This document shows, piece after piece, positions 1 through 64,000 of a DNA stretch of 64,000 nt. Under the pieces are notes generated by a model. That model was not told the origin of the DNA. It was given only the letters and a program-made list of their open reading frames with translations, and searched no databases. Positions within the stretch are counted from its first letter, which is position 1; each line of letters starts with the position of its first letter. The stretch covers positions 62,001 to 126,000 of the forward strand of contig JALDZX010000006.1 in the NCBI GenBank assembly GCA_022813865.1. Reading direction: 5' to 3'. The DNA comes from Xylographa opegraphella (Eukaryota). A program made the translations under genes and the position numbers.

Positions 1-1819
1 TCAACAGTAGAATATCACTCGTATCCTACTGCATCTTGGAGCAAGCCTTCCGATGTTGCATAGTATCTTGACGTGGACCGCATGTACTAGGTCAATGACA
101 AGATCGTAGCAGCAATATCAGTATAAACACCAAAGGCGGCAATCATCTGGGATTGAGGTTTCTGTTCCGGCCCAGGATTCGAAGTATTCAGCAACAACCA
201 GACTTTGGCGGGCGGTCTCGCTGCATAGGACCTTGGAAAGGCGTGGCTACATTTCACTGAATTGGAATTCTGCTTAGCAATCCGTATTAGAGAAGGCTTT
301 AGAATAATGGTGGTATGTGTGATTCTCTCGTCAGTCGTTGCGGCTCTAGTGCCGGATAGTCCGATTTGCACGTTCGTTATATCTTTGTAAGAGAGTTCAG
401 TGTATTAGCAATGAAGGTTCAAAACGGCTACGAATACGATCTCCTCTTTGGCTTCGTTGGAGTCGGTCTTATGAGAATGATCCTACGAATTGTCCTTATC
501 AAGGGTGGCACAGCAGACTCATCATCACGAAAACCAAATAGCATGAGCAAAGTTAGTAGAGTAATGTCTTTCAAAGATGTTGCCGATATCTACTATGCTA
601 TTCCCGAATACAAATTCAAAATTAAAGTGGCCAAAAAGGGCAGGAGTTTTGTTACTATTCCTTCTTTCCTTTGAGTTGAGTGTTTTCCGTATTCAAGTCG
701 AATATATCCTTTTCCAGCTTGGTCACTTCTTCCTTCAACTCAGCATACTTTCTCGTTGCTTGAAGATACATCTCATTTGAAATGTATGATGTCTATGGCG
801 AGATACTCCAGCTTTGATTCCTGGCAGCCTTTCATCGCATTCTTTCCATATGCTACTCGCGATGAAACTGTGATCTACATTTGCGGTGGCTGAGTTTGTG
901 CTGGATGTCTATCCAATAGTACAAAGCTTATTCCGGTGATTAGACATGACTACTCGGGCGAGGGAATCCGAAGCAAGTCTTCTGCTGCAGTACTGAGCGA
1001 CGCAAGCCTAGAGTTTGCAAGATGTCCACATGCATAGGTCTACGCCGCCGGGAATTGGGATACTCGTTCTGTCTCTTCGACCTTCTGATTCAACTGCTTA
1101 GAATCCCATTCAAATATCGCGAGGCTCAAGTAGTCAGTTGCTGGTATCGGTGGTACAAGATAAACATCCGGGCACTCCTCATCAGTGATCGATGTCTGTT
1201 TATTGATTTCAATAATGTCCCGCAAATTTATATGCTCTCTGGACTGGGACGAATCGTTCGCAACTTTACTCTACGCACTTTCCGAGCCAAATCTGGCCAC
1301 AGTGCCACTACCAGATACCGATAAGCTTTGACAATCTGCAAAGGTTGCAGTTGCAACTTAGGATTATGCCGTGGACATGGATGCCTTGAGCTTTGATTAT
1401 GGCGATCAAACCATCTCGACTCGGAAGCAAGCCAACTCTGGAGGAACTAGACGCCTCAAACTAAATCTTCAGATCATGGTAGAAGACTGTGGCAGACGGT
1501 AATTCCGACTGCGAACGATACTTAGGTTTTGAAGCTCGGTTTCTTTTGAGTCTGGAGTCCACTTACCGGACGGAATTTCGCCTCGAGGACATTCGAGGCT
1601 TGACGCGACCTTCCCAGGAACGGTTTCCATGACTTCTGCAGGAGTGCTAAAGAAAGTGGCTTCGTTCTTCTGACCGAAGCTCCGTACCCCCTTAAAGCGT
1701 GCTCTTGGAAAGTAGCATTCTCGGCGACGCCCATCTCCGCTTTCCGTATCTAGACGAGATCCTCGAAGCTCAATTGTTGTTCCATGTTCTACTACTGACA
1801 AGGAAGCTGACAACTTCAA
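1..1819 (-). pseudogene. Possible decayed gene relic (Ser/Pro-rich segments plus a coiled-coil fragment)
   Basis: ORFs 1469-1819 and 1040-1225 lie in one minus-strand frame broken by scattered stops. There is a heptad-like fragment MYLQATRKYAELKEEVTKLEKDIFDLNTENTQLKGKKE at ~655-771 and the sequence is TpA-rich. No family recognised. Confidence 0.3.
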
Positions 1820-2055
1820 GGTACTAGTTTGTGGGTGTGAAACATAGTGAAAGTGGTCGGTTGGGATGTAGGAACGACCTCAGATGATGACAGTCTGGAA
1901 ATCGAGGAAATAACAAAAACTACGGATAAACACTATATTCAAGACAGACACTCATTTGTAAATTCAGGACCATGATATGTGAATTTTTCGTGTAGGATGA
2001 TTGGAATGTCATCTCATCAATGAAAAGCTCAAGACCTCAGCTCAAAACGTCGTCT

Positions 2056-2621
2056 CTACCTTGACGCATTCATTGGTTTGCCTTCAGCAGCGCCTTTCAG
2101 GTCATTCTGAAGACTATTTTTCCGTGCTCCACTCGCAATTGCCTCCCGCTCAATGATAGCATTCGCCGCTTTAGCGTTCGCGATTTCATTGGGAGTCATC
2201 GTCTCCCGGTTACCAACGCCACCTGTTGGATATACAACTGTTAGTCAAAATGGACTTCATCATCTAATCCAAAGGACACTGTCTCAAACGACGGTGGTGG
2301 TTCACGTACCCCGTCCGTAATGGCTATCACTCTGGCTGAACCGCTTCGGGAGGTTCTCCACATCCTGTAACTCCCGCGCCAACGCTGGGTTCTGCGGATC
2401 GTTCTTGGCCATGTTGCCCTGCCCACCACGGCCGGTGGTGTAGACGTTAGACTTGATAGGCGGAGTCTCCAAGTCCGGAGTCGGCACAGGTTTCCCGGAT
2501 TGTATGTTGCCTATCAGTGGGTCAGTCGTATCGAGAAGCGGGAAGACAGACATGACTTACCGGCGCCGCCCCGACCGTACGAAGTGGATCTCTGTTCAAG
2601 AGCCGGACTGGTGCCAGGCAT
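2056..2621 (-). CDS. Par32/DUF3602-family GRGGxGN-repeat protein, 3 exons (2621-2561, 2510-2310, 2222-2056)
   Basis: Manual splicing (GTAAGT..TAG; GTACGT..CAG) gives MPGTSPALEQRSTSYGRGGAGNI..YTTGRGGQGNM..HYGRGGVGN..SR*. Three GRGGxGN motifs are typical of Par32/DUF3602. Confidence 0.85.
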
Positions 2622-3309
2622 AGCGGCAGGACTTCTACAATACAGCGTTATGCCTGCTTATGGAATAACTATTTTCGATGTGGAAAGCACGCGTCTCTGA
2701 ACCAGTGCACGTATTTACAAGAATTCAGGCTACAGAGAAAGTACGGATACTGGAAACCAGATTCGGAGGAAAATACACGTAGCCCAGTCCATTTATAGAA
2801 GTAAAAAGCTTAAGCAGAACAACTATGATGCCATAGTCAACTATAACGTAATAGTATCACCGGCTACCCTAAGCGTGCTGATCACATTGACCATTTTGCA
2901 TGCAACTGGGTGTAAGCCTTTACGAGTAGTGGTGACCTACTCAGATGCAGGCCACTGGTCATAGAAGTGTGGGGATAATGGAACATAATTCCTCAGCAGT
3001 GACAACCGCGCGCTTATGATACCATGCAGTCCGAAGATCTCATAGGCTCAACATCATATATTTCCGAGACTACCAGTTTCTTTTATTGGGGAGAGGCCTC
3101 TCCAGCTTGTAGGATTACATCGAGATCCTTCAGATACATTTCTCAGATATAGAATTGCGAACCAAGTTGATCGACAAATAGCGTGCCAAGCGCTAGCTCC
3201 ACAGAGCTCCGAATTACGCGAAGTTGCCATCTATTACGAGACAAATCCGTGGCTCTTCAATCCCCCGTCAGCAGAAAATTTTGATCAGATCGCTCATATT
3301 CTCGTGCAT

Positions 3310-5648
3310 CTATGGCATGATTTCCTCTGTCTCGTCCACAATCTCCTCAACAATCTCCTCCACTACGGCAGCCTCTTCCCCGTCGGGTCCATTCTCGGCC
3401 TCCTTGTCTGCTTCCGGGTCTTCCGACAATCCCATCTCTCGGCGATCTGCTCGAAGCTCCTCCAGCTCGTTCTCTCTCCATGCAAGCCATTCACTCAACA
3501 TTCTTCGTCGTTCTTCAACGACAGCGCCTTTTTCTTTGTCATCAGCAATCCTGTCCTCTTCTTCGAAATCTTTGCTGTATTCTCGGAGATTCTTGCGAAT
3601 TTGTTTTTGTTCGTCACGTGAAAGAAGAGTCGGAGGACGGGGTCTCCATAAAAATTGCTTGAATTTATCGATATGCTCTTCTCGTAAAAGTTCACCCTTA
3701 AAATCGTAGAGATGATAGCCGTTTTCCATCTACAGACCATCAGCTCCTTGTCAATGGTCTTGTCTATGAAAGACAAGGACAAGGTAGACTTACCGTGTGC
3801 TTCCACACGCTAGCACTGGTGGCGACGTAGCGCCCTGTTGGATCCCAATCAATGTCTGTCACCCCGTAATGATCTGCTGTGGCCATGAGCTGAAGATTTG
3901 CAGTAAGATCCCGATCAGTGTCAGACTTTTCGCCCTCGAAGTCGAGGTCCCAAAAGTCAAGGTCATAGCTTTGTTGTGAGTGAACCGTGGCAACAATAAC
4001 AAATCGGCCCTTAGGAGACCAGTAGATCGCATTGCTGTTCTTCTTGTCGACGGTCCGGATGAGTTTGAAATTGCCCACACCGGTTCCTTTGATCTTCTCC
4101 GGACAAAAGAATGAAACAGAAGTTTTTGGCGGAACAGCCTGAGGTATAATGACCTCAGCCGTCGTGATGAGTACGAAGCGATCGCCTTTCGGCTCCCACG
4201 CAAAGTTAATCACCGTGTCCTTGATGGAGTCCACGACCTCCACTGGTACTCCCTTCTCCCTTACTCTAAAGATCTCTAGATTCGTGGCTAGCGATTTCTT
4301 TGACTTTGAATGGCGATCAACTTTGACACAGACGTATGATGCTTGTGATTGCCAGTGTAGCTTCGCATCAGTTACGTTGAAGAGATTTCGTGTTCGAACA
4401 ATCTCTTTGGAGGGAATGCTCATCAAACCGACCTTTGCAGGGTTACTCCCAATTTCAGGAGTCCAATAACAGAAGAGCTGCTCGTACGCTTTCACTCCAT
4501 CTCTCTGTGGTGTTGCAGGAGCCCATTCGAAGTCTTTCACACCCTCAATCTTGATTGTAGTTTTGTCGAGCAGAGTCATCTTAGGTAGTTCGTACACGGA
4601 TATTGATTGGCCTTCAAGCATACGTGCAACGTACTTATCGTCAGCGGACCATTTGAAAGCTGGCCATGGTATTTTCTTCTTGACCGGCATACCATTTTCG
4701 TCCGTGGTGGGTCCTGGAAGATCGTGCGTTGCAAAAGATCTAAGTACCTTACCAGTGGCAACATCCCATATTATGTAGTTCTTCCCATCTTCCTCGATAC
4801 TGAATACTGGATCATCCTCTTCGACTTCTATTGGCTTAAATGACCAAGTCACCAGATATTTCTCCCCAGGAGAGAAGTCGATCATATTAGGAGCAGGATG
4901 TGGAAATCTCGTCTGCCTTGTCCACGAAGGCCCGCCCCACAGCTGGACACCCCTTGCGTGTGTGGTGGCAAGATATGTACCCAGTGGTGACCATTGGACA
5001 AAGACCTCCGTCCAATGTGCTCGGTCCACATTATTCTCTGGCGCCTCCTTCTTCCGGTTCCAGAACACACCCACGCTCTCCCCACGATACATTGCGAACT
5101 GATCTCTGCAGTTAGGATCACCTAGCCAAGCCCGTAAATGCTCCTTCGGTATAAATGGCTCAATATCCGGTGGGTGGTATTCATCATCAATACGGCCCTC
5201 TCGACCGTATCTCTCAATGTCGGTAAGTTTGTTAACCGCAATTGTGTGTTTCCTATCGAGGGCAGTGCCATGCAGCTGCTTCGTTGCTGCAAGTGCCTGT
5301 TGAGGTGTTTCGTACTCGACGAAGGCATAACTACCGAATGTTAGCTATTTGCAATCATCCTATCATGATACATAAGTCTATTCACCCTTCAGTCATGTTG
5401 TTCTCGTTGACCGGCATGAAGATAGCATCTTCCTTTGTTTTCCCAACACCGTTGAGCTTCTTCATGAGAAACTTGACAAGCTTCTGCTTACTTTCCTCCG
5501 GCACGATAGGCAACCCATCCACAACGACGAATCCATCAAGTCCTTGTTCAAGATTAACTTCATGCTGCTCCCGTAGGTCCGAGAAATCGATTTCCTCGTC
5601 GGAGTCGAAACCGTCATCCTCAGGAAGGTTGTCGAAGCTCGGCGCCAT
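3310..5648 (-). CDS. PRT1: Translation initiation factor eIF3 subunit b, multi-exon
   Basis: N-terminal RRM ([14 protein letters not shown]), beta-propeller region ([26 protein letters not shown]) and C-terminal [14 protein letters not shown] motif, spread across ORFs 5382-5648, 3764-5092 and 3310-3729. Confidence 0.96.
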
Positions 5649-6309
5649 ATTTGCGATATTGACTCTCCAATCCAGATACCTTCAGCGCCAGGTAACTTTG
5701 AGCTTTCGTGACTTGGTGATGAGAGGTAGCAAATTCTGATTCTATATATCTATGACTCTTCGTGAGATAAATTCGTGAAACGAGACTTGTAAGCGCAGAG
5801 TGTTTGAAAGCAAGACTAGGATCTAATGATCGGTCACGAGTTATTGGGGTTGAGCATGGTTTAAGACGTGGGCAAATTGAAGGTGGAATTCCTGGAGCCT
5901 CCTAAATCTCGTGCTAGAGAGTTGCCCAATTGTGGGGCTCGGTAGCGCGGGCAGCTTGCCGAGTGGTCTCAACGGGGATGACCAGCCTCCGATATCAATA
6001 ATCCGAACACCAGCAGTGATCTCTGATTCGCCTTGGTCCATAGTCGTTCGTTTCGCGCAGCCCTCCCATGATGTGATATGAGCTTCTGATGCTGTTCTTG
6101 TACCCTGCTTAGCTTTCTGTTCTCAATATCTGCAAAGCGCATCTCGTATACCAATGAGGTCCCGGCTGTAACCTTGACTTAAGCCGTCGCAACTCTATTC
6201 CTCAAAGAATTCTACGCCTTTAGCTACTCTTTGTATGGTCTTGGAGCTCGTCGCTACTGCTTGCCCTTCTACTTGGTAATTCCAGGACATCCACGTTGAT
6301 CCGGTCAAG

Positions 6310-7362
6310 ATGTCATGTAAGCAACCAATAATTGTGGAAAGTCTTTTATACTCACACCTGACTAGTACCGCCGGAGGTACAAGCCGCATATGTGGTGATT
6401 ATCGACTCAATTCTAGCAGCTAGTGATTTACAAAAAATCACTTCGAAGCGCATTCGTGAAGGGCTGCAGCGAGCGGTCGACTATGATATTACTCCTCAGA
6501 AGGTCTGCCTTTTGTTCATTACGCTTGCAAATACATAATTGACCACCTTCTTAGGACGCCATCAAAGCGCTCATTATGACCCGTTTCGACAAGTTTGTCG
6601 CAGAAAAAGAAGCTGCGTCAATTTTAAATGGACATGAAGAGCCTATGCAATCAGTACCTTTAGAAGCGCCCAAAGAAGCTTCTTCCGACGTGCTGAAGAC
6701 TATCAAGAAAAGAAAAAGCGATAGCGAAGATCAGGTGGATGAGAGCGAGCTCTCCAATGTACCGGATACTCCTCCTCGGAAAAAGAAAAGAAAAGTCGAA
6801 CTGGGCATGGACGCAGATGCTATGTTTGCCGCGAAGCTCCAAGCCGAGGAGAATAGTCGGGCGCGACCTACAAGGGGAGGGGCTAACAGAAAGAGCGTGA
6901 TAATCAAGAAGAAGAAGAAGCCTCTGAAGAAGAAAACGTCGGATAAGGTGAAAGCTGAAGATAGCGATTTGGATAGCTCGGGCTCAGGAAACGAGAAGAG
7001 AGTTAACCGTAGCGGTGGGTTTCATGTGGGTATACCTATATCCCGAGTTGATTCTAGGTCTGTGCTGATTGATTAGAAACCGATGACACTATCCGCGCCG
7101 TTGTCCGCACTTCTCGACGGCGAAGTGCAGGTAAGTCACTCTGCTTATGAAAAGGGCCAGAATGTAATGTGCATAGCTTTCTCGACCACAAACAGTCAAA
7201 CGAATATGGGCCTACGTTCGAGCACGGGATCTCCAAGACCCTAAGGATAAGCGCCAGATTCGCTGCGATGATGCCATGAGGGCAGTTTTCAAGCAAGACA
7301 AAGTACACATGTTTACGATGAACAAGATACTGAACCGGAATCTTTACAACCCGGAAGAGTAG
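6310..7362 (+). CDS. DEK-C + SWIB/MDM2 domain protein (Uaf30/Tri1-like), 5 exons
   Basis: Spliced N-terminus MSLPPEVQAAYVVIIDSILAASDLQKITSKRIREGL (DEK_C), a Lys-rich linker, then GGFHKPMTLSAPLSALL..LSRPQTVKRIWAYVRARDLQDPKDKRQIRCDDAMRAVF (SWIB). Stop TAG at 7360-7362. Confidence 0.92.
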
Positions 7363-7816
7363 TATTCCCAAGTCGCTGAGTAGAGGCTTAGTACTCTTGC
7401 TCCATCTCTGTACCTGGATATGCTCTACTAGCGTTTGGTTATTCGTGCGGTTTAGCGATTGTCAATGTCACGGCCACGACAGCCGGTCTCATGCCGGCTG
7501 GTTTCGTATTCGGTATCGAATCATCTGTTATAGAAATTCTTGATAAGCAATCCATACACATTGAGTTATCATGATGAATATCTAAGAATAAATAAAGTTG
7601 CTTCATCAACATATTTTTCTAGAGACTTCATTTCATGATGAGCTCAACAGGACTGACTCCTCGGAGCGTCTGGTTCAGTGAACGAGCCTTTCTCGGCAGG
7701 TAGAATGGCTACGTTCCTGGAGAGGTGAAAGACATTCGATCAACTTGATCCTTCAGAACTTCAAGAGACATTCTTCAGTTCCGGCAATTTTTCACATTGC
7801 GACGATATCCGTTTGA

Positions 7817-8521
7817 CTACTTCATCTTCGCCCGCCGATGCATGAACAAATACTCGATTTTTCCCTTTTCGGCTCAAGTGTCCTCTCAGCTTTACATCCT
7901 CTGTCACAACAAATCCATTTTCTTCATAAAGTCTCCGGGCCGTAAGCGTCCCCTCCACAAATGACTGCACGCCCATCTCATCCGCCTTCCTCGTTCCCCA
8001 CTGGACCAGCTGCGTCCCCGCCCCTCGACGTTGGTGTTGTAGGAGAACAGAAACACAGATCAAGCACTACACGGCGTGCAGTTTCACAGTCTCAAAGCTA
8101 TTCCATTATCTACGTATGATAGAGCAACCATACAGCAATGCGGTCCCTTCATCCTCTCCACCCTGCGCCCATGAAACTCATCCAGCAGCTCCTGCCCAAA
8201 AGCCCTCTCTGCACTACCTTCCGCACCAATCCAATCCACCATCAATCGCTCAGGCCGCTCCGGCTCCTCTTCGGAGATGCACGATTTTGCACCCGCGACA
8301 ATGGCGCCGGTGTCGTTGTCGGTGACCTTGAGGTAGGTCGAGTGCCCGTCCGCTTTCATCCATGTTTGCTGACGGGCTTTGCACCTGGAGAGGTTTTCTG
8401 GGGTGGGTGGGCCGGGCCAGATCACGTCGCGGAAGGCTTCGTGCGGGTAGAAGGCGGCGAATTAGCAGACGGTGAGGGCGTCGAGGTCGGAGGGGTCGGC
8501 GATGGAGAGTTGGAGGGGCAT
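7817..8521 (-). pseudogene. GNAT-family N-acetyltransferase, disabled
   Basis: Acetyl-CoA motif HQRRGAG..WG..AD and LYEENGF. In-frame TAA at codon 20 (8462-8464), +1 frameshift at ~8040 after LDLCFCSP, and a probable second frameshift at ~7870 before IEYLFMHR. Confidence 0.8.
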
Positions 8522-8939
8522 GGTGGGATGTATGAGGATGTGGTTGTGTGGTGATGCGGTCTGTGGCGAAAAGGTACGGTGTGTTGTGGTGGCGATTTGG
8601 CGGGGAGGAGCAGCAGGATTGAGGCCGAAGGATTGAAGCTTGACTTACCTTTCAGTCTCTGGGTGGGATTCTACTGCATCATTTTCCAGACGTTGCAAGC
8701 TGGTGAAGGTCTAGGTATCGACTCGTATTGCCGGGATTTCTAAAGGGCTAGGGACTGGTAGGATAGTTCTAATCCTAGCGCGCTTTGACGCGTCGCCAGA
8801 TTTTGTTTCGTGTCTCGCGAGCTCGTATCGTCATTTTTAGTTTGCTTCTGAATATCTATCCACTGTTAGATTACAAGCAGCGATCTGACGGCCATAGTTA
8901 TGGATACAAGCGCGTGCTACTCAAGCCAATCTCTCGCTG

Positions 8940-10180
8940 ATGCCCACCGAAACGGAGTCGCTTACTTGACTTCTTCGTGCAACACGAGCAGCACTATCCA
9001 ATCTTCGACCGCATTTGTTCTTATCTAAGCGTTGATGACATTCTCCATGTATCCCAAACGAGTAAAAAGCTCTCCGGACTCTATCAGACCGCTCTGAAAT
9101 GTCAATGGAATGTGGACCGCGCACTTCGCCGCTTCGTCAAGAATCCTCAGGGTTTCAGGACACAACTGGCTCGATGTGACGGGCTGATCTTTGGAAGCTT
9201 TGCGGTTCAGTTTTTTGCTCGCATGGTGTGGCCAGATTTGGGACTTGATGTTTTCTACATGATATCAGATGTATCTCCTGATGGTTTCTCAACCATAGGC
9301 AAGTAACTGGTCGAATTTGAGTGTTATGTGTGGGAGCCACACATAACCTATGTAGGTAATCAAGAAGGGGAGTATCTTTAGCTTACAGTCTAGTTTTAAT
9401 ACCTTTTGCCAGCCCCAAGAAATATACAAACGTCTCGACGACCACGGCCATGTCACTGAAATCCGCATTACCAAATCTGAAAAGCCACCACTCCGAGCAA
9501 TTCTCTGTGATTCTTACTCGACTGCCCAGGTCAATTTCATGACTTCCAGTAATGCATACGCCATATTTCCTCGGCCGACATTTCTCCAGTACAAGACTTA
9601 CACCCTCAATATTTTTGACGAAGCCTGCTGGTCGACTTTGGCCAAATATACTCAACATGGATGGAGAACTCAGGATGTGCTGTGGGAAGAGGAAGAATCA
9701 CCCTATCACCCAATACGGAAGTTAAGACGCATAGGTGATCATTCTACATGGAAGATCTCTTTTGATACTACCAACGTGGAGGAATCCAGCATCCCCGATG
9801 AAGTTTTCGAGACGGCAGAATTTGAAATGTTCCTATCATATGACGACTGTCAATCGACCTACGTGATAGAGACGGACATTTTTTCTGCGTTCACATTACG
9901 TTACCATCACTTTTTTGCAGAGAGTGATGTTGACTTCTGGACTAAATTGGTTGAGGATCGGATGGGGCGGTTGACCTACATTGAACGGATGAAGCTGGAT
10001 AAGGACGGCAGGGCGGCCTTTGATCTCGTCAAGCATCTAACCAGTATACGCTACGAGAGACTCAAGGTCTTTGACGCCCCGGAGACGTGGACGTATTGGG
10101 ATGACGAATTGCCAAATTGGTACAAAGCCTGGAAAGATAACCAACCGAAGGAAGACTTGGCGCATTGGAAGATAGACTGA
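8940..10180 (+). pseudogene. F-box + nucleotidyltransferase-like domain gene, apparently disrupted
   Basis: F-box-like YPIFDRICSYLSVDDILHVSQTSKKL; GLIFGSFAVQFFARMVWPDLGLDVF (GS..DxD-like); downstream YSTAQVNFMT..AYAIFP, KYTQHGW and RRIGD..W motifs. Intron 9352-9412 is in phase. ATG 8940 is out of frame by +1 and there is an in-frame TAA at 9304-9306. Confidence 0.6.
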
Positions 10181-10725
10181 TAGTCACCTCTGATGTGTCG
10201 AATCTTAGCAGCTGGACGCGAGACGGTTTCGAACATTTTCATAGATCAATTAGGAGCCGAACACCACTGAGTGTTTTTCATTTCATTCCTATTGCAGTAA
10301 CAACATCCGTCTTAAGTAACAAGTGGGATATATTTATGGTCATCGAGTGTATATAGAGCTATCAAGCCAGTGGGAGGGGGAACATTGTGAATCTTTTCAA
10401 AGTCGCATTAGCCGAGAGAGACATTACTGCAGATACACGTAGCGATTCATATTCCAAAAATATCTACCATATAATCTCCAAGCAACGGAATGTGCGAGTT
10501 GAGGTTCTCGGCATGAGGAATATTCTCCAAAAAACTGGAAGATTGTACACCGGATAACCCCTCAGCGGTACCACCTGACCAAATCCCTCCCAGCAATGAC
10601 TCAAGCGCTGACTCACAAGCACCCAAAGAAAACAAACACAAAAACCCTCCCCACCTCCCCCTTCCCCAAGCAAACGGCACCCCCAATCCCCAACCACCCA
10701 ACCCCGCCTCTTCCACCACCAAACA

Positions 10726-11936
10726 ATGCCCGCCCCCACGCCCTCAGACCCCACTTTCCGCTCCTACTCCCCCCCCTCCGCGACCGCCTACCTCCGCGCG
10801 CGCGGCACCTACTCCACCCCGCTCTACTCTGAGATCCTAGCCCACCACCTCCCCCGCCCCACCATCCCCGACCCTTCCCCCAACCCCGACCTCCACACCC
10901 TCCTCGACCTCGGCTGCGGCCCGGGAAACTCCACCCGCGATCTGGCGCTCTACTTCCAGCGCGCCGTCGGCGCCGACCCCAGCGAGGCGATGATCGCAGC
11001 CGCGCGCGCGGCGGGCGGGCGGACGGGCGGCGGGGAGGCGATACGGTGGGTGGTGGGGGAGGCGGAGGGGATGGAAGGGGTGCTTGAGCGGAGCGGGGTG
11101 GAGGGAGGGGTGGATATGATCACGGCGGGGATGGCGGTGAGTTTCGCAATCCGCTGCATTCGCTGCCCCACCAGCCAAGTCGGCTTTGAATTGTGGGCGA
11201 GGCGCACGGAGAGAATGAGATGGAAGGGCGCGCGGGGGAACGGGGACAAGCGGGATTGGCTGACGGGCGCGAGTGACTCCTGCAGGCGCATTGGTTCGAC
11301 ATGCGCGCCTTCTGGGCGCAGGCGGCGCGGGTGCTGAACCCGGGCGGGACGGTCGCGCTGTGGACGGTGGCGTCGCTGTACTGCCGTGAGTGGGGCCCGC
11401 TGCATCATTTCGTGCACTTTTCCGGGGCAGCCCCCGTTCTCGTTGCATGTGGCGCGCTACCTCTTCGCCGAGCTGACGCCTTCGTGCTCCGCATAGACCC
11501 CGCCCACCCCTCCGCGCCGCTCATCCAGTCCCACCTCTTCGACCTCGAGCTCTCCGTCCTGGCGCCGTACTCCCTCCCACCGCTGGAGCTGTCGCGCAAC
11601 TACTACGACGCACTGCCCCTGCCGTGGTCGAGCAGCCCTCCCGAGGACTCGTTTCCGGCTTCGCTCTTCGTGCGCAAGACGTGGGACCGTGACGGCGTGT
11701 TGAGTAATGGGGAAGACTTCTTCGGTGGCAGCGAGGAGATCTCGACGGAGGACCTGGAGCGGCAATTGGGGACCGCGAGCATGGTCACGCGGTGGCGGGC
11801 GGCGCATCCGGAGCTGGGGGGGACGGCACGAGATTGTGTGAAGGAGTGTGTGGGCCGGATCAAGGACGTTGTGGGGGAGGAGAGGTTCAGAGTGGGGGGT
11901 GGAACGGCGTTGTTGTTGTTTCGGAAAAGGGCGTGA
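10726..11936 (+). CDS. Class I SAM-dependent methyltransferase (trans-aconitate MT/Crg1-like), 3 exons
   Basis: LLDLGCGPG motif I, VGADPSEAMI, DMITAGMA|AHWFD across intron 11137-11286, and VLNPGGTVALW. Confidence 0.9.
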
Positions 11937-12137
11937 GGGAACAACCCTTTGGTTGTACATACATTCAAAGAGAAAGGGGAGCGCAGCACGGCAGGCTTGA
12001 CACGTTGGTGGCAAAAGTCCCAACAAAATTCATTGATCTTAAATTATTACTCTGACTGGCTCTAGTCCATAGAATGTCCGAGATGAAAATCAAAGCTGAT
12101 TTTCGGACTCAGCTATATCTGTTCAAGCAGGTAATGA

Positions 12138-12378
12138 GAAGTGACACTCAACCGAGTGAAGTGACACTCAACCGAGTGAAGTGACACTCAACCGAGTGAA
12201 GTGACACTCAACCGAGTGAAGTGACACTCAACCGAGTGAAGTGACACTCAACCGAGTGAAGTGACACTCAACCGAGTGAAGTGACACTCAACCGAGTGAA
12301 GTGACACTCAACCGAGTGAAGTGACACTCAACCGAGTGAAGTGACACTCAACCGAGTGAAGTGACACTCAACCTAGTG
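12138..12378. repeat. Tandem minisatellite, 20-bp unit GAAGTGACACTCAACCGAGT, ~12 copies
   Basis: Eleven identical units plus one terminal unit with a G>T change (ACCTAGTG). No spacers. Stop codons occur on both strands. Confidence 0.98.
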
Positions 12379-12924
12379 TATCACAATTGTGCGTCAGTCG
12401 ATTGCTTTTTTACTTTTAGGTCAGTGACAAGAAGTAAAAATCAAGGTTCAGAAAATTGACTGATTTTTGATCTCATGACCAACCACAATTGCAGCGGCAT
12501 CGAAGATTAAAACATAGAAAGATTTGATCATCATGTTTGTGGTAGAATCGAGAACACAGATACGGACATGCTTACCTCTAAATTAAAAGCTGTATCGGTG
12601 GATCCATTCATTGTCCTGCATCACCTTGTTTCTGGCTCGGAGGGTGACCTGGTAGAGTATACATTAACAAGTATTCCTTCTAATGTGTGGGTGTATTTTT
12701 GGTGAATTGCTCGTTTATCTGTCAGAGTCTAATTATGGAAAGATCATAGCGCAAGCGCTCATGGATTTTGATTTTCTGACATAGTTTGTTCATCATGATA
12801 TCAACAGTACAGTGTATGGTGAGATGCTTAAAAGCCACTCACTTTGGTGTTCGATATGATGGCTGTGAAACGTCTTTCTTGTGAGTGTCGGTAGTTTCAC
12901 GAGATGAACCGTTTTTGGTCTTTG

Positions 12925-15900
12925 CTAAAGTTGCTCAATCTCCGTAATGACCTGATCTAGATGTGAGGGTTCAGCAGCGTCTAAGACGCGCTGTACCGAG
13001 GCGGCTCTACATGGTTTTAGCATTGCTCAATGTATATAAATTGCAGTCTCACATTGTGCCAAGCTTTTTCACCTGAGCCGCGTCCTCGAGCTCTTTCGAC
13101 TTCACTGCTGCAACGTCTAGAACGGTCGAGGGGATATTTGCCAGCCGAGCAACATTGAGCCTTCAACAATTAGCAGTGATACCCAGAACATAAGTCGAGT
13201 AGGCTTACCCATAAGATCGATGGGCTACTCCTTCTCCGACTTCATAAAGGAACGTCACATCTTGGCCAGTTTCTCCCGCTTCCGTAAATTTCATGTGCAC
13301 ATTCCTAAGCTCTTTATGATCAAATCCATTGGCTATGGCACTCAGGTTCTGGTAGTGCGTTATGAACATTGTAAGGCATTGAGTATTCCGGACTATGTAT
13401 TCGAGGACAGCTTGCGCAATGGCTACACCGTCGTGAGTTGAAGTACCTCGACCCAGCTCATCAAGAATGACCAGAGACCTGGGGGATGCCTGCTTCAAAA
13501 TATCCGATGTCTCTGAGAGCTCCACCATGAAGGTAGATTCACCAGCCATCATATTATCGAAAGCTCCCATTCGAGTGAATACTGCGTCGAGCATTCCCAA
13601 TTTGGCCGACCCAGCTGGTACGTACGATCCTATCTGGCCCATAATGGCAATGAGTGCAACTTGTCTGACATAGCTGGACTTTCCTCCCATGTTTGGTCCG
13701 GTAATGAGCAGAGCCCTGGTCCGGTCCGAAGCCATTTCGGTGTCATTTGGAACATACGAGTCGAGAAGCAATTGCTCCACCATAGGATGTCTTCCTTGCT
13801 CAACCATAATGCAGGTTTCGTTTGTATATTGCGGCTTAACATACCCAGGCTGATTTGCTACGATAGAGAGTGACAAAAGGCAGTCAAGCACAGCTAATGC
13901 TTGTACGCAATCTCGAAAGGCTTGATACTTTAAGGACATATCCGAGAGAAGTGTGGCAAAGGCAGCGTCACACGCTGCCGCCAGCGCTTCCTTATGCTGA
14001 TCTCGCTCTCGAATCAAACGCACCACTTCAGGCGTGTGAAAGCGAGACAATCTTTTCGTGCCGCTTATCTTAGCCCAGGATGCAGGTACATTCTTGAGCT
14101 CATTATTGTCCACTTCGATCAAGTACTCTATTTGAGAGCTTGTAACGTAGTTGACAGTCTTTTTTCGAAGCTTAGCTGCTGCCACGGCGCGATGTGCGTC
14201 AAGATCCTGCTCCACTGCAGCAATCCCTAACTTGTGCTCCGCAATATCATCTGTCTCCTCGTTCTCTCGAAAGAAGGCATACTTGTCGTCATCTTTGGCT
14301 GCTTGAGGATTCATCTTTTCCAAGTATCCAAGAACATCATCCAGTATGATTGGTAGAGCTGCTATAGCTTCGTTAATCATACGTGACTGAAAGCCAGCCT
14401 CTGATGGAGATTTGACACTGGCGAACTCGGTTGCTATTCGCTGCATTGTTTGCAAAACGGTCAATAATTCTGGGCGTGTACACTATTCTTAGTTAGCGTG
14501 AGGCGAAATTCAGGACGCAAAAGCCTTACTTTGCCATAGTAGATTCGAATGAGACTCTTCTCCAGATCGCTTTTTGTTTTCGACAGAACGTGCCGGAGTC
14601 TGTCTACCTTGATAGATCCATCACCATCTTTCAGTTCTTGAACAGCTGCAATGCGCTCTTCAAGTTTCAATTTCTCGAGCAAGGGTCTACCAACCCATTT
14701 GCGTAACAACCTTTTCCCGAAGCGCGTCTCTGTTCGGTCCAATGTCCAAAATAAGCTGCCTTTCTCGGTATGATCTGTCTGATTCTGGTAAATCTCCAAG
14801 CTTGTAAGAGTAGTACCATTCAGTAGCATATGAGATCTTGCACTAAACGACTGGAAATACTTAGTTAGATCAAAGACATGTTCAAGGCCGTATTCGCTCA
14901 TGTGGGTAATCATGGCCGAGAGACAGATAGTAACATTCTCGGCCAGTTTAAGAACCTTGTCCAGCAAGGCACTAGCTTTCTCGTCCTCATCACGATTGAC
15001 AGCTTTCATCTTCTCGGCATAAAAGTTCGATACATGGCTGTAAGCCTGAGCTGCCATGGTCTTCGGCCTCTCCACTCTTTCCACACGACTTTTATCACCG
15101 AAGATATTCGTCTTGCTGGTAGAAAGATGTTGCACGAGCTTCTCAGTGGCCTTCGATAGCTCGCCAACAATGAGAAACTCACAAGGGGCAATGTGAAGCA
15201 ACCTTGTCTCAATTTCGCTCCGCATGAAACCATCCTCGAAATCATCGTATACTACGTCTCCGGTAGCAGGCTGCACGGCCACGATCCCAACGTGGACCTT
15301 TTCGTCCGTGCCCCAACCTTTGCTTTTGTTCTCGGTTATACACAAAAGATAACCTGTAGGAGGTGCTCCACCTGCCGGTCCCTCGACAGGGCCTTCGAGA
15401 CCTTCTATGTCGTCGATGTAGGTCCCCTTCGTATATAGATTTGTGATTGCCCGTTTGAAAGGAGCATTCCGATTATCTCCAATGGCTTTCAGAGCAGCTG
15501 TCTCTAACTGTCTAACAACGCCCACCTTGTGACCGGCAGCAACGAGCCGCTTCACGTGGACATGCAACCGATGGACTGGTATGCTAGCAGATGCAAATCG
15601 ATCGAGATGAGCTTCCGATGCGTGTTCGTTATATCGGAATTTGCCAGGAATGCAGACAATCCCAAGCTCTTTGGCAGCAATTCTGGCATCTTCTCCAAAG
15701 AATCGATATTTGTAACCGACTTCGATCAGTAGCAGAGTATCCAGGTTTTTTGTCTTAATTTCCAGAACCTGTCTCTCCATTGGTGTCAATTTACCTACTT
15801 TTTTGGAAGCTACCCCCTTCTTCTTTGTAGGTTTTGAAACAGCTTCGGCCTCCTCTTCACCGTCGTTGTCGTCAGCTTCAAGGTTATCCTCAATTGTCTC

Positions 15901-16503
15901 CTCATCGATATGCCAATTTTTCCGCTTAATTTCAGCGATACTGTCAGGGCGACCCAGTTTCTTCACAAACTTTTGGTGAAGCTGGTCCTTCCGCTTTGTA
16001 GCCTCCGCATCATCCATAACATTCTCTTCATCCCTGCTTGGGGAATCTGAGAAGAGGTACCTCGAGGTCCGCTCCGAGACTTTCGGCTTCTTAATGCCAT
16101 TGGCCACGATGGGATGGAGGGTTTGGTGATTCTCATCCAAGGAGCTCTGGAGCACAGAGCTTTGACTAGTCTCCGCAGCGTCTGCAATCCCCAATGTCTT
16201 CTGTCTCTTCCGATCAGGCAGCCTATCAGATCTCTTGTTCTCCGATATCGGTAAGTCTTCAGTATTTTCCAGTGGACGTTTGTGTGAGGTTGGAGAATCA
16301 TCACCTGAGCTGATGGGGCCATCTTCCGTTCGATCATGCTGACTGTCAACGCAGCCATAATGATAGGAAGGTTTGTTTGAGGCGAGAGAGCTATCACAAG
16401 GTATTGGAGCCACAGCTGGACCACTTTTCGTGAAGAAATTAGAAATAGACTGCTGCTTTTTAGCGGAAGATGCTATCTGTGATGGTTTCTGACTTGTAGG
16501 CAT
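12925..16503 (-). CDS. MSH3: DNA mismatch repair protein MutS homolog 3
   Basis: N-terminal PIP-like [11 protein letters not shown]3-specific mismatch domain [17 protein letters not shown], Walker [23 protein letters not shown], and SYG|LNVARLA. Terminal exon stop at 12925-12927. Confidence 0.97.
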
Positions 16504-16653
16504 GGCGCTGATGATCAGCTACGATCCACGTGGACCGTAGACTGTGAGGTTAACGCATTGTGTTAAACTGAATGAAGAGAAGTCAAATCTCCACAGTGCA
16601 AAAGTGCTTCGGATAAATCTTCGGCTACATTAGGACTAGGTCCTAGACTAGAG

Positions 16654-16679
16654 ACGCGTGGTGCGCGCGCTGAGCGCGA
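16654..16679. promoter_or_regulatory. MCB element (ACGCGT) with adjacent CGCG cores upstream of MSH3
   Basis: ACGCGT at 16654-16659 followed by GCGCGCGC and GCGCGA, about 150 bp upstream of the MSH3 ATG. MCB boxes are the established fungal G1/S and DNA-repair promoter element. Confidence 0.5.
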
Positions 16680-17116
16680 CTTGCTGGACACGGGCTCCAC
16701 AAACCAGTGATTCGGACTTGAGGTCTTCTTCTTTGCCATACATCTATAGAAATTCAGGATACAAATACATAATGTTGGACATGCGCCAGAACCATGGAAG
16801 AGCGCTGCATCCTCTGACAATCATAGCTCCTCCATTCATATGACTGGGGACAGGCACAGCCAGCGTAACAGTGGGACCCATGAGTTCCCCCGATGAGATG
16901 GATGATATCTATTGCAATAAGCTGGGCTGATCTGACCAATGTGTATGATAATGAAGAACAATGAACGCTCAACAGATCCTTGCTGACCCTTCTTTGCTTG
17001 GTGCTGCCCTTCTTAAGGAAAATCCAGACGAGACACCTCGTAAGGAGAGGATTTCTACATCTTCAAGCAATTATAGGATCTCCGCTCCTTAATCTTCTCA
17101 TACACAAACATCTGGA

Positions 17117-19087
17117 TCAGACTTCGTTCCCATCATCAACGGTCTCGTCGCCAGAGTCTTGTGCATGATCGACTGCAAAACTCTCATTACCAATACCATT
17201 GTAATGCGAATCAAAGCTATGCAGAGATGAAGTTGCTGCTGGGAATTGGTCATAGAAATGGGCTGCTGAAAGGGGATTTCCAAGGTTGAAGGCCAAGGGA
17301 TTGAAGCCAAACCCATGATTTTGAGGTGGCTGAAGAGGGGTGAAACCCCAGTGTTGTGGCATGCTCGTGTAGTACTGCGGATTGTTATTACCCTGCATCG
17401 CGAAATAACGCTGAGTACTTCTTCCCGCGTTGAATGGAATTGGTGTGCCATCTATCCTTCCTGCTTGATTAACGATCGGCTCGATATTCTCTTTATCATC
17501 CAAACCCCTGGGAGCGAAATGACCATTGCCTGTTAGCCGAGAGCCTGCAATTTTTCTCGTTGGCGCTGGCTTCAACTTTTGTTGTGGTAAAGTCGCAGTT
17601 GCAGGAGGTTTGAGACCATATCGTGAGTCAAATTCTTGTATTTCGTTTGGTAGAGGATAAGCATCCACGCTGCCGTGCTTGTCTTGCAGGAATGGATACA
17701 TCTCTTCAAGATCTCTATCCGCGGATCGCATCCGTTTCGGATCCTGCCTTTTGGCAGGTTCTTCATTGTAGATCTCAAAAGCACGGCGTTTGCCCTGCTG
17801 GAGCTCACCCATCATCAAAGTCCATTCCACCTCGTCGTCCTCCATTACCGGCGACTTGTAGCGTCTCGATACCTGTGGCTTGGCCAGTGACGATGTCTTC
17901 GAATGCGAAGCTTGCATTGCGAGTCTTTGGATCTTCGCCGAGGATCTGCTTGTTTCGGCTGTTGATCTGGTGACATAATTTCTTCTCCCACTCCTGCCAA
18001 TGTTACCACTGATGATACTTAAAGGAGCTCTCTTGCTTTTTGAGCGTTGACGTGTAGGCTTTGGTGTGTCCTCCTTAACTGGACTACTCTCTACCTGTCC
18101 CGTTATGTATCTGCTCTTCTTCAGTTGACCTCCACTGTAGAAGATAAGCTCGGTGGGCTCCACTTCCGCCGAGTTGGCTTTCATTTGCTCTAGGACAGCG
18201 CCGTCCTTCTTCTGATTTCGCCTCCGTCTCGTGTCTGGACTTGCAGAGTCGAAAATATCCATTCCGGGCCAACAAATACCCTTCAGCTTGGTACATTCAC
18301 TCGCTTTGTCTTCCAGTTCTTCAATTCCATCTGCATCAACGCCAGCGCTCTCGATACTTACATTATCGACACTATGTCCTCTGGCAGTCTGTTGAACTTG
18401 CTCTCGTAGGTGAAATGCTGTGGCTAGCAGAAGTCCTGGTGGCTCGGGATACATGTTTCTAATAGGACTCTCTACCAACGACTCCTCATCCGCAAGAGCA
18501 TTATCTGTCTCCTGATATTCAAATTCGGTCAGGGCTGAGTGACGACCTCGTTCTGGAGTCGCGGCTACTGATGACTCTGTGTTCTCCTGATTTGAAGCGG
18601 CCCAGCTCTGCATTCGAGGAACGACATAGGCTCGGTTTTCTACTGCGGAGTTGAGCGATAAAGGTTTTGATTCTTTGGGGCTTCGGACGCCGACATTGGG
18701 GAGGACTTGAGAAAGCTGTGGGTCTAAAACGACATCTCTATGAATATGTTGTGGAATTGCAGACGCTCTTGAGTCACTGACGATACTGTTGGTTGGCTTG
18801 TTTGTGCGAGAGAGTCCGTTATTGGACGTTCTGTTCCTGTTCTGAGCTCCCTTTGATTCCTTCAGAACCATGCGCTGAGACAACAGTTTTTCGATCTGAT
18901 TTCTCTGGTACCATTGATCATACCTGAACAGCTGCTCTCGCACTGCTTGTTCTTGACGACTGCGGACCTGGGCCTTGAAATAGTGGGAGAGATGGCCTTT
19001 CGAGCCAACGTGTGTCAAGAGATGTGATAGATCGCTGAAGTCGGGACGTTTGGGACAAATGGTGCAATGAAGGACAAAAGAAGTCAT
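17117..19087 (-). CDS. Uncharacterised fungal protein with N-terminal C2H2/matrin-like zinc finger
   Basis: Single long ORF with first ATG at 19087. HCTICPKRPDFSDLSHLLTHVGSKGHLSHYF finger and a conserved-looking KLKGICWPGMDIFDSA..RRRRNQKKD block. Confidence 0.8.
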   Translation of the reverse strand: MTSFVLHCTICPKRPDFSDLSHLLTHVGSKGHLSHYFKAQVRSRQEQAVREQLFRYDQWYQRNQIEKLLSQRMVLKESKGAQNRNRTSNNGLSRTNKPTNSIVSDSRASAIPQHIHRDVVLDPQLSQVLPNVGVRSPKESKPLSLNSAVENRAYVVPRMQSWAASNQENTESSVAATPERGRHSALTEFEYQETDNALADEESLVESPIRNMYPEPPGLLLATAFHLREQVQQTARGHSVDNVSIESAGVDADGIEELEDKASECTKLKGICWPGMDIFDSASPDTRRRRNQKKDGAVLEQMKANSAEVEPTELIFYSGGQLKKSRYITGQVESSPVKEDTPKPTRQRSKSKRAPLSIISGNIGRSGRRNYVTRSTAETSRSSAKIQRLAMQASHSKTSSLAKPQVSRRYKSPVMEDDEVEWTLMMGELQQGKRRAFEIYNEEPAKRQDPKRMRSADRDLEEMYPFLQDKHGSVDAYPLPNEIQEFDSRYGLKPPATATLPQQKLKPAPTRKIAGSRLTGNGHFAPRGLDDKENIEPIVNQAGRIDGTPIPFNAGRSTQRYFAMQGNNNPQYYTSMPQHWGFTPLQPPQNHGFGFNPLAFNLGNPLSAAHFYDQFPAATSSLHSFDSHYNGIGNESFAVDHAQDSGDETVDDGNEV

Positions 19088-19709
19088 TGTGGCTGGGAGG
19101 CGGTTCTGATCTAGGAAACGACAGTTTGGGACGTGTATCAATGCTTCTTGCTGAAGCTTGCAAACAGAGCACGCTCTTCCCCAGTGATGAAAACAACCGA
19201 CGATGGAAAGACAGAAGGAGATCATCAAGAAAAGGCTGAGAAAGGACGAGGACGACTTGCAAGCAAAATTAGGTTTGCCAAGACCGTACGTCAACCCTAA
19301 ATCAACATGTCATTCAAGGTAGGAGCAATTGAATCAAGGTGGCACATCGTAGGTGTGCTACAGCTCCCAATGTATTGACTAGGTTGTCACATTACTGAAA
19401 TACTGCAGCCCTTTTGCTCAGATCTGCATGTGTACCTCAGGTATTGAATACTGAGCTTCTAACACCAAGATATACTCGATAGCCAATGGCAAAAAAGCCG
19501 ACTGTGCATATGGTGGACCGCGCTAACAATGCTAACGAGAGCAACGCAGTGATTTTTGGTCCCACCATGCCCGATATTTCCTCTGCTCTAGCCTTGTATC
19601 CCAAATCGATGGTGTGATATTGATTTGGGGTATTAGATGGCAAGAGCTCGCCTTGATCACAAAGGAATCGCCTTTGGTTGAGGAAGTTGCGGCTGAAGCA
19701 TGATATCGT

Positions 19710-20936
19710 TCAGCGCTTCATTATACGCTTGGTCACCTTGACAGGCATACAGCTGTGGTAAAATGTTAGCATGTGATATATACCAGAGTCATATCTTCGC
19801 TTGACTCACTAGACTGGGTCAACGTCCTCAAGGCCCGAGTATTTCAACAAGCTTAAGCCGGCAATACCAAAGACGGTATGGAAAACATCAACCATGTCGC
19901 CCGGTCGATCCGCCAACCCACCCAGCTCGGGATCCTGCGCCTATCAGCCGCCACAGTCGAGACGTGTTCGCAAAACTTACTTGGCATCGTAAAATGAAGT
20001 CTGTCAGCTTAATACCGTCTATCCAGTGTGATCTGCCGATCATGGCCAGGCTACTAAGAACCCACCAGCTGTAACATACGTCTTCTAACTTTTCTGGCCG
20101 GCCATTCAAGCCGCCATTCTCGAGCTGTCTCTCACTGAGCCAGCCACCGAGACGGTCTCGATCGACAAGATCCAAACGGTCCGCAATGGACAGTGCCGCT
20201 AAACAGACGAATATCTGGCCGGCGTGTGACTCCGCTCCAGGACTCACGCCATACCCGCCGTCAAAATTCACGCACGCATTGACATGACTGACTGCCTTCG
20301 GAACGTCAACGATAGAGAGAAGACCAAGCAGGGACAAGCCATTCAAAGCGGCGTAGAGAAACCTCGTATCGGTTTCGCCCCACTCGTCACCTGCAAAAGT
20401 GCCGGTCACCGGATCTTGCAGACCGGCAATATCTGCGAGAAAGGAAATTTAGACAGCGGAACATGGGTATACCGCCGAGGACTTACACTGGCCAACTCGT
20501 TTCCGGCCGCTTGGATGGCGATGCTCGAGCTCGTCCAAGGCATCTACAGTCGCCAGTATTTGGATGGCACTTGTGGTGTAGAGCATGTGAGCATCATGAC
20601 CGGGTGCAGCTCCGAAGCCCCCATTGTCATGCTGGCACGAGAAGACAAAATCAATGGTCTCTTGCCGTGGCAGGGCTTCGGGATGACCAAGTAAGTGCAA
20701 CGCCGTTAGACCCCAGTAGAGGCCATTGAGACGTAGGTGTTCTGTCAGCCAGTATTCCAGCTCGTCTTTTCGCTATCAGCGGGATGAGCCTCCCCAGCAC
20801 GGTCTGGGGGTACCTGTGGACGTACGGTGTCAAGGCTCTGGATGTAGCGAACGTGTTTCTCGACGTGCAAGCTCAACTCATCATTGTGCTGCTGGGGGTT
20901 GAGCTTCGCTCTGCCGGGACCGGAGACGAGAGACAT
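19710..20936 (-). CDS. BET2: Rab geranylgeranyltransferase (type II) beta subunit, multi-exon
   Basis: Prenyltransferase repeats [49 protein letters not shown], and C-terminal [11 protein letters not shown]. Confidence 0.95.
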
Positions 20937-22681
20937 GACGATCCGTTCTTTGTCTTCACTGGAGACTCATGATGCCTCGAAGCAGCGGTAGACAACTCAC
21001 CTTGCCGACCAGAGTGGGGTGTTGTTCATATTGTTGTTCAGGCATCAGCAGCAGAGCGATTTGGGGGACGTCCCGATTCAAAGCTTGGCAGAGGGGCACG
21101 TGTTCTGTTCGCGGGAGGATGGACGCACGCAGCCTCGCAAAGTCGAACCACCCCACTTTGAGAGCGGCGTTTCACTCCTCGAGTCAGCCGAGGTGGTGAT
21201 CTGGAGCATATGTAAGGGTAGAGACTTGAAGTGGCTTTCTAGATAGATGGATTGCACAATCATCAAATCATGATACCGAGCCCTCGTACTTCCAGTAGTC
21301 TACATCCACCTCGCTTCAAACCGGTGGGCGGCAGGCATTCGGACTGCAACGAGAATCACACCTTAAAGCGTAACCTGGTCCCGTCCCTGTCTCGCCCCCC
21401 GACCGCCCTCCAATTGTGTGCCTGCATAAGCTCCTTTCAGGGGGTCTTAGGGGCCGTTCGCAATTGGATCGTCCGCTGCCCCCGCTAAGTCCCAAACTGG
21501 CTCCAACTGATCCTGAACTGAGCGTACATTCATCACATTGGGAGTATCCACGACCAGACTCTTGGTGCCGCCTTGCTGTCCACTGTAACCGCTTTTTACC
21601 GGGCTTCGGTATTGCTTCACTGCACTTGAATCTCGTTCCTGGCGTGAAGCAAGTCCTGTGGAGACGGAGCACTCAACTGTAGCTTCTATTCACCTGCGCC
21701 ATTGATCAGACCCCTGCGCAGGACCAGAGTCGTATCATGCTGCATTAGGAATGCACCGTTAACTGGACGTCGTCCTCCATTTTTTGCTCACCGCTCGACA
21801 TCTTTTAGGCAGTCGTTTGCAGACTCGCCTGACTTGCACTATCTCCCCAAGGTCTGCCAAAGACTTAATTGTTTCTCCAAATTGTTGCCACTGGGCACCG
21901 ACAGCCTTCCAGCCTGCTCGCTGACGCCGCACACAAATCATCTTCACCAGGCGGTGACTTCGCTCGCAAGACCCAGCTGCAGGATTTCGATCACTCTTGG
22001 ACATACTTTGATGTGCGATCTATGCCAGTAGGTTAGTTGAAACTTACTCCGACGTTAATCATGAGAGGGCGCCACAGCCGTAGTCCATGTTGCCCTTTGC
22101 ACAAACCTTCGTATCAAAATACGTATATCACAGCTGCCGTGGAACAAGCTCACGACGTTGCTAATGCCTGTTGATTCAGCAGATAAGTTAGTACAACCGT
22201 CGGCTCAGAAACCAACGAACATCTTACGAAATACAACTTCGACATCGCAGTCACCAATTTGTTTCCGAAATCAATTCTCGACGGCTTTGGGAAGAGCTCG
22301 AATGGTGGATGTATAGCATATATTTGAATGAAAGTAAACAATCAACAGGCTCCTAAAGCCCCGTGGAAACACGACCCACAGGGATACCACTGCCACACAG
22401 GAACTTGGACGAATATTGCTGTGCTATCATTTGCACGTTCGCCTCTTCGACGGGCGATCACATTGTCCCAAGGCTTCTGATTTGGTTTGGTTCTATTTCC
22501 TAAATTAGTTTGGGATTGAAGAAAAGGAAAGGTGCATAATTCTCAAGGTCAATCGCCTTCAGTGGAATAACGGGACCTTATTACTTTCCAGTGCTGCCTA
22601 GTCCTGTGAGCAGACACTTTTGCACGACAGAAGCTCTGACGGCGTATTTTCTTGGGACCTACGCGGTCAAAGTAGCTAACC

Positions 22682-24807
22682 ATGGCCAAAACAAAAACTG
22701 CAAGGCTGTCGTTGACCTTGCCAAATTCTATACAATTGCCAGGAGATGCTGCTCTCTCGCCGACAAATAGTGGTCTTGGTAGCCCAAGAGCGCCCGACAC
22801 GCCTAGAAGAACGCAGTATGCGATAGCTTCCCGGAGCGAACATCACGGTGACTCAGCGCCTTCGAATCCATCACTCAAAAGCCCGTTTTCCGCTCTTCAA
22901 ACTTCCACAAGCTATCCCGCGTCAAGCAACTCTTCGGCCACTCCAATCTCGCCAACATTGCCAGCCTCACCGACCTCTCCTGCTTTCACATCACTGCCAC
23001 CCTACCCGACGTCTCCACAACACACTCCAAAGCATGCTCGTGACCCGTCGAGGTCTTTCTTTGCGAACTTGAAAGCATCAAAATCATCTACCAGGATACA
23101 GTCACCTGAAAGTACGATTCGGAAAGTCCCTCAAGAACCCAACGACGATATATTGCCATTCAGGAGGAAGAAGTCTTCGCCTAATCTAGGCTCTACACCT
23201 TCAGGCTCGGCTCCGGACGTGCCACTCCTTGGTGCAAACACACAGACGAGCTACTCCATTGCTTCGAACTCGCAGAGTTCACGTTCCCTGACCACTGAGC
23301 ATGGTTCTACGACCGACTCTGAACTTTCAAGCACCCGGCGCCCTGTCGCGGGATCTACATCATCGGGAAAGTCTTCTCCTTCTATAACATCGGATGCACC
23401 AGAGTTGAAGAAGAAGGACAGCTCCATGCTTTCTAATTTGATGAAGAGGAATCATTCGGGTCGTCCAGAAGATAGTACCAATATCTCGAAGCCGTCTACG
23501 CCCACGCAAACACAACCTCCGGATCTGGGTGAACGGGCTCTGGCACCACGAACCCGCTCTGCCACACGAAATCCCTCACCGCATTCCGAATCTGGTGCTT
23601 CTGATGCTTATGGAAGCAGCAACTCCAGAACCACAGGACCTCAACTCATGAATCAGAGATCACAAGTATTCCGTGAAGGTGGCACACATTTGTTCAATGA
23701 CTTCAAAAAGCGAACCGCTAAAGCTGCCGGGGGCATCGGCAAGGCAGGTAACCGTTTGTTTCGTAACAAAGTACCCGATAAGCCAATTGAACCTCCGCCC
23801 AATTATCATTGTACGGTCCTCAACCAGTCCCTGGTCAATCAGACACGGATTACGCGTATTGCTAGGAGGTTAGAGGATTCCAAGGATAAGACGGAGTTTT
23901 GGATGCCAGCACTACCGTGGAGATGTATCGAGTAAGCAGGCTCTTCAGCTAGTAATTCTGTGTGGTACTAATCCGTCTTTAGCTATCTGAACTTTAAAGG
24001 CTGCGAGATTGAGGGCCTCTATCGAATCCCGGGCAGTGAGGTGCAAATCAGGACTTGGAAATGGAGGTTCGATACTGGTGAGCGCTACGCATGTGTGAAT
24101 TTATTCGACCGTGTACTAATCGAGTTCTAGAGCACGATATTGATTTGTTTGAGGTGGATGACCTTTACGACGTCAATATAATTGGATCGCTGTTCAAATC
24201 ATGGCTTCGAGGACTTCCAGATGAGATTCTGCCCAAATCGACACAAGAAAGACTCTCCGCTGAAGTTGGACCAAGCGATCATGCGCCGCAAATGTTGAAG
24301 GACGAACTTTCTCTGTTACCGCCCTGGAACTATTACCTCTTGTTTGCAATCACTTGCCACTTGAGTCTGCTTCACGCATATGTGGATAAAAACAAAATGA
24401 CCTATCCGAACCTTGTCATATGTTTTGCACCAGCGCTACAAATGAATTCGGATTGCTTCCGCTGGCTTGTTACGGACTGGCGCAACTGCTGGCAAGGTTG
24501 TTGGACAGAAAAAGAATACCTTGAGGAAGAGTATAGAGTCCTCGATCATATGGAACCCGTCGGGGACAGGGGCTTCGTCGACTCGCAGCCTCAAACTGCG
24601 GAGGATCGTTCTCTTTCTTCCTCCGGGAGTGGCACAACTAACACTGCCTCCCACAAACCGCCAGCTATCGATTTGTCACAGAGTATAGATGACGCCCCTC
24701 TTGACACGAACACTGGTTCCCATCATAGCAGAAACCCTTCACAGCTTCCGGAGCTTACCCTCCCGCAGCCAATCTCACCTTTCTTTAGCTCCGAGCACAC
24801 TCAATAG
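22682..24807 (+). CDS. RhoGAP domain protein with Ser/Pro-rich N-terminus
   Basis: DKTEFWMPALPWRCI|DYLNFKGCEIEGLYRIPG (arginine finger), GSLFKSWLRGLP and NKMTYPNLVICF. Confidence 0.92.
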
Positions 24808-25572
24808 CTTTGATTGTTGCGACATAGGGTGATGATGACGAAGGCACGCCCTCTCGGTTTGATGTAACATCCCATTCGGCTTACGAGTTGATGTTTGATA
24901 GCATTCAACTCCCTCATAGCTGGCCAGGATGCTGCTCAGGCTTCTTCGGGCGTTCACCAACTGATCGATTCACTTTTTTTTCCCTTCGGGATGGTTCTGC
25001 ATTGTACGATATGGACGAGATAGCGAGCATCTGGAGTACTTTTCTGATTACGAGATTTGATTGTCACACGTGGCGATTGGGGTGTTTTGATTGATCGATG
25101 GGTCGATATGCGGACGATTAATGGAAAGGGAGACGTGGATCCAACGATTACTTGGATCTTACCCTGCTACTTGAGAAGTGGTTCACAGATATGGTTCGAG
25201 TTTGGTTCTGCAGTTTTGTACTTGTTGACAGCCTAGGGTGTCTGCCGCTTGTAATGCTATCGATGTCCTTTCCGACCTAGACCGGGTATTGTCGTGTTTG
25301 AATTACGGTGGTATCCTGTAATGTAACATACAAAGCTTGCCTCTATCGAGACTCGTGTGCAGGATTTTTTGTGACCTATAACTCATTCCGAAACACGGTG
25401 AGATCGACCAACCGCCAAGGAGGACACCAGGCTTTTCTATATTCAGCAGGGAAGCTATTTTTCCGGCTTGGATGCCAGAATTTCTCCTCCGCAACCCATG
25501 AATAGCATAGCGAGAACTCCGAACTCGACCAGCATTGCAAGCACATACCGGAAAGGGCCCCCGTCAAAACGA

Positions 25573-26270
25573 TCAACTCAGTGCCCCGGCCTTCCACGCA
25601 CCCCGCTTGTTAGCCCTCTGCTTCCGCTCGTTCCTCCTGACCTTCTCCTTCCGCTCCCGCCTGCCCTCGCTCCTCACCGTGCTCTCACCCTCCATCGCCT
25701 CCACCTTCTTCTCCTTCCTCTCATCCACCTCCACGATCCAATCGCCCTCCCCGTCCTTGTTGCGGCCCTTGTAGCCCCACTTCGGCACCCACTCGCCCGT
25801 CGCCTCCTCGTACACCATCTTGCCCTCCCCGCGCTTCTTGTCCTTGATGCCCTTCTTCTTCGCAAACTTTTTCCACGTCGTCGGCGGCTTCGGCACCGGT
25901 AGCAGCTTCTCCCGCGGTAGGGGCGTCGTGGACGGTGGCAGCCGGAGGGAGAAGCCGTCGATGGGGTGCGAGCTGATGGGGCATGTGGTGAGGAGCTGGT
26001 TGATCAGTGCTTGGGCGCAGTCGCGCGTGACGGAGGCGATCTCCGCGTCGGTGGGCTTCTCTGAAACTGGGTTGTAGTCGTTGCAGAGGAGGTTGCCGAG
26101 GTCGAATGTGTATGGGATGGGTTTCGTGACGGTGACGGGGCTGGGGGGGGAGGTGTTAGCGGATTTGTTTGGGGTTGCTGGGTGGTGACGTGGGCTACTC
26201 ACAGGAATTCGGGTTTCGAGTCACTCTTCGACAGACTTGCAGTCCCCGTTTCATCGGGTTTGGAGGCCAT
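25573..26270 (-). CDS. RRS1: Ribosome biogenesis regulatory protein Rrs1, 2 exons
   Basis: PYTFDLGNLL, RDCAQALINQL, LPREKLLP..TTWKKFAKKKGI and WVPKWGYKG. Confidence 0.95.
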
Positions 26271-26461
26271 GTTTGGCCGCTTGTGGTGGTTGTCGCAAAT
26301 TGAATTTGTGTAAGTGTTTTATCAAAGCTCGATCAGGGCTTCGGCGCTGGAGAATTTCGAGAGCCGCTTCAAGCGGGAAGCCTTGGCGCGCTAAAGCGGC
26401 AGCAACGATCGAAACATCACACGAAACTTTTGCCCTTCAAGCAGCTTCGTCACAAGCAACG

Positions 26462-28068
26462 ATGTCTCCAGGTCGGTGCTGGCGCTGCATTGCGCGTGCT
26501 CCCGAGAACCTGAAGTATGGGCTACCGCACCGCTATTCGAGTCCCTTGATATCCATCCAGCAGCATGCCTTGTTCAGCACCACGTCCCCGAACTTGGCCA
26601 ATCCCACTCCCAAAACCAGGACCTCGAAGCTCGCCACCGGGCCCCCGAAGCGAGGCGAGAAGGGGACGTACGTCCGGAAGAAGAAGAAGCATGTCGAATC
26701 GAAAGCCCGGCCGCCGGCTCCTGGGGAGCGGAAGGCGTTGCGGAAACGGATCGTGCTCAGCAACACCAACGCATTGGAGGTGCCGGGCATGCAAGAATTC
26801 ACGGCCGAGTCGATCGGCGATGCCAAACTCCAGGGCCAGGTCGTGGGCATACCAGGCCCGGTGGTCGACCAGCTGCGAGCGATGGAGGCCTTCAAGACAA
26901 GCCAGGGCTGGGGCCTTTTCCGCCGCCCCGGCATGCTCGTGCGCCAGGAGACCGTCGAGCACGGCAAGCTGGTGCAGAGCTTGAGCGACCCGCACGACAC
27001 GCGCACCGTCCGCCGGATCTACGTGGGCGAGCGCGGCAGCGGCAAAAGCACGATGCTGCTGCAAGCTATGACGATGGCCTTTCTGCAGAACTGGGTGGTC
27101 ATCAACTTCCCCGAAGGTAGAGAGAGCCCATCGTTCCTTGCCCTCCCCCCCCATATCTCTCCAACCCCACGTCCTTTCCCCAACTAACATCAAAACCCGC
27201 AGGCCAAGACCTCACCATCGGCCACACGGAATACGGACCCCTCCCGGGCACCTCTCCGCCCCTGTACCAGCAAAAGACCTACACGGCCGCGCTGCTCTCC
27301 CGCCTCGCGCGCGCAAACCCCATCCTCACCACACTACAACTCTCCCAACCGCACCCCTCCTTCCCCACCCCCCTCCAACCGAACCTCTCCCTCCACCAAC
27401 TCGCCCTCCTCGGCGCCTCGGACCCAGAAATCGCGCACGCCGTCTTCCTCGCCCTCTGGACCGAGCTCTCCGCGCCCTCGAGCACGACGCACCCGCGTCC
27501 GAAGCTCCTCCTCGCCCTCGACGGCCTCGCGCACGTGATGCGCCCCTCGGCATACATGTCCCCGGCCTTCACGCCCATCCACGCACACGACCTCGCCCTC
27601 GTGCGCTTCTTCACCGACCACCTCGCCGGCACGCCGCCCCTCCCCAACGGCGGCCTCGTCCTCGCCGCCACGAGCGCGTCCAACCACCCCACCGTGCCGA
27701 CCCTGCTCTTCAAACTGCGCCAGATCGAAATCGCCAAGGACCCCGCCCTCGCGCCGCCGTCGCCCGTGCAGCCCTTCCTCACCGCCACCGCACAGCAGCA
27801 CGATCCTGTCCCGCGGCCCGTGCCGTTCGTGCGCTACGACGACCGTGTTATGGGTGTGCTTGGTGGGCCTGGACCTGAGGGCGGGATCGAGGTCAGGCGC
27901 CTGCAGGGCCTGGGCCGCGAGGAGGCCCGTGGGCTGATGGAGTATTGGGCCCGTAGCGGGATGATGCGTCAGGAGGTGAGCGAGAGGCTGGTGGGGGAGA
28001 AGTGGACGGTGAGCGGGGGCGGGGTGGTGGGGGAGTTGGAGCGGGGGTGCGTGAGGGTGAGGGTGTAG
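26462..28068 (+). CDS. RSM23: Mitochondrial small-subunit ribosomal protein mS29/DAP3, 2 exons
   Basis: Mitochondrial presequence-like N-terminus, PAPGERKALRKRIVLSNTNAL, P-loop GERGSGKS, and EARGLMEYWARSG..SGGGVVGELER. Confidence 0.92.
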
Positions 28069-28812
28069 GGTGTAGGGTGTAGGGTGGTGGTGGTGGTGGT
28101 GGTCAGATTGTGTCTAGCTTATATTGTGCTGTATGGAAGACGGGTTTGGGACGCTGCGTCGCGGCATCGTCTTGAATAAATCCGTACTCTCTCTCGCTCT
28201 CTCTCCTCCCTTCCATGTAGAACACAGTAAGTGAGGCTCAGCCCTCCGAACTACTAAAAGAAGCACCCATCCACACCTCCATCTATCCACAGCACCAAGA
28301 TGGTCAAGGGTGAGCGCGCAGAAGGGAGGGAAGGGGGGGGGAAGATTGGTTCGGTTTCGCATGTAGAGAGGATGTAGTGCTCAGTTGTTCGTATCATCTC
28401 GTGGAATGAGCGGTTACCGCAGGACGTAGCTAGTCCGGAAAGGCATTCACAGGCAAGCAACTCACTCCCCCAAGTACGCCACCAACGGAACAGAGCAGCG
28501 GATGAGAGACGCCTCAGTACCACCAGCAACGGATCGCGATAAAAAGGAATTAGATATACAATGCACACATATCATACACTCCCTACGCCACCCCATCGCA
28601 GGGGTTCCAAAATAAAACAGCAAAGAGCCATCACCACTTTCCCCATATCGCCTATGGCATTCGCATACAGCTCCCGCAGTGTTCTTTGCAGGGTGGCAGC
28701 ACACCAGGAATCAAGCTGCCCGTTCGTGATGTATTCTCCGTTCCCGTAATCCACAAACTCCATGCCGACCTCTCCGCTGCCACACCAGTGACATCCCCCT
28801 CGTCGGCCAGGT

Positions 28813-29495
28813 TTACTTCGCGCTCGGGCTCGCTCCGGCGGCTCCGGAGCCCTTGGTGAAGCTGTATTGAACACAAGAATCAGCATCTGTAACTGATTCA
28901 AAGCTATGCATGTTTTCAACTCCTCGATTGCCATCGACTGGCAAGCTCCCAGTGTATGCTATAGTCCAGCTCCTTCTCATACGATGCGGGTGGGATACAC
29001 CACAGAATGACTCACTTGTTCCACATGCTCCCGATAAAACCGGGCGCGGCCTTCTGCTCCGCAAAGCTGGCCTTGCGAGCGGCGGCCGAGGCGTCGACGG
29101 AGTTACGCTTCTGGTTCATCAGGCCGGAGAACTTGCCGGAGCCGGCGGAGGACTGGGTGGTAAGAAAGAGTCAGTAGGTCATTCGAACTGTGTGCATGCT
29201 AGGAGGTCGTCGGTGATGGGGAGAAGGTGGTAGGCAACATCAGAGAGGTCGGTCGAACGGAAGTGGAGGACGAGGAAGATGCAGAGCGGAGACCGCTGCG
29301 AGAAGGAGAGGTTACGCCAGCGTGTGTGGAGGAAGATACAGAGGTGCAGACAACAGCTAGAACGGAATCCAAACGCAGAAGCCAGGCATGATCTGCACGA
29401 AAGCAAGGGAGCTGTCAGCACGGGCAACTCACCCGTCTACGCTCCGAGCCCGTGGTGCCGCCGATGACGCCCTTGGAGCCTGCGTTGGAGGACAT
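28813..29495 (-). CDS. Small 82-aa fungal protein with RRxS-type motifs, 3 exons (29495-29433, 29152-29016, 28861-28813)
   Basis: Canonical GTGAGT..CAG introns join MSSNAGSKGVIGGTTGSERRR|SSAGSGKFSGLMNQKRNSVDASAAARKASFAEQKAAPGFIGSMWN|NFTKGSGAAGASPSAK* in frame, with strong C/G third-position bias. Absent from the ORF track. Confidence 0.8.
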
Positions 29496-30335
29496 GATGT
29501 GGTATAATTTGTCTTATCGGTGTGAATGTGATCGTAGACTTCGTAGCAAAGACCTCTCAAGAAGGTTGATTCTCGTGCAATGGAAGTGGTCGCGTGTGTG
29601 GTTTATAAGCCGAATATCTAGGTGGGATGGTGGTGAGGGGTTGCAGGAGTAGTCAAGACGCAAAAACAACAAAGAAAGCAAAAGCCATGGCCCCTCCCTC
29701 TGCTTTATGACTCGCCCTCCGAAAGTCAATTGTCGAGCTCGTCCTCTCGACCTTACTGGTTATTTCACTCCGCCCGCGCGAGATGACAGCGACAGTTCAC
29801 CCTCGCGACTTAACTAGTCTTCCGTCTCCATGATCTCATGATTCTCGACTCTGGCTTGGAGCAGAACCCCACCTACCTTACACAAACCTCAGTCAATACG
29901 CAAGAGCAAGAGCAAGAGCAATCGCGGGCGCATCACATGTCAAGCGGACGGACTAGCACGTCTGGATCGAGCACTACACCCTTCTCATGGCTTGGACTGG
30001 TGCACTTCCGCTATCGATCAGCCCAATGAAAGGTATGTCCTGCAAGCATGAGATGCAGCCGGCAATAGGAGACGAGCTTGTGCTTTCTCAGCCGGCTCGC
30101 TCGGAAGGCCCGAAGGAACGGTTGCAAACCTCACGAAGCATAAGGCGGTCTACCGCCGTAGAAGTAGCATGGAGAGCAAAGAATGCCACTACCGTAGGAA
30201 AATACACAACTCGAGACGGATACACACAACACCTTTCGTCACCCACCGCACCTCGCCGAAGGCCTCTCTCCCGAGCAGATACTCTTCTACCACGTGCAAC
30301 CCTAGTGTAGTGCCCATGAACAGAAGGCCCAGCTT

Positions 30336-33300
30336 CTATTTGACAATCTTGCAAACCAAGTCTTGCCCGTCCACCGAGTCGCCCTCTTTGACCTGCAATG
30401 ACCCAATCTTACCCGAGTGCGGTGCACTGATAACCATTTCCTGCATCACGCATTAGCTTCGTTCAAAGATCGGAGAGTCGAGAAATGAAACAGGGCAAAA
30501 TGATAACCCCAGTCAAGGGGTCTGGCAGACAAAAGACAGTGCATCGCATCTGTGAGAAGGGTGATGGGAGGACGGACCATTTTCATCGCGCTCAGCACGG
30601 CCACCGGGTCTCCTTTCTTGACCTCGCTGCCCTCGTGCACCCTCACCTCGACCACCACGCCGGACATGGGCGCGCCCACTTGGCTGCTGTCGCCGCTGTC
30701 TGCTTTCGCGCGTCGAGTGTTCTCCACCGCCGCTTTATTGTCGTCGATGGTAACTTGTCGAACCTCTCCGTTCATCTCGTAGAACACTTCCCGCTGACCA
30801 GTGCTATCCGACAACGGTCCGATGGCCAACATTTTCAAAATAAGCACCTTGCCCTTCTCCAACTCTACGTGGAACTCTTCGCCGATCTCTGGTTTGGCTA
30901 AGAAATACCGCGTCGGCAGAACGGAGAGATCTCCGTACTTTGCGACAAATTTCCGGTAATCCTCGAAGACCTTTGGATACATCGCATAGCTGGCAACGTC
31001 GCACTCGGACGAGCTTCCCCATTTCTCGTTGATCTCTTTCTTGATCTTTGCCAGGTCCAATGGCTCGAGGTAGAGACCAGGACGCTTGTCGAGCTTTCGG
31101 CGGCCCCGAAGCGCCTGGGTCCGTAGAGGCTCAGGAAACCCGCCGTAAGGTTGGCCCATGAGCCCTTCAAAGAATTCGAGTACCGAGCCCGGAAAGTCGA
31201 GTTGCTCTGCCTTCTTAAGAACGTCATCGTAGCTTAGCTTGTTCGATACCATGAATTGGGCCAAGTCGCCCACGACTTTCGAGGTTGGGGTGACCTTGAC
31301 TATATCCCCAAGGAGGTCATTAGCTTGTTCATAAGCCTTCTTGGTCTCAGCCCACTGTGCACCGAGGCCCAATTGTGAGGCCTGGAAGATAAGGTTGGTA
31401 AGCTGACCACCAGGTATCTCATGCTCGTACACCTCAGGATCGGGCCCTGTGAGTCCAGCTTCGAATGGAGAGTAGAGAAGTCGAAGCTGAGCCCAATACG
31501 TATCGAGCGCTCGCACGTTGTGGCCGTTCAGGCCAGGATCATGCTCAGATCCTTCGAGAGATGCCAATAAGGCGCCGATGCTTGGCTGAGAAGTCATTCC
31601 AGACATACTATCCGTCGCGGTATCTACAGCATCGGCTCCTGCTTGGGCGCATGCAATATAGGTTGCAATACCAGTACCCGCCGAATCATGACAATGCACG
31701 TGAATCGGGAGGTCGGGATATTTCTTGCGAATGGATCCAATAAGCATGGTTGCGGCCTTTGGTTTGAGCACACCCGCCATATCTTTAATGCCGAGCACAT
31801 GTGTGCCTATTTTGACGATCTTTTCTACCAAGTCCAAGTAGTACTCAAGGTTATACTTCTTTTTGGGGTTGAGCATATCACCGCTGTAGCATACAGTGGC
31901 CTCTACCACGCCTCCAGCCTTGTGTACAGCCTTCATACCAACTTCGAGTTGGTTGATATCATTAAGAGCATCGAATATACGGAAGATATCCACACCGTAC
32001 CGCTTGGCTTGTTGACAGAAGTGATAGATAGCATTGTCAGGTAGCCTAGGACAAATCAGCATTACTCATGATCATGGAGCTTGGCTACTTACGATGAATA
32101 GGCTACGCCGTTAGCACCTCTTAGCAGCATTTGGAAAGGAATGTTGGGTACAACTCTTCTCATCTTCCGAAGGCGGTCCCAAGGGTCTTCGTAAAGGAAG
32201 CGCATGGCAACATCGAATGTCGCACCACCCCAACATTCGAGACTGTACGCATTGCTATAGGCGTAGCTTGTTTCTTTGGCGATGTTCAAGAGATCGACCG
32301 TACGTACTCGTGTAGCAAGCAAAGATTGATGTGCATCGCGCCATGTGGTGTCCATAATAAGGCAACCCTTATATTCTCTTACCGCCTTGGCAAAGGCTTC
32401 TGGTCCTTTCTCATCAATTATTGATTTCCAGCCCTTTTTACAGGGCCCCATAGGGTCGATTTCTTTCATCTCGTCGTCTACCAATTTTGGCATGATGATG
32501 TCGCCTTTGAACTTTGGCTCGCCGATTTGCCCCTTGATGCTACTACCATTGACGGCTACGTCTCCGAGATACGCAAGAAGCTTCTGTGCGCGGTTTTGGC
32601 TTCCTACTAGCGCAAAGAGCTCCGGTGTATCATCGATGAAAGTTGTCCAGCAATTGCCTTCGATGAAAGTGGGATGTGTAAGAAGAGACGCCAGGAACGG
32701 AATGTTTGTCTTGACACCCCGAATACGGAACTCGACCAATGCTCGTAACATCTTTCTTCGTGCAATCTCATATGTGGAGCCATGACAGGTACATTTGACA
32801 AGCATGGAATCGTAGTGAGGCGAGATGATAGCTCCAGCGAATCCGTTCCCACCGTCTAATCGAACGCCGTTACCACCCGCTGAGCGATACACCTCAATCT
32901 TTCCGGTATCCGGGGCGAAGCCTTTGGCAGGATCCTCGGTAGTTATCCGACATTGGACGGCAAAACCACGAATAGAAATGCGATCTTGCGTTAAGCCCAG
33001 TTCTTGTAGCGAGGCCCCGGCTGCAATCTGAATCTGTGCAGCGACAATGTCAATACCGGTGATTTCCTCCGTAATGGTATGCTCCACTTGAATTCGTGGG
33101 TTGATTTCGATAAAGTAGTACCTGTTCTGCTGATCCACCAGGAATTCAGCAGTACCCGCGTTACGGTAATTGACTGATTTTGCGAGCCTGACCGCATCGC
33201 TGAGGATGCTGTCTCGCGTTTCTTTCGGCAGGTCCTTTGCAGGCGCTAACTCTACTACCTTCTGATGACGGCGCTGCACGCTGCAGTCGCGCTCGAACAG

Positions 33301-34528
33301 ATGGACAACATTTCCATGGTTGTCACCAAGAAGCTGGACCTCAATGTGTTTTGGTTTGTCAAGGAATCGCTCGACAAAGACCGTGCCGTTGCCAAAGGCC
33401 GATTTTGCTTCCGAAGTAGCACGGTCGAAAGAATCCTTGAGCTCCTCCTGTTTGCGAACGACACGCATACCACGGCCTCCGCCACCGAATGCTGCTTTGA
33501 TTATGATTGGAAACCCGTGCTCGTCGGTAAAGGCCTTGACATCCTCGAATTTCTCCACAGGTCCCGGCGTTCCTGGTACTACTGGAACCTTACATTTCAT
33601 GGCTAGTGTTCGCGCAGACACTTTATCTCCCAGGGAGTCGATTGTTTGTGCGGTAGGTCCAACAAAGATCAAACCCGCTTCTTCAACTTTCCTGGCAAAT
33701 TCCGCATTTTCGGACAAAAATCCGTAGCCAGGATGTATCATGTTGACTCCATGTGCCACAGCAATCTTTATGATCTCGTCTCCAGCCAGGTACGCAGCGA
33801 CTGGGGTATACTGCCCCTTCTTGCCGATAACGTAAGCCTCGTCCGCTTCTATATGAGGGTTCTCGTCAGCAATGGTGGCCATAGGGGTGGGGCAGATAGG
33901 GAATAGCTGGAACTGACTTTGGCGGTGCATGCTTAGGCGGTCCTCATAACTATCTACGTCAGCTCAAATCTTGATGAAGCACTTGATGTAACTACCTGAA
34001 GACCGCAACCGTGTGAAGTGATAGCTCGTGCGCCTGGTAAGAAACATCATTAGCATTGTTCAGCATACTTGGAAGTGCTGGGCCATGGATAAGGAAATGG
34101 TATAGCAATGCATTGATGTAGTAGTGGATCTGGCGGGATGGCCTACCGTTCGGAAAATCTGTCAGACCAATGGCTCGTAAGTATACTTTATAATACCAGC
34201 ATATCAGAACATACCCGGATAGCTAAGCTCTGGTTAGCAACGGCAGTACACGACGGATGAATATGTCAACTTACGGATCTCTCCTCGATTGGCAACTATT
34301 CATGGAGTATCGATTGTCAGCGCCACAGCATGACAGGTAGAAGAGCTTCAAGCTCGAAGCCCGAGCTGCAGATGGAGATAACGTACCGAGTATCTTCCTC
34401 ATCTGCATGATAGAGCTATTCGCACGTATTCTCTGATGCACACCATCTCTATGAGGTTCGTGCCCTTCATCATGCTGTATGGCATACTGATCGGTCTCGC
34501 CATTGACACTGGAAGCTCCACCAGCCAT
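30336..34528 (-). CDS. PYC1: Pyruvate carboxylase, multi-exon with 5' micro-exons
   Basis: KIL|VANRGEI|PIR|IFRT, HPGYGFLSEN, ERDCSVQRRHQKV, DTTWRDAHQS, ECWGGATFDV, IKDMAG, and biotin attachment site SAMKM. Confidence 0.98.
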
Positions 34529-35295
34529 GTTTGTGGGAATGTCAGACAACAAGCTCCCGAAACAGGAGGGGGGAAAGCTTCAACGCAGAGCGGGGAGCCC
34601 AATTGAGCAGGATCAGTGGGATGAGAAGCTTCAGAAGCTCTACAGACAGGATATGGAGAAATTGTTGAGGTTTTCTCGCGCGTGTGGTTGCGGAGGGGTC
34701 GAGTAAGAAGCAAAAAAAGGATACGGAAGAGCTGTTGTGGTGGGGGTGTGAAACTCCAGGGCTGCAGAAAACAGATGGCGTCAAAGTACCTTCAAGTAAA
34801 ACTTACGTCGAAGGGGTAAGGCGCGCCCGTGCTTCGGCGGCCGCCATCTGCTGATAAGGGGAAGGGCAGCCCCGATAGTGATTAATTCACGCCGGTAACC
34901 GAATTCCCATGCGACGCTGCTTAGAACACACTCGTACAGCCTCAACAACTCTTCCTCGTAAAGCAACCTTGAGTCTCGAAGAAACGAGAAGCTAAAAAGC
35001 CACTCAGCGGAAGAACTCGCTCGTCCTAGACATCGAGCTATGTGAGAGCGAGATTTAAAGTAGTCTAGAGAGACTGGCGATGGACACTATACAACTCTGA
35101 AACCCGCTTGCATCTATATTGACAGCGTCCTATACTTCCAACAATTCGAAACAGCAGTCAGCTCTGTGCAAAGCATCGTACACGCCAGACTCTATCCAAT
35201 GCTGCGCTGGTCAACTCCCAACCGAATGCCGGATCCCCAAAAAAATGCCGTCTCGAGGACGCCTTCCCAAAAAAGTGCCTTGGGACCGACGCTTT

Positions 35296-38200
35296 TCAAA
35301 CGATGCCTAATCCCACTCGTCCCTCCGCGGTGTCGGTGCCCGCTCCATTCGCACTCGTGTTGAGCCCGACGCTCCTTCCCCTCTCTCGCATTCTTCGGCC
35401 CTCCATCAGTCCTCGCAAGCCTCGCTTTTGCAGCCCGACCACGCAACTGCCCTCGGCACTCCAGACTTCCTCGCTCTCGGAGACCCCGCTGCCCTCGGTG
35501 CTGAGGTATTCGCTGCCATCCGTGACGCTGCTAGTACTGCCGTCCACGCTACTGTTCTCGTCCTCGCTCTCATCTGCAGGGACCCGTCTCTGAGCCCCAT
35601 TACGGAAGGAGGTATCGATCCTCAACGGAGCGCGCATGGCTCGAGGTGTGATAAACTCATCACTCTCGTGACCATTTGCAAGGGTATCAGTGTCTCCATT
35701 GGCATCAGATTCATAGCCATTATGGAGGTTCAGGCCGCCGAAATAATCAAATCCAGTTCCCCGACCGCCACCGGCCGCCATAGCACTGGCATTGAACACT
35801 GCAGCGGCGTTGCGGCCATCCATAACTTCATGCAGACGTTCGACCACAGCTTCTAGGAGACCATCGACATGATAGGGTCGTGCGATCTGAAGCAGCGAGC
35901 AGAGGATTTGGGGGGTGCTTAGCTGGTGAGAAGGCGGAGGTAGAGATGATGTGTAGAGGAAGTGGATGAGGGCTTGTATCGTAAGGGACGTATGAGGGAG
36001 AAAAAGCGTGCGGGGTCGAACAAAGGGTAGAAGGGAGGCAGTAGTAGGAGGGTGAAGGGGTTTGGCACCATCGGAGGAGCTGGCGGGTGGAGGATATCGA
36101 GAATCGGAATTAAGAGTCGTGGAAGAGGTGGTTGATTGAACAGTGGCCAGTGTTGAGGTAGAATAGGAAGTGTTGATACTAGGGGTAATTGTTATTGACG
36201 AGTTGCGCGATGGATTTTGAGTCGGCGCACGCAGCGTCGCAGCATCGGATGCAGTACCATCGCCAAATTTCGAATTTGACGGAGTGGAGTTGCTTGCTTC
36301 ACGGAGAAGATGCACAAAATAGGGGCCCCACCGACGCGCGAGGACATGCGAGTTCACAGGTATGCGTTCTCCACTAATGGACAGAATTTCCATGTCAGCG
36401 AGCTCCCGCAAGCCCATTGCCATTTGGCCGAGCTCTATCGCGCCTGCAAAGTGGGGACGGCCGCCCCCAGACCATAAGGATGACTTGAGACGAAGAGGCG
36501 CAGGAAGTTTTGGCGAGCTAAAAGAGACATAAGAAGATGTGGGAGCGGCATGTCGAGGATTATCGTATAAGCCGAAGGCCTCCAGCTCCACAAGACAGAC
36601 ATTTGAGAAGTTTATACGGCGGTGGTTGTAGTCTGCTACCAGATTGCGTTTCCGATTGCCAAGTATGACAAAGGTATTTCGTCGAGGCCAAATGATACCT
36701 CGGTTCCAGCTACCCTGTGTAAACACGCTGCCTCCCGCGTCGATCCGGCTCCAGGTCAGAGTCCGCAGGTCTAACGCCCATAATGCATACTCTTGCTTTG
36801 AAGATGTCAAGTAAGTACCGCTAACGACAAAATGCCGATCAAGAACGCCGCCATTTGGAAATCTGAGACCAGGGGGTGAAAATTGACCTTGCATGGGTTT
36901 CTCGGTCAATGTGCCATCAGGATATCGTACCTGTAGCTCCAATTTGACGTCAAGGAAATTATAGTTGGAATATATCAACATTGAAGAACCATCATCCGGA
37001 GCGTCCCGACTCCTCCTGGAATCATCCGAGCTCACAGCGGAATCAGATCCAAGTCCTATCTTGGATACGGACATACCCGTGAGTGACGCAACGACACTTC
37101 TGTACGCACCACAGCTTCTACCGAGACTGTCGGTGGCCGTCCACTTTAGGCTGCGAAGGTTGAAAACACTGATTTGCTCGATGTAATGATTCGCGCTATC
37201 TTGTCCTCCCACCACAACCATTTCTGCTCCACCAGTGCCATCGAGAGCAACTCGAAGCGAGCCTTGGTTGGGATTTTCCGACGAGGGATTGTGTAGGATT
37301 GCCGAATGCACGGCGCTACTCGATGTAAAGGTGGCTGATGATGAAAGGATGGTCGCACAGTGAGCATACCGTCCCTGAGGACTATCTGGTGTGGATATGA
37401 AAGTCCAAATCCGGGTGTTGATATCATAAACGTGGATGTCGGACATAACAACGACCTCTGGCTGCTGGTCAACAGAAGCCGGTTGTTGACCGGGATTGTG
37501 TGGTTGTGAAGACAAAACGGATGCTGGTGACATTCCGCCATAACAGACTAGTTTGCTGTCTCCCAAAGCGCAGACACTGTGGAAATATCTTGGCGGTGGG
37601 ACGTTTCCCGAAGTCTCCAGCTTTGTCCAGTGGCGATGGATGAGATCTAACTCGTAGAGATCTGCTGTAAGCTGGGGTCGCCGACGCGACAACCGGCGAC
37701 CTCCAAATACGTAAAGCTTGTCGCCCAGAATTGTGGTTGTGGCTCCGACCAGTGCATGGGGCTCCTTCCCGCTGCATCTGTGAACGTTGTACACTAAGCC
37801 AGAGAGACTTGTCGTCCCTTGGACATTCTGTGACGGTTGAGTTGTTGCAGATGTAGGTCCAGCAGACACAATTGCAGGGTCTGGGGACCGGAAGGACACT
37901 TGCAGCTGCTCAGACTGGGACACTGCCTCCTGGGCAGTGTCGTTATTCAGGCTCGTTTTGCTGCTGTTCATACCTGCCAGGTAAGTGCTGGAAGAAGGTT
38001 GAAACCGTCCAGCATACATCTGCGATGGCGAAGGAGCTGATACCGTCGAGTCGAGAGTGCTAGTCCTGCTGGCGCTTGTTGGTGGGCGTGACATTGTCAA
38101 TGGCGGACTCGGCGGCCCGGAGGGGCTTGAGCCCAATGGGCGCGGTGTGCTGCACTCACTGCTGGAAGGAGTTGGAGGAAAAGGACCGTATGGTCGAGCA

Positions 38201-38649
38201 AAGTCGGGTATGACGATCGGAATATGCCGCGGCCTCTGCAAAGCCTGAGTTTTCGGGCTGAAGTCTCCCTGGAGTCCCTTTAGATATAACGAAGGTGGGA
38301 TGGGAAATTCTGCGGTCCCCACAGAGTCGGGCGAGTCGGGGAGATCTTTCAATACCGATTCGATAATTCCCTGCGTGATCACTATGGGCACATGCTTCGG
38401 CGTATTTCTCCTAAATGCTGGGTGCTGCTCAACGGGTGGCGGAGGCGGATCGTTTGTATATAGTATCCTACGATGATGAGGACGCTTGGAAGAAGCTGGT
38501 TGTGAGGCGGACTGCTTGGGAAAGCAGTCGAAAACGAATGGTGGACCGACGTCTATGTCTTGCTTCTGGGCTATACCAGGATGACTTGATCTCTGTTGCA
38601 CGAGGAAATCGGGCACCCGTGCAGGGTCTTGCAGTTCTGTAGAAAGCAT
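35296..38649 (-). CDS. Kelch-repeat + BTB-like regulatory protein (Ral2/Mds3/Pmd1-like)
   Basis: Intronless 1117-aa ORF with Kelch repeats (GDKLYVFGGR, PPPRYFHS, GRYAHCA, VVVGGQD) and a BTB-like ADMEILSISGERIPVNSHVLARRWGPYF..LIHFLYT region. The true start may be a downstream ATG. Confidence 0.88.
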   Translation of the reverse strand: MLSTELQDPARVPDFLVQQRSSHPGIAQKQDIDVGPPFVFDCFPKQSASQPASSKRPHHRRILYTNDPPPPPVEQHPAFRRNTPKHVPIVITQGIIESVLKDLPDSPDSVGTAEFPIPPSLYLKGLQGDFSPKTQALQRPRHIPIVIPDFARPYGPFPPTPSSSECSTPRPLGSSPSGPPSPPLTMSRPPTSASRTSTLDSTVSAPSPSQMYAGRFQPSSSTYLAGMNSSKTSLNNDTAQEAVSQSEQLQVSFRSPDPAIVSAGPTSATTQPSQNVQGTTSLSGLVYNVHRCSGKEPHALVGATTTILGDKLYVFGGRRLSRRRPQLTADLYELDLIHRHWTKLETSGNVPPPRYFHSVCALGDSKLVCYGGMSPASVLSSQPHNPGQQPASVDQQPEVVVMSDIHVYDINTRIWTFISTPDSPQGRYAHCATILSSSATFTSSSAVHSAILHNPSSENPNQGSLRVALDGTGGAEMVVVGGQDSANHYIEQISVFNLRSLKWTATDSLGRSCGAYRSVVASLTGMSVSKIGLGSDSAVSSDDSRRSRDAPDDGSSMLIYSNYNFLDVKLELQVRYPDGTLTEKPMQGQFSPPGLRFPNGGVLDRHFVVSGTYLTSSKQEYALWALDLRTLTWSRIDAGGSVFTQGSWNRGIIWPRRNTFVILGNRKRNLVADYNHRRINFSNVCLVELEAFGLYDNPRHAAPTSSYVSFSSPKLPAPLRLKSSLWSGGGRPHFAGAIELGQMAMGLRELADMEILSISGERIPVNSHVLARRWGPYFVHLLREASNSTPSNSKFGDGTASDAATLRAPTQNPSRNSSITITPSINTSYSTSTLATVQSTTSSTTLNSDSRYPPPASSSDGAKPLHPPTTASLLPFVRPRTLFLPHTSLTIQALIHFLYTSSLPPPSHQLSTPQILCSLLQIARPYHVDGLLEAVVERLHEVMDGRNAAAVFNASAMAAGGGRGTGFDYFGGLNLHNGYESDANGDTDTLANGHESDEFITPRAMRAPLRIDTSFRNGAQRRVPADESEDENSSVDGSTSSVTDGSEYLSTEGSGVSESEEVWSAEGSCVVGLQKRGLRGLMEGRRMRERGRSVGLNTSANGAGTDTAEGRVGLGIV

Positions 38650-39476
38650 TGTGAGCTCGAGCTCTTCCTCGACGTGTATACAGCACTCGTGGGCACAACA
38701 GAAGGGAGGGTGGAAAACCCGGAGGTGGTCTTCCCCAGGTTTAAAGGAAACTCACGGACGGGGTTTAGTAGTCTCAGCCAAAGCTCGACACCTGCTGAAA
38801 GGAATTCAAGACCTTTGCGGACCTTTCCCTTGGTTTGCTGCGTATCCCCCCTACAATTGGAGCAAGGTCGGCTCCAGCTGGCACCGGCTGCAGTTGTTTC
38901 GCTCGGCTCGTTGCATACGGGTCGAGTCGATAGTACCACCCTTGCGCCCCAAGTCGAGCCAGTGCACGGTCACACTGCGTCTCGCGATGCCCACACCGTT
39001 CGCTCCACGGACATTTCAAATGTGACAGTCGAAGCGGGCGACTTTGGCCAGCTCTTAAGGACAGGAGCAAGCGCCTTGCTTCATGCATGCGTGTGAGCGG
39101 TCACAAAACCCTCTGAGTGTGGACATGCGTGACAGGGATGCTTCGTCCGATAGTCTGGAAGGATCGCTACAGGGATCACCAATCGGATCCGGCCGAGTGT
39201 ATGCGGACATTTGACGCCGCAACAAGAAGGCTCCCGAGAAACATTTCGACCCTCATGTGGTGGCTGTCTCGAATACAGAATTCTACAGTGGGCGCTCCGG
39301 TCGGGACATGGGTTCCAGACAAGTCCGTGAGTCCGTTCACCATATCTTGAAGGTGCTGGTGGTCAACGAGAGATGATATTCAGGGGGTCAAATAGCTAAA
39401 ATATCCTATCTAATGCTGGTTCGAGGGCCGAGGTCCTCCGCCAGGTCCGTACGCCAGAGCAACCACCCCATTCCCC

Positions 39477-40429
39477 TCAGACGGCCGCGCTCGTCTGCTC
39501 CTGCGGCAGTGGTGTGAATCTCAGGTATGGCTTCACGACTCTCATGTTGGGGAACAGCTTGTTAGCCTCTTCGCCCTTGACACTCGGGTGGACAATGACA
39601 TCGTCGCCTACGCGCAACGTTAGCATTTGTCACTGTTTCTCTCTCGTCGGCAACACTCGTCGGCAACACTCGTCCTCACCTGGTACCCAGTTAATCGGCG
39701 TGGTCACTCGGTGCTTGTCACCGGTCTGCAACGAGTCCACCACTCGCAAAACCTCTGCAGCGTTGCGTCCTGTCGAAGCAGGATATGACATGATCAGGCG
39801 GATGGTCTTCTTGGGGTCGACAATGAAAACGCTTCGAATCGTGAATGCGATGCCCTTCTGGTCTACGTTTGTGGTGTCTTGGTGGTCCAGCATGTCGTAG
39901 AGGTAGGCGACCTTCCTCTCCTTGTCACCAATGATCGGAAATCGGAGCTTGCTGCCCGAAATCTCGTCAATGTCCTTGATCCATCCTCCATGGCTATCGA
40001 CAGTGTTGGCCGACAGACCAATGAGCTTGACGCCTCGCTTCGCGAACTCGGGCTCGAGTTTGGCAAAAGCACCGAGTTCTAGGAGACGCAACCATGAGTA
40101 TGCCTGTGACTTCCGACCGAAGCAGTCGGAGCTTACCTGTTGTGCACACCGGGGTGTAGTCCTCAGGATGGCTGAACAGCACGACCCATTTGTCGCCGAC
40201 AAACTCGTGGAAGTCTCGACCAATGTCAGCCGTCCGAAACTGTACATTCGGATTTCCGACCTACCTATTGGTCCATTCGTGGTCTCTGCCTGGAAGTTGG
40301 GAGCGACGCTTCCAAGGCGCAGTCTGAATATTGTATCAGCAGTGAAGCGGCGGAAATCTCGTTGGGGATAAAGGTATATGGTGAGGGGGGGGTTGCTTAC
40401 GGGGCGGGGCGTTCTTCGCTATGCGACAT
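39477..40429 (-). CDS. PRX1: 1-Cys peroxiredoxin (Prx6 family), multi-exon
   Basis: LRLGSVAPNF, LFSHPEDYTPVCTT|ELG (peroxidatic Cys), YPASTGRN, TPINW and KPYLRFT. Confidence 0.95.
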
Positions 40430-40987
40430 CGTGGGATTTCGAGAGTGGTTTCAAGAGTAACGTTATACAGCAGGGAGGAAGCAGTTCGGGTGGTAACAAG
40501 ACTACAAAAAATTGGCTTCCCGCAGGATTAAATAGGTACACTACTGGTTACAGCTCTAGTTTGCCCGACTGATGCCCAAAAATTGAACAATCATCTTCGC
40601 CATCCATCAAATTCCATCATTCGAGCGAGCACGCCATTCCACGCTATGCCACACCAGTGCATGCCACACTGCATGAGCCTTAGCCGTCAATGCGTCACGT
40701 GGCGAGAGGTGGAAAATAGAGGAACAATAATAATGTACGGGGTAAAGGTACCTTGAGGTAGGTAGGTAAGGTAGGTAGTCTATCTTAGGTACTTCGTAGT
40801 CTACTACTTTTCTATCAATGATGCTACACTCCTTCCCTCTCCGCCCCGCTTCATGTGGCATCCACAACACGCATCCTGTCATGCAAAGGTGATGCAGCTT
40901 CTCTCCCAGCGAAATCCTGCATTTACTGACGCCGAGCGGAGGGTCGCAATTACGGGGAAAAACTGGTTTTCTTATGAAGCTATAGCG

Positions 40988-42111
40988 TTACAGGTCGGCC
41001 CTTGCTTCCTCCCCTGCCCAGCACCGCCGGATGAGCTCTCGGATCGGGCCTCTCTCGATTTCTCGAGGATTCCAATATGGATTACCGACGGCGATATCCG
41101 CAGCTCTATCAATGTCCGCCTCTTTCATGCCAAAATCCTTGAGGCCCCTTTTCACTTTCAGTTTGGTCAACAGCACATTAAGCCCCTTGATCGCATCTCC
41201 GTCGCTCTCTGGCAGTGCCCGTGCAAGCTGTCTCATGGCCTCTGGTATTGCCGGGGCGTTGTATGAGAGTGCATGTGGGAGCACAATGGTATGTGTCTCT
41301 GCATGAGGCAGGTTGAAGCTGCCTCCCAAGGTGTGGCATAGCTTGTGATGCAAGGCCATGCCAACGCTCCCCAGGCAGGTTGCACACAGCCATGCGCCAT
41401 AAAGTGCGTTGGAGCGGGCGGCTTGTCCTGAAGGGTCTTGTACGATCTCCGGGAGCGCTTCCGCAAGAGCTTTGATGCCTTTCCGGGCGAGCAGGCACAT
41501 GATGGGATTGGTGTTGCGGGCGTATAACGCCTCGACTGTGATGCATTACTCTTGCTTCCTTCTTTCCGTGAGAAAACAATCATACCTGCATGTGCGATTG
41601 CATTGACACCACTGGTTGCACTGAGTGCCGGCGGCAGCGTCATCACCAGATCTACATCATATATGACGGTCCCAGGCAGAATCTTTGGGTCACTCCTGGT
41701 CTTCTTCTGTCCGTCGGCGGTCTCGCCCAAGATGGGCGTCATCTCACTGCCTGCATACGTGGTCGGGATGCAGATATGCGGAAGCCCGGTCCGTATGCTG
41801 ATCGCCTTCCCCAGCCCGATGGTGCTTCCTCCTCCGATCGATATTACCGAGTCCGCCTTCTGCTCCTTCGCATACTCCAATGCTTTGTCCGTGATGTGTG
41901 TGGGGGTGTGCATCGTGGCCTCGCTGAAGAGGCCGGCCACCTTGCCATTGAGAATGGCTTTCAGGCCTTCCGCCTGCTCAATCTGCTGAGGTGTGGAGAG
42001 GAGCAAAGGCGCTTTCAGGTTCAGTCGGGCTACTTCGTCGGGGAGTTTTTGGAGACTGCCGCTGCCGAAGATGACTCGGCCAGGGTTCGCATTGTATTCG
42101 AATGACTGCAT
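40988..42111 (-). CDS. Maleylacetate reductase (iron-containing ADH family), 2 exons
   Basis: RVIFGSG, SIGGGSTIGLGKA, IPTTYAGSEMT, SGVNAIAHA|VEALY and MALHHKLCHTLGGSFNLPHAETH. Confidence 0.92.
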
Positions 42112-42461
42112 TGTTAGTGAGATGTTATTGATATGGTACGAGAACGTACACGGTAGGCCCATTTACGGTTGTATCCTTCTTAAATGTGTAGAAATCTGCC
42201 ACGATTCCCCGCGTGGACCCAATGTTCGGCAGAGGGGAGCATTGCGGGGCAGGCGGCGGATTCCTGCGGCAAAAGTCCCTACATGCTATTCTAGATTGGC
42301 TTGAGAAAAAAACCAACTTCAACGGTGATAGGTGTGGTCAAGTCCTGTCTTCGAAGATGATATTAAATTTACGTCTAGATCCTCGCTCTCTGGGTATCTG
42401 TAAGCTTTCCAAGCATATTTCCCAACCACGAAATAGAAGAGCAATATTGTGTGACCGGAGC

Positions 42462-43779
42462 TCAGTCGATGCCTGTGAACTGCATCAAGTCCTTCCCTCC
42501 ACCCCGATCTTTCCCATTCGCCCTCTTCCTCTTCTTTCTCCTCTTCCTCTCTTGCTCCTCCTCCTCCTCACTACTCTCCTCGTCGTCTTCACTATCCTCG
42601 TCACTATCACTTCCCGTACCCCTTTTCGTTCCCACCCTATCCACTCCTTCGTCCTCCTCCTCCTCATCTCCCACCACATCCGCACTCTCTTGCCAGACCT
42701 TCACCAGCGGCCCCCCACCACTCACCATCCTTCCGCCCACCTCGAAGCCCAGACCCACCACACCTTCCACCTCATCGTGCCTTAACTCCCCGACGACCTT
42801 GTTGGCACCCACCCTCACGATCTTCACCCTCCCGTCTCCCATCCCCACCGCCACGCAGCTTCCCTCCCCTACCCCCTCCGGTACCCGTGCCAACACATCC
42901 AAACTTTCCTTCCCACCATCCACTATGATCCTCCCCCCTTGATCATCCCACGCCCCCTTGTCCCACAGCGTGAGCACCCCACTCCCGCCACCCACAAGCA
43001 CTTTATCGCCTCCATTCCGCCCCCTCTTCGATACCAACCCAGTGACATACACACCGCTGAGGAGCTCTTCCTCCTGATCTTCACTCTTGGCCAGCACTCC
43101 CCGGCGCAAATCCGTCACCGCGAGCGTAGTGCCCCCTGTAGTAACCCACTGCTTCGGAAATCCGCTCGTCGAAGCCACCGTCGGCGGCAGCGGCGTCAGC
43201 GACGAAACATAATCGTCATGCGGGCGAAACGTAGCCTGCGGTCTCGACCCGACCGCCACGCCGCTCGACTTCGGGTCCGCGCGCAAATCGTACAGGTACA
43301 GCGCGCCCGAATCCGTCGCCAGCACCAACGTCTGCGGCGAAAGCGCGTGCAGCAAACAGGGCGCGTCAATTTCCGAGCTGCTGCGCCATCAGTCGCCCAT
43401 CCCACTCAAACGGGTCAGCCGCGGAGGAAACCACCCACCGCACCAGCGGGACGCCGATCTTCACCTCCACGCGCCCCGTCTCCGCGCGCGCCGCTTTGAC
43501 TATCCCATCCGTGCCGGCGGAGAAGAGCGCCTCGCCGTCGGAGCTGAAGGCCAGGCTGCGGCAGCTGCCCTTGTGGCGCTTCGTGCGCCAGGAGGTCTCG
43601 ATGGTCCCGCGGCCATGCTTCGGGGACGAGCGCGTGGGGGGCCCGGTGGGGATTGGGGGGAGGCGGTACGTCTGTACGTGCCCGGAAGCGAGGCCGACGG
43701 CGAGGAGGGGGGAGGTGGGGTGGATGGCTTGCGCGAACAGGTCGGAGGGGAGGGGGAGCGTGCAGATCGTGTCGAACAT
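42462..43779 (-). CDS. JIP5: WD40 ribosome biogenesis protein Jip5/WDR55, 2 exons
   Basis: [51 protein letters not shown], and acidic/basic tail ending FTGID. Confidence 0.9.
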
Positions 43780-44571
43780 TTTGGTCCTTTTTCACGCTGT
43801 GGAGGACTTTTTGGATGGGGGAAGGGGGAGCAGGGGCGGGCGCTAGTTCGTTGTGGGATTACGGCGTGTTCGGCGCGTTTGATTGGTGGGGAGTGGACAC
43901 CTACCCAGGCGCTCTGGACTGCTCCTCATGTGTGCCGCGCAGAGGCATATCCGGACATAGAGTCCTTTTCCGAACTCGACAACACTTGCTTTCGAAGCTT
44001 TGCCTCATCGCTCATACCTAGTCGAGTCGGTCTGGCATTGGCACTTTGTGGAAGAACCTCAGCACCGGTCGACCGTCCATCGTGACTGCGACATATGTGT
44101 GGCAAACTTGGGCTTGTGCAGCATGTATAGAGATAAAACCGGCTGCTACGTACTGTAGTAAAATCAGGTGCTGAGAGGGTCTTTGCAGGGAACGTGTATC
44201 CAATTGAGGCCAATCATACCTACACACGACGGAGGCAGAAGTGTTCCACTTCACGAGACATAGCGATATCTTTAGTACTACAGAAGGAGAATTACGGATT
44301 GCTCAGATGCAGCAAACCAGTGCAATGAAAAGGGCTTGATATATTTCTGAAAACCAGACTTCTAGCACTACACCCCCGTACAGAGACAAGATGTCTCCAC
44401 AGCTTCCCAGAAGTTTCCAACGCCCAGCAAGATCAAAACAGCCATGTATGATTCCTCAATACTTCTTCGGAAGTCTGTTGGCAGTAGCACTCCTCCGGAC
44501 ATGCGGATCTCTGGAAGTGGTCGCCAACAGTTGGCAAGAATCTATTATCGCCCGGCCAAATTTACGGTGTA

Positions 44572-47500
44572 CTACTTCCGTCTCGCCTTCTTAGTCGATG
44601 GACCAACTCCTAAGCTTGAGCTATCAGAACTGGAACTGGAACTGGAAGTATAATAAGTGGGTATGTTAGGATGAGCAGTACTTGTACCAGTACTTATACC
44701 AGTACTGGTTTGATGATCTCGTTTTGTGCCCGTCCTCGGGCTGCCAGCTGCCTTCGCAAACTCCTCTGGCAATTTATCTTTGGCTCCCCTGAACTTAAGG
44801 TGTGCATCGTTGTAACCGCATTTCACGTAATGACGAGCTCTGCTCTATATATATATTAGCTTTCATGATGCGGCACGACATCGGCCTTTTGGTGATGGTT
44901 ACCTGATCATTATTCTTAACTGCATTTAGATTCGTACCGCAACGACAGATCCAAACCGTGCCCTTGGCTCTGGGCATTAGGTCACTTTGAGGATCCCTGC
45001 CCTGGGCATCAAGGCCAACTAGACCTCCAACAGGGTTTCCTGAAGGATGTGGTGTAATTCCTATCCCCTGATTCGCCACAACTGGAACAATTGCAGCTGG
45101 AATAGTTGCAGCTGGATTGGCTGCAGTTGGAATAATTGCAGCTGGTACGGCCGCAGCCGGAATGACTGTAGCTGGAATAGTTGTAGCCGCAGTTGGAATG
45201 ATGGTAGCTGGTATGGTCGCAGCTGTATTGGTTGCAGTTGGAACAATTGGAGTTGGAACGAGTGCAGCTGGCTGGGTCGCAGCTGGTTTGGTCGCAGCTG
45301 ATTTAGTTGCAGCTGGTTTTGTGGCAGTTGGTGTGGTGGCATTCGGTTTGGTCGCAGCTGGTTTGGTCGCAGCTGGCTTGGTCGCAGCTGGTCTAGTCGC
45401 ACGTGGTTTGGTGGCAGCTGGCTTAGTCGCACGTGGTTTGGTGGCAGCTGGTTTGGTGGCAGCTGGTTTGGTGGCAGCTGGTTTGGTGGCAGCCGGTTGG
45501 GCAGCAGCAGGATTGCTTCCACTTGGAACGACTGCAGTTGGAGTGCTTGCACTTGATGCTGTTGGAGTAACGGTCGGCAGCCTTGTGTTTTGCCGGCCTA
45601 AATCTTGGGGACCTGTGTTTTGTGGCCCTATGTATTTTATAAGCTTGTGACACTCAATCCATGTTGGGCTTCTAAGGGAGACGTCATACCACTGTTGGCA
45701 TCACCAAGACCAGTAGGGGGTGTCTTGGCCCGTCCTCCTAGTGTGTGCATTAATATGTGATCCATTTGATCCTGATCTTGGTGTTAGCGAATTACCACGA
45801 GATATTCTGCAATTCAACTTACGCTACCGCTCATAAGATCCATATCGGCATGGCAGATGGCGTCGAGCCTGCATTGTGAAGGTTCTGGAGCTTCGGGAGC
45901 TCGTGGCATATGATACTCTCGCACATGTCGTAGTATTGACTATTTATGTTAGCCAGAACAAGGCTTGAGGGACTACCTTTTGCAACATACGCCATATAGG
46001 TCACCTGTGTTTTCTCCAATAACGAGTCTACCACACCGCCCTGTACCATCATTTAAGGTACAGGTACCAACATTCTGAAGAGCTTCATGCTGTATGTTTA
46101 ATGACAAGGTACGTTCCGCCGCCTGATTATTCGCTCTCTCAAAAGTCTGCTGCGCTACATTCAATGTCTGCCGTTGTTGCTCCAGCGCTGCGATCGTTCG
46201 TTCAAGTGTTGCTGTTCTTTCTTCAAGTTGCGTATCTCGTGTTTGAAGCTGTGCTGCCCATTGTGCTAGCAGTTGTTCCCGTCTGTTAAGATCCTGGGCT
46301 CTTTCTGCCAAACCTAGACTTTCGGGTCCACTTAACCGCTGCGTAACCTGAGAACTAATTAAAGGATCTTGCCTATTTTGTATAGGAATTCTTAACCCTA
46401 ACGGACTATTCATCAGTCTTGCTGCATTAAGTGCATCTTCGGCTGCCTGCGCTCTTCGCTTTCGCCGTGTCTCGCGCTCTTCTTCGGATTCCTCGAAACT
46501 CTGCAAAGGATTCTAACCCAGTCAGCTCTCGTTCCACTTGTTTGTCTTACATGACAACTCACCCAGTCTGTGGGATAAACATTAATGGTTGGGTCGTCTA
46601 TCCTCCAAAGGAGATCTATCAGGAAAGCGTGATTGTCCATATTCGAATCCCACATTAGCCATTCCTTTTTATGTCTATCTACCTGCACGCGGGCAGTGTC
46701 AGAGGCGTCCCTACCCATCAGTGCAGTAATTCCTGTACCGAATTGCGCTTTGATACAGCCTGGAGGATCGGGTGTCATGTCATATTGAGCAAAGAAGTAG
46801 TCGGGATCGGGTCTTAGAGTAACTTGCGGCAATGGGAATACCAAGTCGAGTTTGAAGAAATTGGAAGTGTCTCTCCCATCTTGTACCCAAAGTCGGGTCT
46901 AAACAGGAAAAATCAGCATCTCGTTATCAATTGTCATGGCAGAATCCTCACAAATGTCCTTACTACCCAGACCTCCTCTTTGTCGGTTATCGCCATTAAT
47001 CTTGGAAGAATCTCATTTTGGTAGTGGTCCTGTAACGCTCCACCATTTAGGAAAGCGTCTGATAATGATGCAATATCGTTAAAGCCAGTCAGCCTACCCC
47101 CATCACCAGAACTGACTCTGATAAGTCGAAAGCTAAGGTGGTCGTAGCGGCCCTCGGGTGTCATAGGTTGGACTGGATATAGCTTTCTCACATGCTCCAA
47201 TAGTCTCGCTAACTCGAATGGTTGCTCGAACTGCAGCCTTTTAAGTCTGGCGGGACGCACCAGTGTAATGGCACGCGTGGTTTGAAGGGTCGGTTGTGGT
47301 GCGATTGTTGAATTGACTCTATGCGCCAGAAACTGTAAAATTGTTAATAATTGCATGAGGCACGACAAGGTCATCTCTGAAACATTACCTGATGTGTGGT
47401 TACATATTCACGAATACTCTTATCTTTTTCAGTGTTCCGCTGTTTTGGAGGATCATTGGAAGTCTCGTAGCCAAATTGACTGGACCCAGTATTTGGAGCC

Positions 47501-48912
47501 TGGGACATACCCAGGCTTGGCACATAATACGCAGCCCCAGACAACCCGCCTTGTGGTAAAGAGAACATGTAAACTTCTATAGAAGCATTTGACTCCCACA
47601 TTTTCTGTAGAGAGGCAATGCTTAGTGCGTCGACACCCTTCTTCTCTAAGCTGTAGATTTCTTCCGCTGTCATCCATGGGGGCCAAGAGCTGGTGGCATT
47701 GATCTTCTTCGGCAGGAGGTCCAACTCATGAGATCCTGTAGCTCCTTGCTTGAAAAGCAACGCTTTCTTAACCTGATCCAATAGGGGGGTGGCTTTGATA
47801 TCCTGAATTTCTTCAGGTAGAAGATCCAGTTCACTCTCTTTGGACCAGGGTCGCTTTTCACCAATCAAGTATCCTTTCGTATCCTTTGCATCCTTTGTCT
47901 CTTCGAATATTTCTGTCTTAACGATTGGGTTTGGACTCAAAGGAGGTGACGCGTACGAATCAACCCCAATGGCATTTCTCCTGGCGTCGATATCGACGTC
48001 GGTACGGGGAGGCGACGCTAGATTTCCAGGAAACTGCAATGGCATAACGCTCGGCATTTCGTGTGATTTGGACGGTGGTGTCATCTCCTCCAACGCTGTC
48101 TCAAAGCGCTTCACTTCGAACTTCGAACTACTTCTCGGAGAGATTGCTTCATCGGCCATAGAGACTTTCTTGGATCGATGGTCGGCGTCAGCATGGTCCG
48201 AGAATCCGGCCCGGAGTTTATGATCATTTGGATAGAAGTTCACGTGGCCAAATGGACTGATTTTTCTGTCGATTTCCATTTCGCAAGAAACAGCTGGCCC
48301 GTCTTTAGGGTCGGACTTTGCGCCTTGGTGCTTGGATAGTCCGGTAAGTTCCACTTCCAGGGTTGCCAAAGCCTTTTCCGCACTCTCGGAGTATGCCTCG
48401 TGCTGAGCTTCGATGTCTTGCAAGTCTTTCTCGATACCAAGGATTTCAGATCCGTTTTCATCGAGCTCCTCGAAGTGGCCGGAGTCGTTGGAGATATCCA
48501 TTTCTTCGCCACCACCTTCTCCGTCATTTGGCATGGGCTCCATACGTATCGCGACCTTTGTCTTTGTGATTTTGGCGTCGATCACATTGTGCTCGTCGAA
48601 GTATTTTGATCCTTTTTCCAGGATTTCCTTGAGTAGCTCCTCCTCGTCCTCGGAATCAACTCCTCCAGTCTTATTGTCCCGCTTCTTAAAAACGACCGTT
48701 TGTTTCGTTGGAGAGAGCTGTATCTCTGCGACGTCATTATCTTCCATCAGAATGTCGTTGTCATTTTTTTCTGATGCTGTGTCAAGGTCCAGTACGTGCA
48801 TTGGGCTTTCATCAGAATAAAAGAGGCCATCGTCTTCGGCTATATCTAGGTCTTCCTCTCCGCCATAGTCGACCTCCTCCTCGGAGGCATTGGATCCAAT
48901 TGGGTAAGGCAT
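44572..48912 (-). CDS. Orphan ~1315-aa multidomain protein, 8 exons (48912-47389, 47332-46964, 46898-46563, 46512-45991, 45939-45823, 45771-45690, 45627-44903, 44844-44572)
   Basis: Seven GT-AG introns of 50-65 nt, most with a CTRAY-like branch site, join the separate ORF-track fragments into one open frame. Acidic N-terminus, coiled coil, zinc-finger-like motifs, PAATK repeats and KKARRK tail. Confidence 0.75.
45085..45496 (-). repeat. Coding 15-bp tandem repeat, (PAATK)n grading into (PAA/TI)n pentapeptides
   Basis: Unit CCAGCTGCSACCAAA on the minus strand. About 15 near-perfect and about 12 degenerate units, stop-free in the exon-7 frame. Confidence 0.92.
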
Positions 48913-49731
48913 GATGTGCTATATTCAATAGGCCGCAGCCTTGCAGCATCAATATATTCACTGGGCTTTCATATATCTTGGTCTTGGGGAGTGCGAATCA
49001 AAAGCAGAATACTACTAGAGAAAACGAAGCAAATAAAGAGCACGAAGTTCACTGCTTCGCGGCAACTTCGGCCGTTGATAAAGGAGCATGAGAAGGCCAT
49101 GTCGCAGGATAATGGAGACCAACGCGCCGAACATACCAACGGCCGCTTTCGGTTCCTCCTTCATGGTAACAAAGAAAACTTCCAGCTTGCGATACTGCCG
49201 ACTAGAACGATATGTACTGGCTGTTGGCAGTGGAGAACTAATTGGGCAAGTGGAAAATGCCGTTTGCAGGAAAACACACGCAAGACTCGATTGCAACGAA
49301 CAATGCGACGAAAACAGCCTGCGGTAGCCGCCGGTTCGGAGAGACAAAGAAATTCATCATCATACCCACCAGATTGCTCTCTAATCAATCGACCTTGACA
49401 GCTGCGGAGCAGGTAGATGAGTCCATTGCATTCAACGCGTGACAATAGTGTGCGCTTCGCAATAATAGAACATGAAGTTTCGTGGCCGTAAAAACGAGCC
49501 TCGCTTGACTAACTATTGACCCTACCCCTAATCGTGGCTTAGTTCTGCCGCAAGTGGCAGTTAAGGTAAAATTACAGTGGTACTTAACGCCTAATAATCC
49601 AGTACACAGTACAGACTTACGCAGTGGTCTAAGAGTACACCCATAGCGTCAACGCCATACCCTTGCAGAGCTTTTATCCACGCATCCCACCCCTCTGCTC
49701 GTCCATTGATAAAACGACAATCACCGTCAAC

Positions 49732-51298
49732 ATGTCTCTCCGCCTCCCCTCCGCTCTTCCCGCCTCTCTTGCTCTTGGCGCCCTAGGCACACTCTCCCTT
49801 CTCTACATCTACACCCGCCCCTCCGCTCCCTCCACCACATCTCCTCCGTCACCACCCCCGGGCCAGGGTCCACCCAACTCCATTCCGTCCCCCGTCCATA
49901 CTCTATTCCCGCACCTCACGCCCGCTGAGCAATCTGCGCTGCCCTACCCTCCAGACCTTTTCCCCGGCGCACGAGATGTGGAGTCGCCGTATGGATCGCT
50001 GCGGGTGTATGAATGGGGTCCGGAGGAGGGCCGGAAGGTTCTACTCGTGCACGGCATCAGTACTCCTTGCTTGAGCTTAGGGGCAATTGCTGAAGGGCTT
50101 GTCGAGGGAGGGGCCAGAGTGATGCTTCTCGGTGAGTAAGGTGGTGGTTTCTGCTTGTACGTTGTATCGCCTTCGAGGCTTTTACCAACGCAATGATAAA
50201 TCATGTATCGAGGACCCAATCAGACCCTCGGATACCGTAGCAGCTGTCATTTTTCTTATCAATCCCTTACATCGCCCAAGAAACTCTCATTCTTCGATCG
50301 TCCTTCACCGCCCCCAGTACTCCAGCTTTCTCAATTCCACCCTACCTCCGTCAAAACCCCATCCTCTATCTCCCCTTCCACCCCCTCACCTCCCCGCTCA
50401 CACCACCACCCCCACAGACCTCTGGGGCCGCGGCTACAGCGCCACGCCCCTCCTGCCGCACGACCCCCGCCTCTACACCACCGCCCTCCTCATCGCGCTC
50501 GCCTCCTCCCCCCTCTCCTGGACGGGCGCCTCCGCCACCTTCTCGCTAGTCGGCTACTCCCTCGGTGGCGGCATCTGCGCCACCTTCACCGCCTACTTCC
50601 CCACCCTGGTCTCATCCCTCATCCTGATCGCGCCCGCGGGGCTCATCCGGCCGCACCGCTTCAGCGCCCTCAACCGCCTCACGTACACGCTGCCGGACTG
50701 GGTGCTCGAGCCGATGATCAAGCGGCGCCTGAAGCGCGGCCCCGCCGCTGCCACGGCTGTGAATCCAAAGGGCACGAATGCCGGCTCGGACGCCGACGCT
50801 GTGGAGGAGGGAGGATCCTTCGACGCAGCGGTGCTGTCGACGCGTCGGCCGGGCGTCACGGTCAAAGACGCAGTGGTACGCCTCTCCCGCCCTACCCATC
50901 CAACCCCGAAAACCCACTAACCCTTCCCCCCCCCCCAGACATGGCAAGTAACCAGCCACCACGGCTTCGTCCAGTCCTTCATCTCCAGCGTGCGGCACGG
51001 GCCCATCTCCGGGCAGCACGCCGACTGGCGGCGCATTGGCGCGCGGCTGCAGGCCCAGCACGCGGCGGCGGCGGGAGATGCGGAGCGGGCGGCGCGGATG
51101 GGCCTGCGGGAAGGCAAGGTGCTGGTGGTGTGCGGGCAGAGCGACCCCGTGATCGATCGGGTGGAGCTGGTGGCGGATGCGTCGGAGGTGCTGCAGGGGC
51201 ATGTGAGGGTCGAGACGTGCGAGGCGGGGCACGAGGTGCCGATCACGAGGAGCGAGGAGGTGGTGGGGTATATTTGGGATTTTTGGGGCGGGAGGTAA
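49732..51298 (+). CDS. Alpha/beta-fold serine hydrolase with N-terminal membrane anchor, 3 exons
   Basis: Hydrophobic N-terminus, VLLVHGISTP, DLWGRGYS, nucleophile elbow GYSLGG, CGQSDPVI and AGHEVP. Confidence 0.9.
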
Positions 51299-51650
51299 GG
51301 GGGGTGGGGGCGGAGGGGGTTGAGTGTTTGGCGGTTATGGGAGAAGATTTGCTAGTGTAGTGGTTGCCAACTCTTCGTGTGTCAAATGGTTTGATAACGG
51401 ATAGTTCTTTGATGAACATGTCATTGTTGACATGGATCGTTATGGTATTCACACAATATTGAGCTAGGAATGCTCGAGCCTAGGTACACATATATAACTC
51501 TCCCCGGGCCACCCCGCTCGCCACCCAACCACTCGATCATCCAATGCTTTAGGCCGTGATCCATATAACCAATAACCATTCCCGAATGTCCAAAACTATC
51601 GCTCAACGTCCAACTCCACGCTCCAAATCCTAATCCTATCTTGGTTACAT

Positions 51651-52468
51651 CTAGACGTAATATTGACCTCTACTGTCCCTCGAGCTCCGGCGTTGCGATC
51701 CGCTTCTCGAGTGCCCACGCCTATTTCTCTCGGTCAGTAAACGCATCGCGGCACAAAAAAAACATCATCTCTGTCTAGAGCTTACCTCGATCCATGGCTT
51801 CTTCGCCTGTACACCTCCTTTTCAACCACCACATTTTTCTCATGCCTATGCATCAACACCGCCAGAATGGCCGTGATGAAGAAGAATATACAGTTCATGA
51901 TGCCGAACGCCCACGAGGCTTTCAGCATCGTGCACGTCTTGTTCGCGTTCACCGAAAATGGGGTGTAGTTGATGTCCAACGGGGAGATCGTGACCGTGCC
52001 ACCAGACGAGGAGACTCCCCCCGTGGATGAGACGCCCCCGGAGGTATCCACACAATTGGCATTAGCGATGCCGCGTAGAGTGTAGACGGCCCCGATGAAG
52101 GCCCCGACGAAACAGAGGTCGACAAAGGCAACGAAGCCAGCGGAATCGCGGGTCGAGTGTCGCCGGAAGAGGGTCACGAGCGCCCAGACGGCGGCGAGGA
52201 CGGAGACGATGAAGAGGACGCTGATGGTGACGTGTTAGGAGTTGAGCTCGTCCAAGGGCCGCAGTTGCGCGCGGGGACGACTTACAGGATGTAATTTGGA
52301 GTGAGTTGGTTCTGATTAACATAGCCATTGACGAAGTAGGCCTGCGATCGGTCAGTGTTTGATTCGTACCTAGAAAGAGACCAGGAGGCGTACCAGCATG
52401 CCCAGCGTCGGGATCAAGGTGACGACTTCGAGCATCCTGAAAATGCTGAAGATCCATCCGGAAATCAT
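51651..52468 (-). CDS. MARVEL-like 4-TM membrane protein, 4 exons
   Basis: Spliced MISGWIFSIFRMLEVVTLIPTLGML|AYFVNGY..|VLFIVSVLAAVW..FVDLCFVGAFI..CTMLKASWAFGIMNCIFF, then an Arg/Ser-rich tail ending YYV*. Confidence 0.82.
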
Positions 52469-53501
52469 CGTTGCGAGTGCTGATGAAGTAGACGACTATA
52501 GCGCCGAAGATGATGATGGACGATCAACCTGTGGAAGTTGTCTTGCGAGAGACGAAACCTCAGGATGGTTCACTGGCGGAAGTGGTGGAAGATAACACTG
52601 GTTACGAAACACTTCGCGGATAGCCGGGTTGATGCGAAAAGACGGGGAAATCTGTAAGGCGTCTGGTTGGGCTGATGGTGATATACAAGCCGTTGCCCGT
52701 CGGTGGTTCTGGAGACAGAAAGCTTCGCAAAGTGCAGGAAGGTAGGCCCGGGCGCTGTCGAAGCTCTTGATAATGAGTTTCGCTGGCAGTGGGGAGACTA
52801 GCGTGTTCTATTCACAGAACTGAAAAACGGTCGTAAATGAAAGCTGATAAGTATTCTACTCTTTACAATTCATAGGACAAGAATACAAACGGAAGATATC
52901 GACAACTAACTATACAGACACGAGGCTGAATACATTCGTGGGGGAGAGTCTCCTCTTCGAGATCTTCTTGTATGCTTATTGCGAGGCTGGGCGTTTGATA
53001 GCGGGGTGGTTGGGCGGCGGGAAACAGCAACGTTTCGGCCGGGAAAACTTGGTTCGGGTCGGCAGCCTGCCTTATCGGGGGCCTAAAGCCCTAGAGCCAC
53101 GTCGGAACTTGGTTGCTTCCCTTTCCTGACATCGCATCGCCCTTCGGATACCACAACCGTGAGATGGCGCTAAATTATGGAGTATCAGTGGAGATCCAGT
53201 CTTGCGAAAAGCAGGAGAAAAGCAGGATTGAACTTAATGGCAAACCTTGTACCTCTGTGCGACTGGACAAGCTTTTGGTATTATGATTCACGACCACTCT
53301 TCGGAACATATCCGCGTTGAGGAAAACTTGCTATTTGTATGGTAGCTCCTCGTTGAACCGTCACAGCTTTACCAGCAGTCGACCCGGCAACAAAGGACTG
53401 GCGTACACATACTATCTACTTACATAGTTTCAATCCTTCCTTAATGGCTGCTTGGAAGCCGTGGCAAAGCCAGATCAACCTGTTCCGGCCCAAGACCAAA
53501 A

Positions 53502-54928
53502 CTAAAGGCGGTTGAACCGACAGTTTGCGCAAGCATACATGCTACAAACCCGGCACCGGAAGAGAAAATGTGGAAAAAGTCCCTCGCAATTCTCGCACCG
53601 TCCGCCAACTCGGCTTCGTACCCAGTTTTCGTGGCCGCAGTCTGCGTGCTCCAGCAGATCGTGTATCCTACGCATCATGAGTTCCCAAGCTTGCGCCACA
53701 TCAGGCGCTAGGTGTCGACCGGCCACCAGGTTTGCTCGTTCCAACAACCGCTCCTCATCCCAAAGCCGACAGTGACAGTTGTCGGACTTCCAAGGGCGAG
53801 CGCAAAGGTAACAAAATTCTGCACTGCAATGGCATCTATAGCATATTCAGAACGCAGTGATTGGTGAAGGGGTAAGAGTAGTTGGAACATACGTTATGTG
53901 ATTGCAGCCTTGCACAAGCTCCACGAAGCGTTTGCAGCGATAGCATCGTTGCCAGCCCGCTTCCTGGGCAACAACGACCAATTGTTGCGAAGCTACATCC
54001 TCTGGGCAGTCCTGCGATCCGTGTGAGCAGTTCTTGCAAAACGTGCAGGTCGAAAGGCCACAATCAAGACACAGACCGATCTCGTTGTTGATGTTTCCTG
54101 GCGGTATGAAAGCAGCACAGGGGATCCAAGCGCAGTATGTTCGGTTTGGTGTTGTGTATTCCAAAGCTTTGGCCTCAAATTGTCTCACGAATTCTTCGGT
54201 GAAGAACACCGAGGCTGCCGCCAAGGGGATAGTCTTGCGACAGCAGCGAGGAGGAAATAGTGATTCATCGCGAGTGGCCATGAGAAATAGTTGCTTGACG
54301 CAGGCCTTGCAGTAGTCGTGGCCGCATGGCCCGTATACTGCATCGAAGTATGCGACACTCTCTTGACAAGAAGCACATGTCTTCATTACCCCGATGACAT
54401 CTTCATTCTTGACACTGAGTTTCACTTGCGGTTGGTTATGTACTGATAGCTGCGATGTCGGAGCCAAGTCGACAATGTTGGAAGATATGGTGTTGAGGGA
54501 TTCCAGTCGGCCGATGACTACATCTTCTGTCTCTTCCGTAAGACCGACGATCGAAGCTGGAAGGTTTGGATCACGCTCGCCTTCCATACGAAAAGTGTTC
54601 TCTCTATCTGGAATCTCAAGTTGTTCCTGCAGTCCGGCAGTTCGCAGAACGCTGCCATCCTGCTGCACAGCCCTTGCGATACTGCGGGCCATGCGCCCAT
54701 CTCGAAGCATGTCCAGCTTGGCTGCAACTTGGTCGCGATACGCGATTAAAGCTGTGTCCCCATCAGACCTCATTGATGTAGCGTCGGAGTTATCGGTAGT
54801 GGCGATTAGTGCTTCGAGATCCTTCCAGATGTGTGAGTCTGTTTCAGTGATACCGCTGTTGCTCATACAACAGCACTTACCTGCAGCTGCAACGACAGAG
54901 ACAGTTCTTCGGTATCTTCATCCATCAT
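53502..54928 (-). CDS. RBR (RING-IBR-RING) E3 ubiquitin ligase, 3 exons
   Basis: MMDEDTEELSLSLQLQ|DLEAL start, RING1 CASC..PCGHDYC..DESLFPPRCC, IBR RTYCAWIPC, RING2 WQRCYRC..GCNHIT|CHCSAEFCYLC, and an extra C-terminal Cys cluster. Confidence 0.92.
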
Positions 54929-57078
54929 GAAACCATGTGGATTTAGGATCCACACAATCCACAGCGGATGTGAAGCTTGTAAGGTTGATTCAGAGCAGTT
55001 CCAACCCACCGCTATGTAGGTAGGCTAGCAAAGCTCTAATGCCAAGACAACCAGCACTCCATATACGCTGTCATGTGATGATCAAATAAGACAACACCGC
55101 TGAAGTAATGCGAGGTAGGAGGAGGGCGAAGATCTTTAAATCTTATAGGTGCTATGGGCTGCTCACCCCCTGCATAGGCTTTTGAGCTCGCAGGCTCCCT
55201 CGAACCTCGCTTGGGTCTGTCAGAGTTCAGCACTCGATCAAACACGATGTTGTTGTGAAGGTCCCGGTTCGAAATCGTCGACGAGTTTTGGTATGAGCAC
55301 TCTTGAATTAGGCGAGCACAGAATCCAGATTGCTATATGACCCGTTCTTTATATGATTCGCATCTTCAATTTCATTACTTGTACCTTTCGTCATGGGTGG
55401 TGACCATGAGAGATCATTTTACACAGCATGCCAACAGAGAGACACCAGTGAAGCCTGCAGTTGTCCTCTTCGAAGAATACAGATGCTTGTGTTGGTCCAT
55501 GTAACAGCCATCTCCTTCTGTTCAGTGACCTACCAGTCAGATGCCTCCTCTGGCTTGAAGCTTTGCATGCACCATGAGTTCCGACAATTTGGTCATTAGA
55601 AGTACAGTAAAAGGCATGAAGTACAAGAAGTTTGCCCCATGTAGAAAGAAGTACGATCGTTTCTTCAATATCTTGACTATAGGGAATTGTGATGCTTATA
55701 AAGTGACAACGTCAATCACATCAAAAGGTGTGTTCTGCTCAGCCAGGGCTGTGCCCAACCATCAATGCGCGCCTCAACAACCTCGCCAGTCATTAAGCTC
55801 GTTATGAACGATATAGCGGGCCTTTCCATCGAAGCTGTTACTCCGGATCTTTGATGAGTCGGCGCGATGGCCTCGGCTGAGTCTTTCGTCGTGGCCAGAC
55901 TCGGAGTTGATGGCCTCCATACCCATTTGGCCAGCAAAAGCAACAGCAACGCCAGAGTGGCCGCACGACAAGCCGCAGATTTTGGCCATACAAATCAATT
56001 ACAGGCAACAGCTCGTTGACTTTTCTGGGGTGTCCCGATGCGCAGACTGGTCTTGTTCGTCTTCGAAAAAACCATCGAGTACTCCTTGACTCGATTCGCA
56101 GGCTGAGGCCTCATATAGACAAAAGAACGGTCATTACTTTCATACAAACAAATATCAACGGTATATATTTACGCAATGCGGCAAGTACAAAGAAGCAGAA
56201 ATTTTATATCTATCGCAGAGCAGTCAAGCAGTGAAGGTTTCGCTATATATACGAGTGAGATCTGCTGGTATGAGGGAAGGGTTTTACCCGCTCAAATTCG
56301 TTATCACCAGCTTGGCTGTTCTTGAGGGGGTTTCAATGAAAAATGATGAGATATTTTCTGAATGCGTGACAGCTCAAAGGCCGTCGACTGGTTAGCAGGA
56401 GTGGAGGATAGAGAACTCCAAGAATTTCATGGTCACCATGGTCATCAATACCCTCCGCTTCAGGAGCAAGCATTCTGTTTTGCCTGCTAAATACTCCGTA
56501 CATCCAGCAATTTGCGTTAAGGATAGTCGCGGAACTTTCTTTTCGATCCGTGATCAGCCCGAGACCGATCTGACTCCGGTTAAAGTCATAGCGAAGATGA
56601 TTCGACAGCTTTGACCTTCAGCGGCTATCCCACTCAATGGCCAAGTGATCCTTGAAGCTGCCGTCGTATCACGCTGACGTCCCTCCCACGTCGTGAACTG
56701 CCGTTACAGGCCATAGTTCACCCACGGCCGGAATATGACATCAAGTCCGGTCGCAACGTTGATCAGTAAGATACATTTCTATCTCACGCACCTTTGCTCA
56801 GTCAGGGAATGATGGTAGGGCGGTCAGGAACCAACGTCATATCTTGTTGCGAGAGAGCTAGCTTGTTATGGTCTAGCCACACAGTAACAAGTGCTCCGGT
56901 AGAAGTGTCGATAGTAGAGAAGGTGCCGTTAGTAATCGTCCAGCGCTGAAATGACACCACGCACTCGCACCAAAGCTCAATCCTCAAGATCTTCCAGCAT
57001 TTAGCTGGGCTGGGCTCACTCGCATATGCAACATAGAAGTTGAGTGGCGTCTGTCTTTGCCGGTGTGCCCCGTATGGT

Positions 57079-57207
57079 CCCCGCAACTGCCAATGCAAGG
57101 AACCACTAGTCGTGGAGATCCCCGCACGAATGTACCAAGAGAGTACGTTTAGCACGAAAGTGACCAGTCTATCTTGCTCCACAGTTAGATTCGAGATGTG
57201 TATAAAG
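57079..57207. promoter_or_regulatory. Cluster of CreA-type SYGGRG sites plus TATA box upstream of the beta-xylosidase
   Basis: GCGGGG (minus) at 57079-57084, GTGGAG at 57112-57117, GCGGGG (minus) at 57120-57125 and TATAAAG at 57201-57207. ATG is at 57317. Confidence 0.45.
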
Positions 57208-57316
57208 AGGCAGTTCAGTCCTGATGGACTGATACCTGAAGCTGTCTGGCTTGGTGAAGTTGTGGTTCCCCCTGCTGCTCTGATATATGTTGTTTGGTAA
57301 CTGCATTCGTATCACG

Positions 57317-59941
57317 ATGTCGTGGATTTTCTTGTCTTCATACGTGCTATTGCATCTGCTTTTACAGGCTTCAGCCGAGTTTCCAGATTGTCAAAATGGG
57401 CCAATGCTTTTACGCACCAATCTTGTGTGCAATACCACAGCCCCTTTTCAAGCAAGAGCCTCGGCCATAATCAGTGCAATGACATTGGCCGAGAAGATTA
57501 ACAACACAGGAAGCACATCTCCTGGCGTGCCTCGTCTGGGTCTCCCGCCGTATCAGTGGTGGCAAGAAGGTACCATCTGCCATGAGATCTCTGCTTTCAC
57601 GTAAGGCTGACATTCCTTGTTCTCAGCGCTCCATGGTGTTGCATCTTCACCTGGCGTCAACTTCTCATCCTCGGGGAACTACTCTTATGCCACAAGCTTT
57701 CCGCAGCCCATTATCATGGGGGCTGCATTTGACGACGCTTTGATAGAAGCTGTTGCAACCGTAATCAGCACAGAAGGGCGAGCTTTCAACAATGGAAATC
57801 GTTCCGGACTTGATTTTTGGACGCCGAACATCAATCCATACAAAGATCCGCGCTGGGGAAGAGGCCAAGAAACACCCGGCGAAGACCCCTTTCACTTGAA
57901 AAGTTATGTCAATAGTCTTATTCATGGGTTACAGGGTGGTCAGAACCCGGCTATCAAGAAGGTAATAGCGACCTGCAAGCATTTTGCTGCTTATGATCTT
58001 GAGAGCTGGGAGGGTAACTACCGTTATCAATTCAATGCTATCGTGCCCACTCAGGATCTCGTGGAGTACTATCTTCAGCCGTTTCAACAATGTGCACGTG
58101 ACTCCAACGTCGGTGCAGCCATGTGTAGCTATAACGCGGTGAACGGAGTGCCTTCTTGCGCAGACGACTACCTGCTGCAGACCATTCTGAGAGAACATTG
58201 GGGATGGACGAATGATAACCAGTGGGTAACGTCGGATTGTGACGCGGTAAGCTTCGTATTCCTTGCACGGGTCTCGCACGAATTTTCCTATTGCGACTCA
58301 TCATTCTAAGAACTGTTGTCTAATTGATAACGAAAACAGATTCAGAATATCTTCATGCCGCATGAGTACACACAAACCCGTGAGCAGGCTGTTGCAGATG
58401 CTCTCATTGCTGGTGTAAGTGACTTATTCGAAGTATGATGCACCATGCTCATAAATTGATACAGACGGATGTCAATTGTGGCGAGTACTATCAACAACAC
58501 CTTCCAGCAGCGATTGCGCAAGGTCTAGTCAACGAGACTTCCCTGGATCAAGCATTGGTTCGACAATATAGTTCACTCGTGAAGCTCGGCTACTTTGATG
58601 GCCCTAGTGCTATGTATCGAAATCTTTCTTGGAGCGACGTTGGCACGCCTGCATCACTAAAATTGGCGTATACAGCTGCGGTGGAGGGTGTCACTCTACT
58701 AAAGAACGACAAACAGACCCTACCTCTAAATATTGCAAACATCTCGTCAATTGCTATCCTCGGCGACTGGGCGAACGCAACAACGCAGTTACTTGGGAAC
58801 TACTATGGTATCCCGCCTTACTTTCATAGCCCGCTCTTTGCTGCGCAGCAGTTGAAGAATAGTACCGGTAATATCACCGTGAATTATGGATCAGGACCTA
58901 CACAAGGAAACCCGACGACCGATAATTGGGACGTTCCACTTAATGCGGCCATGGAAAGCGATGTTGTTGTTTACCTCGGTGGCATTGACATCAGTGTAGA
59001 AAGTGAAGGCATGGATCGATATTCTATCAACTGGCAAGGGTTTCAGATCGATTTGATCAACCAGGTGTGCGCTATGGGGAAACCATGTATCCTCGTATCC
59101 ATGGGCGATCAGCTGGATCAGACTCCATTCATCAACAATCCCAACATATCTGCAATACTATGGGGCGGTTATCCTGGCATGTCTGGCGGCGACGCAATCA
59201 TCAATCTTCTGACTGGAGTAGAAGCACCTGCCGGCCGTCTGCCGGTGACTCAATATCCCGCAGACTATGTCAACCAGGTTGCGATGACAGATATGACTCT
59301 CCGTCCAGGAGAAAACAACCCTGGCCGAACGTATATCTGGTACGATTTGAGATCCTTGCACTTTACTACAGCCCCTGATACTAAGATTAATGCTATGCAG
59401 GTATAACGGCACTGCGGTGTACCCGTTCGGCTACGGTCTCCATTACACCAACTTCACCACCGCATTCGCCCCAACCGAGAACACGACCGCTTCTTACGCC
59501 ATCTCAAGCCTGGTACAAGGCTGCAGCGCCGCTCATCTGGACCTGTGCCCCTTCAAGACATTCCCCATCACCGTCACCAACACAGGGCCGACAATGAGCG
59601 ATTTCGTCACGTTGGGATTCATCACCGGACAATACGGACCGACCCCGTATCCCAACAAGCAACTCGTGGCGTATACGCGACTGCACAATGTCACCGCCGG
59701 TACCCCCCAGGTCGCACACCTCCCCTTGACGCTGGGCAGTCTTGCTCGCGTCGATGAGCAAGGCAACACCGTCCTCTATCCGGGGAATTACGCACTACTC
59801 ATCGACGAACCTACCCAATCGGTCCTGAATTTCACGCTGACCGGCTCCGAAATGGTCCTGGATGCTTGGCCGCAGCCTCCAGCTAGCAATGCGACCATGA
59901 GCCGCAAGTCCAAGGGCGTGGACCATGAGAGCTGGTTCTGA
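57317..59941 (+). CDS. Secreted GH3 beta-xylosidase (xlnD/bxl type), multi-exon
   Basis: Signal peptide, FPDCQNG, GVPRLGLPPYQWWQE|ALHGVA, RWGRGQETPGEDP, CKHFAAYDLE, nucleophile TSDCDAV, ESEGMDR and YPFGYGLHYT. Confidence 0.96.
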
Positions 59942-60642
59942 TAGCTGCGCGTATATTCACTGCTGGATATGTCACTGTGTCCTAAGGAACAGGCCGATGT
60001 GTCTATTATATATATAATCTATCAGAGAAGGGTAGAAGCAAGCCTGCTTTTTCAATCATGACACCAAACATTCCATCTCCATATTCCCAACCCCAATCCA
60101 TAACCCCTTGAAAAGCATTTTGCACAATTAGGAAATCTTTGTCACGCACCGACCAGCCAGAGCTCACAGTTCCTATAATCGAAACATAGAACCTACAACC
60201 ACCTTGATGCAAGAATGTAGAACTGCAGCTGCAGAAGTCCTTCAGTGCCTCCCCAGTAGCTCGCTCTTACAGGTGCTAACGCCTTAGCTTCAATTGCTGT
60301 AGCTCTAAGTAGCACATCTAAGCCCAGGCTGGCGCTTCCGTCTCGAACACACGTGGTCACGGAATTAATAGCAGCATGGTAATAGTCGTCTCTAGTGGGC
60401 CGACGAAAGGATCTGGTTGGGCTGATTGTGGGTCGGCGTCAGCATCGGGAGATACAAGGGCGAGTGAAGGGGTGAGCGAAGGCATGATTTGGGACAGAGC
60501 TTGGTAATACAAGTAGAGGGTGGCGCTGGAGCGTGATAATCCAGACCCCCCTTTTAGGTTATAGGACGAGTCGCTTTTTGTCGTAGTAACACATTCATAT
60601 TTTTACGCTGCTGAACCAAACAACCCTCCTTTTACCCCCTCC

Positions 60643-62298
60643 CTACTCCTCCTTTGCAAGAAACTCCCCGACGACCCTCGCAAACTCCTTCGGCTGTTCC
60701 ACCATCGGCAAGTGCCCCGCGCTCGGGATGACCTCCAACTCCGCCCCGCCTCCCAGGTTTCCCGCCATCTCCTTCATCGTCTTCGGCAGCACCCCATCCT
60801 CGCCACCCACCACGAACAGGCCCCGGACCTTGCACGCGCTCATCTCCTCCCTGACATCGTACTCGAACAGCGCCTCCACGCTCCTCCTGAACCCCTCCAG
60901 ACTGTTTGCCGCCACCACCGCCTTCACGCGCTCGTACTCGGCGCCCCCGTGACTCTGAGGCACGAACCACCGCTTGACCGTCATCTCCGCCAGCTGATTT
61001 CCGACAACAGGTTCGCCCTGAGCGGAGACTGCAGCTTCCTTTTCCGCGACGGCGATGCGCTCGCCCCAGCTGCTGCGGTTACTAGCGGGCGCCACGGCGT
61101 TGGTGTCGCAGGCGATAAAGGTGCCGACACGGGCGGGGTAGTGCAACGCGGTTTTGAGAACGGTGGCGCCGCCGAGGGAGACACCGATGAGGGCGGCGGC
61201 GCGGGGTACGCGCAGGGCGTCGAGGAGGTGGATGATGTCGGCGGCGAGGACGGCGAGGGTGGCTGGGTGGGCACTCCCCACGTGGGACGTGCGGCCGCGA
61301 GTGTCGTAGCGCAGTATGCGGTACTTGTGGCTGATCTGGTTGAGCGAGAAGAGAGCGAGGAAAGGGAGCCAGATTGAGGAGTCGACGAGGATGGAGTTAC
61401 TGAGGAGGAGGAGAGGTGCCTGCGGGTGCGTGGAGCTGGTGAGGGTATAGTTGAGCTGGGCGCCGTCAGGGGTCGTGATGTAGGATGATATGGAGGGAGT
61501 AGGGGAGGAGGAAGCCGGGAGTGTCGATGTGAGGGCGTCGAGGGAGGTAAGGGGAATGGCGGACGTGGAGGCGAGAGGTGCGAGATCTCGCGGCGCTGGA
61601 GAGAAGATGTAGTGCAGTGTATAGCTCCTGCGTACGACGTGCGTAACCACACTGCTCATGATGGACTCGTACCACGGCGTGCTGACGGATGCCTTCCACT
61701 CCGGACCGCCGAGCCCGTTCGTGGGGCTGTACTCGTGCACGGCGAGATACTCGATATCCGTCGCACTCTCGGCCGCGGAGGTCTGGAACAGCCGCGTGCG
61801 CTGCCAGCCGGGGATCTTCGACAGCAGCGGGATATGTTCGTCCGCATACCAGCTCTGCAGCTCTTGACGTTTGTCGGGGTGAACGTTCAGGCGCAGGACG
61901 ACAAGGACATTCCCGGCGGGTTCCGAGGTTATGGCCTCGAGGGGCGTGAACGAGGGCGCTTGCTGGCTGGTGACAAAATCATAGATGAGTCGGCCGACGG
62001 TGATTTGCTTCATGGTGTCCTTCTCCCGTTGTGTCTTGACGCGGTCGGTGCGCAGAGTCGTGTAAGGCTCTTTGACGAGCTCCGCTGTGTCGGTCACATC
62101 GTAGATAGCCAGCCATTCTGGGAGGCCCTTGCCAGAGCCATCGAGATCGTTGGCGCGGTAGCGGAAACCGTTGGTGAAGAAGGGCAGACGCAGACGGAGC
62201 GGGGCGTGCTCGTTATTCCACCAGTCGTCGAATTGGGCGGAGGGGAGACTGGTGTGCGGAGCCATGGTCACGTAGAGGAGGCCGGGAGTAGTGGCCAT
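60643..62298 (-). CDS. Two EthD-like dimeric alpha/beta-barrel domains fused to a PcaD-like enol-lactone hydrolase; probable 3-carboxymuconolactone hydrolase/decarboxylase (ChdA-type)
   Basis: Repeated FDDWWNNEHAPLRL / LQSWYADEHIPLLSKIPGW motifs, then hydrolase LSNSIL, RYDTRG, IGVSLGG, GGEDGVL and AGHLPMVE. Confidence 0.85.
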   Translation of the reverse strand: MATTPGLLYVTMAPHTSLPSAQFDDWWNNEHAPLRLRLPFFTNGFRYRANDLDGSGKGLPEWLAIYDVTDTAELVKEPYTTLRTDRVKTQREKDTMKQITVGRLIYDFVTSQQAPSFTPLEAITSEPAGNVLVVLRLNVHPDKRQELQSWYADEHIPLLSKIPGWQRTRLFQTSAAESATDIEYLAVHEYSPTNGLGGPEWKASVSTPWYESIMSSVVTHVVRRSYTLHYIFSPAPRDLAPLASTSAIPLTSLDALTSTLPASSSPTPSISSYITTPDGAQLNYTLTSSTHPQAPLLLLSNSILVDSSIWLPFLALFSLNQISHKYRILRYDTRGRTSHVGSAHPATLAVLAADIIHLLDALRVPRAAALIGVSLGGATVLKTALHYPARVGTFIACDTNAVAPASNRSSWGERIAVAEKEAAVSAQGEPVVGNQLAEMTVKRWFVPQSHGGAEYERVKAVVAANSLEGFRRSVEALFEYDVREEMSACKVRGLFVVGGEDGVLPKTMKEMAGNLGGGAELEVIPSAGHLPMVEQPKEFARVVGEFLAKEE

Positions 62299-62820
62299 GT
62301 TGACGAATTTGCTTCAATCAGCTGAGAGGTTCAATTGAAGTGCTTCAGGCTTGGGTGTGGTGTTTTGGGGACGTGAGCAGCGATTGTGAGAGAAACTTCC
62401 ATGAATAATGGGTATGGAGCACTGAAGTCACGGTAGTCCTCAATCAATGCTCCTGTCCGGTGCCCACTGCCGAGCCTTGAAGCGGGCGGTTGGTCATGAC
62501 ATAGAATCACGTGTTGAGCCATTGATGGAATCCCTCAAAACCGAGACCTCGATTGGTATCTTCGGGGCAACTCGGGCAACCAGCCTGCTGTCGATGACCA
62601 TGAAACAACGCTCCCTTCTTGGAGTGAGCAGAAAAAGGAACGAATCCTTCTTCTATTACAGCCTCTTCTAGGGGTGATGCTAACCGGATAGAGACTAGTT
62701 CCAGTATTTGCCCCTGAGTTCGAGGTTACTCCAACCTGAATTCCGATGGCAATTACAGTCTGATCTGCTATGTAATACTGGTATTTGGTACGGCAATTGT
62801 ACACAGCTTCTATCCTACCG

Positions 62821-64000
62821 TTAGTCGTACCAAATGGCGTTCATGCCAAATCCCGGGTCTGGAATATCCAGTCGGGCGACCCTTGCCAAAAACTCTTCAT
62901 GGAAACGATAAATCTCCACACCTCCCTTGTGGTCATCGGTCAATGCGAGCCATTCGTCACTGAAGTCGCAGGGACTGATCGCGTTCGAGTGACCGCCGCT
63001 TGTAGGAGTGGGTTGAAGGAAGAGTTGTCGCTCGATATTGCCTACGGAGCCAATCTTGAAAGCGCTAATGTAGCCAGTGAGATCGAACGAGTTGGCTCGA
63101 GATGTAGCGAAGAGATACTTGCTACTTTGAGAAAGGCATACAATATCTGCTCTGTACATTTTGAGGTTGAGCCCTAGTGAGAATGTCAATATTGGCCAAC
63201 GAAGAGATCCGATACTTAGATTATGTACCTGGGGGTACTAAAGGATATGTCATGTGTGTGTACACTGGCAGATGCGTGCGTTCATCAATCACGTATACCG
63301 CAAGAGTATTCCCTGCTTCCATCAAGGCGTATAGATACTTTCCGCTCGGATGGATCTCGACCCATCGGGGGTGGTCTCCAGCAGAAGGCGCACCGAGACT
63401 ACCAACGAGTGTGAGATGGCCTGTTTCCGGGTCCTTTTTATGCGTCCAAATCTTGTCTCCCCACATGTCTGCAGAATAAAGATACATTTCCGAAGCATCA
63501 AAGACCATGCCATGTATGGCAGAATCGGGGCTGTATTCGTAATTCTGAATGTTCGACTCAAGCCCTCCACTCTCATTCACGGAAAAAACATTGCCATATC
63601 CAGCATACTTGTAGAACGGGTTGCCATAGACATTGAAGGGCGCTTTCTTAGCAGCGAGAACAAATATAGCCCTTGTATTGGAATCGGAGCTTGAAGCTTG
63701 GGCTACGAGAACATAAGAACAGGCGAGAGAACTAAAGGATGGTCGACACCTACGGTGCCCGCCAATGGGAAGTGAAGCATGGTGAACAATGTCGCTACTA
63801 CTCACCACATTGTAGCTAGAGAATTTTTTCATCGACGCTCCATAGATATTTTTCTTCGTGTGCTGAATACAAAGACATGGATGTTAAGCCGAAATATTTA
63901 ACATCGCACAAGAGAAGTCTACTCACGTCGAACGTCATCCAAGAAATGGGTTCATCATGAGGGATAGTAGTCTTCTTTATCAACTTCAGGCTCAGTGATT
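62821..64000 (-). CDS. 3-carboxy-cis,cis-muconate cyclase (fungal CMLE, lactonase beta-propeller), 5' end beyond the window
   Basis: PHDEPISWMTFD, KKNIYGASMKKFSSY, SAIHGMVFD, DHPRWV..HPSGKYLY, MYRAD, TSGGHSNA and GFGMNAIWYD*. Confidence 0.93.

What the first reader, a model, noticed from the sequence alone, without database searches (positions are those of the whole stretch)
44572..48912. Large orphan nuclear-type protein revealed only by splicing, with three zinc-finger-like motifs each split by an intron
Seen: eight exons join in frame to about 1315 aa. The order is an acidic disordered N-terminus (~500 aa), an unrecognised aromatic-rich globular region (exons 2-3), a Q/E/R coiled coil, CTLNDGTGRC..|SILRHVREYH, CRLDAIC..|DQMDHILMH, the PAATK repeats, WICRCG..|SRARHYVKC, and terminal PSTKKARRK. 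In each finger the Cys pair and the His part lie on different exons with a phase-0 intron shortly before the first His, suggesting duplication of an intron-bearing module. Inference: a lineage-specific chromatin or nucleic-acid-binding scaffold that I cannot assign to any family. This is the best candidate for undescribed biology in the window.
Basis: partly seen in the sequence, partly recalled or inferred. Interest (0 to 1): 0.7.

Follow-up and report, generated by a model that had tools for sequence, protein, structure and literature searches.

The report
Fungal ubiquitin-fold zinc-finger scaffold gene
This is a real eight-exon gene of a lichen fungus whose unnamed protein carries two ubiquitin-shaped domains, a coiled coil and three zinc-finger motifs that arose by copying one intron-bearing module, so it is probably a non-enzymatic docking scaffold from an unstudied fungal family.

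Summary
The gene is real: minus strand 48912-44572, eight exons, seven short GT-AG introns. One donor needs moving (46951, not 46963). That gives 1,319 aa, identical to a public hypothetical protein of Xylographa opegraphella.

It is not an orphan. Five full-length Xylographaceae orthologues, two Candelariales proteins and about 30 unnamed exon fragments share its core.

The unrecognised region is two tandem beta-grasp (ubiquitin/PB1-like) domains, one per exon. Exon 3 models at pLDDT 86, and the hit lists are almost all beta-grasp, at modest Z 5-7.

The Cys/His ligands are conserved. All three fingers have a phase-0 intron exactly four codons before the first His (chance about 1e-7), which supports duplication of one module. 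The PAATK repeat is private to this species.

Best reading: a probably nuclear, non-enzymatic adaptor whose fingers bind proteins, possibly ubiquitin (0.4). Nucleic-acid binding is the main rival (0.3). It fails the PB1 motif test and the two defined UBZ residue tests, so it is filed in neither family. No function is shown.

The parts
44572..48912 (-). Whole gene, 8 exons, 1,319 aa, ATG at 48912, TAG at 44574-44572
   Evidence: identical to P0001. Orthologues start at the same Met. Three queries (exon 3, exon 2, a distant relative) each found only this locus in the own genome.
47389..48912 (-). Exon 1 (aa 1-508): acidic, low-complexity, probably disordered region, ending in a conserved FGY-containing linker (aa 479-525 runs on into exon 2)
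   Evidence: Composition; 85/478 identical to Lambiella against 63/112 for domain 2. Disorder is inferred; this region was not folded.
46952..47332 (-). Exon 2 (aa 509-635): beta-grasp domain 1 (about aa 529-635) with conserved basic residues R534, R537, R557, R633
   Evidence: Model b-b-a-b-b-a-b, most 10-residue blocks pLDDT 58-86. VIA best Z 7.2 SAP18 (rmsd 4.7, 111 aligned), 6.7 PKD ULD, 6.5 PB1. Conservation in 13 rows.
46563..46898 (-). Exon 3 (aa 636-747): beta-grasp domain 2, aromatic-rich, E714 and D736 invariant
   Evidence: pLDDT 86, pTM 0.78 on 37 rows. VIA best Z 5.0-5.3, about 72-76 aligned, rmsd about 3, against PKD ULD, PB1, SIN1 RBD and UFM1. Invariant residues 37/37.
46069..46353 (-). 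Coiled coil (about aa 801-895) in exon 4
   Evidence: Heptad with Leu at one position in 10 of 14 turns; weak coiled-coil-type Pfam hits below cut-off.
45910..46062 (-). Finger 1, C-x8-C-x18-H-x4-H (aa 898-931), split by intron 4 (45990-45940, phase 0) four residues before the first His
   Evidence: Same spacing in 3 Xylographa orthologues; C-x2-C-x18-H-x4-H in Lambiella.
45745..45873 (-). Finger 2, C-x5-C-x14-H-x3-H (aa 944-969), acidic, split by intron 5 (45822-45772, phase 0) four residues before the first His
   Evidence: Same spacing in 4 Xylographaceae orthologues and one Pycnora finger. Net charge -4 to -6 in 4 Xylographa proteins, +1 in Lambiella.
45264..45498 (-). PAATK-type tandem repeat in the linker between fingers 2 and 3; species-specific expansion
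   Evidence: TRF period 15, 15.7 copies, 81%. 12 units here, 0 in 6 relatives; linker 245 aa here against 39-158 aa.
44818..44947 (-). Finger 3, C-x1-C-x16-H-x3-C (aa 1215-1238), basic, split by intron 7 (44902-44845, phase 0) four residues before the His
   Evidence: The last finger is CCHC in 7 of 7 proteins that reach it; C-x2-C-x14-H-x3-C in Lambiella, Pycnora and Candelina.
44575..44592 (-). Terminal basic cluster, candidate nuclear localisation signal
   Evidence: Basic clusters in the last 120 aa of 7 of 7 proteins. The NLS role is inferred.

Best explanation
A single-copy fungal gene for a non-enzymatic, probably nuclear adaptor protein.

Shown by sequence and models: a long acidic region, two tandem beta-grasp (ubiquitin/PB1-like) domains each on its own phase-0 exon, a coiled coil, three zinc-finger motifs built by duplicating one intron-bearing module, and a basic tail.

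Inferred mechanism: the coiled coil dimerises the protein. The beta-grasp pair, the most conserved part, docks a fixed partner; domain 1 keeps a basic surface and domain 2 invariant acidic and aromatic residues. The fingers recognise a protein ligand, most likely ubiquitin or ubiquitylated proteins in the manner of UBZ fingers, and so bring the partner to marked substrates. The architecture I put at about 0.85; the protein/ubiquitin-reading mechanism at about 0.4.
For: Folds; nearly all listed hits are beta-grasp. No enzyme or other family reaches its Pfam cut-off.

Conservation peaks in domain 2 (63/112 identical to Lambiella).

Fingers have 14-18-residue spacers and variable number (2 to 6). 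The last finger is CCHC. In Lambiella, Pycnora and Candelina its spacing, C-x2-C-x14-H-x3-C, equals that of the SNM1A UBZ4 peptide printed in PMC11199599 (passage). Finger 2 is acidic, and 11 of 23 fingers have Asp/Glu just before the first His. NDP52 needs Asp439 for ubiquitin binding (PMC8017197, passages); that this Asp sits just before the His is recalled. A coiled coil followed by terminal fingers is the NDP52 layout (same paper).
Against: The window protein's fingers meet neither UBZ residue set defined in PMC4370504 (passages): no Asp at His-2 with Ala at His+2, and no Pro-Val loop. No UBZ family or UBZ structure was hit by sequence. The best sequence matches of the Pycnora fingers are DNA-binding Zif268-type fingers (E 0.004-0.05). 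Atlas feature hits are generic C2H2 clusters at 0.87-0.90. Finger 3 is basic (+1 to +6). 12 of 23 fingers lack the acidic residue. Fold Z-scores are under 8, the range that may mean only a common arrangement, and a shared fold shows no function.
Confidence: 0.4

Rival explanations
1. A nucleic-acid- or chromatin-binding regulator. The fingers are divergent C2H2/C2HC DNA- or RNA-binding fingers, the acidic N-terminus is an activation-like region, and the beta-grasp pair and coiled coil serve oligomerisation or co-factor binding. This is.
For: Basic C-terminal clusters in 7 of 7 proteins. Pycnora fingers 1-2 match Zif268/EGR1-type chains at E 0.004-0.05. Atlas hits are C2H2 clusters. Finger 3 is basic. 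The best structural match of domain 1 is SAP18, a nuclear protein (Z 7.2, 111 aligned). PB1 folds occur together with DNA-binding domains (PMC7051960, passage).
Against: No zf-C2H2 Pfam hit for any full-length member. Spacers are 14-18 residues rather than the classical 12 (recalled). Finger 2 is net acidic in 4 of 5. Finger 3 lies 39-245 aa from its neighbour, and helix residues vary between relatives.
Confidence: 0.3
2. A self-assembling PB1-like scaffold. Basic domain 1 and acidic domain 2 pair head-to-tail, within or between molecules, to build polymers or condensates, as p62/NBR1-type receptors do. The fingers capture cargo.
For: PB1 domains are prominent among the structural hits of both domains. 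Domain 1 conserves Arg at 534 (basic in 13/13) and 537; domain 2 has invariant E714 and D736.
Against: The OPCA core is found in 0 of 13 domain-1 rows and 2 of 37 domain-2 rows, neither at the conserved site. There is no Pfam PB1 hit. PB1 hits are tied with RBD, CIDE, DCX, UFM1 and kinase ULD hits. The basic tail suggests a nuclear location.
Confidence: 0.15
3. A ubiquitin-like-domain co-factor of the conjugation machinery, working like Esc2/Rad60 (tandem SUMO-like domains; recalled): the beta-grasp pair mimics a modifier and binds an E2, E3 or protease.
For: Tandem beta-grasp domains, an acidic low-complexity N-terminus and a coiled coil. SUMO, UFM1, NFATC2IP and USP7/USP11 Ubl domains are in the hit lists.
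Against: No profile similarity to ubiquitin (hhalign probability under 1%) and no SUMO-like Pfam hit. The domains are internal and carry long insertions. The ubiquitin-tail-like string after finger 3 ends in Gly-Gly in only 1 of 5 Xylographaceae proteins.
Confidence: 0.1
4. The long protein is an artefact of joining separate or decayed ORFs.
For: Two public orthologue models (P0002, P0005) lack some fingers. Intron 6 has no canonical branch-like motif. Public models are themselves predictions.
Against: One uninterrupted frame with canonical introns. The domain order is the same in Xylographaceae and Candelariales. Intron positions 2 and 3 are conserved in distant fragments. The three finger introns sit at the same offset.
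Confidence: 0.04

Closest known systems
NDP52/CALCOCO2 and TAX1BP1 ubiquitin-binding adaptors
   Same: N-terminal docking domain, then a coiled coil, then C-terminal zinc finger(s); no enzyme domain (NDP52 layout from PMC8017197 passages; TAX1BP1 recalled).
   Different: No SKICH hit; the docking module is a tandem beta-grasp; there is a long acidic N-terminus and a basic tail; no sequence similarity was detected.
UBZ4 fingers (SNM1A, RAD18, WRNIP1, FAAP20)
   Same: The terminal finger is CCHC; in three relatives its spacing equals the printed SNM1A peptide.
   Different: The window's own finger 3 is C-x1-C-x16-H-x3-C. Group 1 and group 2 ubiquitin-contact residues are absent. No HMM or PDB sequence hit.
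PB1-domain scaffolds (p62, NBR1, Bem1, Cdc24, Par6)
   Same: Beta-grasp fold with the PB1-like order of elements, Z 4.2-6.5; one basic and one acidic domain.
   Different: No OPCA core at the conserved site and no Pfam PB1 hit; two such domains in tandem. PMC7051960 reports four fungal PB1 families (passages seen name Bem1 and Cdc24), and nothing seen there describes this layout.
SAP18
   Same: Best single structural match of domain 1 (Foldseek E 0.011; VIA Z 7.2, rmsd 4.7, 111 aligned): an enlarged beta-grasp.
   Different: 12-13% identity, tied within 1 Z unit with PKD ULD and PB1. SAP18 is a small stand-alone protein (143 residues in the entry).
Classical C2H2 transcription factors (Zif268/EGR1)
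   Same: CCHH ligands; weak sequence match of the Pycnora fingers.
   Different: Longer spacers, no Pfam zf-C2H2 hit, an acidic finger 2 and a dispersed array.

Membership tests
PB1 domain | Ubiquitin-like beta-grasp fold | tested here: met
   Models and fold searches for both domains; Z 5-7, not specific to PB1.
PB1 domain | OPCA core D-x-D/E-x-D/E (PMC7051960) | tested here: not met
   0 of 13 domain-1 rows; 2 of 37 domain-2 rows, neither at the conserved site.
PB1 domain | Conserved Lys in strand 1 | tested here: inconclusive
   Domain 1 has a basic residue at 534 in 13 of 13 rows (12 Arg) at the end of strand 1. Equivalence to the PB1 Lys was not mapped structurally.
PB1 domain | Pfam PB1 match | tested here: not met
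   No hit for exons or full proteins.
UBZ finger, FAAP20/Pol eta group | Asp two before the first His and Ala two after it (PMC4370504) | tested here: not met
   0 of 23 fingers listed have both.
UBZ finger, RAD18/WRNIP1 group | Pro-Val loop after the first Cys plus a helix Asp (PMC4370504) | tested here: not met
   No Pro loop in any Xylographaceae finger. Pro-hydrophobic loops in 5 of 8 Candelariales fingers, without Asp at His+2 in the terminal ones (the His+2 position is recalled).
UBZ finger (type 4 spacing) | C-x2-C-x14-H-x3-C as in the SNM1A peptide | tested here: inconclusive
   Met by Lambiella, Pycnora and Candelina; the window protein has C-x1-C-x16-H-x3-C.
UBZ finger | Binds ubiquitin | not testable with these tools
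   Needs a pull-down or NMR titration.
Classical C2H2 DNA-binding array | Pfam zf-C2H2 match and 12-residue spacer with short linkers (recalled) | tested here: not met
   No zf-C2H2 hit in 8 full-length members; spacers 14, 16 and 18 in the window protein.
NDP52/TAX1BP1 receptors | SKICH domain | tested here: not met
   No Pfam hit; the folded core is beta-grasp.
NDP52/TAX1BP1 receptors | LC3/Atg8-interacting motif | not tested
   Not examined.
Esc2/Rad60/NIP45 (recalled) | Two C-terminal SUMO-like domains | tested here: not met
   The beta-grasp pair is internal, with no SUMO-like Pfam hit and no profile match to ubiquitin.

The most novel reading that the evidence does not exclude
An undescribed fungal family of ubiquitin-reading nuclear scaffolds, with its own class of beta-grasp domain and its own class of ubiquitin-binding finger. 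It is assembled from exon-sized modules: finger number (2-6) and probably beta-grasp number vary between lineages. It would be a fungal counterpart of NDP52/TAX1BP1-type adaptors that arose independently.
Probability: 0.25. Interest if true: 0.7.

Novelty: new variant of a known kind. Interest (0 to 1): 0.48.

Why it matters
It turns an unannotated 1,319-aa hypothetical protein into a testable architecture and defines a fungal domain family that Pfam does not hold. If the fingers read ubiquitin, fungi have an adaptor class that current UBZ and PB1 profiles miss. The gene structure is also a clean case of module duplication that kept its intron at one codon in three fingers whose sequences have otherwise diverged. 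Without a shown ligand, partner or phenotype, it remains an unstudied multidomain protein made of known folds.

Tried and rejected
Expression: no RNA holder was listed for the region, so no reads were laid; this is no evidence either way.

Complex prediction: fingers 1-2 with two zinc ions and the genome's own ubiquitin gave 'no answer' (score 0.00, mark 0.34, alignment not used, controls not folded). This is no evidence for or against binding.

Sequence libraries: no Pfam family reached its cut-off; the Extensin_1 and HC2 hits come from the repeat. PDB sequence searches gave nothing convincing: none for the core, chance hits, and a Rad50 hit at E 0.03 explained by coiled coil plus CxxC. ESM Atlas gave no usable hit for exon 3.

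Wider relatives: two metagenome scans found no confirmed locus (68 and 94 pattern matches, none confirmed), so no relative's DNA was available to check finger introns directly. Word-index searches added no new full-length member. One of the 38 profile hits (P0037, a plant protein) was dropped as a false positive.

Profile comparisons: domain 1, domain 2, ubiquitin and two candidate extra modules of the Candelariales proteins showed no similarity to one another (all probabilities about 1% or less). A recent duplication of domain 1 into domain 2 is therefore not supported, and the extra modules remain unproven. The three finger introns share no sequence similarity. A search of the own genome with the Candelina terminal finger found nothing.

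Fold searches single out no one beta-grasp family.

Literature: searches listed no paper on this gene or layout. The library lacks most subscription papers, and figures and supplements with UBZ alignments (PMC4370504, PMC11199599) were not seen.

Rejected: a conserved ubiquitin-tail mimic (Gly-Gly in 1 of 5), the PAATK repeat as a family feature (0 of 6 relatives), and a functional link to neighbouring genes (housekeeping genes of mixed function).
Full report
Observation. The region holds one minus-strand gene from 48912 to 44572. A search with exon 3 returned a public hypothetical protein of the lichen fungus Xylographa opegraphella (P0001, 1,319 aa) and five orthologues, four from Xylographa and one from Lambiella insularis. 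The window model becomes identical to P0001 when the intron-2 donor is moved to 46951, and the four added residues are matched in 4 of 5 orthologue models. With that donor, 6 of 7 introns have a branch-like motif; intron 6 has none. Retaining any intron truncates the protein. Three queries found only this locus in the own genome. The neighbours are housekeeping genes of mixed function.

Not an orphan. A profile of the conserved core (six sequences, 286 positions) found 38 representatives at E up to 0.001. Three are Xylographaceae proteins already in the profile. Two are full-length proteins of Pycnora praestabilis and Candelina mexicana, which belong to another class, Candelariomycetes. One is a plant protein that I dropped as a false positive. 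The other 32 are exon-sized gene calls; 17 of them were looked up and none names an organism. The 37 rows of domain 2 fall into 29 groups below 60% identity, and the tree is poorly resolved, with 5 of 34 branches well supported. The profile was narrow and was not iterated, so the family may reach further. The Candelariales proteins keep the order core, helical region, fingers, basic tail.

The fragments support two junctions independently. Unspliced gene calls read into a GT donor as Val. After the domain-2 end motif this is seen in 26 of 29 fragments that carry the motif, and in none of the 8 spliced proteins. After the domain-1 end it is seen in 7 of 7 fragments. Introns 2 and 3 are therefore old, and they bracket domain 2 exactly.

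The unrecognised region. No Pfam family or solved sequence matches it. Folding the core gave a confident first half with the order strand-strand-helix-strand-strand-helix-strand; the second half was poor with six sequences (mean pLDDT 51.8). The wide structural search gave SAP18 (Z 7.2, rmsd 4.7, 111 aligned), the PKD ubiquitin-like domain (6.7) and PB1 domains (6.5), and nearly all 50 rows are beta-grasp folds. Exon 3 folded alone on 37 rows reached pLDDT 86 and pTM 0.78 with the same order of elements. Its best matches are again beta-grasp, at Z 5.0-5.3 with about 72-76 residues aligned. Foldseek gave no match at E up to 0.001 for either model. These Z values lie in the range that can mean only a common arrangement; the call rests on the uniform hit lists and the matching topology, and no single family is singled out. 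The two domains show no profile similarity to each other or to ubiquitin. Domain 1 conserves basic residues (position 534 basic in 13 of 13 rows). Domain 2 has E714 and D736 in 37 of 37 rows plus several aromatic positions. The PB1 OPCA core defined in PMC7051960 (passages read) is absent from the conserved site, so these are PB1-like folds and not PB1 members.

The fingers. Three Cys/His motifs are present, against at most one in 1,000 shuffles. Each is interrupted by a phase-0 intron exactly four residues before its first His. Under a uniform model the chance is about 1.4e-7; the model is crude and was applied after the pattern was seen, but the margin is large. The three introns no longer resemble each other, so the duplication is old. 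Three distant unspliced fragments have Val 11 or 15 residues after a Cys pair, where the same intron would begin; two of the three have Val at two nearby positions, so this is only suggestive. Ligands are conserved in the orthologues whose models include them; P0002 and P0005 lack some fingers, probably through model errors (inference). Pycnora has six motifs and Candelina two. The PAATK array occurs in 0 of 6 relatives and only lengthens a variable linker.

What the fingers bind is open. For protein or ubiquitin: the terminal finger is CCHC, and in Lambiella, Pycnora and Candelina it has the spacing of the SNM1A UBZ4 peptide printed in PMC11199599 (passage read). Finger 2 is net acidic in 4 of 5 Xylographaceae proteins. 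11 of 23 fingers carry Asp/Glu just before the His. A coiled coil followed by a terminal finger is the NDP52 layout, where Asp439 is needed for ubiquitin binding (PMC8017197, passages read; its position next to the His is recalled). Against: the window's finger 3 has different spacing. Neither ubiquitin-contact residue set of PMC4370504 (passages read) is met, although that paper notes a third UBZ group with neither set. No UBZ profile or structure is hit. The Pycnora fingers match Zif268-type chains best (E 0.004-0.05), Atlas hits are generic C2H2 clusters, and finger 3 is basic.

Mechanism. Shown: gene structure, conservation, predicted folds and module duplication. Inferred: nuclear location from the basic tail (7 of 7 proteins), dimerisation by the coiled coil (heptad), partner docking by the beta-grasp pair, and ligand reading by the fingers. 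I put a protein/ubiquitin-reading adaptor at 0.40, a nucleic-acid-binding regulator at 0.30, a PB1-like polymer at 0.15, a ubiquitin-like co-factor of conjugation enzymes at 0.10, and artefact at 0.04.

Earlier notes. An unchecked report on another fungal genome (e1-3036548) describes a 2,052-aa protein with seven predicted ubiquitin-like modules, a finger array and a ubiquitin-tail motif. It may be the same family, but sequence look-ups did not link the two, and it is not independent support. The tail-like string here ends in Gly-Gly in only 1 of 5 Xylographaceae proteins.

Novelty. Seven paper searches (listings only, apart from the four papers named) showed no description of this gene or layout; the library is incomplete, and figures and supplements with UBZ alignments were not seen. 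The parts are known folds, while the sequence families and their combination are in no library searched. Verdict: real, a new variant of a known kind of multidomain adaptor, function not shown; interest 0.48.

Noticed in passing
window 12138-12378: Near-perfect tandem array of a 20-bp unit, 12.1 copies, 99% matches, about 0.8 kb from the end of a MutS-family gene.
   Followed up: no
P0024 aa about 420-630; P0039 aa about 500-705: The two Candelariales proteins share two further modules ahead of the core whose sequence pattern suggests more beta-grasp domains. Profile comparison was not significant and they were not folded.
   Followed up: partly
window 44780-44805 (aa 1244-1250) and orthologues: A string resembling the ubiquitin C-terminal tail follows finger 3. 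It ends in Gly-Gly only in P0002 and is internal.
   Followed up: partly
P0002 and P0005: The public models of two Xylographa orthologues lose finger segments or end early, probably through mis-splicing.
   Followed up: no
window 9356-10180 (+), 17117-19309 (-), 22676-23935 (+), 51782-52234 (-): Open frames of 150-730 aa with no Pfam hit at E 1e-4. 22676-23935 lies just before a RhoGAP exon.
   Followed up: no
window 41233-43791 (-) and 49633-50920 (+): Immediate neighbours: a WDR55-like WD40 gene and an iron-containing alcohol dehydrogenase downstream, and a divergent alpha/beta hydrolase upstream. Synteny was not checked.
   Followed up: no
window 45009-45650: Several overlapping low-complexity open frames on both strands (Cys/Ser-, Gln/Leu- and Ala/Val-rich) are by-products of the 15-bp repeat.
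   Followed up: yes
window 53847-54917 (-): 356-aa open frame with a weak IBR (half-RING) hit just under the cut-off; possibly an RBR ubiquitin ligase exon about 5 kb from the gene.
   Followed up: no
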